33,654 bases of DNA from a virus (taxonomy: Duplodnaviria > Caudoviricetes), in the IMG/VR virus record IMGVR_UViG_3300037420_000377, positions 1 to 33,654 of that record. One strand, given 5' to 3'. Position numbers and translations under genes: made by a program. How positions within the stretch are numbered: the first letter of the stretch is position 1; each line of letters starts with the position of its first letter. The notes under the pieces are model-generated. The model worked only from the letters and a program-made list of their open reading frames with translations. It was not told the origin of the DNA and made no database searches. Below are positions 1 through 33,654 of this stretch, one piece after another.

Positions 1-1315
1 GGGCGAGATCCTTCATGATCGTCTCGAGGCTTTCCCGCTCGTTCGAGGGGTCGGCCAGCGCGGTCAGGTGGTCGAGATAGAAGTGCTTGACGCCTTTCGC
101 CGCGGCGAGGAACCGGATGCGGGCCTTGATCTGCTCCCACGTGGCTGCAGCGAAGTTGCCGCCGAACACGAGGGTGCCCTTGTCCTTCAGCTTCCGCGCA
201 GCATCTGCCAGCTCCTGGTCGGTCCATTGGGCTGACTCAGGGAGCTTGTCGGAGGGGACGTGGAAGTGCTTGCCCGCGACCTTGCCAGCGATGCGCTTAC
301 CAGTCTCCCCGAGAGGCTGCTCGAGGTAGATCACCGCCGTCATGACCCCCAACTCAAGGGCGTCGAAGGCGATCTGCTGCGTGAAGAAGTCGGTCTTGCC
401 GATCCCGGTGCCCGCGCCAAAGACGTAGACGTCCCCAGGGCGGCGCCCGATGGTCCAGTTCGTGAGAGTCTCGAGGAACCACGGAAGGCCTACCTCGACG
501 GGCTTCATGACCTCGTCGTAGATCTCGTCGAACGTGTAGATGCCGTCTGGCTCGTAGGGCTCGGCGTTCCAGAAGGCCTTGGTGATGGCTCCAGGATCTC
601 CGGCGACCAGCGCCTCGTTGGCGTCCTTGTACTCGCCGAGGTTCGCGATGAAGACCCGCCCAGGAGGCAGGATCATGGCGACCTCTTCCGCGGCCTTCTG
701 TCCCGGCTCGTCGCCGTCGAACATGAGGACTATCTTCTCGAACTGCGAGACGAACTCGTAGTTCTCCTGGATCGCCTTCAAGGCATTCGCGGCGCCGTTC
801 GGGAGGGAGACGACGGGATACTTGTTGGCGTTCGCCTGGGAGACGCTCAGGGCGTCCAGCTCGCCTTCGGTGATCACCAGCGAGCGCTTGTCCCCACCCT
901 TCCACAGCCATTGGCCGTAGAGAGGAAGGTGGCGCGACTGGCCTAGGATCACGAAGTCCTTGCCGTGAAAGCGGAGCTTCTGGGCGATGGGCTCCCGGGT
1001 CTTGGGGTCGCGAATGACCGCGATGTGACACGGCTTGTCGTTGTACTCCCCGGTGCCGTAGCCCCAGAACCGACAGGTCTCCTCGCTCAACCCTCGGGGG
1101 CGCAGTGCCTTGATTTCCGAGTGGATGGGGCGGAAGTCGCCTTTAGGTTCTGGGGTCTCGTACTCGCCCCCTTCGGTGGGGGGCGTATGGTGGCCGCAGG
1201 AGTAGCAGTGGGTGTGGCCGTCACTATAGAGAGTGCCCGCGTCAGAGGACCCGCATTCGTCGCAGGGGCCTTGCTGGATTACGACACTCTCGCTCTCCTC
1301 ATGGGCCAGCGACAT
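1..1315 (-). CDS. T7 gp4-like DNA primase-helicase (3' end runs off the window)
   Basis: Not in the ORF track; translated by hand from the ATG at 1315 (TAATG overlap with the upstream stop): MSLAHEESESVVIQQGPCDECGSSDAGTLYSDGHTHCYSCG (Cys4 zinc-binding domain), TOPRIM VITEGELDALS, Walker A GAGTGIGKT, Walker B-like FYLDHL. Confidence 0.95.
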   Translation of the reverse strand, partial: MSLAHEESESVVIQQGPCDECGSSDAGTLYSDGHTHCYSCGHHTPPTEGGEYETPEPKGDFRPIHSEIKALRPRGLSEETCRFWGYGTGEYNDKPCHIAVIRDPKTREPIAQKLRFHGKDFVILGQSRHLPLYGQWLWKGGDKRSLVITEGELDALSVSQANANKYPVVSLPNGAANALKAIQENYEFVSQFEKIVLMFDGDEPGQKAAEEVAMILPPGRVFIANLGEYKDANEALVAGDPGAITKAFWNAEPYEPDGIYTFDEIYDEVMKPVEVGLPWFLETLTNWTIGRRPGDVYVFGAGTGIGKTDFFTQQIAFDALELGVMTAVIYLEQPLGETGKRIAGKVAGKHFHVPSDKLPESAQWTDQELADAARKLKDKGTLVFGGNFAAATWEQIKARIRFLAAAKGVKHFYLDHLTALADPSNERESLETIMKDLA

Positions 1316-1614
1316 TACTTGCCGGTGAGGTTGCGGATGTTCCGAGCGACCGTCATGGCGCGGCCAACCGATTCACGGCGGGCGTCGATGCGGTCGTAGA
1401 TGGCGTCCATCTTGTCGAGGTCGCGGTTGTTGGCCGCTTGCTCACGCTCGATGAAAGCGTCCAGGTCGTCGACCATGCGGTCGAAGGTGGCCAGGATGTT
1501 GCCGACGTCACGGACGAGAGCGCGGCGGACGCGAGTGACGAACAGCTCGACGCCATAGAACGCCCGCTCGATGGGGTAGACGACGGCGTTGTTGATCGAA
1601 GAAAGTACCGACAT
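1315..1614 (-). CDS. Hypothetical coiled-coil protein
   Basis: 99 aa, AGGAG RBS, phage-typical codon use, stop overlaps the primase start. Confidence 0.8.
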   Translation of the reverse strand: MSVLSSINNAVVYPIERAFYGVELFVTRVRRALVRDVGNILATFDRMVDDLDAFIEREQAANNRDLDKMDAIYDRIDARRESVGRAMTVARNIRNLTGK

Positions 1615-1629
1615 GGTATCTCCTAGGTG

Positions 1630-1743
1630 TCAGGTGGTTGTCGGAGGAGTGCGGTGGTCGTCGCGGAATGCCATCCAGACGACCCACAGGACCCAGAGGC
1701 TCAGGCAGAGCCAGATGGGATCAGGAAGATCGGGCCAAAGCAT
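1630..1743 (-). CDS. Small hydrophobic peptide (37 aa)
   Basis: MLWPDLPDPIWLCLSLWVLWVVWMAFRDD..., one TM-like segment, fills the gap between neighbours. Confidence 0.5.
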   Translation of the reverse strand: MLWPDLPDPIWLCLSLWVLWVVWMAFRDDHRTPPTTT

Positions 1744-1948
1744 ACTCTTTGTACCGTTGCTTCGTGATCGGGTGGCGCTTCCACTTGTCCGTGATCGGGT
1801 AGCCCGCCTCACGAAGCTCCTGGATGCGCTTGGTCAGGCTCTGGACCGAGTGGTCCATGACAGCCTCGCGGAAGGTGATCGTACCGGCCCGCTTAAGGTG
1901 CCCGAGGACCGTCTGGGTCTGGGGCTTGAGCCTCGGTTGAGGGTTCAT
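1721..1948 (-). CDS. Small winged-helix/HTH DNA-binding protein
   Basis: GGAG RBS then MNPQPRLKPQTQTVLGHLKRAGTITFREA...SLTKRIQELREAGYPI...YKEY, a common phage wHTH pattern. Confidence 0.75.
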   Translation of the reverse strand: MNPQPRLKPQTQTVLGHLKRAGTITFREAVMDHSVQSLTKRIQELREAGYPITDKWKRHPITKQRYKEYALARSS

Positions 1949-2039
1949 CGTAAACTCCACGGTGGAGGAACTGGGTGGTGCGGAAGAGAGCGAGCGCCTC
2001 GGCGTCAGTCATTTCGTAGTCGGTGTCGTCGTAAGGCAC
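1893..2039 (-). CDS. Small acidic hypothetical protein (48 aa)
   Basis: GGAGGAG RBS before GTG at 2039: MPYDDTDYEMTDAEALALFR...; overlaps the next gene. Confidence 0.45.
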   Translation of the reverse strand: MPYDDTDYEMTDAEALALFRTTQFLHRGVYDEPSTEAQAPDPDGPRAP

Positions 2040-2089
2040 TCGGCTCTCCTCCGGTTTCGCGTGGTGGAGGCCACCAGGCGGCTGCTTGA

Positions 2090-2638
2090 TTAAATGGACA
2101 TGCTGATCCGGTTCGAGATCCACCCGAAGACGAAGTCCTCGTTGGCGGCTCGATGTTCGGCCAGCTCGATGTAGCGGGCGCCCTGGAGGCAATTCAGAGC
2201 CTTCAGGAGCGTGTGTTCGCCTTCGTCCCCGCGACGGCTCAGGAAGTCGTGCAGGGCCTCGATGGTGGCGCCTCCGCAGTCTCCGTCGACCGTGATCTCC
2301 CGGTAGTCCCGGGCACCGCGGTTGAAGACGTTGAGGCAGCGCTGGAGGAACGTCGTGGCCGTCTTGGGCCCCATGTTCACTCCGGTGTCGAACAGCTCGG
2401 CAGCGAGCGGCATGGAGAGGCGAGAGACGGCGTCGTAGCCTGGGTCGGTCCAGTAGACCTTCCGGTAGATCGCCAGTGCCTCGGCGCGTGTCATGGATCG
2501 CATGGGCCCAGTGAAGCCGTTCGCTCGAGCGGTGCCGACAGTGATCCCAAAGTTGGTCTCACCGCCCGCGTCTCGGGGGTTGTTGGTGTAGCCGCCTTCC
2601 TTGGACAGGAGGTCGGCCAGCATTTGCTCGATGGTCAT
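2090..2638 (-). CDS. Endolysin, glycosyl hydrolase family 108 with C-terminal peptidoglycan-binding domain
   Basis: EGGYTNNPRDAGGETNFGIT signature, FDTGVNMG, C-terminal NEDFVFGWISNR; occupies the T7 gp3.5 position. Confidence 0.92.
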   Translation of the reverse strand: MTIEQMLADLLSKEGGYTNNPRDAGGETNFGITVGTARANGFTGPMRSMTRAEALAIYRKVYWTDPGYDAVSRLSMPLAAELFDTGVNMGPKTATTFLQRCLNVFNRGARDYREITVDGDCGGATIEALHDFLSRRGDEGEHTLLKALNCLQGARYIELAEHRAANEDFVFGWISNRISMSI

Positions 2639-2904
2639 GGGAGAATGTGCCCCATGCGCCGAAGCTCCTTGCGGATCTCTTCGGTGACGAACCGGCCAGC
2701 GTCCCGAGCAGCTTGCTCGAGGGCGAAGGCGCGTCCTTGGAGAGGCTCAGGGCCGTATCCGCTGAACGCAGTCGGCATGAGGGCGACGTTCATCTCTTGG
2801 GGGAGACGAAACGACATGACCTCCATCACCATCTCGTCCTGTTTGGGCGACTCCTTCTCCCGGAGGGTTTGGGTCCCTCGGAAGTTGATCGTTACTTTGT
2901 TCAC
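2635..2904 (-). CDS. Hypothetical protein
   Basis: AAGGAG RBS, GTG start overlapping the endonuclease stop (GTGA), ATGA overlap with the endolysin. Confidence 0.75.
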   Translation of the reverse strand: MNKVTINFRGTQTLREKESPKQDEMVMEVMSFRLPQEMNVALMPTAFSGYGPEPLQGRAFALEQAARDAGRFVTEEIRKELRRMGHILP

Positions 2905-3350
2905 TTGGGAGGCTCCTTGAGCCACTCTGGGGGGATCAGCTTCTCAGCGTACTGAAAGCCGTGCTTCTCGGCCCACATGGCGTGGGTCGTGGGTGATCCC
3001 TTGTAGATCGGTGCGTTGGCGCGGCTGAAAACAAACCGGATGTCGAGATCCGGATGCTGCGCCTTGATCAGGAGATGCTTCTGGCGATCCGACGCATCGA
3101 AAACGCCTTTGCCCTCCACGATGATACCGTTGTCCAGGAGGACGAAGTCGGGCGTGTAGGTCGCCTCTCGCTCCGGAACGGTGTATCGGATCTTGGTCTT
3201 CTCGTAGTCGAACTTCACGCCACGGGAGGTCAGATCGTCAGCGATGCGCTTCTCGAGACCTGACCGGAAACCGTGGGGGAGACGAGGAGCTTTTCCAGCC
3301 GCTCGGTTCGACCGGTTCCTAAATGTCCAGGGCGGACGAGTCGTCGCCAT
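2901..3350 (-). CDS. T7 gp3-like endonuclease I (Holliday junction resolvase)
   Basis: FRSGLE, YTPDFVLLDNGIIVEGKG, KHLLIKAQHPDLDIRFVF, WAEKHGF. Start trimmed to ATG 3350 (149 aa); the start is uncertain. Confidence 0.95.
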   Translation of the reverse strand: MATTRPPWTFRNRSNRAAGKAPRLPHGFRSGLEKRIADDLTSRGVKFDYEKTKIRYTVPEREATYTPDFVLLDNGIIVEGKGVFDASDRQKHLLIKAQHPDLDIRFVFSRANAPIYKGSPTTHAMWAEKHGFQYAEKLIPPEWLKEPPK

Positions 3351-3873
3351 CGTCTTCGGCGCTATCGTCGCTGGTGTTGCCCGCGGCTTCGTCTTCCGCG
3401 TCCTCGGGGTCGTACTCGTAGCCGTCCTCGATCTCGTCGAAGGCGCTCGAGCCGTAGCCATTGAGGTCCTTGATCTGGACCTGGTGGAGCTGGGCGTGGA
3501 TGCCCTTGTCGAAGTCGAGCAGCTCACCCGTCAGGCGGATGGTCGACCCGCGGCCAATCTTGACCTTGCGGGCCTTGCGGTTCTTCGCGTCGAAGATCGC
3601 CGGAGCGTACTTCGTCTTCGCGGTGAACACGACCTCGCCGGTCTCTTCGTCGACCGTGTAGGGACGGTGGAGGGTCGCCTTCTTCGAGCCTTTCAGCTCC
3701 TGGAGGGCTTCCTCGATCTTGTTGACGAACGCCTGGGTGTCAGGATCGTCGCCGCGGAGGACGAGCTTCGTCTTGTACTTGTTGTCCGCATACTTGCCCT
3801 TGGTGTCAGGGGCGTTCAGGTGCGGATAGGACGCCTCGCCGAAGGGCGTGACGAACTTCACCTTGCTTGCCAT
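3319..3873 (-). CDS. ssb: T7 gp2.5-like single-stranded DNA-binding protein
   Basis: VTPFGEASYPHLNAPD N-terminus, KIGRGS, very acidic C-terminal tail, position just before endonuclease I; start trimmed to ATG 3873. Confidence 0.9.
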   Translation of the reverse strand: MASKVKFVTPFGEASYPHLNAPDTKGKYADNKYKTKLVLRGDDPDTQAFVNKIEEALQELKGSKKATLHRPYTVDEETGEVVFTAKTKYAPAIFDAKNRKARKVKIGRGSTIRLTGELLDFDKGIHAQLHQVQIKDLNGYGSSAFDEIEDGYEYDPEDAEDEAAGNTSDDSAEDDGDDSSALDI

Positions 3874-3902
3874 TGTTCTCTTGGGAGCTAGGGTTATGGA
3901 AG

Positions 3903-3944
3903 GCAAGGACCACCGGCCCTGAGGAGGCAACCAGTGGTCCTTGC
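3903..3944 (-). promoter_or_regulatory. Long leader hairpin, RNase III-type processing site candidate
   Basis: Minus-strand RNA GCAAGGACCACUGG...CCGGUGGUCCUUGC, a 14-bp stem with one G-U and no U-tract, in the ssb leader. Confidence 0.5.
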
Positions 3945-3973
3945 GCCTGGTCACCGAAGCGGCCAGGGGGGAT

Positions 3974-4008
3974 AAACGAAAACCCACCAGCGGGAGTGGC
4001 CGGTGGGT
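3974..4008 (-). terminator. Intrinsic terminator-like hairpin
   Basis: ACCCACCGGC-7nt-GCUGGUGGGU followed by UUUCGUUU. Confidence 0.7.
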
Positions 4009-4018
4009 CTCGTGTGAT

Positions 4019-4032
4019 ACTCTACGTTTTAG
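4019..4032 (-). promoter_or_regulatory. Putative phage RNAP promoter, copy 1 (replication genes)
   Basis: CTAAAACGTAGAGT, identical at 8548-8561 and 31568-31581; each copy lies just upstream of a gene module. Confidence 0.75.
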
Positions 4033-5120
4033 GCTATCAGCTCGCCGTTCCAGGTCGATCCGGGGACCAGTGAGCCGCCGTTCGCCTTGGCCAGGAGGCT
4101 CGGGCCCTCGAAGTGTCCGTTGCCGTGGATTATGACCGGGCCGTTCTCCACACGGATCAAGGGCTCATTGCCGACCGCGTACACCTGGTTTAGGACAATG
4201 ATGGGCGGACGGTCGATGTTGCCCTGAAGACGGAAGTGCGAGGCGCCTCCGATGCCCCCGGCACAGCGAGGGTTGAGGCTGACCACACGCTCGATGGTCG
4301 TGTCGTCCCAGAGCTTGGCCGCGGCACGGGCTTGCTCGACGCGCAGGAGGCCGATCCAGTTGGAGCGGGACTTGAGGTCCACGCCGCCATCCGGGACGTT
4401 CTTGACGAACAGGTGATCGATCTCGGTCCTGTCGACGCTCTCTTCGACTGTGACGCCGTCTCCGTTCCAGTAGCGGTCCTGGGGCCAGTCGTCCAAGATG
4501 TTCTCGACGTGCATGCGGGTGACTCGGAGGAGCTTGATGCGCTTCCGTTCCATGTCGGCGGCGAGCGCAGATCCGGTCAGGCTGTTGTCGAACTTCTCGC
4601 CGATCTGGAGGCCGGTCGCGATGTCCCCGGTGTCGGTGTTGGGAAGGTCCTGGTACCCAAGCCAGACGTCCTCGACGATGATCTCTTCGGACGGGCCGAA
4701 GAGGCGGAAGGCTGGACGGCCCTTAAGCTGGTTCTCGCCGTCGATGCGGCTGATGTACGCCTTGCCCACTCCACAACCGGCGCCACAGTAGAAGAAGCTG
4801 CCGACCGCACTGCCCATACAGTCGGACATATCGAGCTGCTGCACGAACAGGGTCCGATCCGTGTGCTTTACGGCGATGTAGTCGTCCGTGAAGTTCTTGT
4901 CCTGCACAGACACGGTGGACGTCGTGGCCTTGAAGGCGGGAGCAGTTTCCTGAGTCCCGATGGGAAAGATCGGGGCGTCTGGCATCGTGGTGTCGTCGAG
5001 AACCGGGTCGCTCGGGGGAGGAGGCGGTGGTGGGGCAGTCGATGGGCTCTCCGCGGTCAGGGTGCGGAGATGCTCTACAAGGCCCTCGATCTGGTCGAGG
5101 GTGTCGGTGATCTCACTCAT
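4029..5120 (-). CDS. Right-handed beta-helix (pectin-lyase-like) protein with polyproline linker
   Basis: N-terminal helix, APPPPPPP linker, then beta-helix-like motifs NGDGVTVE...NVPDGGVDLKS; AAGGA RBS. Confidence 0.6.
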   Translation of the reverse strand: MSEITDTLDQIEGLVEHLRTLTAESPSTAPPPPPPPSDPVLDDTTMPDAPIFPIGTQETAPAFKATTSTVSVQDKNFTDDYIAVKHTDRTLFVQQLDMSDCMGSAVGSFFYCGAGCGVGKAYISRIDGENQLKGRPAFRLFGPSEEIIVEDVWLGYQDLPNTDTGDIATGLQIGEKFDNSLTGSALAADMERKRIKLLRVTRMHVENILDDWPQDRYWNGDGVTVEESVDRTEIDHLFVKNVPDGGVDLKSRSNWIGLLRVEQARAAAKLWDDTTIERVVSLNPRCAGGIGGASHFRLQGNIDRPPIIVLNQVYAVGNEPLIRVENGPVIIHGNGHFEGPSLLAKANGGSLVPGSTWNGELIA

Positions 5121-5131
5121 GAGATGCGTCC

Positions 5132-5410
5132 TTAGGTTTGGGGAGTTGAGCCCGTGCAGCCGCCGATCACATCCAGCAGCCCACCGGCATATTCACGCAA
5201 AGCAACGTCGGACCCGGCAGCGATCTTGACGTCCTTCTGGGCCTGGCCGGTGAGCTTGTCGCCGACCTTCGGAGGCATCGCGGCCACGAGCTTCTTGAAC
5301 TGCTCAGGGGTGACGCAGTGAACCGTCTGGATCCGCGTCTCGATCTTGGGTCCAGAGCTGCAGCCGGTCACAAGGGCCAGGGCGGCAGCGAGTGACAGTA
5401 GTCGTCTCAT
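5132..5410 (-). CDS. Lipoprotein, probable o-spanin (Rz1-like)
   Basis: Signal peptide MRRLLSLAAALALVTG-C with lipobox, extra cysteines, near an Rz-like gene. Confidence 0.7.
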   Translation of the reverse strand: MRRLLSLAAALALVTGCSSGPKIETRIQTVHCVTPEQFKKLVAAMPPKVGDKLTGQAQKDVKIAAGSDVALREYAGGLLDVIGGCTGSTPQT

Positions 5411-5595
5411 ATCGAGTTCTCCCGTGTGTGGAAGTCGCGAAGCCCCCGGGCGATGGTGAAAAACTGCGAGGCCTCTGCCAGCACCAGGTTCTTATCGCGC
5501 AGAGAGTTGACCTTCTTCTCATTGAGCGCTCGTACCCGGTTGACGGCAGCAAGCTCACACTTGTCTGCGATGGGGAGGAGGTCGTCGTGCTTCAT
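5407..5595 (-). CDS. Hypothetical protein (62 aa)
   Basis: ATGA overlaps with both neighbours. Confidence 0.7.
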   Translation of the reverse strand: MKHDDLLPIADKCELAAVNRVRALNEKKVNSLRDKNLVLAEASQFFTIARGLRDFHTRENSI

Positions 5596-5930
5596 ATCGT
5601 GTTCCTCAGCAGCTCGAGGTCGGGGGTCGTGCAGTCCGGTCCCTCCGGGGCGTCGTGGATGTGCTGGACGATGGTCTTGATGCGCTCGGGGCCTTGGACG
5701 ACCTTGGTGACGGTCTTTTCGGAGATGCCGTGCTGGACGTCTTGGCGGGTGGTCATGTCGCTGATCTGCTGGTTCAGCTCGACGATCCGCTGCATGTGCT
5801 TCTGGTCGTCAGCCTTCCAGTAGTCACGGCTGTGGTCGAGGGCCCAAAAGCCGCCGATCACGGACGCCAGGATGGCGAGAGGCACGGCGATCTTCACCCA
5901 GGGAGGGATGATCAGGTCTGTGATGTTCAT
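5592..5930 (-). CDS. Probable i-spanin (Rz-like)
   Basis: Single N-terminal TM segment, helical periplasmic region, C-terminal Cys (PDC); AGGAG RBS. Confidence 0.65.
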   Translation of the reverse strand: MNITDLIIPPWVKIAVPLAILASVIGGFWALDHSRDYWKADDQKHMQRIVELNQQISDMTTRQDVQHGISEKTVTKVVQGPERIKTIVQHIHDAPEGPDCTTPDLELLRNTI

Positions 5931-5958
5931 TTGGCGAAACTCCTAGATTGGCGATATT

Positions 5959-8511
5959 TCAGGCAAATGCGTACAGGGCGTCGTCGATCACACTGAGGTC
6001 CAGGTCGCCCTTCTCGGGCATTGGGGGGAGCCTCGACGGATCGCTCAGGTTGGCCTCGGCACTCCGAAGGACCTCTTCGAACGGGTCGTAGTTCTCGTAC
6101 ATGCCGATGAAGGCCTTCCGGATGATCCCGAAGAACTCCGCTGTGCGCCCTGCGTGGGTTCCGAAGCTGTCGTGGATCAGGGCCAGCGAGTGGATCCCGG
6201 CGTCCTTGGCCTCGAGGACCGTGAGCATCAGATGTGCGCCGTCCATCGAGTGAATGACGTTGGGCGCCACTGCCGAGCGGGCCTTGTCCTTATCGATCCG
6301 GTCGAGTGGCTTGGTCCTGATGTTGGCCCTCACCTGACGGATCACGCCAGCGTCAGTCACCTTGTCCCTCACCCCGGCATCCGTGACGGGCATGCGGCGG
6401 TCGTACAGGAACAGCTGGACGGACTTGGTGTCCCACTCGCTGTACTTGTGCATCACCGGGAGGCCGATGGGGGTCGTCCAGACAAGCGGCTTCTTCTCGT
6501 GGGCCAAGGCTCCAGCGACCTTCTTGAAGAACGTCATGCCGTCGGTCGCCCGATGCACGATGTTCGTCACGCTCCGGTAGACCTTGGCCGCGATGTACCC
6601 AGAGGCCGCGAAGCCACCGTCGCCGTCGACCGCGTAAGGGTTCGCGGGGATCTTGCCCTCGAGGACCTTGAGGTTCAGCGGGGCCATGAGGTCCTCCATG
6701 AGCTGCTGGCGGAAGCCGTACTGCTCGCTCGAGTAGGGGAACGTCATGACGTTGCGCTTGACCTCCTTGCGACCGATGCCAGCGGCAAGGACGATCTTGG
6801 CGATCTCGGAGCCCTCGGAGGCGTCACGCTCCATCGTGGCTACGACATCGTCGGCTACCGTTTGGTAGAGGTCCGCAGGGACTTCCGAAGGCGTGAGCGA
6901 AACGAGCGCCGCTTCGTCCTCTGCTCGGAGCGCCGCGGAGTAGTGCTGGAGTCCTGAGTTAGATCCGTCAAGCGCAACAGGGATCCGGCTCTCGAAGTCT
7001 TCAGATCGTCCGGATTGAACCCAGTCAGCGTACTCGAAACAGGCGGCAAGGAAACTGAAGGGCTTATCGGCAGTTCCCCACCAGTCGTGGGTTCCTTGAG
7101 GATCCGCGGCTGCACTGAGGATTGCCGCTTCGTTGGCGGCGACCCAGTCGAGCCGGTCGTCGAAGGATCGCTTGCTGACCTTTTCGAAGTCGCCAGTGTT
7201 AGCGAGATGGATCGAAAGCCATGCTCCACCAGACTCGCCAAGAGGGCATCCATCAGCGAACTGGAGGAGCGCTTTGACGTGGTCCGACCGTTGGTGGCTG
7301 AAGTGGCAGACAGGGTAGACCCGTCCGCGAAAGTCAAGGTTATGCGGGAGATAGAATCGATCATAAGCGGACAGCTCCCGTGCGGTTTCGATGTCTCGGT
7401 CGGTGATGCTCTTGTCGGCAGCAATCGACCGGTTCCGTTCTTCGATCTGACGGAGCTTGATACGGTAACCCTTGCGCTGTTGGTCGTCCATGCCCTCCCA
7501 GAGGCTCTCAGGGAGTCGCTGAGGACGTTCCAGGGACTTCCGCAGCGGAAGCTTGCCGATCTCGACGTCGTGCTTGTAGGCCCACTCTACGACGTCCAGG
7601 ACGCGCCCGTTGATCGACCAGGCGACTGCCTGAACGTAGTTGAGGGCCTCCATGACGTAGTCGAGCTGACCGTTGTCGATGGCCTGAGCGAGCATCCGCT
7701 TGTGGTCCGGGTGGTGGGTCCGGACGAGCTTCACGCGGCGAGAGGACTTCTCGTCGTAGTAGCAGCCGGTGTTCATGTCCGTCCAAGGCCGCGGTGGGAC
7801 GACCATCGGGCGATAGACGGGCTGGTTCCACGCGAGGGTCTCGCGGAGGTCGATCAGAAGCTCGGCGCCCTCGTTCGTGAGGCGGGCGACGGTCTGCATC
7901 CGGCCCTTCTTGGAGATGGTGGCCAGCTCGAAGATTTCAGGCAGGGCGAGGAGGACGGCGTTGAGGAGCGGTTCCCCGATGCGGACCTTGAAGTCGGTCT
8001 CCCAGGGCTTCCACTCGATGTTGTCGTCGGCGAGCTTCTTGAAGGCCTTCTTCCGCATGCGGCTCGAGCCCTGCTTGGCGACCCGGTCGTGGATCCGGCG
8101 AGCGACCTTACGACCGCGGGCCTCCTCCAGCTCGAGGGCCATGATCTCCTGCTCGACGGTCGTCCCGATGTGGACCTGTACCTGAGTGGTCGAGTACCCG
8201 ATGGTGACGCCGTTGAAGGTGGAATTGAGGGCGATGTAGGCTAGGACGTCGGGGTCCAGTCTCTTAAGGGTCTTAAGTCCCGTATGAGTCTTCCCTTTGC
8301 CCTTGTTGTCATTCTCTTCGATCCACTTAAGGACCTGTAGTGTAACTAAAGGTAGGGCTCCCTTGATCAGCTTCCGTCCCTCGGCGGTGGCGTGGGCACC
8401 CTCGTTCGTCTGGGTGTTCTTCTGTTCTTCCAGGTAGCGGTAGTACCCCTCCGATGTTGCCTTCTGTTCGAGACGCAGCTGGGCGTCCAATAGCTCTTGA
8501 TCCGGTTGCAT
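5959..8511 (-). CDS. T7-type single-subunit DNA-dependent RNA polymerase
   Basis: 850 aa with DFRGRVYP, motif A DGSNSGLQHY, motif B RKEVKRNVMTFPYS, APNVIHSMD, motif C IHDSFGTH. Confidence 0.98.
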   Translation of the reverse strand: MQPDQELLDAQLRLEQKATSEGYYRYLEEQKNTQTNEGAHATAEGRKLIKGALPLVTLQVLKWIEENDNKGKGKTHTGLKTLKRLDPDVLAYIALNSTFNGVTIGYSTTQVQVHIGTTVEQEIMALELEEARGRKVARRIHDRVAKQGSSRMRKKAFKKLADDNIEWKPWETDFKVRIGEPLLNAVLLALPEIFELATISKKGRMQTVARLTNEGAELLIDLRETLAWNQPVYRPMVVPPRPWTDMNTGCYYDEKSSRRVKLVRTHHPDHKRMLAQAIDNGQLDYVMEALNYVQAVAWSINGRVLDVVEWAYKHDVEIGKLPLRKSLERPQRLPESLWEGMDDQQRKGYRIKLRQIEERNRSIAADKSITDRDIETARELSAYDRFYLPHNLDFRGRVYPVCHFSHQRSDHVKALLQFADGCPLGESGGAWLSIHLANTGDFEKVSKRSFDDRLDWVAANEAAILSAAADPQGTHDWWGTADKPFSFLAACFEYADWVQSGRSEDFESRIPVALDGSNSGLQHYSAALRAEDEAALVSLTPSEVPADLYQTVADDVVATMERDASEGSEIAKIVLAAGIGRKEVKRNVMTFPYSSEQYGFRQQLMEDLMAPLNLKVLEGKIPANPYAVDGDGGFAASGYIAAKVYRSVTNIVHRATDGMTFFKKVAGALAHEKKPLVWTTPIGLPVMHKYSEWDTKSVQLFLYDRRMPVTDAGVRDKVTDAGVIRQVRANIRTKPLDRIDKDKARSAVAPNVIHSMDGAHLMLTVLEAKDAGIHSLALIHDSFGTHAGRTAEFFGIIRKAFIGMYENYDPFEEVLRSAEANLSDPSRLPPMPEKGDLDLSVIDDALYAFA
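6855..7364 (-). CDS. Candidate overprinted gene in the +1 frame of the RNAP gene (169 aa)
   Basis: GGGAG 10 nt before ATG 7364; the open frame coincides with a zone of anomalous third-position usage in the RNAP frame. Confidence 0.4.
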   Translation of the reverse strand: MIDSISRITLTFADGSTLSATSATNGRTTSKRSSSSLMDALLASLVEHGFRSISLTLATSKRSASDPSTTGSTGSPPTKRQSSVQPRILKEPTTGGELPISPSVSLPPVSSTLTGFNPDDLKTSRAGSLLRLTDLTQDSSTTPRRSEQRTKRRSFRSRLRKSLRTSTKR

Positions 8512-8547
8512 CCTTACTCCCGATGCGCTTGAGGCCAGTCCAGTGTA

Positions 8548-8561
8548 ACTCTACGTTTTAG
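8548..8561 (-). promoter_or_regulatory. Putative phage RNAP promoter, copy 2 (upstream of the RNAP gene itself)
   Basis: Exact 14-bp repeat CTAAAACGTAGAGT ending 36 nt before the RNAP ATG. Confidence 0.75.
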
Positions 8562-8601
8562 GCCCCGAACGAAGGCTACGCAGTGCTACTGTTGAGGCAC
8601 T

Positions 8602-8629
8602 GAGATAATCGCCATTTGGCGACATTCAA
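8602..8629 (-). promoter_or_regulatory. Candidate host sigma70 promoter for the RNAP gene with a palindromic operator in the spacer
   Basis: TTGAAT-16 nt-TATCTC; the spacer holds the perfect inverted repeat TCGCCA-AA-TGGCGA (8609-8622). Confidence 0.45.
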
Positions 8630-8636
8630 GGGATTG

Positions 8637-8672
8637 AAAAAGGGGCCGGAAGCACCTACGCCTCCGACCCCT
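8637..8672 (-). terminator. Intrinsic terminator between the int/attP region and the RNAP gene
   Basis: AGGGGUCGGAGGC-6nt-GCUUCCGGCCCCU followed by a U run. Confidence 0.85.
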
Positions 8673-8720
8673 ATAGGACAGTCCGCATCAGATTCGGCGG
8701 GTCCTCTATGGTTGGGCTAT

Positions 8721-9083
8721 CTAAGCCCTTTGCTTCTCCCAGACAAGCGTGTCGTCGTCGATCAGGACTTGGACCGCTGTCGTCTTGTCGTCTTCCCACA
8801 ACGCTTCGCCCCGGGCTAGGGCCTCGTCGAGGTTAGAAAAATGCTGCACACTTCTAACAACAAAACGATCCGGTCCCCCGCGCAGAGGTCCCTCACCGGG
8901 CGCTAAGTCGTTGTCGGCTTGGATCTTTGACCGGATTTTAAGTCTCCAGCGTCTACCGGTTCCGCCACGTCCGCTGATCTCAGCTCCCTCTAGAGGCAGT
9001 GCATTCTCGAGAGCAGCCCCGTCGGTCAAACGTGCGGGAATCCCCCACGCATCTGTCCCCCACATCGGGTTGCTCGCAGACAT
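8721..9083 (-). CDS. attP-spanning hypothetical protein (120 aa), coupled to the integrase
   Basis: AGGAG 5 nt before the ATG, TAATG overlap with the int stop, open through the attP core, ends about 50 nt before the terminator. Confidence 0.6.
   Translation of the reverse strand: MSASNPMWGTDAWGIPARLTDGAALENALPLEGAEISGRGGTGRRWRLKIRSKIQADNDLAPGEGPLRGGPDRFVVRSVQHFSNLDEALARGEALWEDDKTTAVQVLIDDDTLVWEKQRA
8934..8974 (-). mobile_element. attP core: 5' half of tRNA-Leu(UAA)
   Basis: GCGGACGTGGCGGAACCGGTAGACGCTGGAGACTTAAAATC is an acceptor 5' strand, Leu-type D arm and anticodon loop CT-TAA-AA. No T arm follows, and it lies about 110 nt downstream of int. Confidence 0.85.
9041..9063. repeat. Direct repeat TCCCCCAC x2, candidate integrase arm-type sites
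   Basis: Copies at 9041-9048 and 9056-9063, between the int stop and the attP core. Confidence 0.4.
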
Positions 9084-10120
9084 TAGGTCTCCTGACAACT
9101 CTGCTCAAATAAAGCGGCGACCTTGCCCACGGCCTTCTGGAGGTCCTCGTTGCAGACGTGGGCGTAGCGGAGGGTCGTCTGGATGGACTTGTGACCCGCC
9201 AGCTCCTTGATGATCCGGATGTCGACCCCGGCCTGGACGAGCCTCGTGCAGAACGTGTGGCGACAGGCGTGGAACACGAAGTCCTCGTCATGGTCCAGGG
9301 CCATCACTGCCTTCGCCTTGTCCCACTCGTACCTCAGCTGACGCTCGGTCGGCATCCCGATCTCGCGAAGGTACATGAGGTCCGCGTGTGTCTCGGGGCT
9401 GATGGGGATGGAGCGAGCCTTTCGGTTCTTCGTCTTCCACAGGTGGATGTGGTCGGCGGTGACCTGAGCCTCGACGCCCTCCACAGCCTCGTAGATCTCC
9501 CCGCGGCGCATGCCTGTACGGATCGCCACTCGGACGAGGGTGTCGTAAGGATCCGGCAGGACCGAGTAGAGGCCCTTCTCTTCGTCCGGAGAGATCCAGC
9601 GGATGCGTCCCTCGTCCTCGTCGAGCCACTCGATCTTGGGCATGGGGGTCTGCCGGTACCCGCGCTCGATGGTCCACTTGAGGAACTTGGAGAAGGCCGC
9701 AAGGTACCGGTTGACCGTGGAGTCACCCAGCGGTCGACCCTTGGGCCCTGAGGCCTTCAAGGTCGTCACCAGCTCGTCGATCAGCTTGGTGCTGACGTCG
9801 TCGATGGGCTTGTCCCCAAGGACATCCACGATGTGCCGGAGCTTCTTGAAGTTGCCGTCCGAAGACTCCCGGCCACGCCACAAGGACTGCTCGGCCCTGT
9901 CGATCAGATCGGACATGCGCTCCGTCTGCTGCGGGAGGTATCGCGTTGTCTTCTCAAGGGCCGGGGCGCCGCTCTCGAGCTGCCTGATGAAGGATCGCTC
10001 GAGGGCCTTGGCGGACTTGTAGTCGTCGGCTCGGCCCTTGAGGACCTGACGCCCCCTCTGGACCTCCACGCGCCAGCGCCCGGTCGGCTTCCCGTCCCGC
10101 TTATCGGCGTAGATGGACAC
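9083..10120 (-). CDS. int: Tyrosine recombinase (integrase)
   Basis: Catalytic set TGMRRGE, TKN, HACRH, LAGH, TLRY; N-terminal arm-binding-like GRWRVEV; GGAGG RBS. Confidence 0.97.
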   Translation of the reverse strand: MSIYADKRDGKPTGRWRVEVQRGRQVLKGRADDYKSAKALERSFIRQLESGAPALEKTTRYLPQQTERMSDLIDRAEQSLWRGRESSDGNFKKLRHIVDVLGDKPIDDVSTKLIDELVTTLKASGPKGRPLGDSTVNRYLAAFSKFLKWTIERGYRQTPMPKIEWLDEDEGRIRWISPDEEKGLYSVLPDPYDTLVRVAIRTGMRRGEIYEAVEGVEAQVTADHIHLWKTKNRKARSIPISPETHADLMYLREIGMPTERQLRYEWDKAKAVMALDHDEDFVFHACRHTFCTRLVQAGVDIRIIKELAGHKSIQTTLRYAHVCNEDLQKAVGKVAALFEQSCQET

Positions 10121-10510
10121 CTAGAGGACCTCCACCAGCTCATTGAAAAACAGCCTCCCCGCGTCGGAGAGGTAGTAGCTGTTCTTCCTAAGGTTGGACT
10201 GGTCCTGCTCGCGAACGACGAGCCCGAACCCGCTGCCTGGACCTCCGGTTCGACTTCGGTCGGACAGTGAGAGCATGTAGCGCGACATGTTGGACAGGGA
10301 GATGCCTGAGGCGTCTGCCAGCTCCTGTAGGCTCTTGCCCTCGTTGAGCGCCACGGACACGAGCGCGTGGGCCAGAGGGAGAGGAATGGTATCCTCGATA
10401 TCACGAAAAAGCCGGAAAGCCCTATCGAGCTTCCGGATCTTCTTGAGCGACGGCCCTTCCACGGGCGCTACCGACAGTGGCACGGTACTGTCGGGGACGA
10501 CCTGAAACAC
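10121..10510 (-). CDS. MarR-like winged-helix regulator
   Basis: AGGAGG RBS before GTG 10510; SLQELADASGISLSNMSRYMLSL HTH, wing GLVVREQD...RKNSYYLSDAG; abuts int. Confidence 0.85.
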   Translation of the reverse strand: MFQVVPDSTVPLSVAPVEGPSLKKIRKLDRAFRLFRDIEDTIPLPLAHALVSVALNEGKSLQELADASGISLSNMSRYMLSLSDRSRTGGPGSGFGLVVREQDQSNLRKNSYYLSDAGRLFFNELVEVL

Positions 10511-10600
10511 ACTACTTTCCTCCTGTGTTCTTGTTGCACCCCCTGAGGGCTTGGCTCCCTCCAACGCGAACAGCTTATTGGTTGATCCCAATTTTGTTAT

Positions 10601-10615
10601 GTTCTCATTCCGTTC
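10601..10615. promoter_or_regulatory. Alphaproteobacterial LexA (SOS) box
   Basis: GTTC-TCATTCC-GTTC matches GTTC-N7-GTTC exactly, in the AT-rich leader of marR-int. Confidence 0.75.
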
Positions 10616-10624
10616 TACTTTCGC

Positions 10625-10692
10625 AAAAACACCGATCTCTCAAAAATGCGAAAGTTACGCATCGGATATAGTTGAGAGACCGGTGTAGTCAA
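10625..10692 (-). promoter_or_regulatory. Long hairpin with U-tract overlapping a sigma70-like promoter
   Basis: CACCGGUCUCUCAA pairs with UUGAGAGAUCGGUG, followed by UUUUU; TTGACT-16 nt-TATATC overlaps the 5' arm. Confidence 0.55.
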
Positions 10693-10699
10693 GAGGACA

Positions 10700-10939
10700 T
10701 TACTGTGATTTGTTGGCGTGGGCCGCGGCGACATCCTTCGCGCCGATGATCAAACCGGAGCCGATCAGGACTTCCATCAGGGCGCCGGAAAGGTCCTTGA
10801 GGGCTACCTCTTGACCCGAATAGGTCCGGTAGCCCGCAAGCGCAATAATGGAGAAGAACGCCAGGCCCGCGAGGATCCTTGCGAGATCCCAGGCCTTGTT
10901 GCCTACGCTCTTGAAGAGGTCGGCAATGAACTTACCCAT
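10700..10939 (-). CDS. Holin-like membrane protein (79 aa)
   Basis: Two hydrophobic segments; start trimmed to ATG 10939; last gene of the late operon. Confidence 0.6.
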   Translation of the reverse strand: MGKFIADLFKSVGNKAWDLARILAGLAFFSIIALAGYRTYSGQEVALKDLSGALMEVLIGSGLIIGAKDVAAAHANKSQ

Positions 10940-11114
10940 CGCTGCTCTTCCCGGCAGGGCCGTACGCGAAGCGGTCGTACAGGCGAACGGCTCCCAGCAC
11001 GATTGACACGAGGCCGGAGATGATGGTGATCGCAATGGCGGCGTGAGCGAGGCTTACCCCCGCGACCACGAAGCCAGCGATGGTTCCCGCCTCCAGTACT
11101 TGGTGATGATTCAT
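10932..11114 (-). CDS. Holin-like membrane protein (60 aa)
   Basis: Long hydrophobic core with a charged C-terminus, directly after the tail fibre gene. Confidence 0.6.
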   Translation of the reverse strand: MNHHQVLEAGTIAGFVVAGVSLAHAAIAITIISGLVSIVLGAVRLYDRFAYGPAGKSSDG

Positions 11115-11123
11115 CTTAGGTCC

Positions 11124-14100
11124 TTAGACGCGGGATACGCGCACACATTCTAGGGTGATCGTGTCGGCAGCGTTGGCCAGCTGCCCGGTCACGAAGATCG
11201 TTTGGTCGACCGTCCAGTCGAGCGTGAGGATCGTCAGCGTGGACGTGCTGGACCCTGCATACCCGGCACCGTTCAGGTACTTGTTGAGGGTACCCGCGCC
11301 CGTCAGCGCCCTGATTGCCAGAGAGACGAGAGGACATTCGGTGGCCGTGGTCGTGCGGGTCTTGTTGTAGCAGTTCACCGCCGATCCGAGGCTCGTGCCG
11401 ACCGACACGCGAAGGGTCTTGTTGTTCGCGTTGTTCGTGTACGACCACAGAGGCTCGATACGCAGCTCGTCGCCGACCTGAAGCGTGTTCGCCGGGATCA
11501 CCAACGAGTACAGCGTGGTCTCGGTCGTGGTGCCGGTGACCGACTGGGCCGAGGTCTGAGTGCCGAGCCTTCCGGCCAAAGCATCCAGCTTCGTGCCGTT
11601 GAACACGAGGCCTGTCCCGAGACCGACCTCCGAGGGTGCTGCCGCGGATCCGGTCGGGTTACCGAGGATCTTCGACGCAGCGACGTTCTGGATCTTGGGG
11701 AAGGTGATCGCGCCGTTGTCGACGACCCAGCTCGCACCGGACGAGGAGACCGTGATGTCGCCTTTGTCGCCGTCAGTGACTCCACCACCCCCCGAGGCCG
11801 TGATAGTCACGTGGTTGGTCGTGTCGTCGGGCGTCAGAGTGACGTTGGTCCCGGCCTGGAGGATCGAGGCGACGATGTCGTAGACAGCCTCGTCCAGAAC
11901 CTGATTGACCCCGTAGTCTGGGACCCAGGTTCCAGGCGTTCCGCCAACCGTGCAGACCCATTGCCACGGTTCGCCGACGTCGGGGTCCTGGTTGATGATG
12001 CGGTCACCCTTGACGTAGGTTCCGGTCGTCGGAGCCGCGGTCCCGGGGAAGAACTTCCGGTCGTTAAGGCCGAAGCCGTTCGGGAAGTTCATCCTGTTGC
12101 CGCCGACGTTGCGCGTCGTGGAGTTGTAGGTGATCTCGAACGGCCAGAAGGCGGTGTTGCCGCTGTTCAGGAGAGTCCAGAGGAAGCTCGTAGAGCCAGC
12201 CTGAAGGGAGTAGGTAGCATCCCACTCCAGCATGCCGTTGGAGAGATTTAGGTGGTGGGTGCCATCCGCGCTATCGGAGCGGAACTTGCCAACCAGCGTA
12301 CCGTCGGTCTGGTTGCTGAGGACAACGCCTCCGCGCCATCCTGAGCCGAGGAAGCCGCCCCACGCAGTCGTCAGGTTCCCGAAGTCAGACGGGTTCTGAT
12401 CGCTCTCGGAGTAGCAGCCGTACAGCTCATTGCGGGCTGAGGGACCTGAGAGACGGAATGCGCCACCAGCACGGAAGGTCGTTCCGCTGACCCAGTTGAC
12501 GACGCCGTTGTAGGTTCCGCCGACGCCGATGTGCCTCCAGCCTTGGTTGTCGGCTGTGGTCCCGGTCGGAGGGTTGGTCGAACACCAGACCTCTTGTCCC
12601 GAAACGCATGCATAGCGCCTACCGCTGTAGACACAGGCAGTGGGCGTCGATCCAATAGCGCCGTCCCATCCGTTTCCAGAACTGTGGACCGCGACGAGAG
12701 TGATGCCGATACCGGACGGGGACTCGATGGCCCACGTGCGGTTCATCGTGAAGTTGCCGCCCGAGATGCGCCAGACGTTGGTGTCGGCGCCGTCCAGGTA
12801 AGCGCCGCGGCGGCAGTTGCGGACCTCAACGTCGGTCAGCTGGCAGATGCTGGCTTCGCCCTGGTGGGTCGTGTCGCCCGCAGTCACGTAGGCCCAGATG
12901 CCGTCGCCCTGGAACCCATCGATGATCAGGTCTTCGAGCTTGGCATGGGTGCGGATCGCGATGCCGTGGAACTCGCCCTCGGTGCCCGCGTAGCCGCCCT
13001 TGAGCGTCATGTGGCGGACAGTCGCGTCCGTACCGGCACCAATCGCCGAGCCGGAGGAGCCCGTCAGGCCGTCGGCACTGTTCGGGTACTGGATGATGAT
13101 GCCCGCGGGGGTCCCTGCGGACCAGCGGAGCTGAGTGCCTCGACGGCTCACACCCTCGAAGATCATCGTGGTGCGGATGTTGAGGACGGTCGAGCCGAGG
13201 AAGTAGCTTTGCGCCTTACAGCGAAGGATCGGCGAGCCGGAGTACCCGGTGCGGTTCTGGTCGAGGAAGTTGTTGGCCGCGAGGAAGGCAGCGCCGTCGT
13301 CAGTCGTGTCGTCCCCTACCGCGCCGAACCAGTTGGGGCAGACGGCCCATTCGTACTGGCGGACCCAGGCACCTGAGGCACCGGTGGTGTCGGAGGCCGG
13401 AGGAACGTAGACGCCCTGGTTGGGGTCCAGGGTGACCATCGCCGAGAGATTGGCGCTGCTCCAGATGAAGGTGCCTTCGCGTCCAGCCTCACGGAGGTAG
13501 ACGATGTTCGTCCCGGTGAAGCTCGCCATCGCCGAGCGGGTCGACTTGGTGATCGGGAAGCCCGACCCAATGACGCTCTGCAGGGCCGCGACGTCGGAGG
13601 CTGAAGCCATCGAGCGCCCGAAAGTCGACAGGACGGAGGGGTCGATGGTGAACACCGTGCCGGTGCCCGAGATCGAAATGTCGCCCTTGTCTCCGTCCGT
13701 CAGGCCAGTGCCGTCAGCTCCGTGGAGACTGTCGAGCCACTCGGCCTCGGTGCCGACGAAGCCATTGGCGACCGCGACCTCATAGGCTGAAGCGCCGTCA
13801 GGGCCGGTAGCGCCGGTCGCTCCAGTCGGACCCTGAGGACCTTCAGGACCGGTTGCTCCGGTCGGCCCGGGGTCGCCCTGTGGGCCTTGGATGCCCTGCG
13901 GTCCCTGAGGACCTTCCGGACCCTGGATGCCCTGTGGGCCTTGGGGACCCTGAGCCCCGGGAGCGCCTGAGGGAATCGTGAAGTCGAGCACCGCGTCGGT
14001 AGCCGTGCCTGAGTTGACGACTGCAGGACTGTCGCCGGTCGTGACGGCTCCAATCGTGATCGTCCCGACGAAGTTGGCGTCAGAGCCGTTGATCGCGTGA

Positions 14101-14177
14101 AGAGATGGGGACTGCGCCTCGTCCACGCTGGTCACGGAGTCGGGCGCATCCGCCCCCTGAGTGTGGAACGAAGGCAT
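11124..14177 (-). CDS. Tail fibre/tailspike with collagen-like repeats and a beta-helix depolymerase-like domain
   Basis: About 19 Gly-X-Y triplets, [24 protein letters not shown] motif, [16 protein letters not shown] tailspike head, [10 protein letters not shown]...[12 protein letters not shown] module. Confidence 0.9.
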
Positions 14178-14180
14178 GTC

Positions 14181-14819
14181 TTAGTCGTCCTGAGTGTCGT
14201 AGGCCGGTGAGATGGCCATCGGGCCTGAGAAGGCCTCGTTGATCGTCTGATCCTGGATCTCGGCGAGGGCCTCCTTGAACTTGGAGGCGAACCGGTCGAG
14301 GCGCTCGTCTTCGAAGTGATCCGCGGCGTACTCAGCGGCCCCGTAGACCAGGGCGTCGATGCAGCTCACGGACCACTCGTTCTCGTCGGTGTCGACGGCA
14401 AGCGGCTTGGCGGTCCCGGTGTACAGGAGGCGGACCTCGGTTGTGTCGGATGGGACCGGACGGAGCCGGATCTGACCGCCGATCTGCGTCCAAATGAGCG
14501 GAGTGCCGATCTGGGTGTCGGGGATCCTGATCAGCTCGCCGATGGGGACCCGGGTCAGCTCCTGATCGCCGACGTGGATCGCTTGGACCTCAAGGAAGTC
14601 GTTCGGGACCAGGAAGGCGCCCGCGGCGCTCGCGTCGAGCGTGAAGCTGACGTACTTGTCCATGAAGGACGGGCGCGGGGCATACTTGAGGGGGTCAATC
14701 TGGGGCCAGCGCTCGAGGCGGTCTTGCGCCTGATTGATGAACTGACCGGCAAGCGTGTCCGTGAAATCGGTACGGTTGATCAGCGCCCGTAGGTAATCAC
14801 GGGCTTGCTTGAAGTTCAT
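14181..14819 (-). CDS. Head-tail adaptor protein
   Basis: 212 aa after the capsid genes; INRTD...FINQAQDRLER, PNDFLE, DALVYGA pattern of podophage adaptors. Confidence 0.75.
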   Translation of the reverse strand: MNFKQARDYLRALINRTDFTDTLAGQFINQAQDRLERWPQIDPLKYAPRPSFMDKYVSFTLDASAAGAFLVPNDFLEVQAIHVGDQELTRVPIGELIRIPDTQIGTPLIWTQIGGQIRLRPVPSDTTEVRLLYTGTAKPLAVDTDENEWSVSCIDALVYGAAEYAADHFEDERLDRFASKFKEALAEIQDQTINEAFSGPMAISPAYDTQDD

Positions 14820-14831
14820 GTGAGGGGCGTC

Positions 14832-15158
14832 CTAGAGGCGCTTGGAGGTCGCGATCAGTCGGTCCATGTCGAGGGACTGCAGACGCTGAATGATGTCCGC
14901 GACGGTGATGTTCTTGTCGAAGATGTTGAAGCCCTGGCGAAACCAGTGGTCGACCACGACGGTCGGGATGCGGGCCGCGAGGGCGAAGTTGCCTAAGGCG
15001 TTGTGATCCTGGATGTCGCGAATGGCCGCGATCTCGTCCAGGAAGTCGGCGGGGATCTCTTGGGTCCGGACGATGCCGGTGAGGTTTTCATCCGCGTCGA
15101 ACGTGAAGTCGATCTCCGTGTCGAGGAGATTCGCTTCGCTCCAGTTGTTGGATTGCAT
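14832..15158 (-). CDS. Hypothetical virion-module protein
   Basis: 108 aa between the capsid terminator and the adaptor; QEIPADFLDEI...ARIPTVVVDHWFRQG. Confidence 0.8.
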   Translation of the reverse strand: MQSNNWSEANLLDTEIDFTFDADENLTGIVRTQEIPADFLDEIAAIRDIQDHNALGNFALAARIPTVVVDHWFRQGFNIFDKNITVADIIQRLQSLDMDRLIATSKRL

Positions 15159-15167
15159 TTAGGTACC

Positions 15168-15208
15168 AAAAAATAGCCCCAGGGAGCCGGTGAGGGCCCC
15201 CTGAGGCT
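15168..15208 (-). terminator. Terminator after the major capsid gene
   Basis: 14-bp stem AGCCUCAGGGGGCC/GGCUCCCUGGGGCU then AUUUUUU; same position as T7 Tphi. Confidence 0.9.
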
Positions 15209-15221
15209 GGGAGAGACGTGA

Positions 15222-16106
15222 TTACGTCAGGGCGTTGATCAGGCCCGAGGACAAGAAGTTCTTGTTCTTGAGACCCTTTTCGCCGACGATCATGTGCTTC
15301 TCATTGTCGCCGGTCTTCGCGAGCTGGGTGCGCGAGAACGGACGCAGAGTCACCTCCGACCACATGCTGCCGTCGAGCAGCCAGGCGTTGGTCGACTTGA
15401 GGAAGCGGTTCAGCACGACGCGGAACTCGCCGTACGGGGACACGTAGAGGTCCACGACGTTCACGAGCTTGCTCTCGTTGCGGAAGTCGCGCTGACGACC
15501 GCTCGAGGCAGTAAAGCCAGCGACGATGCGAGCATCTGCGGGCTTGATCATGAACACGTTCGGCTCGGCGCCTTCGCCGTAGCAAGCCTCGGCGCAGTCG
15601 AGGAGCATATCCTCGGTGAGCGCAGCGGTGCCTCCGGCAATCGTCACCGCGGCGTCGACCATCTGGTCAGCGGAGGCGGTGCGGCGAGCAGTCGCGGTGG
15701 CGTCACCAGCAACCTTCGCCTGGCTCACGCCGACGTACGCACGTTCGACGTCGCGCTTGACCTCGGCCATGCCCTTCGCGAGCTGGTACGCGGTCTCCTT
15801 GCGACGACCGTACTGGTCGACAGCGTCTTCGGTCGCCGAGACCTTGATGGTCTTCTCGAAGATCTGCGTGTAGTTGTCGCGCAGGACGGGCGGCACGAGG
15901 GTCGCCTCGGTCGCGTCGAAGCCTTCGACGTTCGCATTGTCCTGAGCGTCCGCGAGGCTGTCCTCGAGCCACTCGAAGTGACGGTTGCGGGTCTTGTCCG
16001 AACCGATCAGCGTCTGGAACGGCGTCTTGGTCGGGCTGATGTTGGAGATGATATCATCGACATCCTCTTTGATGCCGACGGTATCGTAGGTCGTGTAAGC
16101 GGCCAT
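15222..16106 (-). CDS. Major capsid protein, DUF5309/SU10-type
   Basis: YDTVGIKEDVDDIISNISPTKTPF, FEWLEDSL, NYTQIF, LAKTGD; follows the scaffold and precedes a terminator. Confidence 0.92.
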   Translation of the reverse strand: MAAYTTYDTVGIKEDVDDIISNISPTKTPFQTLIGSDKTRNRHFEWLEDSLADAQDNANVEGFDATEATLVPPVLRDNYTQIFEKTIKVSATEDAVDQYGRRKETAYQLAKGMAEVKRDVERAYVGVSQAKVAGDATATARRTASADQMVDAAVTIAGGTAALTEDMLLDCAEACYGEGAEPNVFMIKPADARIVAGFTASSGRQRDFRNESKLVNVVDLYVSPYGEFRVVLNRFLKSTNAWLLDGSMWSEVTLRPFSRTQLAKTGDNEKHMIVGEKGLKNKNFLSSGLINALT

Positions 16107-16140
16107 TGTTTACAGTGGTTTCTTGGTCTGAAGTTGGGGC

Positions 16141-17193
16141 TTAGTCTTCGTCGCCCTCTGCCCACCGGGCCATCAGTGCCTCAGCAGCGGCATCGGTAGA
16201 GCCGGTGTCACGCAGCTTGCGGAGAGCCGCATCGGCGCCCTGCTTGCGACCGAGGTCCTGAGAGGCCTTGGTCTTCGACTTCAGCGGCTTCTTCGAGGCC
16301 TTCGTCTTCTTCTTGATCTGCGTGTTCGCCTTCGACTTGGCCTGGACGTAGCGTCGGGCCATATCGATGATCTTGAAGGCAACCGGGTCGACCATCATGT
16401 CGACGGCCTCCTGGTCCATGCCCTGCGAGACCGCGAAGCTGCGGATGTCGTCGTATAGGGCGGGGGACCAGCCTTCGATGCCGGTGTCGGGGTTGGACAG
16501 GACGTCCATGCACTGCTTCGCAGCTTCCATGAGCTGCTCTTGGCGAGCCTTCTGCGTCTGCGAGAAAACGTCGTCGACCTGGTTCTTCAGGAACATGACG
16601 TCTTCCGCGGCAGCACGGGCCTCGGTGCGTAGTGCGACGAGTTCATCGGGTTCGAGCTTCGACTGGGCGACAACCCAATCGATCTTCGAGTACGGAGCGT
16701 AGCGCTCCAACGCCTTCTTCAGCAGCGCCTCGGAGGCAACTGTGAAGCGGGCACCCTCGTCTTCCGTCTTCTTGCGAAGCTCGGCGACTTCCTGAGACTT
16801 GCGAGTGAGAGCCGCTTCCTGGCCGTAGAGTCGCGTGAGATCCTTTACGGATACAGTGCGCTCCTCGCCGTCGACCTTGACCTTTACGACGGTGTCGAGG
16901 TTCTCGAGGACGTCGGGTTCATCGCCCTCGCCTTCGTCTTCCTCGTCGCCTTCGTCTTCGTCATTGCCGTCGTCTTCGGAGCCTTCCTGGTCCTCTTGGT
17001 CCTCATCGGATCCTTCGGCGGATTGGTCCTCGTCGCCCTCTTCGTCGTCCTCAGTCTCGGCGGACTGACGAGAGGTTTCCTCATCTTCATCCCGGTCGGA
17101 TAGCTTGTCAGCGTCCTTCCACTGGGCGAGAAGGGCTTCAGCCGCATCAAACGGCTGCGTGTCGTGCTCGACGCCCTCGCGGGTAGTCGACAT
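16141..17193 (-). CDS. Capsid scaffolding protein
   Basis: Very acidic N-terminal third, VKVKVDGEERTVSVKDL...LTRKSQEVAE motif, basic C-terminus. Confidence 0.88.
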   Translation of the reverse strand: MSTTREGVEHDTQPFDAAEALLAQWKDADKLSDRDEDEETSRQSAETEDDEEGDEDQSAEGSDEDQEDQEGSEDDGNDEDEGDEEDEGEGDEPDVLENLDTVVKVKVDGEERTVSVKDLTRLYGQEAALTRKSQEVAELRKKTEDEGARFTVASEALLKKALERYAPYSKIDWVVAQSKLEPDELVALRTEARAAAEDVMFLKNQVDDVFSQTQKARQEQLMEAAKQCMDVLSNPDTGIEGWSPALYDDIRSFAVSQGMDQEAVDMMVDPVAFKIIDMARRYVQAKSKANTQIKKKTKASKKPLKSKTKASQDLGRKQGADAALRKLRDTGSTDAAAEALMARWAEGDED

Positions 17194-17220
17194 AGTAGAT
17201 GTCACCTTTGTTTTCGGGCG

Positions 17221-17502
17221 TTATTCAGCGGCGTCGTCGCTGGAGTTCACCATCCGCTCGATCTCGTCTTTTGCTTGGACGCGAGCGTTGAGTTCCGCTT
17301 CGATAGCCTTAAGGCCCTGATAGAAATTGTAGTTGGCCTCTCGCCCGCTGGTGTCGGTGGGCTTGGACTCGGTCCATTGCGCCCATGACTCGAGGCAGAG
17401 GGATTTGATTACGCTCTGGAACGTGTCGTCGCTGAGGAGAGCTTGAGCCTTCAGGCCCTCCTCAACGATATCCATTTCCTTCGCGGTGAGATCCCGCGCC
17501 AT
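17221..17502 (-). CDS. Small helical protein between portal and scaffold
   Basis: 93 aa, G.KAQALL.D..F...RE..Y pattern. Confidence 0.8.
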   Translation of the reverse strand: MARDLTAKEMDIVEEGLKAQALLSDDTFQSVIKSLCLESWAQWTESKPTDTSGREANYNFYQGLKAIEAELNARVQAKDEIERMVNSSDDAAE

Positions 17503-17505
17503 ACG

Positions 17506-17856
17506 TTAGTACAGCCGGGGACGACCGGTCATGTTGCCCATCCCGAACGCGGGCGGGGCGAAACTGCCTCCCATGGCGGGAGGGACGATGCCGGTGTTGC
17601 CCTGTGCGGGCGCAGCGCCGCCTAGGCCGAACCGAGCAGCGAGCTGCGGGAAGCGGGCCTGGAGGCTGGCTAGTAGATTGGGCTGCTGGAGCATGCTGAG
17701 GATGCCCCCACCGCCCAGAGCACCGCCACCGCCGAACGCGGGAAACGGGCTGGCCATCCGGGGACCGGGGCCCCCCTGTCCGCGCTGGGCGAACGCCTGG
17801 GCCATCGGGCTCGCAGCGGGTCCGCCTTGCGGATCCATCATTGTTGGTGAGTACAT
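17506..17856 (-). CDS. Gly/Pro/Ala/Met-rich low-complexity protein
   Basis: 116 aa, fits between the portal and the next gene with 3-nt gaps on each side. Confidence 0.7.
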   Translation of the reverse strand: MYSPTMMDPQGGPAASPMAQAFAQRGQGGPGPRMASPFPAFGGGGALGGGGILSMLQQPNLLASLQARFPQLAARFGLGGAAPAQGNTGIVPPAMGGSFAPPAFGMGNMTGRPRLY

Positions 17857-17859
17857 TGG

Positions 17860-19905
17860 TTATCCGTTCGGACTGATGATTGCGCTGGACTTGATGTTCT
17901 CGTCGGGTGCTTCGTTCTCGGCACGTTCGGCGAGTTCCATCTCCTTCTCAGCGACCTCAATGCGGTTCGCGGTCTCGGCGTCCTTGCGGTCGGCGTCACG
18001 CGCCTTCAGCATGAACTCGAGGGTCTGGAAGCGCTTCTCAAAGTCTTCGCGTACCTCGGCCAGCTGCGCTGCATGCTCCTCCTTCATTGCGGAGATCTGG
18101 AGCTTGCCGTCGATTTCCTTGGCCTGAGCTTGCTTGAGGGCGATCTCGGCCTGAACCATCGGATCCGGCTCCGGAGGAGGCACGGTCGCCGGGTTCGCAA
18201 TGAACGAGTCGACGTCCTTGTGACCCTTGGTCTCGAGGACGCTCTTGTACACGTTGTAGCGCTGCTGGGGCCCATACAGGTGTTGGACCTGAGGGTCGCC
18301 CGCGATCATCTGGTGGATGCCGAGCAGATCCTGGACGGTGGCGTCACGCTCACCGTAGCCGAGCTTGAGGTCGACCGTGGCATAGCACATGTGATCCCAG
18401 TCGGAGGGGTTCACAGGGACCCACTCGCCAGCGATCTTGAGCATGCGCTCCTTGGTCTCGTACTCCATCGCGAGACGGATGATCTCGACGTAGAGCGGCT
18501 TCAGGAACTGATTGGCGAACTCGCGGGCAATCGTCTTCTGACGGATCTGCGAGAGGCCGACCAGGTCCTCGACCATGCCGCGGCTGTTCTGCTTCGAGAT
18601 GGCGTCCTTGTTGAGGCCCTTGGACAGCCGTGAGACGCCGGTCGCGTCCTCCTTGTCGGTGTCCAGCATCTCGATGGTCTGGAAGACGAACGGGTTCATG
18701 TTCGCCTGGTCCAGCGGCATGATGCCGTCGGCCCGAGTGACGTTCACGATCCCGCCGATGCGGTTGTCCAGCAGCTCCCTCGGGTTGGTGAGGGCTCCGC
18801 GGACCACCTTGTAGCGCGGGTTGTTCGTGATCGTCGCGTGATCGATGATCGAGCGTGTCAGAACCGTCTTGGAGTTCTGGATCGGGATCGCCTTCTCGGC
18901 GAGGTTGGCGCCGTAGAAGCTGTGCGGGGTCGGAAGCGGGCAGAACGTGATGAACGGGTGCCGTTCGACCTGTTCGCGCTCCAGGATCACCTTCGAGTTG
19001 TCGTGGACGATGCGCCAGAGCTTCGAGGAGCCGCTGCCGTCGAGATCGAGACGGATGTACGTCTCGTAGATAACGAGGATCTCTTCGGCGCCGTCGCGGC
19101 GTTCGGACGTACGGCCAAAGCCGTCGCTCACCGGGTCGAAGCGCGTGATGCGCTCGGGATCCGTCTCGAGAGTGTTGTCGGAGCCGCGGGAGAGCTTGGC
19201 GATCTTCGCGGGGTCGTACCCCTCGGCCTTCAGCTCGCTGCGGGTCTTCTCCATGCGGCGCGTGATCTCGGCGCCCTTGAGCGTCTTGATCTGAGGGTTG
19301 ACGACGAACTCTTCCGCAGGGACAGGCTCGACGCAGATCTGGGAGTTGTCGACCTTCTCAACGACCGTGCCCGAAATGAGGCCAGTGTCTTCGTCGATCT
19401 CGATCTCGCCAGCCTCGAGCTTGTCGTTCTGGAGGATCGCGGCGAGTTGATCCTCGTCGATGTCCTTGAACTCACGCTCGATCTCGTCGATGCGCTCGTC
19501 CCAGTAGACCTGGGCGATGCCAACGCGAGCGGTGAGGCCGTCGTGGATCACGGCGCTGAACAGTGCGGTGCCGCTGTTGAGTTCGAACACCACGTGGTCG
19601 GCGTACGCCGTGGACATCCGAGCCAGCGGAACGTAGTCGGCTGCGTCCGGACTGAACTGGACGATGCCGTTCCCCGCTGAGAATGTCTCCAGGAGGTTGG
19701 CTTTCAGGCTCTCGACGGTGTCGAAGACGTCGGTGGAGACGTATTTCGAGTTACCGGCATGGACTGGCTTCGGGAGGACCCCGTTGTAGTAGTCCATGAC
19801 CTTCTGGCGCTCGCGGGCCAGCTTGGTATCGAGGAACTTGACGCCGCTCTGGATGGTCTCACGAAGGGACGCCAGGATGTCCTGGTCGGTCTTCTTTCGT
19901 GCCAT
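17860..19905 (-). CDS. Portal protein
   Basis: 681 aa right after terL (TAATG overlap); YYNG...SKYVSTDVFDTVE, TGVSRLSKGL, long C-terminal coiled coil. Confidence 0.9.
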   Translation of the reverse strand: MARKKTDQDILASLRETIQSGVKFLDTKLARERQKVMDYYNGVLPKPVHAGNSKYVSTDVFDTVESLKANLLETFSAGNGIVQFSPDAADYVPLARMSTAYADHVVFELNSGTALFSAVIHDGLTARVGIAQVYWDERIDEIEREFKDIDEDQLAAILQNDKLEAGEIEIDEDTGLISGTVVEKVDNSQICVEPVPAEEFVVNPQIKTLKGAEITRRMEKTRSELKAEGYDPAKIAKLSRGSDNTLETDPERITRFDPVSDGFGRTSERRDGAEEILVIYETYIRLDLDGSGSSKLWRIVHDNSKVILEREQVERHPFITFCPLPTPHSFYGANLAEKAIPIQNSKTVLTRSIIDHATITNNPRYKVVRGALTNPRELLDNRIGGIVNVTRADGIMPLDQANMNPFVFQTIEMLDTDKEDATGVSRLSKGLNKDAISKQNSRGMVEDLVGLSQIRQKTIAREFANQFLKPLYVEIIRLAMEYETKERMLKIAGEWVPVNPSDWDHMCYATVDLKLGYGERDATVQDLLGIHQMIAGDPQVQHLYGPQQRYNVYKSVLETKGHKDVDSFIANPATVPPPEPDPMVQAEIALKQAQAKEIDGKLQISAMKEEHAAQLAEVREDFEKRFQTLEFMLKARDADRKDAETANRIEVAEKEMELAERAENEAPDENIKSSAIISPNG

Positions 19906-21494
19906 TAGATAGCCTCAATGTAGTAGTCGTCGGTGCTTTCGACGGGCGTGAAGACGCCTTCGTGAATGTGGTTGACTAGGGCGAGGGCCGTGACGCAGTC
20001 GTCGTGACAGCCTTCCTCGGCCTCCATGTTGCCGCTCTCGTTGACGATGAACGTCTGCATCTCGCGGAGCGTCGTGCGGTCGTACAACTCCAGCTCGCAT
20101 TCGCGCATCGAGGCGCGGAGCTGGTCGATCACGAGCGGCTTGGACTTGACGGTCGACCGGAAACCTAGGTTGATGGTCTCCTTGTCCTCGACCTTGTCGT
20201 AGACCGTCTCGGTGTAGAAGTTCGCGTAGGCGAGATCCTTGCCCAGGCGGGTACACGTCAGGATGCCGTGGTTGTTGGACTCCACGATGATCCTGGCCAT
20301 GTTGTAGTAGTGGCCGAGGGTCTGGAGGACGGTCGCGAAGTAGTCCGGGTGGATGTGGCCGTGCCAAACGGCAACCTGTCGCTTCTTGCTGTCGAGGATC
20401 TGCGCGACCGAATAGTCGCCTCCTCGGACGCCCATCGCGACGTCGGCGCCGATGTAGTAGGTCTCCTTGGCGTCGAACTCTCGGTAGACGAGAAGCTCGC
20501 CGCGGGGGTCCTTCTGCAACTCGTGGCCGTCAGCGGTCTGCTGCGCGGACATACGGTACAGCGGATCCGGCGGGGACTTCAGGAGACCGGCCAGCTGCTC
20601 ACTGTCGAACACGGGGCGACCGGTGGTCAGGAACGCTTCGTCGGGTGTCGACGGGTACTCCTGCTTGAAGAGGTCGAGGCCGTTCTGGGCGACCTTCTTG
20701 CGACGGAACATCAGCTGCTCGTCGTCGAGGCCTAGCTCGGCCACGAGGTCCTCTTCGTCGGGGGTACGCTCGAAGCCTTCCGGGACCGGCTCGCGGTACT
20801 CGTCCTGGATGAACCAGGGCAGGAAGACCGGGATGTAGCCGTTCGTCCCTTCGACGGCGGCTTGCCACATGTCGTAGAAGATGCCCGAGACGCCGTTGGC
20901 CGTGCTTTCGATGAAGATCGCGGTGCCAGCGGAGTTCGGGATGGCCTGGGTGAGGCCGTTGAAGTTGTCGAGGGCCGAGGACTTGGGCCAGAAGGCCAGC
21001 TCGGATAGGTGGGCGAAGGTGAACGTCTGCGAACGACCGATTGCTTCACCACCCGCGGTCGCGACGGTGTAACCGGAGTCGAGCTTGTCGAACTTCAGCT
21101 CCCGGCGCGAGGAGTACTTGGTCGAGGGCTTGAGGGCTTCGGGGCAGTTGTCGTGGTAGCGCTTCGTCATGTCGAACAGCGCCTTGGTGCTGTCCGCATG
21201 GTGCGTGACGACGATGCCCTGCTGCGCCTTGCGCTGCGAGACCTTGAAGTACCCGTAGGCACCAATGGCCGTCGAGAGTCCCATCTGACGGGCCTTCAGG
21301 ACGATGATCCGGACCTTACCCTCTTGCTCCTCCTGGGCGCGGACGATCTCCGCTAGGCGGCGCTGGGCTTCGTTGAACGAGAGAGGCTTGATCTCTCCGT
21401 CCTTGGTCCGGATCTGCAGTGCTTTTCGCGAGTAGAAGTCGAAGTCGTCTCGAAGCCGCTTCCGCACCCTTAGGCGGGCAGCTTCTTGGCTCAT
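19905..21494 (-). CDS. terL: Terminase large subunit
   Basis: VLKARQMGLST (Walker A), HLSELAFW (Walker B), ESTANG, nuclease motifs GADVA and HDDCV. Confidence 0.96.
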   Translation of the reverse strand: MSQEAARLRVRKRLRDDFDFYSRKALQIRTKDGEIKPLSFNEAQRRLAEIVRAQEEQEGKVRIIVLKARQMGLSTAIGAYGYFKVSQRKAQQGIVVTHHADSTKALFDMTKRYHDNCPEALKPSTKYSSRRELKFDKLDSGYTVATAGGEAIGRSQTFTFAHLSELAFWPKSSALDNFNGLTQAIPNSAGTAIFIESTANGVSGIFYDMWQAAVEGTNGYIPVFLPWFIQDEYREPVPEGFERTPDEEDLVAELGLDDEQLMFRRKKVAQNGLDLFKQEYPSTPDEAFLTTGRPVFDSEQLAGLLKSPPDPLYRMSAQQTADGHELQKDPRGELLVYREFDAKETYYIGADVAMGVRGGDYSVAQILDSKKRQVAVWHGHIHPDYFATVLQTLGHYYNMARIIVESNNHGILTCTRLGKDLAYANFYTETVYDKVEDKETINLGFRSTVKSKPLVIDQLRASMRECELELYDRTTLREMQTFIVNESGNMEAEEGCHDDCVTALALVNHIHEGVFTPVESTDDYYIEAI

Positions 21495-22120
21495 GCTTCG
21501 TCCGCGGCGCTCTCTTCGTCGGCCAGCTCGTCGAGGAAGGCCTCAGCGGGCTTCACGGTGACTTCCGACTTCTGGGTCGGCTTGGCCTTGGTGTACTCGA
21601 GGACAGTGCGAGCGGCCTTGAGCTTCATGTCGGCGCTCTGGCTGCTTCGCATGATCCCAAGGACGGTCCCCATCGCTTCCTGGGCGCCTTCGTCCTCCGG
21701 GAGGACTCCTGCGTCTGCCATGATGTCGATCATCCTTTTCGTGTCTTCCTTCGCCATCTCTTGGACGACGAGGGCGTGTTTGACGGTCCACCCTTTCGGG
21801 AGTCTGGTTGGGACGCCCAGCTCGCGGCATTTCTCAATGCGGGCTAGTGCGGCCTTGCGGGCTCGGGCGGTACGCTCCTCGGGAGGAACGTCGTTGAGCC
21901 GCGGATTTCCCCCTCCGACGCGCTTGGGTGGTTCGGGAGGCAGCTGCGGCTTCTCAAGCGGCTCGCTGAGTGCCTGGGCCACCATGTCGGGGACCGTCTT
22001 CGGCTTGTTCTTCGAGCCCTTGGGTCGGCCCCTGCCCCGCTTGGGCTTCTGGGCCTCGAGGGCTTCCTTCAGCCACTTGGGCTTGTTCTTCGACCCCTTC
22101 GGGCGTCCGATCTTTGCCAC
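21491..22120 (-). CDS. terS: Terminase small subunit with two AT-hook-like GRPKGSKNKPK repeats
   Basis: Directly upstream of terL (ATGA overlap), AGGAG RBS, C-terminal KLKAARTVLEYTKAKP...AEAFL. Confidence 0.75.
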   Translation of the reverse strand: MAKIGRPKGSKNKPKWLKEALEAQKPKRGRGRPKGSKNKPKTVPDMVAQALSEPLEKPQLPPEPPKRVGGGNPRLNDVPPEERTARARKAALARIEKCRELGVPTRLPKGWTVKHALVVQEMAKEDTKRMIDIMADAGVLPEDEGAQEAMGTVLGIMRSSQSADMKLKAARTVLEYTKAKPTQKSEVTVKPAEAFLDELADEESAADEA

Positions 22121-22149
22121 GAGTAGCTCCTAGGTGAGCAGGAGGCGGG

Positions 22150-24552
22150 TTAGGCCCCCTGCTTCTTTTTCTTCTTGGTCTTTGGCTTCCCGGGGACAGT
22201 CTCGGTGTCGAGCTTGTCGTCCAGGTTCATGCCTTCATCGCGCAGCTCTCGGATCACGTTCTTGACGATACCGCCAGCGTAGGCGCCCATCGACTGGATC
22301 GGGTTGCCTTGGGCGTCGAGCCAGTTGAGAACCCCCGTGGGGAGCTTCTCGGGCGGGCCTTTCCACTTGGCGTCACGCTTGATCACGCCTTGGTCGGCCA
22401 GCTCGTTGATGCGGTCCATGATCTTGAGACCGGCCTTCGAGCCGCCTCGCATGAGGCTGTTCGGATCGGCCATGACGCGGCTGAGGTCTTCGGGCATCAA
22501 TTCGCCCTTCTTGACCATGTACAGCAGCGCCTGGTCCTGAACCGGCTGAGTGACGCCGGTCTGGGAGTAGATCAGGCCGCGATAGCCGTCCGAGGGGCGC
22601 TCGATGTTGCGCTCGACCCTGCGGGAGATCAGGTCGTTGTCCTGACGCACCTTCTGGGTCTGGGCCTGACGAGCGGCTGCAGCGCCTTTCGCTTGATCCT
22701 TGAGGTCGGACTGGATCCCGTACTTGATGGCGAGATTGTCCATCGCCTGACGGTATCCTGACGGGCTGATCTGCTCTCCGGCCTTCTCGTACAGGGGAAG
22801 ACGCTTGAGAGCCTTCGCCGCGGCATCCATGCGGGACTTGTTGATGTCGCCGCCCTTCAGCTTCAGCATGTTCGTGAGGACCGGGGGCGGACCTGGGATC
22901 AGGTCGAGGCCCTTGTTCCACGCCTTGCCGAGCATTCCGAGGTTCTGTCCGCCGTAAGCGGGGGTCAGGACGCGGGACGCCTGGAAGCGCATGATCGCCT
23001 GTCGGACTGCCTCAGCCTCGGGGCTCTTGCCCAGCCGGTTGAGTTCCGCAGGGGAGATGTCAGCCTTGCGCTGGAGCGCGGTTTGCAGCTCAGTCTTCAG
23101 TGACGTCGGAATATCCGGAGCCGCGGTGATCATCTTGTTGAGGCCCGCGAAGCCTTCCTTGCCGACGGCGTTGATTTGCTCGACCGTCAGGGGCGCACGT
23201 CCCTTCGGAGCGGCGCCTTTCGGGGCTTGGTCCTCGGCCAGTTTCGCCATGCCTCGGACCACATCGACCATGTGAGCGCCGTACGGGCTGTTCCGGACGT
23301 TCCGGACGAAGCGGGCGCGAGTGGACGGGACGTGTTCGAGGGCTTGCGGGCTGACCGCACCGCCACCAACGACCGCGCCGAGGATCGGGGCAATGTCGCT
23401 GTTGGGGAAGATGTCGCTCGCGGCCTGAGATCCTACGCCGCCGCCCACACCCATGCGGATGAGGTTCGCAGCGCCTTGCTCGAGGCCCGCACCGCCAGCA
23501 AGGGCGCTTGTGGCGCCTCCAGCGGCTGCGGCGAGATACTTGTCCAGGGCCGTCTTGGCCTTGCCGAAGTCGCCCGCGAGGGCGTCATATGACTGGTTGG
23601 CGAGGCCTGTGAGCTGGGGGCCCAAGGTCTTGCCGAGTCCGCCCGGGAGGAACGTGTTGAGCGCTCCTTCCCCAGCAGTGCCGAGAAGGTCGATTAGGCC
23701 CTGCCCACCGCCGCGGGCCACGACGGCTGCGACGTGACCGGGATTGGCATCGGGGCTCGGGGCCTGAGTGACTTCGCCGTTGAACGCGAAGTTGGCGTTC
23801 GGGCCGAAGCGTTTCTCCTCGCCCTGGCGGATCGAGAGGCCGTGCTTGGACAGCATCGCCTGAACGTCAGCCAGTGAGGCGCCGCTTTGGGCCATCCGCG
23901 CAGCTTCTTCGTTCGCCGCTTTGATCTCGGCGAGGCGTTCGGGGCTACGCTCGGCGGGCGCGGGCGCTGGGGCGTCCTGAGGCACCTCCATCGACGCTTC
24001 CTGAGGAGGCGATCCGGGGGTATCTGGGAGTGTGTCGCGTCCTGAGCGGGCCAGAATGGCGTTGGCGTAGGCGTGGGTCTTCGGTCCCCACTGCCGCTCG
24101 TCGGGTCCACCGTGATAGTACATCAGGGCTTTGCCGAGGTCGCCGTTGTACTTGGCTAGGCCCTCGTTGAAATAGGCCCTGCCGAGCTTGAGCTGGTAGT
24201 CGAGGCCCTCTGGGGACTTCGCGGTGAGCAGCTCCGGTCGCCACGGAAGGCCGAGCTTGTTGGCCATTTCACGGGCGGTGTCGGGGAGAGTCTGGGCGGC
24301 GCCGAGGGCATTGCCGTAAGGGGTGTCGGGGCCGACCGCACCGGCCTCGCCGTGGCTCTCGTGATGAACCAGCGAGCTGAAGACGTCGTTCGGATCCGAA
24401 GACCGCGGAGTCGGCGACGGGGAAGAGGCGTGACCCGCCGCCTTAACGATTTCCTGGATCTGCGCGTCCTGCTGATCGGGCGGGAGGCTTAGAAAGCTCT
24501 CGTCGACCTGGACCTTGCCGACGCCATCGATCTGAATGGTGCGTTCGGCCAT
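22150..24552 (-). CDS. Ejection/internal virion protein with lytic transglycosylase domain
   Basis: HES (catalytic Glu), ALGAAQTLPDTA, GRAYF...ALMYYHGGP SLT motifs in the N-terminal part. Confidence 0.85.
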   Translation of the reverse strand: MAERTIQIDGVGKVQVDESFLSLPPDQQDAQIQEIVKAAGHASSPSPTPRSSDPNDVFSSLVHHESHGEAGAVGPDTPYGNALGAAQTLPDTAREMANKLGLPWRPELLTAKSPEGLDYQLKLGRAYFNEGLAKYNGDLGKALMYYHGGPDERQWGPKTHAYANAILARSGRDTLPDTPGSPPQEASMEVPQDAPAPAPAERSPERLAEIKAANEEAARMAQSGASLADVQAMLSKHGLSIRQGEEKRFGPNANFAFNGEVTQAPSPDANPGHVAAVVARGGGQGLIDLLGTAGEGALNTFLPGGLGKTLGPQLTGLANQSYDALAGDFGKAKTALDKYLAAAAGGATSALAGGAGLEQGAANLIRMGVGGGVGSQAASDIFPNSDIAPILGAVVGGGAVSPQALEHVPSTRARFVRNVRNSPYGAHMVDVVRGMAKLAEDQAPKGAAPKGRAPLTVEQINAVGKEGFAGLNKMITAAPDIPTSLKTELQTALQRKADISPAELNRLGKSPEAEAVRQAIMRFQASRVLTPAYGGQNLGMLGKAWNKGLDLIPGPPPVLTNMLKLKGGDINKSRMDAAAKALKRLPLYEKAGEQISPSGYRQAMDNLAIKYGIQSDLKDQAKGAAAARQAQTQKVRQDNDLISRRVERNIERPSDGYRGLIYSQTGVTQPVQDQALLYMVKKGELMPEDLSRVMADPNSLMRGGSKAGLKIMDRINELADQGVIKRDAKWKGPPEKLPTGVLNWLDAQGNPIQSMGAYAGGIVKNVIRELRDEGMNLDDKLDTETVPGKPKTKKKKKQGA

Positions 24553-24562
24553 GTGGGTTCCT

Positions 24563-25672
24563 TTAGTCTACGATGCGCCACTTGACGCCATGTGAGGTCA
24601 CGCCTTCGCGGGCCTGGCGCCCTGTTTGGGCTGCGGTGCCGCGGCGCGATTGGCCTTCTTGCAGTCGCTTTAGTTCAGCGTCCGAGAAGCCGATCATCTC
24701 GTCGATGGCCTTGTTGAACGAGCTGCTGCCCATATCGAGGCTGGGCTGCGCCGCATTGGCCATCTGGCGCTCGTAGTTCGAGACCTGGCCCTGGCCTTGG
24801 AAGGCCTTCGAGCCGAAGACGCGGATGTTCGCGATGATCTGCTCGGCTTCTCGCTTGGCGTCCGGATCGATGCCTGTGACGGCACCGGCTTCGGGGACGA
24901 CGCTCGTGAGTGCTCGCATGGCTTTGTTGCCCATGCCGAGGCCGAGGCCTATCTTGCCGGAGTTAGCCAGCTCCTTCAGCCGGAGCAGCTTCTCGCGCAT
25001 CAGGTTGGCCTGGTTGACTTGGCCTGGGATCTCGGCGTCCGCCTTGCCCTGAGCTTCGAGGAAAGACTTGGTGTAGGGGTCACGGGGACCCATCGCGTCG
25101 ATCTCTTGCTGCCTCAGGCCGACATCCTGGCTGTGCATTCCCTCCTGCGAGGCGATCTGCGCGGCCTGACGGCGATCCGAGGCCGCGATCATGGCCGCGG
25201 TGCGGTCCATCTGGGCGTCGTTGTTCGCAGCCATCCGGTCGGCGATTGCCTGGGCTTGCTGCTTCTGTAGAGCTTGCTTCCCGGCGAAGGCGATCATCGC
25301 CTGTTGCGTCTGGTAGTCCTGGATCGGCTGATTGGGCACGAGCCGCGTCGAGCCGTCCGGGGACTGCTCGTACGTGAAGGCGCCATCGGCCAGCATCTTG
25401 CGCTCGGGGTTCTCCCATGCGTGGCGAGCGGCCTGAGCGCCCTGGGCGCCCTTGGCGAGGCCGTCGAGGAAGCCGTTGCCTGAGAGAAGGCCCGCGCCGA
25501 ACGCGAGCAAGGCGTCTGACTTCCACGGCTGCAGGATGTTCATCGCTGCGCGGCCTGAGGGAACGGAACCGGTGTCGGGCTTCGGGAAGCTGACCGGCAT
25601 CTCGTCGAGGGGCTGAGGCGGATCCTTCGGAATGACACCGAGTTCGATCAGCTGAGTGAGATCGAGTGCCAT
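24563..25672 (-). CDS. Ejection/internal virion protein
   Basis: Gln/Ala/Gly-rich helical protein, ALLAFGAGLLSG hydrophobic patch, GQVSNYE motif, synteny. Confidence 0.7.
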   Translation of the reverse strand: MALDLTQLIELGVIPKDPPQPLDEMPVSFPKPDTGSVPSGRAAMNILQPWKSDALLAFGAGLLSGNGFLDGLAKGAQGAQAARHAWENPERKMLADGAFTYEQSPDGSTRLVPNQPIQDYQTQQAMIAFAGKQALQKQQAQAIADRMAANNDAQMDRTAAMIAASDRRQAAQIASQEGMHSQDVGLRQQEIDAMGPRDPYTKSFLEAQGKADAEIPGQVNQANLMREKLLRLKELANSGKIGLGLGMGNKAMRALTSVVPEAGAVTGIDPDAKREAEQIIANIRVFGSKAFQGQGQVSNYERQMANAAQPSLDMGSSSFNKAIDEMIGFSDAELKRLQEGQSRRGTAAQTGRQAREGVTSHGVKWRIVD

Positions 25673-25675
25673 TGA

Positions 25676-26686
25676 TTAGCCTCCTGGCTTGAAGAGTCCG
25701 AACGCTCCGGGGAACGCGCCGCCTGTGCCGAACATTGCGCCCGCCGCCATTCCGGCGCCGAGAAGCCCGCCGAGAAGGCCCGGGCCGCCGCCGCTCGTCT
25801 TCTGGGTCTGGGTGCCGCCCCAATTGTTGGAGCCGACGATCCCGTAGTACTGGTTGAGCAGATTCATGTCGCGGGTGTCGTTGCCCATCCAGCGAGCCAG
25901 CTCAGAGTCGTAGTAGTCTTGGAGATCCTGCTCCTTGATCTGGCCAGCCTGGATCATGGCGTTCAGGTTCCCCATCGTCATGGCGTTGGAGCCCATGAGG
26001 CCCTCGTAGCCCATGCCGATGCCGGAGCCGTACATGCCGGGGATCATGCCCATCGCGCCGAGGTTCGTACCGCGGGCGCTTTCGGCAAGGCCGAGGCCAC
26101 GGGCCCAGGCGTCACCACGCATGTTCGCCGCTGCGTCGGCCATCGCCTCTTCAGCACCGCGGGCAGCGATGCCTTCAGCCACGCCAGCGCGGCTCGAGTT
26201 GATGTTGCCGGTCGCGGTCGCGGCGCGGTCAATCGACGGCATCACGTTTTCGGTGAGGTTCCGACGAATGTCGCGGCCTACTGCGTCGATCTGGCCCTGG
26301 AGGTACGGATTGTCGGCGTACGCGCCCGCGGCGTTGATGTTCGCCTGGGTCGGATCGGCTGAGGCCATGTCGCCGAAGGCGCCGATGGACTTGAGGAACT
26401 GGGCCGCGGAGCCCGACAGGAGGTCATTTGCGGACCCGCCCATCGCACCGGCATATTCCGCACCGGTACCGCCCACGTAGTCACCGATGGCGCCAATGCC
26501 TTGCTCTGTAAGAGGATCAAGACGAGCGGACAGCGGCCCTTCATACCACGGGGTGCCGACCTTCGAATCGAAGATCGACTGCGCGGAGTCGAAGATGTGC
26601 TGGAGCTGCTGTGCCTGGGGGTCCCAGGGTTTGCTCGTCGTGGTCGTCTTCTGAGCGCCTCCGAAGAGGGTACTCATAAGACCCAT
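25676..26686 (-). CDS. Ejection/DNA pilot-like protein
   Basis: Gly/Ala-rich, TTTSKPW start, NPYL, INSSRAGVAEG, hydrophobic Gly-rich C-terminus. Confidence 0.72.
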   Translation of the reverse strand: MGLMSTLFGGAQKTTTTSKPWDPQAQQLQHIFDSAQSIFDSKVGTPWYEGPLSARLDPLTEQGIGAIGDYVGGTGAEYAGAMGGSANDLLSGSAAQFLKSIGAFGDMASADPTQANINAAGAYADNPYLQGQIDAVGRDIRRNLTENVMPSIDRAATATGNINSSRAGVAEGIAARGAEEAMADAAANMRGDAWARGLGLAESARGTNLGAMGMIPGMYGSGIGMGYEGLMGSNAMTMGNLNAMIQAGQIKEQDLQDYYDSELARWMGNDTRDMNLLNQYYGIVGSNNWGGTQTQKTSGGGPGLLGGLLGAGMAAGAMFGTGGAFPGAFGLFKPGG

Positions 26687-26711
26687 TTGAGGGATTCCTT
26701 GATGTCGGAGT

Positions 26712-27362
26712 TTAGAGGCCCGCTACGTCGATCAGGCCGAAGGTTCCTTGGTTGACGACGTTCGTGCCGCCACCGGAGCTGATTATGTTGTCGAACCTCT
26801 GTCCCATGAGGTCATTCCCGGACCAGTAGAAACCAAAGGTCCCGATGGTGATCTGACCCGCGCTCGGATGGTCGATATCCATGAACCACGGGAAGATGAT
26901 CGGAGCGAGAGCGTACGTGGCGCCCGCGGGCTTTGCTCCGGACACGGCGACAAAGGCCCCGCTCGGGGGATGGACTGCGCCACCGCCGCTGATCGAGGTA
27001 ACGATCTCGCCTTTGGGCTTCATGTACCGTTGTTCGCTATCGAACGCGATCAATCCGGCGCTGGTGAACACCTGGAGTCCTGCCCCGTGCAGAGGAGGCG
27101 TGGGAGGGACATCGAACAGGTAGTAGGTCACGGTCCCACTGGTGTAGATCGTGTACGTGTACGTGCTGCCACTTACCGAGACGGACCAAATGGCCCCGAG
27201 ATTGTCTCCCCCGAGGGCCAGAACCGGTGTCGTGCGGTTGCTCAGGACCAGGGTCGCCGGGTTGCCACTGACTGTGCCCTTCTGAATGAAGGCGAGGTTC
27301 CGGAAGGTCTCGTCGATCTGGAGGACGCTTGAGGGGCCAATTACCTGAAGACCGGCTGTCAT
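26712..27362 (-). CDS. Tail-tip associated protein, candidate receptor-binding protein
   Basis: Two GLQV...D repeats (MTAGLQVIG..., GAGLQVFTSAGLIAFDS), beta-rich; resembles genes that follow gpJ-like tips. Confidence 0.65.
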   Translation of the reverse strand: MTAGLQVIGPSSVLQIDETFRNLAFIQKGTVSGNPATLVLSNRTTPVLALGGDNLGAIWSVSVSGSTYTYTIYTSGTVTYYLFDVPPTPPLHGAGLQVFTSAGLIAFDSEQRYMKPKGEIVTSISGGGAVHPPSGAFVAVSGAKPAGATYALAPIIFPWFMDIDHPSAGQITIGTFGFYWSGNDLMGQRFDNIISSGGGTNVVNQGTFGLIDVAGL

Positions 27363-27560
27363 TTAGTACAATCCGTAGAACTCTTTGTAGGTGAGTCCCG
27401 CCTGGGGGTTCGTCATGTTCAGCGGGATGCGGCAGCGCCACACTTGCTCGCTTCCGGTCGGCGTCGGGGCCGTCGTCCCGGTGATGCGGGCGATCCGCAT
27501 GCTCGTGGTGTCGAGTACGAGGTTCCCGTCGGCGTCCCAGACTTGAAGCCCTGCAGCCAT
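27363..27560 (-). CDS. Small tail-tip associated protein
   Basis: MAAGLQVWDADGNLVLD...YGLY; abuts both neighbours. Confidence 0.65.
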   Translation of the reverse strand: MAAGLQVWDADGNLVLDTTSMRIARITGTTAPTPTGSEQVWRCRIPLNMTNPQAGLTYKEFYGLY

Positions 27561-28724
27561 TTACCAGACTCCCAGGCGGACGCGCTTCACGTTGGAAGCG
27601 TCGTAGCACTCAATGAGGTTGTCCTTGATCTCGACGCGGGCGCCGGTCGTCGCTGTGCGGAGCGTTCCGATGGTCGCTGTGATCGCCGACAGCGTGGCGA
27701 CGTTCAGAGCCGTTGGGCTGACCGAATCCGCCTTCAGCTCGGTGCCGTTGATCTTCACTTGGCCCCCGACGACCTCAAACGGGGCGACGGAGTCGGCGTT
27801 GGAGGGGTTCACGACCGCGAACCGGTCTGCGGAGACGATAAACTCGCCGCTGCTGCCGTTGTTGTTGAGGACCCAGCCCGTCACGTAGCCGTTCACGTCG
27901 AGCTGGACGCCCGCTTTGGCCTGGAGGCCGTTAACGGACGACTGAATGGACGTGATCGTGGCCGTGTGACCCGATACGGTCGTCGAGAGGGTCGAAACGT
28001 CTGACGCAATGGCGCTGTCGGCGTCAATTCGGGCCGTTTGCTCCGAGGTGATCGCCGCGGTGTTGCCGTTTACGGTCGCCGTGAGGGCCGTAATGTCCGC
28101 CGCAAGGGCGCTATCCGCGTCGATGCGGGCCGTTTGCTCGCTAACGATCAACGCCGAGTTCGTGGGGATGCGTCCGTCGGTGTTGTCGACCCAGGACGAC
28201 GTCGCCGCGTCGTAAATGTACGGGTGATTGTCGGCGCCAGTGTCGTACCAGAGGTCTCCGTCCTTCAGAGGGCGGTCGACGGTCCCTGTGGGCTCGGTGT
28301 CCTGCCGGAAAACTGCGGATCCGGCGGTCGCGGCGACCACAGTGATCTGATCGGCGAGCGCGGAGTCCCCGTCAGCTCGAGCGACCTGTTCCGCGGTGAT
28401 CGCGGCCTCGAGGGCGCTGTCTGCATCCTGGAAATCGGCAATGACGGTGTTGATCTGATCGGCGAGGGCTTCGTCTTCGGCAGCGCGAACGGTCTGTTCG
28501 GTGGTGATCGCTGCGTTGATGTCCTCGCCGACCTGGATCGAGAGTTCCTCGACCTGTTTCTTGGTGTTGGCGTCGGTCGCGACCGCCATGTTCTCCATCG
28601 AGTTCTGGACCTTCTCGAACTCGTCTTCGACATACATGCCGATACTGTCGGGGAGAGCAGGACGGATCCCCCGGACGTACCTGGGGTAGTCGAGGGGATT
28701 CTTTTGAGTCGATGGATTGGTCAT
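27561..28724 (-). CDS. Tail needle-like coiled coil fused to a gpJ/DUF1983-like tip domain
   Basis: Four I..EQ.AR..D.ALA repeats, DGDLWYDT, then VQLDVNGYVTG...FIVSADRFAVV and C-terminal RVRLGVW. Confidence 0.72.
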   Translation of the reverse strand: MTNPSTQKNPLDYPRYVRGIRPALPDSIGMYVEDEFEKVQNSMENMAVATDANTKKQVEELSIQVGEDINAAITTEQTVRAAEDEALADQINTVIADFQDADSALEAAITAEQVARADGDSALADQITVVAATAGSAVFRQDTEPTGTVDRPLKDGDLWYDTGADNHPYIYDAATSSWVDNTDGRIPTNSALIVSEQTARIDADSALAADITALTATVNGNTAAITSEQTARIDADSAIASDVSTLSTTVSGHTATITSIQSSVNGLQAKAGVQLDVNGYVTGWVLNNNGSSGEFIVSADRFAVVNPSNADSVAPFEVVGGQVKINGTELKADSVSPTALNVATLSAITATIGTLRTATTGARVEIKDNLIECYDASNVKRVRLGVW

Positions 28725-28727
28725 GGA

Positions 28728-30359
28728 TTAGCCTCGTCGGCCTCGGGCCTTGATGTCCGCGTCGATGCCGCTGAAGTCGAAATCGCCCAGGCCGTCGTAG
28801 TAGAGGCGGTAGGCGAGATAGCGGCCAGCGATACGGCCCGTGTCGACCTTCGAAGTGGTGCGGGGATCAAACTCCATTTGGGCGCCCCAGACGGGCTGCT
28901 GGCCGACGATGTCGGTAGCGCCGAACTGGAAGCGGACTGGCTGGTCACCCTCGAGCCCGAGCTGCGGGTAGATCGTGTGGATCACCTTGTAGTAGGGGAG
29001 CGGGACGCCCTCCTCGTCGAGATCCAGGCCGATGCGCTCAATGAACACGGGCTTGGTCGCCTCAGGGCAGACGGGCTTGTTAAGGCGACCGCCGACCACG
29101 AGATCCAGGCCGACCAGTCGCGAGGCCGTGAGGCCCTGCGTGGTGTCGATCCGGCTCGTGAACAGCGAGTGCTGCTCGAGATCGTCGTCAACGCCCTTGT
29201 AGGTGCCGCCGTACTCCTCCCAGGTGACGTCCGGAGCGGTCGTCCATGACTCGCCGGTCGGGATGTTCGACAGGCAGTGCCCGGTGACGTTGGGGAGGTC
29301 GTAGTAGGACCAGGTGTCGTTCACGTAGTTGTAGACCGCGGCGCGGTTGCAGCCGGTCGTCGGGTTCTGGAAGCCCACCAGGCGGTCGCCCGAGGGGTAG
29401 CAGAAGTGGATCTCGTTCAGGTGCGGGTGGTGCGCCACGAAGCAGAGGTGCTGGAGGTCGAAGATCAGCGAGTTGAAGATCTCGTCCTTGACCTTGCCGT
29501 GGGCAATCGAGCGCTTCGTGGAGCCGTCATGGACGTAGATGTCCGTGCGGTCGAACACGTAGTGCAGCGAGTCCACCTGGACGACGCAATTCTGGTTGAT
29601 GATCCCGCAGCGGTCGTAGAGCTTGCGGAACTGGAAGAGGAAGTTGCCGCCGATGTAGGACATCAGCCACACTTCGTTCTCGCAGTAGAGGATGAAGTAG
29701 TCGCGCAGGGACAGGCCGTCGATCAGCCGCGAGCGCATCTCGTTGACGATATTCTCGCCCGCGCTCTTGGTCGTGTCCGCGATGTCCCAGGAGTTCGGAG
29801 GACCGCCGAATTGGGCGATGTCCGACCACTTGACCATCGTCGGGTACTCGGTGCCCGCCTTGGACACGTTCATCGCGACGAGGAAGTCCTTGTAGGATCG
29901 CAGTGAGCCACAGCGCCACCCGGAGTCCCAGGCCGTGAGGGGCTCGAACTGGGCGTCGTTGGGGCGCTTCTGGAGCGGTACGCCGTCCTTACGATTGAGG
30001 TAGGCGACGGACCCTAGGAACGTGTTCGTCCACGGGTTCGTAGAGGTCGCGATAGTGGGGCTCGCGGGCGAGATGTCCACAGGGGCTGACCCGGAGAGCG
30101 ACAGGATCTCGGAGCCATCCGCGGCGACAGCAACGATCTGGTCGTCGCCTTCAACCACTGGAGGAATGGCGAAGCAGAACCCGGGCTCGAACCCAGCGTC
30201 ATACGCAAGTACCTCTCGCCACAGCGGGCCGCGGGCGATCTTGGCGTTCTCGAAGCGGACGTTCACGCCAGCCGAGAGGGCATTGGGCGGGAGATCGTAC
30301 GGGTGGAGGTCCGAGATGATCCCTTCCCCGCCCAGTTGTCGAACAGGGAGGTTGGACAT
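28728..30359 (-). CDS. Tail nozzle / DNA-stabilisation beta-propeller protein
   Basis: GIISDLHPYDLP...NVRF, YPTMVKWSD, AVYNY..DTWS, GRYLAYR; 543 aa, beta-rich. Confidence 0.82.
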   Translation of the reverse strand: MSNLPVRQLGGEGIISDLHPYDLPPNALSAGVNVRFENAKIARGPLWREVLAYDAGFEPGFCFAIPPVVEGDDQIVAVAADGSEILSLSGSAPVDISPASPTIATSTNPWTNTFLGSVAYLNRKDGVPLQKRPNDAQFEPLTAWDSGWRCGSLRSYKDFLVAMNVSKAGTEYPTMVKWSDIAQFGGPPNSWDIADTTKSAGENIVNEMRSRLIDGLSLRDYFILYCENEVWLMSYIGGNFLFQFRKLYDRCGIINQNCVVQVDSLHYVFDRTDIYVHDGSTKRSIAHGKVKDEIFNSLIFDLQHLCFVAHHPHLNEIHFCYPSGDRLVGFQNPTTGCNRAAVYNYVNDTWSYYDLPNVTGHCLSNIPTGESWTTAPDVTWEEYGGTYKGVDDDLEQHSLFTSRIDTTQGLTASRLVGLDLVVGGRLNKPVCPEATKPVFIERIGLDLDEEGVPLPYYKVIHTIYPQLGLEGDQPVRFQFGATDIVGQQPVWGAQMEFDPRTTSKVDTGRIAGRYLAYRLYYDGLGDFDFSGIDADIKARGRRG

Positions 30360-30366
30360 CGTTATA

Positions 30367-30573
30367 TTACCATTCGTCGTCGCGACCGAAGCCGATGGGA
30401 TTGGGAAGCCAGGTGATCATGTCCCCGTTGGCGTCCAGGATTCCGGTGTCGACCGGGCCATGCTCGTCGACCGTGAGGCCATTGAGCAGGAGCGGGTAAG
30501 GCTCGTCCCAGTCACACCTCGGCGATATCGTCGCAGTGGAGGTCAGCTTCCTCGTGCCGTAGCGTCGGGCCAT
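30367..30573 (-). CDS. Small hypothetical protein
   Basis: 68 aa, VDTGILDANG...PIGF. Confidence 0.65.
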   Translation of the reverse strand: MARRYGTRKLTSTATISPRCDWDEPYPLLLNGLTVDEHGPVDTGILDANGDMITWLPNPIGFGRDDEW

Positions 30574-30664
30574 AGCGAAACTTCTCTTTGATCTTCGCGT
30601 GGACGGTCTTCACGAGGCTCGACAGGTCCCCTCGGTCAGCGATGCGCCGAATGGGGATCAGCAT
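30512..30664 (-). CDS. Possible 50-aa hypothetical protein
   Basis: Hand translation MLIPIRRIADRGDLSSLVKTVHAKIKEKFRYG...; fills the gap after the collar gene, weak RBS. Confidence 0.35.
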   Translation of the reverse strand: MLIPIRRIADRGDLSSLVKTVHAKIKEKFRYGPTLRHEEADLHCDDIAEV

Positions 30665-30669
30665 GACCG

Positions 30670-31386
30670 CTAGACCTTGATGATGAAGTGGAGCCCAATG
30701 ACGGGAGGGAGCGTGTCGATGGTCAGGTTGATCGCGCCGAGCGAGACGGTCCCGCTGAAGGTGTGCGAGTGGTCGCCCTGACTGTCTGTCGCCCCGGAGA
30801 TCGTGTGGCTGTGCGGGTTCGTGATCGAGGTCACGTATGGGCCGGTGTCCGATCCCACGACCGAGTAGTCGCCGGTTCGCGTACCGAAAGTGACGCTCCC
30901 CGCGGCAGCTGCCAGGGTCCCGCCGCCGTGCGTATGGGCCCCAGCGACACTGGTGGTCCCTGAGACGTTGGCGGTCGCTCCGCTGGTCGACCCGGAGCCC
31001 GTCTTGGCACCAGCAGTGGCGCCGAGGGTCGGAACGGATCCGCTCGTCGCCTTGACGCCCATCGGGATGCGGTCGGTCATGTCCGGGGTGGTGATCGTAC
31101 CGGAGCCATCGTACTTGTTGACCGTCTGCCCGTTGCAGAGGGCAAACCCGTCGGGCACGTCATTCGAGGCCCCATACCACATGAGGATCGAGCCCACCGG
31201 GACACTCGAGGCGGGACTGTTGATCTCGTCCTGAGTGAGGGTGACCGGACCAGTGATGTTCGGGAAGGTGTTCTTGAGGACGCTCTTGATCAGACGGAGG
31301 TGATCGTCGCCCTGCTTGAGGAGGTCGGTAGCAGCCGGGTTGAGGGGCTCCAGACCATCGATGTAAGAGGCGGACTCAATAGCCAT
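30670..31386 (-). CDS. Short tail fibre with phage tail-collar domain
   Basis: GDDHLRLIKSVLKNTFP anchor, PVGSILMWYG...PDGFALCNG...TPDM collar motif, HTH/HSH repeats, LPP...LHFIIK end. Confidence 0.85.
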   Translation of the reverse strand: MAIESASYIDGLEPLNPAATDLLKQGDDHLRLIKSVLKNTFPNITGPVTLTQDEINSPASSVPVGSILMWYGASNDVPDGFALCNGQTVNKYDGSGTITTPDMTDRIPMGVKATSGSVPTLGATAGAKTGSGSTSGATANVSGTTSVAGAHTHGGGTLAAAAGSVTFGTRTGDYSVVGSDTGPYVTSITNPHSHTISGATDSQGDHSHTFSGTVSLGAINLTIDTLPPVIGLHFIIKV

Positions 31387-31396
31387 GTAGAGGGGA

Positions 31397-31525
31397 CCTT
31401 AGGTCAGGCCTAAGGGACTTGAGTGACTTAAGGGACTAGAGAGTTTCTATATATCTCTCTTCGTCTAACCTTAAGTGACTAAAGCCCCCTATAGTCCCCC
31501 ACTAGGGTGACTTAAGGGCCTATGG
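31397..31525. repeat. Array of about 11 imperfect heptamers (A/C)CT(A/T)N(A/G)G, T7 SRL/SRR-like
   Basis: CCTTAGG, CCTAAGG, ACTTGAG, ACTTAAG, ACTAGAG, CCTTAAG, ACTAAAG, CCTATAG, ACTAGGG, ACTTAAG, CCTATGG, mostly at 9-nt spacing around an AT-rich centre. Confidence 0.75.
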
Positions 31526-31567
31526 TTGAGCTTGGGAACCACGGTGTTGCGTCTGGTTCCATCTAAT

Positions 31568-31581
31568 ACTCTACGTTTTAG
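31568..31581 (-). promoter_or_regulatory. Putative phage RNAP promoter, copy 3 (late/virion operon)
   Basis: TAAAACGTAGAGTATTAG aligns in length and ends with T7 TAATACGACTCACTATAG; upstream of the whole structural block. Confidence 0.78.
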
Positions 31582-31759
31582 CCCAAAAGTGTGACATCGC
31601 GTTGGAATATAAGGGGAAATCGGGAGGGGCAGGATCCTCGGTCCAGGATGGTACCTAACGTCCCTGCGGGTCCCATAGTCACCCGGGGTTCAGGTTGACC
31701 CCTACCCCCTCGAGATATTCGACTATTTTTCGGGAGGGACCCACTGCTCTCAAGGGTCG

Positions 31760-31774
31760 AACAACAACAACAAC
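31760..31774. repeat. (AAC)5 microsatellite in the non-coding region
   Basis: AACAACAACAACAAC read directly. Confidence 0.9.
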
Positions 31775-32220
31775 CGCGAGGGGCTTTAGCGGCTTTTTGA
31801 AATCGATTGTAACGGGGGACAACGGTCCCTGCAGCTGTCGAGAAGGGACCCGATTGGCCAGCAATCCCACGCACTTAGTCCCTCCAGCCCTCACGATCCT
31901 AGGTTATCTCCCGTTTGCTCAAGATATGACATCCGGAGCATGGGAGATTGGACATATGGGGCGCGAGGGACTGAGGGGACAGGCGGGACAGCGGGGGACA
32001 TTGCGACCGAGCGCTATGCCTCATCCCGGGCATTGGCTTTGAGTGAAAAGGTAAGACGTAGACCAGGGCGCATGGGTCTAGGAGCGCCGTAGAGCCACCG
32101 TACAGCAGCGATAGGCATGCGTCGGGTACATGACAGCCAGATTGTCTCCGATGCGCTCTAGCATGCCTTTACGGCGCTCTGTGACGATAGTGGATGATTG
32201 GCGACTGTAGCCAACGGGAT

Positions 32221-32254
32221 AACAAAAGGGACGGCCAGTCACCCAGCCGTCCCC
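32221..32254 (-). terminator. Intrinsic terminator ending the small-gene cluster
   Basis: GGGACGGCUGG-GUGA-CUGGCCGUCCC followed by UUUUGUU. Confidence 0.85.
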
Positions 32255-32284
32255 TCAGTTGTTGGCAGTCCGTTCGGTCAGCTG

Positions 32285-32452
32285 TCAGTCGGTAGACAGC
32301 CCCGCCGCGTCTAGGTCCGTTTCGTCCTCTTTGGTCAGCATAAGCTCTAGGACGTTAGCGTATGCGTCACGTCGATTGTGAACCGACGCACGGTCGCGGA
32401 GGGTGGCAATCTCCTGCTTCAATTCGTTCCAAGCGTTGCGATAGTCCATCAT
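32285..32452 (-). CDS. Small hypothetical protein
   Basis: AAGGGG RBS, MMDYRNAWNELKQEI..., amphipathic helices. Confidence 0.75.
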   Translation of the reverse strand: MMDYRNAWNELKQEIATLRDRASVHNRRDAYANVLELMLTKEDETDLDAAGLSTD

Positions 32453-32453
32453 C

Positions 32454-32996
32454 TCAATTCCCCTTCGCATATTGCCGCGCCTTGCGGACGAACAGTGAGC
32501 CGAGTGAGGCGATAGTGCCGCGAGGGTCGGTAGTCAGGATGTCGAGCGTCTGCACCTTGCGGGCTTCACGCTTGGCAATGATAACTTCACCGTGACCGAC
32601 TGAGGCGATGTGTCCCCCGGCTGGCACCTGATAGACCACGATCCGCGCCGAGTAGCGATTGAGGAACGTGCGCGCCTTCAGCGGGAACCAATCGAACAGG
32701 GACGCGAGGCTATCACAAGCGTAGAGGCAGGGCCCATGCGCTTCCCTGAACGGTTCGTCCGTGTAGTCCATCTGTTCGTGGTTGAGCTTGGCCAGTCTCA
32801 CGCATCCATCGCGGTCTAGCTCGTGGTAGGCCTTCAGGTTCTCCTCTTGAGTGTCGCCACAGCCGTTGTACGGACCATAGCCGTTGGGCATTTCGATCCG
32901 GTAGACGTTCGTCGGCTTGGCGACCGAGTGACCCGCATCGGCCTGAATGCGGCCCGCGCCCTCGCACATCATGTCGAAATCGATTGGATTAAGCAT
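32454..32996 (-). CDS. Hypothetical early protein, possible ADP-ribosyltransferase-like fold
   Basis: GAGGGG RBS, start trimmed to ATG 32996; VYR...ACDS...WF...VYQV...GEVII. Confidence 0.75.
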   Translation of the reverse strand: MLNPIDFDMMCEGAGRIQADAGHSVAKPTNVYRIEMPNGYGPYNGCGDTQEENLKAYHELDRDGCVRLAKLNHEQMDYTDEPFREAHGPCLYACDSLASLFDWFPLKARTFLNRYSARIVVYQVPAGGHIASVGHGEVIIAKREARKVQTLDILTTDPRGTIASLGSLFVRKARQYAKGN

Positions 32997-33009
32997 GTCC
33001 GTGTTCCCC

Positions 33010-33117
33010 TCAAAAGATGATTGCGGAAAGAATAGCCAGAGCAACCACGGTCCAGACCGCACCTAGCGCCAGTTGCTCCATATTCGTTGGAATGTATGGC
33101 TGTCGTTCGTTATGCAT
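33010..33117 (-). CDS. Membrane micropeptide (35 aa)
   Basis: MHNERQPYIPTNMEQLALGAVWTVVALAILSAIIF; GGAAAGG upstream. Confidence 0.55.
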   Translation of the reverse strand: MHNERQPYIPTNMEQLALGAVWTVVALAILSAIIF

Positions 33118-33184
33118 CGCGCATGACCTTTCCGCCGATGCGAACATAAAAAACGATAGCAATCACTATGACCACGAATGACAT
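33110..33184 (-). CDS. Membrane micropeptide (24 aa)
   Basis: MSFVVIVIAIVFYVRIGGKVMRDA; GGGAG RBS; starts 1 nt after the upstream stop. Confidence 0.5.
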   Translation of the reverse strand: MSFVVIVIAIVFYVRIGGKVMRDA

Positions 33185-33185
33185 A

Positions 33186-33320
33186 CTACCATCTCCCAGT
33201 CTTTAGACGAGCGGCCATGCAGATCAGCAAAGTGATAGGCATGGTGGCGATAATGGCGACCATCAGCATATCGCCCAGGGCTTCCCACTGTTGCGCCACT
33301 GTAAGGATGCAATCGCTCAC
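33186..33320 (-). CDS. Membrane micropeptide (44 aa)
   Basis: AAGGGAG RBS, GTG start, MSDCILTVAQQWEALGDMLMVAIIATMPITLLICMAARLKTGRW. Confidence 0.6.
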   Translation of the reverse strand: MSDCILTVAQQWEALGDMLMVAIIATMPITLLICMAARLKTGRW

Positions 33321-33334
33321 TGTTCTATCTCCCT

Positions 33335-33556
33335 TCAATCAATTGCTCGGATATCGTCGATGAAGCGGCTGACCCAGCCGTCCGCGATCCGAATAGCCAT
33401 GTAAGAAGCGCCGAGCGCGAGTAGCGCGATACTGAAAATCGCAAGCCACCACTCGGCATGGTGAAACTCGTTGATTGCATAGCCTACGGCGCAACCGTGT
33501 TCGGCAACGACAAAGGCCGAGTGACAACGAGCGTGGATAGTCTGAAGGATTGCCAT
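33335..33556 (-). CDS. Small membrane protein (73 aa)
   Basis: AGGAG RBS; TM segment WWLAIFSIALLALGASYMAI. Confidence 0.7.
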   Translation of the reverse strand: MAILQTIHARCHSAFVVAEHGCAVGYAINEFHHAEWWLAIFSIALLALGASYMAIRIADGWVSRFIDDIRAID

Positions 33557-33654
33557 TACTTGCTCTCTCCTAGCGATGTGAGGGGTTCCGACTTGACCAG
33601 ATGCGCTTTGGTTGGATCGAACATGACTTGATACTGCCCAAAGCGGACTGCATC

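Follow-up and report, generated by a model that had tools for sequence, protein, structure and literature searches.

The analysed stretch (hereafter the window, 33,654 nucleotides of a Caudoviricetes genome, IMG/VR record IMGVR_UViG_3300037420_000377) contains a gene for a T7-like single-subunit RNA polymerase (RNAP), whose catalytic residues line up with T7 D537, K631, Y639, and D812 (Table 1). Judging from its sequence, the element at 8535..8561 is likely a phage-RNAP promoter in front of this gene; resembling sequences also lie 5' of the RNAP genes of the relatives L010, L001, and L086, and a phage promoter is annotated at the matching place in LUZ100. An 8-mer core of the phage promoter at 7591-7584, 220 nt ahead of the nested ATG, lacks both flanks and has a copy there in 0 of 17 relatives; it was rejected as an internal promoter and is likely a chance match. 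The integrase gene 5' of the RNAP gene gives this T7-like soil phage a temperate architecture. The window phage also has its own endolysin and spanin-like genes.

Table 1. Features at the RNAP locus, in window coordinates.
Feature	Position	Strand	Basis or remark
Rz-like gene, separate from RNAP	5592..5930		
T7-like single-subunit RNA polymerase, 850 aa	5959..8511	-	Pfam PF00940 (RNA_pol) E 1.8e-94; PHROG 414 E 3.8e-207
Two +1 TAG stops, five codons apart	6840..6857	-	each from a rare GTA Val codon
Nested +1-frame ORF, 169 aa, ATG to TAG	6855..7364	-	overlaps RNAP codons 383-552 (T7 411-574)
Variable S/T/P/R-rich tail of the product, predicted disordered	6858..7175	-	pLDDT below 50 for residues 61-145
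Conserved N-terminal part of the product, 63 aa, predicted beta-beta-alpha-beta domain	7176..7364	-	AlphaFold2 pLDDT 67, pTM 0.39 (middling confidence, without a non-coding control)
Open +1 frame preceding the ATG, 74 codons, with a mild A/T3 excess	7365..7586	-	z 2.3
Shine-Dalgarno-like GGGAG, 10 nt before the ATG	7375..7379	-	made by RNAP R-E codons
Candidate phage-RNAP promoter ahead of the RNAP gene	8535..8561	-	one of three exact 14-mer copies
Tyrosine integrase, upstream of RNAP	9083..10120	-	PF00589 E 3.2e-19
Transcription regulator, upstream of integrase	10121..10591	-	phrog_9665 E 5.7e-14

The nested open reading frame (ORF) lies wholly within the RNAP gene and takes in the DFRGR motif and the catalytic Asp515 of the polymerase; the RNAP frame is family-wide and the +1 product has no family match. 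A recount of the frame and its stops confirmed the preliminary description, in which the +1 frame was open from 7586 to 6855 with an ATG at 7364 (7364-7362). The bounding stops are 7589-7587 and 6857-6855, followed by a further stop at 6842-6840, and three of the four GTA codons of the RNAP gene form +1 stops (codons 308, 552, and 557). Contigs from two other sequencing runs span the ATG with 0 mismatches (X5, 7120-7373; X7, 7330-7480), so an assembly error is unlikely, and the matching pieces of four DNA sequencing runs were identical, with 0 variants within the nested ORF. No RNA run was among the listed runs that contain this sequence. The candidate ribosome-binding site (RBS) described earlier precedes this ATG, with a Shine-Dalgarno (SD) pairing energy of -6.6 kcal/mol versus -6.9 for the RNAP's own start, the best among the five +1 ATGs of the RNAP gene; it is nevertheless weak evidence, because relatives that lack the ORF have much the same sequence there, produced by their RNAP K/R-E-L codons. 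The accessibility of the start is unremarkable, in that 23% of the folding windows of the RNAP gene fold as weakly. The open frame alone is within chance and not significant, the probability of meeting no +1 stop being 0.08-0.18 from the ATG and 0.03-0.11 from 7586. Codons 383-500 are open in the +1 frame in 16 of 162 RNAP genes, compared with 0-2 in three other intervals, and the stretch is therefore permissive for open frames anyway. Nor is an ATG at codon 383, taken alone, a predictor of an open frame (5 of 33 genes with the ATG versus 10 of 129 without, p = 0.19; 4 of 5 versus 1 of 7 among relatives at >=50% identity, p = 0.07).

Across the overlap, codon choice in the host gene is skewed towards what suits the +1 frame. 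The rise in A/T-ending codons first noticed over 6841-7560 was borne out, at 83 of 240 versus 82 of 611 in the rest of the gene, with 11 and 10 in the adjoining 120-codon flanks (codons 181-300 and 571-690). Against an amino-acid-matched expectation from 15 other window genes, codons 383-552 have A or T at the third position (A/T3) in 63 of 170 cases, where 28.1 are expected (z 7.3), and codons 326-382, upstream of the ATG, in 17 of 57, where 10.4 are expected (z 2.3). The A/T3 segment is sharp-edged (codons 326-557) and is the strongest among 13 long window genes (LLR 24.1; next 11.1). In codon tests devised after the window's codon table had been viewed, GGA plus CGA, which yield Asp or Glu in the +1 frame, number 12 of 20 inside versus 4 of 77 outside (p = 2e-7); of 153 control genes, 5 reached p < 0.05 and none reached p < 0.01. 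Among the Leu, Val, and Ile codons, the potential +1 stop seeds NTG and NTA number 0 of 28 inside versus 27 of 114 in the flanks (p = 0.0013, the lowest among 162 genes). In the nested ORF, Asp and Glu make up 12 of 170 residues versus 2 of 511 in the flanking +1 frame, which is the same signal as the GGA/CGA excess and not a second one, and Cys and Trp make up 0 of 170 versus 27 of 511.

Scattered +1 stops in homologues, named in the preliminary description as telling against the gene, occur in many relatives along with flat codon use, but the relatives that share the ATG and the skew have none; the gene is thus patchy among relatives rather than absent. L083, L084, L085, and L142 (33-62% identity) share the ATG, the open frame, and the skew, and an ATG lies at the same site also in L008, L191, and L255. 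Many other RNAP genes, that of T7 included, are without the ATG, open frame, and skew; the ORF is absent from the Novosphingobium-prophage clade, T7, LUZ100, and 5 further GenBank records, and its phylogenetic spread is narrower than that of the RNAP gene. The closest relative compared by DNA, L003 (66% identity), lacks both the ATG and the skew, and in P0003 (68%) Met pairs force +1 stops at 433 and 463. The GGA+CGA excess recurs in L084 (p = 3e-7), L085 (0.004), L142 (0.005), L191 (0.014), and L083 (0.019) and is not significant in L188, L255, L010, L008, and L209; the nested frame of L084 has 0 stops versus 7.0 expected. With the window excluded, codons 383-500 are open in 5 of the 6 genes that show a +1 Asp/Glu excess there versus 10 of 155 others (p = 2e-5), and in 4 of 5 versus 10 of 88 in the GC3-rich subset (p = 0.0016). 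Whole-genome searches of 401, 376, and 6 genomes found few further close relatives, and a 57-row tree, a quick version, does not separate one origin from several.

In an A/T3 segment scan of 130 RNAP genes that was blind to ORFs, the five highest segments (window, L188, L142, L084, and L010) all overlap start-bearing +1 ORFs. The six segments with LLR > 12 contain 18 +1 stops versus 39.2 expected and 78 +2 stops versus 75.2 expected. In a second sample of 33 RNAP genes, L255 shares the stop-SD-ATG layout of L188, which had been retrieved by a pattern demanding CTT and GGA, and their +1 similarity reaches z 4.4 and 3.4 versus -1.3 to 2.1 in eight other intervals; the top A/T3 segment of this sample (L239) shows no stop depletion (5 versus 4.6 expected). 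The cultured phage Pasto has A/T3 of 45% versus 27%, GGA+CGA at 9 of 24 versus 4 of 64, and 0 +1 stops versus 3.8 expected. No nested gene is annotated in Pasto, and the available part of its genome announcement does not mention one (PMC8407765). Over the first 63 residues, +1 similarity exceeds the RNAP-forced null for window-L083 (z 3.0), L083-L084 (3.0), window-L084 (1.9), window-L142 (2.2), and window-L191 (2.2), values to be read against controls that reach z 4.1 and a three-way core (window/L083/L084) chosen after looking. The proposed check for synonymous constraint, which covered pairs at 54-62% identity, gave an excess of +11 to +21% among window/L083/L084 over codons 383-440; L085 has no such excess, and values up to +15% occur in control pairs.

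The hydrophobic pattern said to set the product apart from the usual S/T/P/R-rich shadow frame is found in the first 63 residues only, with LIVFM at 17 of 63 versus 35 of 511 in the flanking +1 frame; the whole product is 58% S/T/P/R/A. Its basic C-terminus, also offered as evidence, is ordinary for this shadow frame (K/R 20 of 107 versus 85 of 511). The sequence of the tail is not conserved (+1 similarity z 0.0-1.0), and its codon skew persists (A/T3 z 4.3 and 3.3). Neither a lipoprotein signal nor a Cys was found in the product, and a transmembrane helix is not predicted (best 19-residue hydropathy 1.12); the higher values of L010 ORF2 (2.26) and L188 ORF1 (2.01) belong to different products. 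The 169-aa product has no match in Pfam or PHROGs, no homologues among 395 word-sharing candidates, and none among 2926 candidates searched with an alignment. Likewise, tblastn against GenBank phages gave no match for the window's head or the L142 product, 0 of 71 pattern matches in viral contigs were confirmed with another alignment, and the ESM Atlas gave no usable match (recognition 1606 and 1973; uninformative either way). A profile search of 1.84 billion proteins returned five matches, three of which are gene-called proteins of 119-126 aa with the same start and 53-55% identity to the L142 product; the other two (P0121 and P0125), long Thr-rich repeat proteins, were set aside. A fold search found nothing at E <= 0.001 in BFVD or PDB; the weak BFVD matches are uncharacterised phage proteins of 50-70 aa (E 0.02 or worse), and the best VIA structural match, with 58 aligned at Z 6.8 and rmsd 1.5, is to a protein designed de novo. 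A predicted complex of the 63-residue head with RNAP 225-850 scored 0.01, which speaks neither for nor against it.

The codon-level and comparative tests support the nested 169-aa gene proposed in the preliminary description. The nested ORF is likely a real gene, as its start site and codon distortion recur in several distant relatives, and we give a probability of about 0.8 that 6855..7364 is a translated, selected overprinted gene. Programmed frameshift products such as T7 10B and prfB are known, and a +1 frame reached by ribosomal frameshift or from an upstream start (TTG at 7424), giving a longer or fused product, would suit a frame that is open for 74 codons before the ATG, an A/T3 segment that begins near codon 326, the mild excess upstream of the ATG, and the upstream open frames of L008, L255, and L188. 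We consider this improbable: Asp/Glu are scarce in the upstream part (2 of 73), where Cys/Trp are retained (4 of 73), the RBS of the TTG is weak (pairing -3.5), and in L083, L084, L085, L142, and L209 the ATG site is closely preceded by +1 stops (codons 374-381), so that their frame is not open across a conserved upstream shift site. Since these stops lie 2-9 codons upstream of the ATG in relatives (L083, L084, L085, and L142), the frameshift variant put forward earlier is unlikely as a shared mechanism; in the window alone such a product is possible.

It is quite improbable that the rare codons serve the RNAP mRNA or DNA itself (pausing, RNA structure, or a binding site) and that the frame is a by-product. 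GGA and CGA are indeed rare in the flanks of the RNAP gene, the region is permissive for open frames, and RNAP codons 1-90 are also A/T3-rich (30 of 90, z 4.6) with +1 stops within and no long ORF. Such a role, however, does not predict the purge of NTG/NTA, the way in which the A/T3 segments of L188, L010, and the window end at start and stop codons, the stop-SD-ATG junctions of L188 and L255, or the +1 protein similarity, and no promoter or terminator consensus was found inside the segment.

The main alternative in the preliminary description, a segment acquired by recombination with a phage RNAP gene of higher A/T content and a frame open by chance, is now very improbable and largely refuted. 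The sharp edges, the modest rarity of the open frame alone, the L239 patch without stop depletion, and the low support for window+P0002 (0.38) in the 383-552 tree would agree with it. However, identity to the 81% relative P0002 is flat over six segments (80, 79, 81, 82, 83, and 81%), and four of four segment trees place the window with P0002 and then P0003/P0004, without a sign of recombination. Donor DNA would also bring NTA/NTG codons and +1 stops, and none are present; eleven relatives at 29-45% A/T3 prefer GGT over GGA (9 of them) and CGT over CGA (10), whereas the window segment has GGA 8:GGT 1 and CGA 4:CGT 0. In addition, the same site is skewed in lineages at 33-62% identity. Still less probable is a once-functional overprinted gene of the clade that is now a fading remnant in the window phage: the patchy distribution on the tree, the forced stops in P0003, and +1 ORF tails of 71 to 194 aa across relatives are compatible with decay, but decay should allow CTG/GTG back, and in the window the ATG, SD, and frame are all intact and the skew is the strongest found among 130 genes. 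Selection on the long antisense ORF at 6958-8244 (+ strand) has a negligible chance, for although it is open over 428 codons and in-register antisense stops are low in the six top segments (29 versus 47.6), equally long frames occur in GC-rich unskewed relatives (L005 605, L164 537, and L111 878 codons), none spans the region in L083, L084, L085, or L142, the depletion is due in part to CTA/TTA codons, which would also yield the +1 stops, and the ORF has no Pfam or PHROG match.

A gene inside a T7-like RNAP gene would be a further case of overprinting, a known phenomenon. Lambda Rz1 in Rz, T7 18.7 in 18.5, and phiX174 E in D are likewise nested +1-frame phage genes with an internal start; their host genes encode spanin or scaffold proteins and their products are lipoproteins or a membrane inhibitor, whereas the window's host gene encodes an enzyme active-site region and its product has no lipoprotein signal or membrane helix. 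An Rz1-type o-spanin was rejected, as the ORF is nested in RNAP and not in Rz, its product is without Cys, and the Rz-like gene is separate. T7 gp2 is a small beta-beta-alpha-beta phage inhibitor of host RNA polymerase from a stand-alone gene. The window's product resembles it in the predicted strand-strand-helix-strand order over about 60 residues and differs in being nested, in the absence of a sequence link, and in having no significant structural match to any natural family; gp2 is not among the structural matches listed for the product (none in PDB at E <= 0.001). In the case of leviviruses, the available part of one account describes small sgl genes that lie entirely within the replicase gene, in its +1 frame; they have an SD of their own, resemble one another little, sometimes occur as two per genome, and have arisen repeatedly (PMC7693330). 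The window's ORF is similar as a small +1-frame gene inside a phage polymerase gene, but it belongs to a dsDNA and not an ssRNA phage and overlies the conserved RNAP palm, while in that part of the account the sgl genes lie mostly in poorly conserved Rep parts, few in catalytic motifs (PMC7693330). Unlike these embedded membrane lysis proteins, its product has no predicted membrane helix, and a levivirus-type Sgl was rejected on that ground. De novo overprinted viral proteins are described, in the available part of another source, as restricted in spread, odd in codon use, disorder-rich, and fast evolving, all of which the window's ORF shares; the examples there come from eukaryotic viruses, and a T7-like RNAP is not among them (PMC8227390). 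Searches of the literature, mainly open-access main texts, found no description of a T7-like RNAP gene with another gene nested in it.

We regard it as probable that this overprinted gene has its own translation from the RNAP mRNA and yields a small, partner-binding accessory protein at lytic onset. A TAC-to-TAT change at Tyr383 before a G would have created the ATG, and ribosomes would start there via an SD already supplied by the RNAP K/R-E-L codons. Selection on the second protein would then fill RNAP wobble positions with A/T, because position 3 of an RNAP codon is position 2 of the +1 codon; GGA/CGA (Asp/Glu) and CTT/GTT/CCT (hydrophobic residues) would be favoured, and NTG/NTA (stops, Cys, and Trp) purged. 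The nested ORF would lie on the RNAP transcript from the upstream phage promoter, and its product would therefore appear whenever RNAP is switched on. The accessory protein is predicted to have a folded head of 60 residues and a disordered tail; it would act as lytic growth begins, by binding a protein partner. By analogy, its most likely job is tentatively that of a host-takeover or counter-defence binder; next in rank, it may be a regulator of the lysis-lysogeny switch.

The stretch encoding the RNAP palm might be a recurring birthplace of hidden genes, for which we see somewhat less than an even chance, with different +1 proteins overprinted independently in several lineages, unannotated, and locked to RNAP expression. 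These may include a soluble family of predicted beta-beta-alpha-beta fold (window, L083, L084, L191, and perhaps L142), coupled ORFs that lie in tandem and encode membrane helices (L188, L255, and L010), and an unrelated +1 product in Pasto. Few enzymes have been studied and engineered as much as T7-like RNAP, whose gene is treated as coding for one protein. If the nested gene is real, codon optimisation or recoding of a phage RNAP gene could remove such a gene without this being noticed. The proposal is directly testable, since one RNAP-silent base change removes the nested start and the cultured phage Pasto carries the signal. If true, a second gene over the DFRGR motif and the catalytic Asp would mean that a new protein can find room even in this active-site region, and that several lineages have reused one and the same spot. 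The control of the self-amplifying polymerase in temperate T7-like phages is poorly understood; unannotated early genes would be added to these phages, and one such overprinted product is possibly, by analogy, a lysis-lysogeny regulator.

The +1 frame of the T7-like RNA polymerase (RNAP) gene contains no stop over 7586-6855, where it ends in a TAG (6857-6855), and carries an ATG at 7364 with GGGAG ten bases ahead, in line with the preliminary description. In T7 numbering, the resulting 169-codon ORF spans residues 411-574, a part of the enzyme that carries both the DFRGR motif and the catalytic Asp. The claimed excess of RNAP codons ending in A or T (A/T3) over 6841-7560 was likewise confirmed, with 83 of 240 codons against 82 of 611 in the rest of the gene. 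Relative to amino-acid-matched expectations from 15 other window genes, A/T3 codons number 63 of 170 at RNAP codons q383-552 (28.1 expected, z 7.3) and 17 of 57 at q326-382 (10.4 expected, z 2.3). The first 90 RNAP codons are also A/T3-rich (30/90, z 4.6) and contain +1 stops. The open frame by itself proves little, since redrawing synonymous codons leaves it stop-free with P 0.08-0.18 and 16 of 162 RNAP genes have no +1 stop within q383-500; three comparison intervals are far more rarely open (2/148, 1/130, and 0/141). The 74 further open codons upstream of the ATG would fit a frameshift product, the other route into the +1 frame proposed earlier, but in five relatives the +1 frame is closed by stops at q374-381, which argues against ribosomal frameshifting as a shared mechanism.

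The third position of an RNAP codon is the second position of a +1 codon. The +1 frame of a GC3-rich gene is nearly devoid of Asp and Glu because these residues require GGA, CGA, or AGA. Among GGN and CGN codons, GGA and CGA make up 12 of 20 within the nested ORF but 4 of 77 outside (p 2e-7), and none of 153 control genes reached p<0.01 in the same interval. Accordingly, +1 Asp/Glu rises to 12/170 from 2/511 outside, which is a single signal with the GGA/CGA excess, and +1 Cys/Trp falls to 0/170 from 27/511. Each +1 stop requires an NTA or NTG codon in the RNAP frame; such codons are absent from the 28 Leu/Val/Ile codons of the ORF, whereas the flanks have 27 among 114 (p 0.0013). Nor does the ORF contain an RNAP Met codon. 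The +1 stops at q308, 552, and 557, which delimit the frame, come from three of the gene's four GTA codons. These tests were conceived after the window codon table was seen, and were then run unaltered on other genes. A recombined patch, previously the main alternative for the A/T3 stretch, is opposed by an even 79-83% identity to the protein relative P0002 across all six segments, by four segment trees, each of which keeps the window beside P0002 and P0003/P0004 (support at q383-552 is weak), and by the preference of A/T-richer relatives for GGT and CGT, opposite to that of the A/T3 stretch.

Relatives were collected by protein-pattern scans of three collections, DNA-pattern scans, and genome searches, giving 194 loci with an RNAP frame; removing redundant loci and those that did not reach across the core left 131. 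Twelve share at least 50% identity, and five of these (L083, L084, L085, L008, and L191) have the same ATG. The check for stops in homologues gave a divided result: four of these five are open for 131-194 codons, against one of seven without the ATG (p 0.07), but the closest DNA relative (L003, 66%) has neither ATG nor skew and P0003 has forced +1 stops at q433 and q463. A/T3 rises locally in L084 (p 2e-6), L085 (p 4e-4), and weakly L083 (0.045), but not in L008 and L191. A changepoint scan for A/T3 segments, blind to ORFs, ranked 130 genes. Its top five segments, in the window (q326-557), L188 (q250-588; a locus retrieved with a biased pattern), L142 (q395-489), L084, and L010 (q467-545), each overlap a +1 ORF with a start codon, and the sixth, L132 (q140-272), has 3 stops against 7.5 expected. 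These six segments hold 18 +1 stops against 39.2 expected and 29 in-register antisense stops against 47.6, with 78 +2 stops against 75.2; the remaining 124 hold 969 +1 stops against 1028.

A second sample comprised 119 loci, 78 of them with a usable RNAP frame, and 33 genes were analysed once redundancy had been removed. Stop depletion was not found in its top A/T3 segment (L239, q712-830), while the second, L255, has a stop-SD-ATG junction (SD, Shine-Dalgarno-like sequence) as in L188 and, among the 33 genes, the longest +1 ORF led by an ATG. With the window excluded, six genes show a +1 Asp/Glu excess at q383-500, and five of them are open over this interval; among the other 155, 10 are (p 2e-5). 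Among eight GenBank records, the signal is absent in seven, including T7 and LUZ100, and present in the cultured Rhizobium phage Pasto (L337, MT708545.1), with A/T3 of 45 versus 27%, GGA+CGA of 9/24 versus 4/64, 0 stops against 3.8 expected, a weak SD, and, within the RNAP gene, an unannotated +1 ORF whose length is 152 or 128 codons. A quick tree puts the window together with L084 in a group of 11 rows, with L083 nearby and L085, L010, L142, and L188 separate; it is compatible both with a single ancient origin followed by losses and with repeated births.

The ATG and GGGAG of the window are present as proposed, but ordinary K/R-E-L codons supply the SD; we counted this against a gene, together with the modest synonymous conservation at the available distances. 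From the codon skew and its recurrence in relatives, the nested ORF is nonetheless likely a real overprinted gene. In L142, the RNAP stretch that holds the SD differs from the usual K/R-E-L run, and thus the SD may have been gained separately. L188 and L255 have two tandem +1 ORFs with strong SDs, the first terminating in a membrane-like helix and the second conserved between them. The 101-aa +1 ORF of L010 begins right behind a stop, has two hydrophobic segments, and coincides with the A/T3 segment.

Coordinates of features in the window and in related loci
Feature	Locus	Position	Strand
T7-like RNAP	window	5959-8511	minus
Nested ORF (candidate)	window	7364-6855	minus
A/T3-rich RNAP codons 1-90	window	8242-8511	minus
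14-base motif, exact copies	window	4019-4032, 8548-8561, 31568-31581	minus
Terminator-like hairpin	window	8641-8672	minus
Rz-like gene and lipoprotein-like ORF	window	5132-5930	minus
Endolysin	window	2090-2638	
SU10-type portal, capsid, adaptor genes	window	14181-19905	minus
Tandem +1 ORFs	L188	1040-1603, 1610-2068	plus
+1 ORF	L010	2885-3190	plus
SD ahead of the nested ATG	L142	2720-2745	
+1 product with Cys clusters	L084	756-1337	
+1 product with Cys clusters	L083	2627-3094	
+1 ORF	Pasto	from 10399 or 10471	

Product similarity was compared with a null that keeps the RNAP sequences fixed. The first 63 residues (the head) of the window, L083, and L084 products are alike above this null (z 3.0, 1.9, and 3.0), as are window-L142 and window-L191 (z 2.2 each), where control pairs average z 0.1-0.35 with a maximum of 4.1. 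No head similarity above the null was seen for L085, L008, and L209, nor for the tail or between the Pasto product and the window group. For the second ORFs of L188 and L255, z is 4.4 and 3.4; eight other intervals give -1.3 to 2.1. A head profile search retrieved three gene-called proteins (119-126 aa) that begin at the same site; their identity is 53-55% with the L142 product and 22-32% with the window head. AlphaFold2 predicts strands at 3-12, 17-25, and 50-60 and a helix at 31-47 in the head (pLDDT 67, pTM 0.39), and a disordered tail. The L084 and L083 tails contain CxxC-type Cys clusters, which the window product lacks. Fold searches matched the head to no natural family; the best of the matches listed was to a protein obtained by design (Z 6.8, rmsd 1.5, 58 aligned), so the model may represent a generic arrangement.

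The nearest published case is that of leviviruses, whose replicase gene harbours lysis genes in its +1 frame; these mostly avoid the catalytic motifs (PMC7693330), whereas the window ORF spans active-site codons of the RNAP. Our search of literature listings, which include few subscription journals, found no report of a gene nested in a T7-like RNAP gene.

The window record (33,654 bases, the whole IMG/VR entry) is ~80% complete. An integrase and a regulator lie upstream of the RNAP, and other genes encode an ssDNA-binding protein, endonuclease I, an endolysin, and SU10-type head proteins. Given this integrase/RNAP gene set, Novosphingobium prophage RNAPs as closest named relatives (55-58%), and occurrence in soil and rhizosphere metagenomes, the window likely belongs to a temperate phage that infects a soil sphingomonad. 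Its portal, capsid, and adaptor genes are of the SU10 type, in combination with a T7-like RNAP and an integrase. Directly after the RNAP gene come an Rz-like gene (phrog_1152, E 0.0036) and a lipoprotein-like ORF, and the endolysin sits amid replication genes, distant from the virion genes.

One copy of a 14-base motif lies 37 bases ahead of the RNAP start, with look-alikes in relatives; LUZ100 has an annotated phage promoter at the equivalent place. The motif is likely a phage RNAP promoter driving the RNAP mRNA, and since this putative promoter adjoins the RNAP gene itself, positive autoregulation is suggested. A hairpin between the integrase region and this promoter could insulate the RNAP from upstream transcription. 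The site of the nested gene would have been pre-adapted, with RNAP codons that already contained an SD-like run, a position where one synonymous change creates an ATG, and few forced stops along the stretch. Independent initiation on the RNAP mRNA would yield the nested product, which, sharing that mRNA, would be present together with RNAP at the onset of lytic growth, and its small head likely binds a partner. The early inhibitors of T7 are one analogue for its role. By this analogy and by likeness to overprinted viral accessory proteins (PMC8227390), our first and tentative guess is a role in host takeover or counter-defence, ahead of one in the lysis-lysogeny decision.

Follow-up and report, generated by a model that had tools for sequence, protein, structure and literature searches.

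A reading frame across the attachment site of a temperate T7-like phage may be a young fusion of attachment-site DNA with a small orphan domain

Can integration of a phage genome silence a gene by cutting it in two? The question is raised by a virus record of 33,654 bases, which we analysed whole and call the window, and in which a 120-codon open frame runs from the end of an integrase gene through the attachment site (attP). A first-pass annotation had proposed that integration decapitates this gene and excision restores it, which would make it a sensor of the recombination state. The minus strand carries, in this order, a MarR-like regulator, a tyrosine integrase, the 120-codon frame, a terminator and a T7-like RNA polymerase (RNAP), with the regulator, integrase and polymerase standing in the cassette order of temperate T7-like phages:

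10121 to 10591, minus strand: MarR-like regulator, which opens the marR-int operon (PHROG 9665, E 6e-14; place shared with relatives and LUZ100)
9083 to 10120, minus strand: tyrosine integrase, 345 aa (PHROG 1, E 3e-48)
8721 to 9083, minus strand: the 120-codon frame under study (open frame; whole-length homolog not found)
8641 to 8672, minus strand: intrinsic terminator between attP and RNAP (z -4.28)
8609 to 8622, no strand assigned: palindrome 5' of RNAP, a candidate repressor operator (the pattern's sole match within the window)
8548 to 8561, minus strand: candidate phage-RNAP promoter (same 12-mer at 4030 and 31579; by analogy to phi1 of LUZ100 in the available text of PMC10134795)
5959 to 8511, minus strand: T7-like single-subunit RNA polymerase (PHROG 414, E 4e-207)

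Several smaller features accompany this cassette. The MarR-like frame at 10121-10591 is annotated from a TTG (156 aa), and the family profile covers residues 50-156 only; its true start may lie further downstream. Half-sites resembling the 8609-8622 palindrome occur at 5955 and 5938, just past the RNAP stop, as candidate MarR operators. The 12-mer is identical at its three minus-strand positions, which lie before RNAP (8559), past a 363-aa gene (4030) and ahead of the structural block (31579). That 363-aa gene (4029-5120, minus strand) is an orphan between RNAP and the SSB gene, without a PHROG or Pfam match.

The cassette resembles known ones. According to the available text of PMC10134795, phage LUZ100 has the same gene order; its terminator T4 follows int, and a phage promoter precedes RNAP. 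In pelagiphages, as described in the accessible part of bioRxiv 10.1101/410191, attP lies in a non-coding stretch between int and RNAP, and its 5' part can restore the tRNA; in T7-like cyanophages, the accessible part of PMC8776855 describes a core that matches the first half of tRNA-Leu. The window shares its gene order and an attP between int and RNAP with LUZ100, HTVC019P-type pelagiphages and P-SSP7/S-TIP37, and, as far as these partial texts go, a tRNA-Leu first-half core, a post-int terminator and a phage-type promoter before RNAP also belong to that T7-like cassette. Unlike the pelagiphages, the window has an SD-led 120-codon frame across attP and an extra small domain between core and terminator. 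Near-identical DNA is present in soil metagenomes, an identical integrase is also found on a 45.3-kb contig, and related integrases come mainly from Sphingomonadales and other Alphaproteobacteria. A scan of metagenomes yielded a single distant locus. Neither polymorphism nor a phage-host junction was found in eight runs.

We asked where within the frame the crossover would fall. The core is as follows:

8934 to 8974, minus strand: attP core, the 5' half of tRNA-Leu(UAA) through the anticodon loop, 41 nt, codons 37-50 (41/41 identity to soil contigs)

Contigs that match the core at soil sites, where coverage is deep, go on as tRNA 3' halves, and this continuation together with the full identity of all 41 positions identifies the core as the 5' half of tRNA-Leu(UAA). 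The frame does read through a tRNA-derived core, as had been noticed from the sequence; that the core is specifically the 5' half had not been said. It was absent from 401 Alphaproteobacteria genomes when up to 2 mismatches were allowed and, as an exact match, from IMG/VR. For the geometry of prophage ends, which comes from four relatives rather than from the window's own phage, RNAP was searched in 10 genomes with related integrases and found in 4. In all four of these prophages, int is followed by a whole tRNA-Leu at one end, and at the other end RNAP is preceded by the 5' half, so that a tRNA-derived core between int and RNAP marks the prophage ends of these relatives. By this geometry, the crossover must fall inside the frame, so attP is the only place where the long frame can exist; the proposal that integration splits the gene therefore holds. 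Between int and RNAP, two related loci (L130 and L131) have the tRNA-Leu 5' half in two tandem copies, separated by small repeated frames. At three others (L092, L144 and L151), the int-RNAP interval of free-phage-type loci has a whole tRNA-Leu and not a half.

The start of the frame agrees with its first description. All 120 codons from 9083 to 8721 are open, and the integrase's final three codons and stop contain AGGAG and a TAATG overlap, giving AGGAG-N5-ATG at the int stop; the identical TAATG overlap recurs at 1315 and 19905. The frame ends shortly before a significant terminator (8672-8641, z -4.3), 48 nt past its stop. Contigs from two other runs agree with the window without differences (X3 over 8728-8931; X2 over 7600-8780 and 8946-10006), ruling out an assembly slip as the origin of the frame. 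Three other explanations fared poorly. A programmed frameshift from int into the frame would meet a stop 8 codons before the ATG, and a slippery heptamer is absent downstream; a second terminator within the frame is not predicted (z +0.72); and attenuation at the terminator is unlikely, with the frame's stop 48 nt ahead of the stem.

How unusual is such a start? At in-gene pseudo-stops, AGGAG at the same spacing occurs in 62 of 8208 cases (0.8%) and a 4-mer SD in 673 of 8208 (8%), and we estimate that an ATG overlaps a stop by chance about 1 time in 16. The path through the core costs less: two of the three reading frames of the tRNA core are open, and codons 1-73 remain open in 15% of 5000 shuffles. 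An open reading across the core is thus easily reached, and the AGGAG is the unusual element. Multiplied together, the chances of AGGAG or another SD, of an overlapping ATG, of the correct frame and of an open path come to roughly 1e-5 to 1e-3 per locus, a rough product formed post hoc from a scan of very many windows. This rarity makes real re-initiation at ATG 9083 likely, and the long form is probably translated in that way. It suggests use of the start and perhaps selection on it, without showing that selection maintains gating by integration. The good SD, the coupled start and a crossover inside the frame are nevertheless what favour a selected recombination-state switch, in which the domain would be made from attP only and would take part in the lysis-lysogeny decision or serve as a counter-defence protein of the free phage alone.

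Homologs of the whole frame were found neither in PHROGs, Pfam and PADLOC, nor among 50,697 phage records, nor in a 5.8-billion word search (limited to 66-210 aa), nor among 164 related loci (best E 0.12). For closer comparison, we kept 40 of 181 loci, requiring a good integrase match, a catalytic motif that could be recognised and, within 500 nt, a tRNA-half pattern; these 40 formed 27 clusters at 90% identity. Neither the frame nor its domain has a homolog in any related locus retrieved. In 17 clusters the integrase stops before the core, and 4 of them have a start near that stop in a frame across the core, compared to 6.45 expected; none of these four coupled frames has an SD, and their products resemble neither one another nor the window's frame, save for the tRNA-derived peptide. 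Among attP sites rebuilt from prophages, 0 of 4 have an SD-led frame across the core. In the eight closest integrases (61-77% identity where measured; protein only), AGGAG is encodable at the matching place in none and a 4-mer SD in two, the stop is at a different codon in four, and one stays in the integrase frame across the repeat region. Among relatives with DNA, the nearest shares about 56% identity with the window across a partial integrase; in the tree, the window occupies a long branch. Conservation of the frame and its ribosome-binding site across attP, which the first-pass annotation had looked for, is thus largely contradicted by the relatives reached, where stops or other frames cross the site. 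That the join is kept in none of the relatives examined counts against a selected switch, which may be restricted to a clade closer than about 56% integrase identity.

Instead, the N-terminal part of the frame looks like attachment-site DNA. A 23-nt repeat stands on either side of the core with both copies inside the frame, so that codons 7-70 read repeat-core-repeat:

9041 to 9063, minus strand: upstream copy of the 23-nt repeat, paired G-rich hexamers, codons 7-15 (repeat D1, 78% identity; putative integrase arm sites)
8874 to 8896, minus strand: downstream copy of the 23-nt repeat, codons 63-70 (repeat D1; putative integrase arm sites)

In 20 of the 27 relatives, the repeat's G-rich hexamer or its complement occurs no more than 130 nt upstream of the tRNA start, compared to 4.0 expected from shuffles, a motif picked after the sequences had been seen; in control windows inside int, it was found in 9 of 133. 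In 21 of 27 relatives, the tRNA begins 176-211 nt from the catalytic Tyr codon (192 nt in the window), while the integrase stops anywhere between 28 and 116 codons after the Tyr. A constant distance with variable stops indicates a constraint at the DNA level, and the repeats and hexamers are likely integrase arm sites. We trained a codon model on 26 phage genes. By this model, codons 1-78 score -0.32 bits/codon, lower than any of 186 real windows of 78 codons and at the median for open off-frame windows, of which 106 of 213 score as high; codons 1-36 alone score -0.05, inside the range of real gene starts (2 of 26 lower). A real gene overlapping att DNA would also lose codon bias, so the low score is compatible with function. 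Residues 1-78 have pLDDT below 50 in a single-sequence AlphaFold model, and an Atlas search with residues 1-72 gave no usable match. Judged by sequence, att DNA accounts for the first 70 codons, and the leader that they encode would be unstructured.

The rest of the frame behaves like a gene:

8721 to 8849, minus strand: coding-like C-terminal domain, residues 79-120, helix and beta-hairpin, acidic, in-frame GTG at its start (codon score; homolog P0186; model pLDDT 79.5)

A protein-like C-terminal part had been described, and it is residues ~79-120 only that look coding and fold. Codons 79-120 score +0.26 bits/codon; 47 of 382 real windows score as low as this, and 14 of 780 off-frame windows reach it. 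Residues 70-120 were used in a full HMMER search, which returned 72 matches: the window's own 42-aa form, 70 large proteins and P0186. We set the large proteins aside as repeat matches, the two sequences inspected being repeat proteins of one kind. P0186, a stand-alone hypothetical protein of 60 aa that starts with its own Met, is the only clear homolog of the domain (E 6e-4) and aligns with residues 82-117 only, 20 of 36 identical (56%). Homologs of the domain were found neither in IMG/VR or plasmids, nor among the 181 loci, nor in phages, where one match at E 0.9 lies within an RNAP; it has no sequence match in Pfam, PHROG or PDB. A match at E 0.009 (151 genomes, one alphaproteobacterial order) was an unrelated cytochrome-c-like frame. 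The core-to-RNAP gap is 425 nt in the window and 127-329 nt in 26 of 30 relatives, and the wider gap fits a recent insertion of a small gene.

A two-sequence model of the domain (pLDDT 79.5) is confident from about residue 77 and predicts a helix at 85-97 and a hairpin at 103-118. Fold searches found nothing at E <= 0.001 with Foldseek, the comparison that had been suggested for this part, and nothing at Z >= 5. Look-alikes in the Atlas are proteins of 54-80 aa with scores of 0.84-0.85, one of them named DUF2188 and all under the tool's bars; TM to a DUF2188-named cluster is 0.81, under the naming bar. The best solved-structure match is the T4 Dmd antitoxin (Z 4.2, rmsd 2.2, 45 aligned), which may reflect a common arrangement only, and AcrIF9 reaches Z 2.9. 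In size and predicted arrangement, the domain resembles these small beta-alpha-beta-beta phage proteins (DUF2188-like, Dmd and AcrIF9); unlike them, it has no sequence match, and scores below the tools' bars make the likeness a lead only. For a selected switch, the Dmd match is a point in favour, but Z 4.2 falls in the range of common arrangements. The domain's charge (10 D/E vs 4 K/R) is a point against. Excisionases are basic DNA-binding proteins.

Could the small domain alone be the gene? The claim that it has no convincing start of its own proved overstated: a GTG at codon 79 (8849) and a CTG at codon 67 are in frame. A gene caller used GTG79 as the start of a 42-aa protein (P0121) on another contig, and both the coding-like score and the confident part of the model begin near this codon (79 and about 77). 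SD pairing energies are -7.4 kcal/mol for the ATG, -7.0 for CTG67, 0 for GTG79 and -0.5 for the major capsid gene, and weak-SD starts are common in the phage, several real genes of which have almost no SD. With an own start, the long frame would be a matter of chance, and the prophage geometry, which places the host's 5' half and its upstream DNA ahead of the domain, would put the gene directly behind the host tRNA promoter and before the terminator; integration would then switch it on, not off. We regard this account as rather doubtful. GTG79 has no SD pairing and would give a 42-aa product without ~20 N-terminal residues of P0186, the SD-like run before CTG67 is part of the 23-nt repeat, and the AGGAG-TAATG start is left unexplained. 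CTG start codons are also rare. Loss of an ATG at codon 72, which aligns with the homolog's Met, is possible and weak as an explanation, the SD-like run there being the repeat.

A decaying gene fragment beside attP, with no useful protein in either state, would account for an N-terminus shorter than in the only homolog and for a codon score and GC3 (0.74 vs mean 0.83) on the low side. This is highly improbable given a domain that has no stops or shifts, shares 56% identity with a stand-alone protein and is confidently folded in the model.

The layout is real, and a selected switch is less likely than a young fusion or a short gene with a chance frame. We give an even chance to a fusion that is young and specific to this lineage; in the free phage, ribosomes would likely translate it after re-initiating at the int stop, and its cutting on integration would likely be a by-product. 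The observed basis of this reading is the layout, the att nature of the N-terminus, a homolog that stands alone and a join that none of the relatives examined has: att DNA (repeat-core-repeat, codons 7-70) lies in an open frame joined to a small orphan domain (residues ~79-120). By analogy to LUZ100, host polymerase would transcribe marR-int-attP in the free phage up to the terminator, and ribosomes finishing int would re-initiate to make a 120-aa product, in which a leader derived from att DNA would be unstructured and an acidic tail domain folded. After integration, the tRNA 5' half would come from the phage side, and the first 50 codons would continue in the prophage into the host tRNA 3' half, where 2 of 3 mixed loose-end consensus sequences from soil contigs, as weak evidence, have an in-frame stop after three codons. 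The domain would sit behind the host tRNA promoter without its ATG, and the terminator at 8672-8641 would shield RNAP from that promoter. A domain without a good start of its own could stay expressed through the nearest coupled start, silencing on integration being a side effect. Three points count against such a fusion: the rare AGGAG-TAATG start, the single clear homolog of the domain, and the erasure of codon bias by the att overlap.

What might the domain do? In a young fusion, it would be an early cargo protein, possibly acting on a host protein and not in recombination. The annotation had offered a directionality factor, an antirepressor or an activator of the adjacent RNAP gene, and no such signature emerged from family, sequence or fold searches; Xis/AlpA/Cox-type families, whose members have a small basic winged-helix DNA-binding fold, do not appear among the fold matches listed, and the domain is modelled as an acidic helix and hairpin. 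RNAP has its own candidate promoter and palindrome, so that no extra activator would be needed in the LUZ100 model, and that the candidate promoter lies beyond the terminator is a further argument against a selected switch. On the other side, translation across attP is common in the family (10 of 27 integrase clusters, compared to 3.6 expected), and precedents exist in the BPs repressor (PMC4557955) and the Mx8 integrase (named in PMC4383910), as the accessible parts of these papers describe them. Weighing both, we hold a selected switch to be distinctly unlikely, and a conserved or purpose-built recombination-state sensor is unsupported, with the join absent in the relatives examined and an N-terminus explained by att DNA. 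An anti-host or counter-defence domain wired through attP to the int-coupled start, made only from the free or excised genome and silenced by integration, is unlikely too. If true, such a recombination-gated effector would be distinct from the BPs repressor and the Mx8 integrase and would have arisen in a T7-like family whose integrases repeatedly cross attP and swap tails.

An attP inside a reading frame is already known, and the window's layout is a variant of it. In mycobacteriophage BPs and its kin (clusters G, I, N and P), the available portions of PMC4557955 and PMC3694055 describe attP in a reading frame whose product integration alters. The window is like BPs in that the core, at codons 37-50, lies within a frame. 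The split gene of BPs, in these same portions, is a repressor upstream of int that keeps its folded N-terminus and sheds a C-terminal degradation tag. Unlike it, the window's frame comes after int and codes for no repressor, a separate marR gene being present; integration would cost it its folded part, and no relative examined conserves it. It has no HTH or repressor family match, and its folded part is C-terminal. By the geometry, integration would not remove a tag but detach the folded C-terminal domain from its start, leaving an att-derived peptide. In the Myxococcus phage Mx8, int itself (IntP) extends across attP, as the accessible text of PMC4383910 has it. As in the Mx8 and SSV integrases, translation in the window crosses attP just downstream of the integrase catalytic domain; unlike Mx8, the integrase stops 108 nt short of the core and a second frame crosses it. 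The layout thus belongs to neither system. In the published work searched, we found no att-crossing gene or integrase read-through for T7-like phages; the Pasto paper (ref. 14 of LUZ100), outside the reach of the search, may treat the region. Selected gating would be a third use of attP inside a gene, after the BPs repressor and Mx8 integrase, and would bear on how temperate T7-like phages choose between lysis and lysogeny. If gating is a by-product, which is more likely, the locus shows how easily open frames cross the tRNA-Leu half (two of three frames open) and warns against taking single att-crossing frames for switches.

Read-through by the integrase is a better-supported lead than the window's frame. 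Those 10 of 27 clusters, in which the integrase itself reads through the core, become 10 of 23 when clustering is at 70% identity (2.9 expected). Both expectations come from shuffles, and because these ignore shared descent, the enrichment is suggestive only. Five clusters read through in one frame and five in another, scattered over the tree (4 and 5 changes); the int 3' ends concerned are those of L004, L005, L011, L013, L014, L089, L090, L097, L106 and L116. A catalytic motif was recognisable in 116 homologous proteins, and 46 of these have a tRNA-derived peptide in their tail. Tails of attP-type integrases are often acidic, and prophage tails are tRNA-derived. In the prophage L011, the integrase tail past the core start is 41 residues long, compared to 21 in the rebuilt attP, and integration would swap the integrase C-terminus in a Mx8-like way.

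Of the other 70 proteins, 14 end in Ala-Ala (background 13 of 1701 dipeptides), and in the locus tree Ala-Ala ends are confined to one clade. Ala-Ala is a ClpXP signal in Alphaproteobacteria, and the ends of these integrases are likely ClpXP degradation signals. Read-through tails and Ala-Ala ends would both point to integrase stability controlled through the tail. The family's integrases would thus combine the Mx8 arrangement with a C-terminal tag as in the BPs integrases, to the extent that these are described in the available parts of PMC4383910, PMC4557955 and PMC3694055. Members of the Ala-Ala clade (L017, L018, L022, L023, L092, L102, L105 and L107; sphingomonad hosts where named) have integrases that end about 20-35 nt before the tRNA half. 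The int message of a prophage would include a whole tRNA in its coding frame, and tRNA processing could, speculatively, cut it there.
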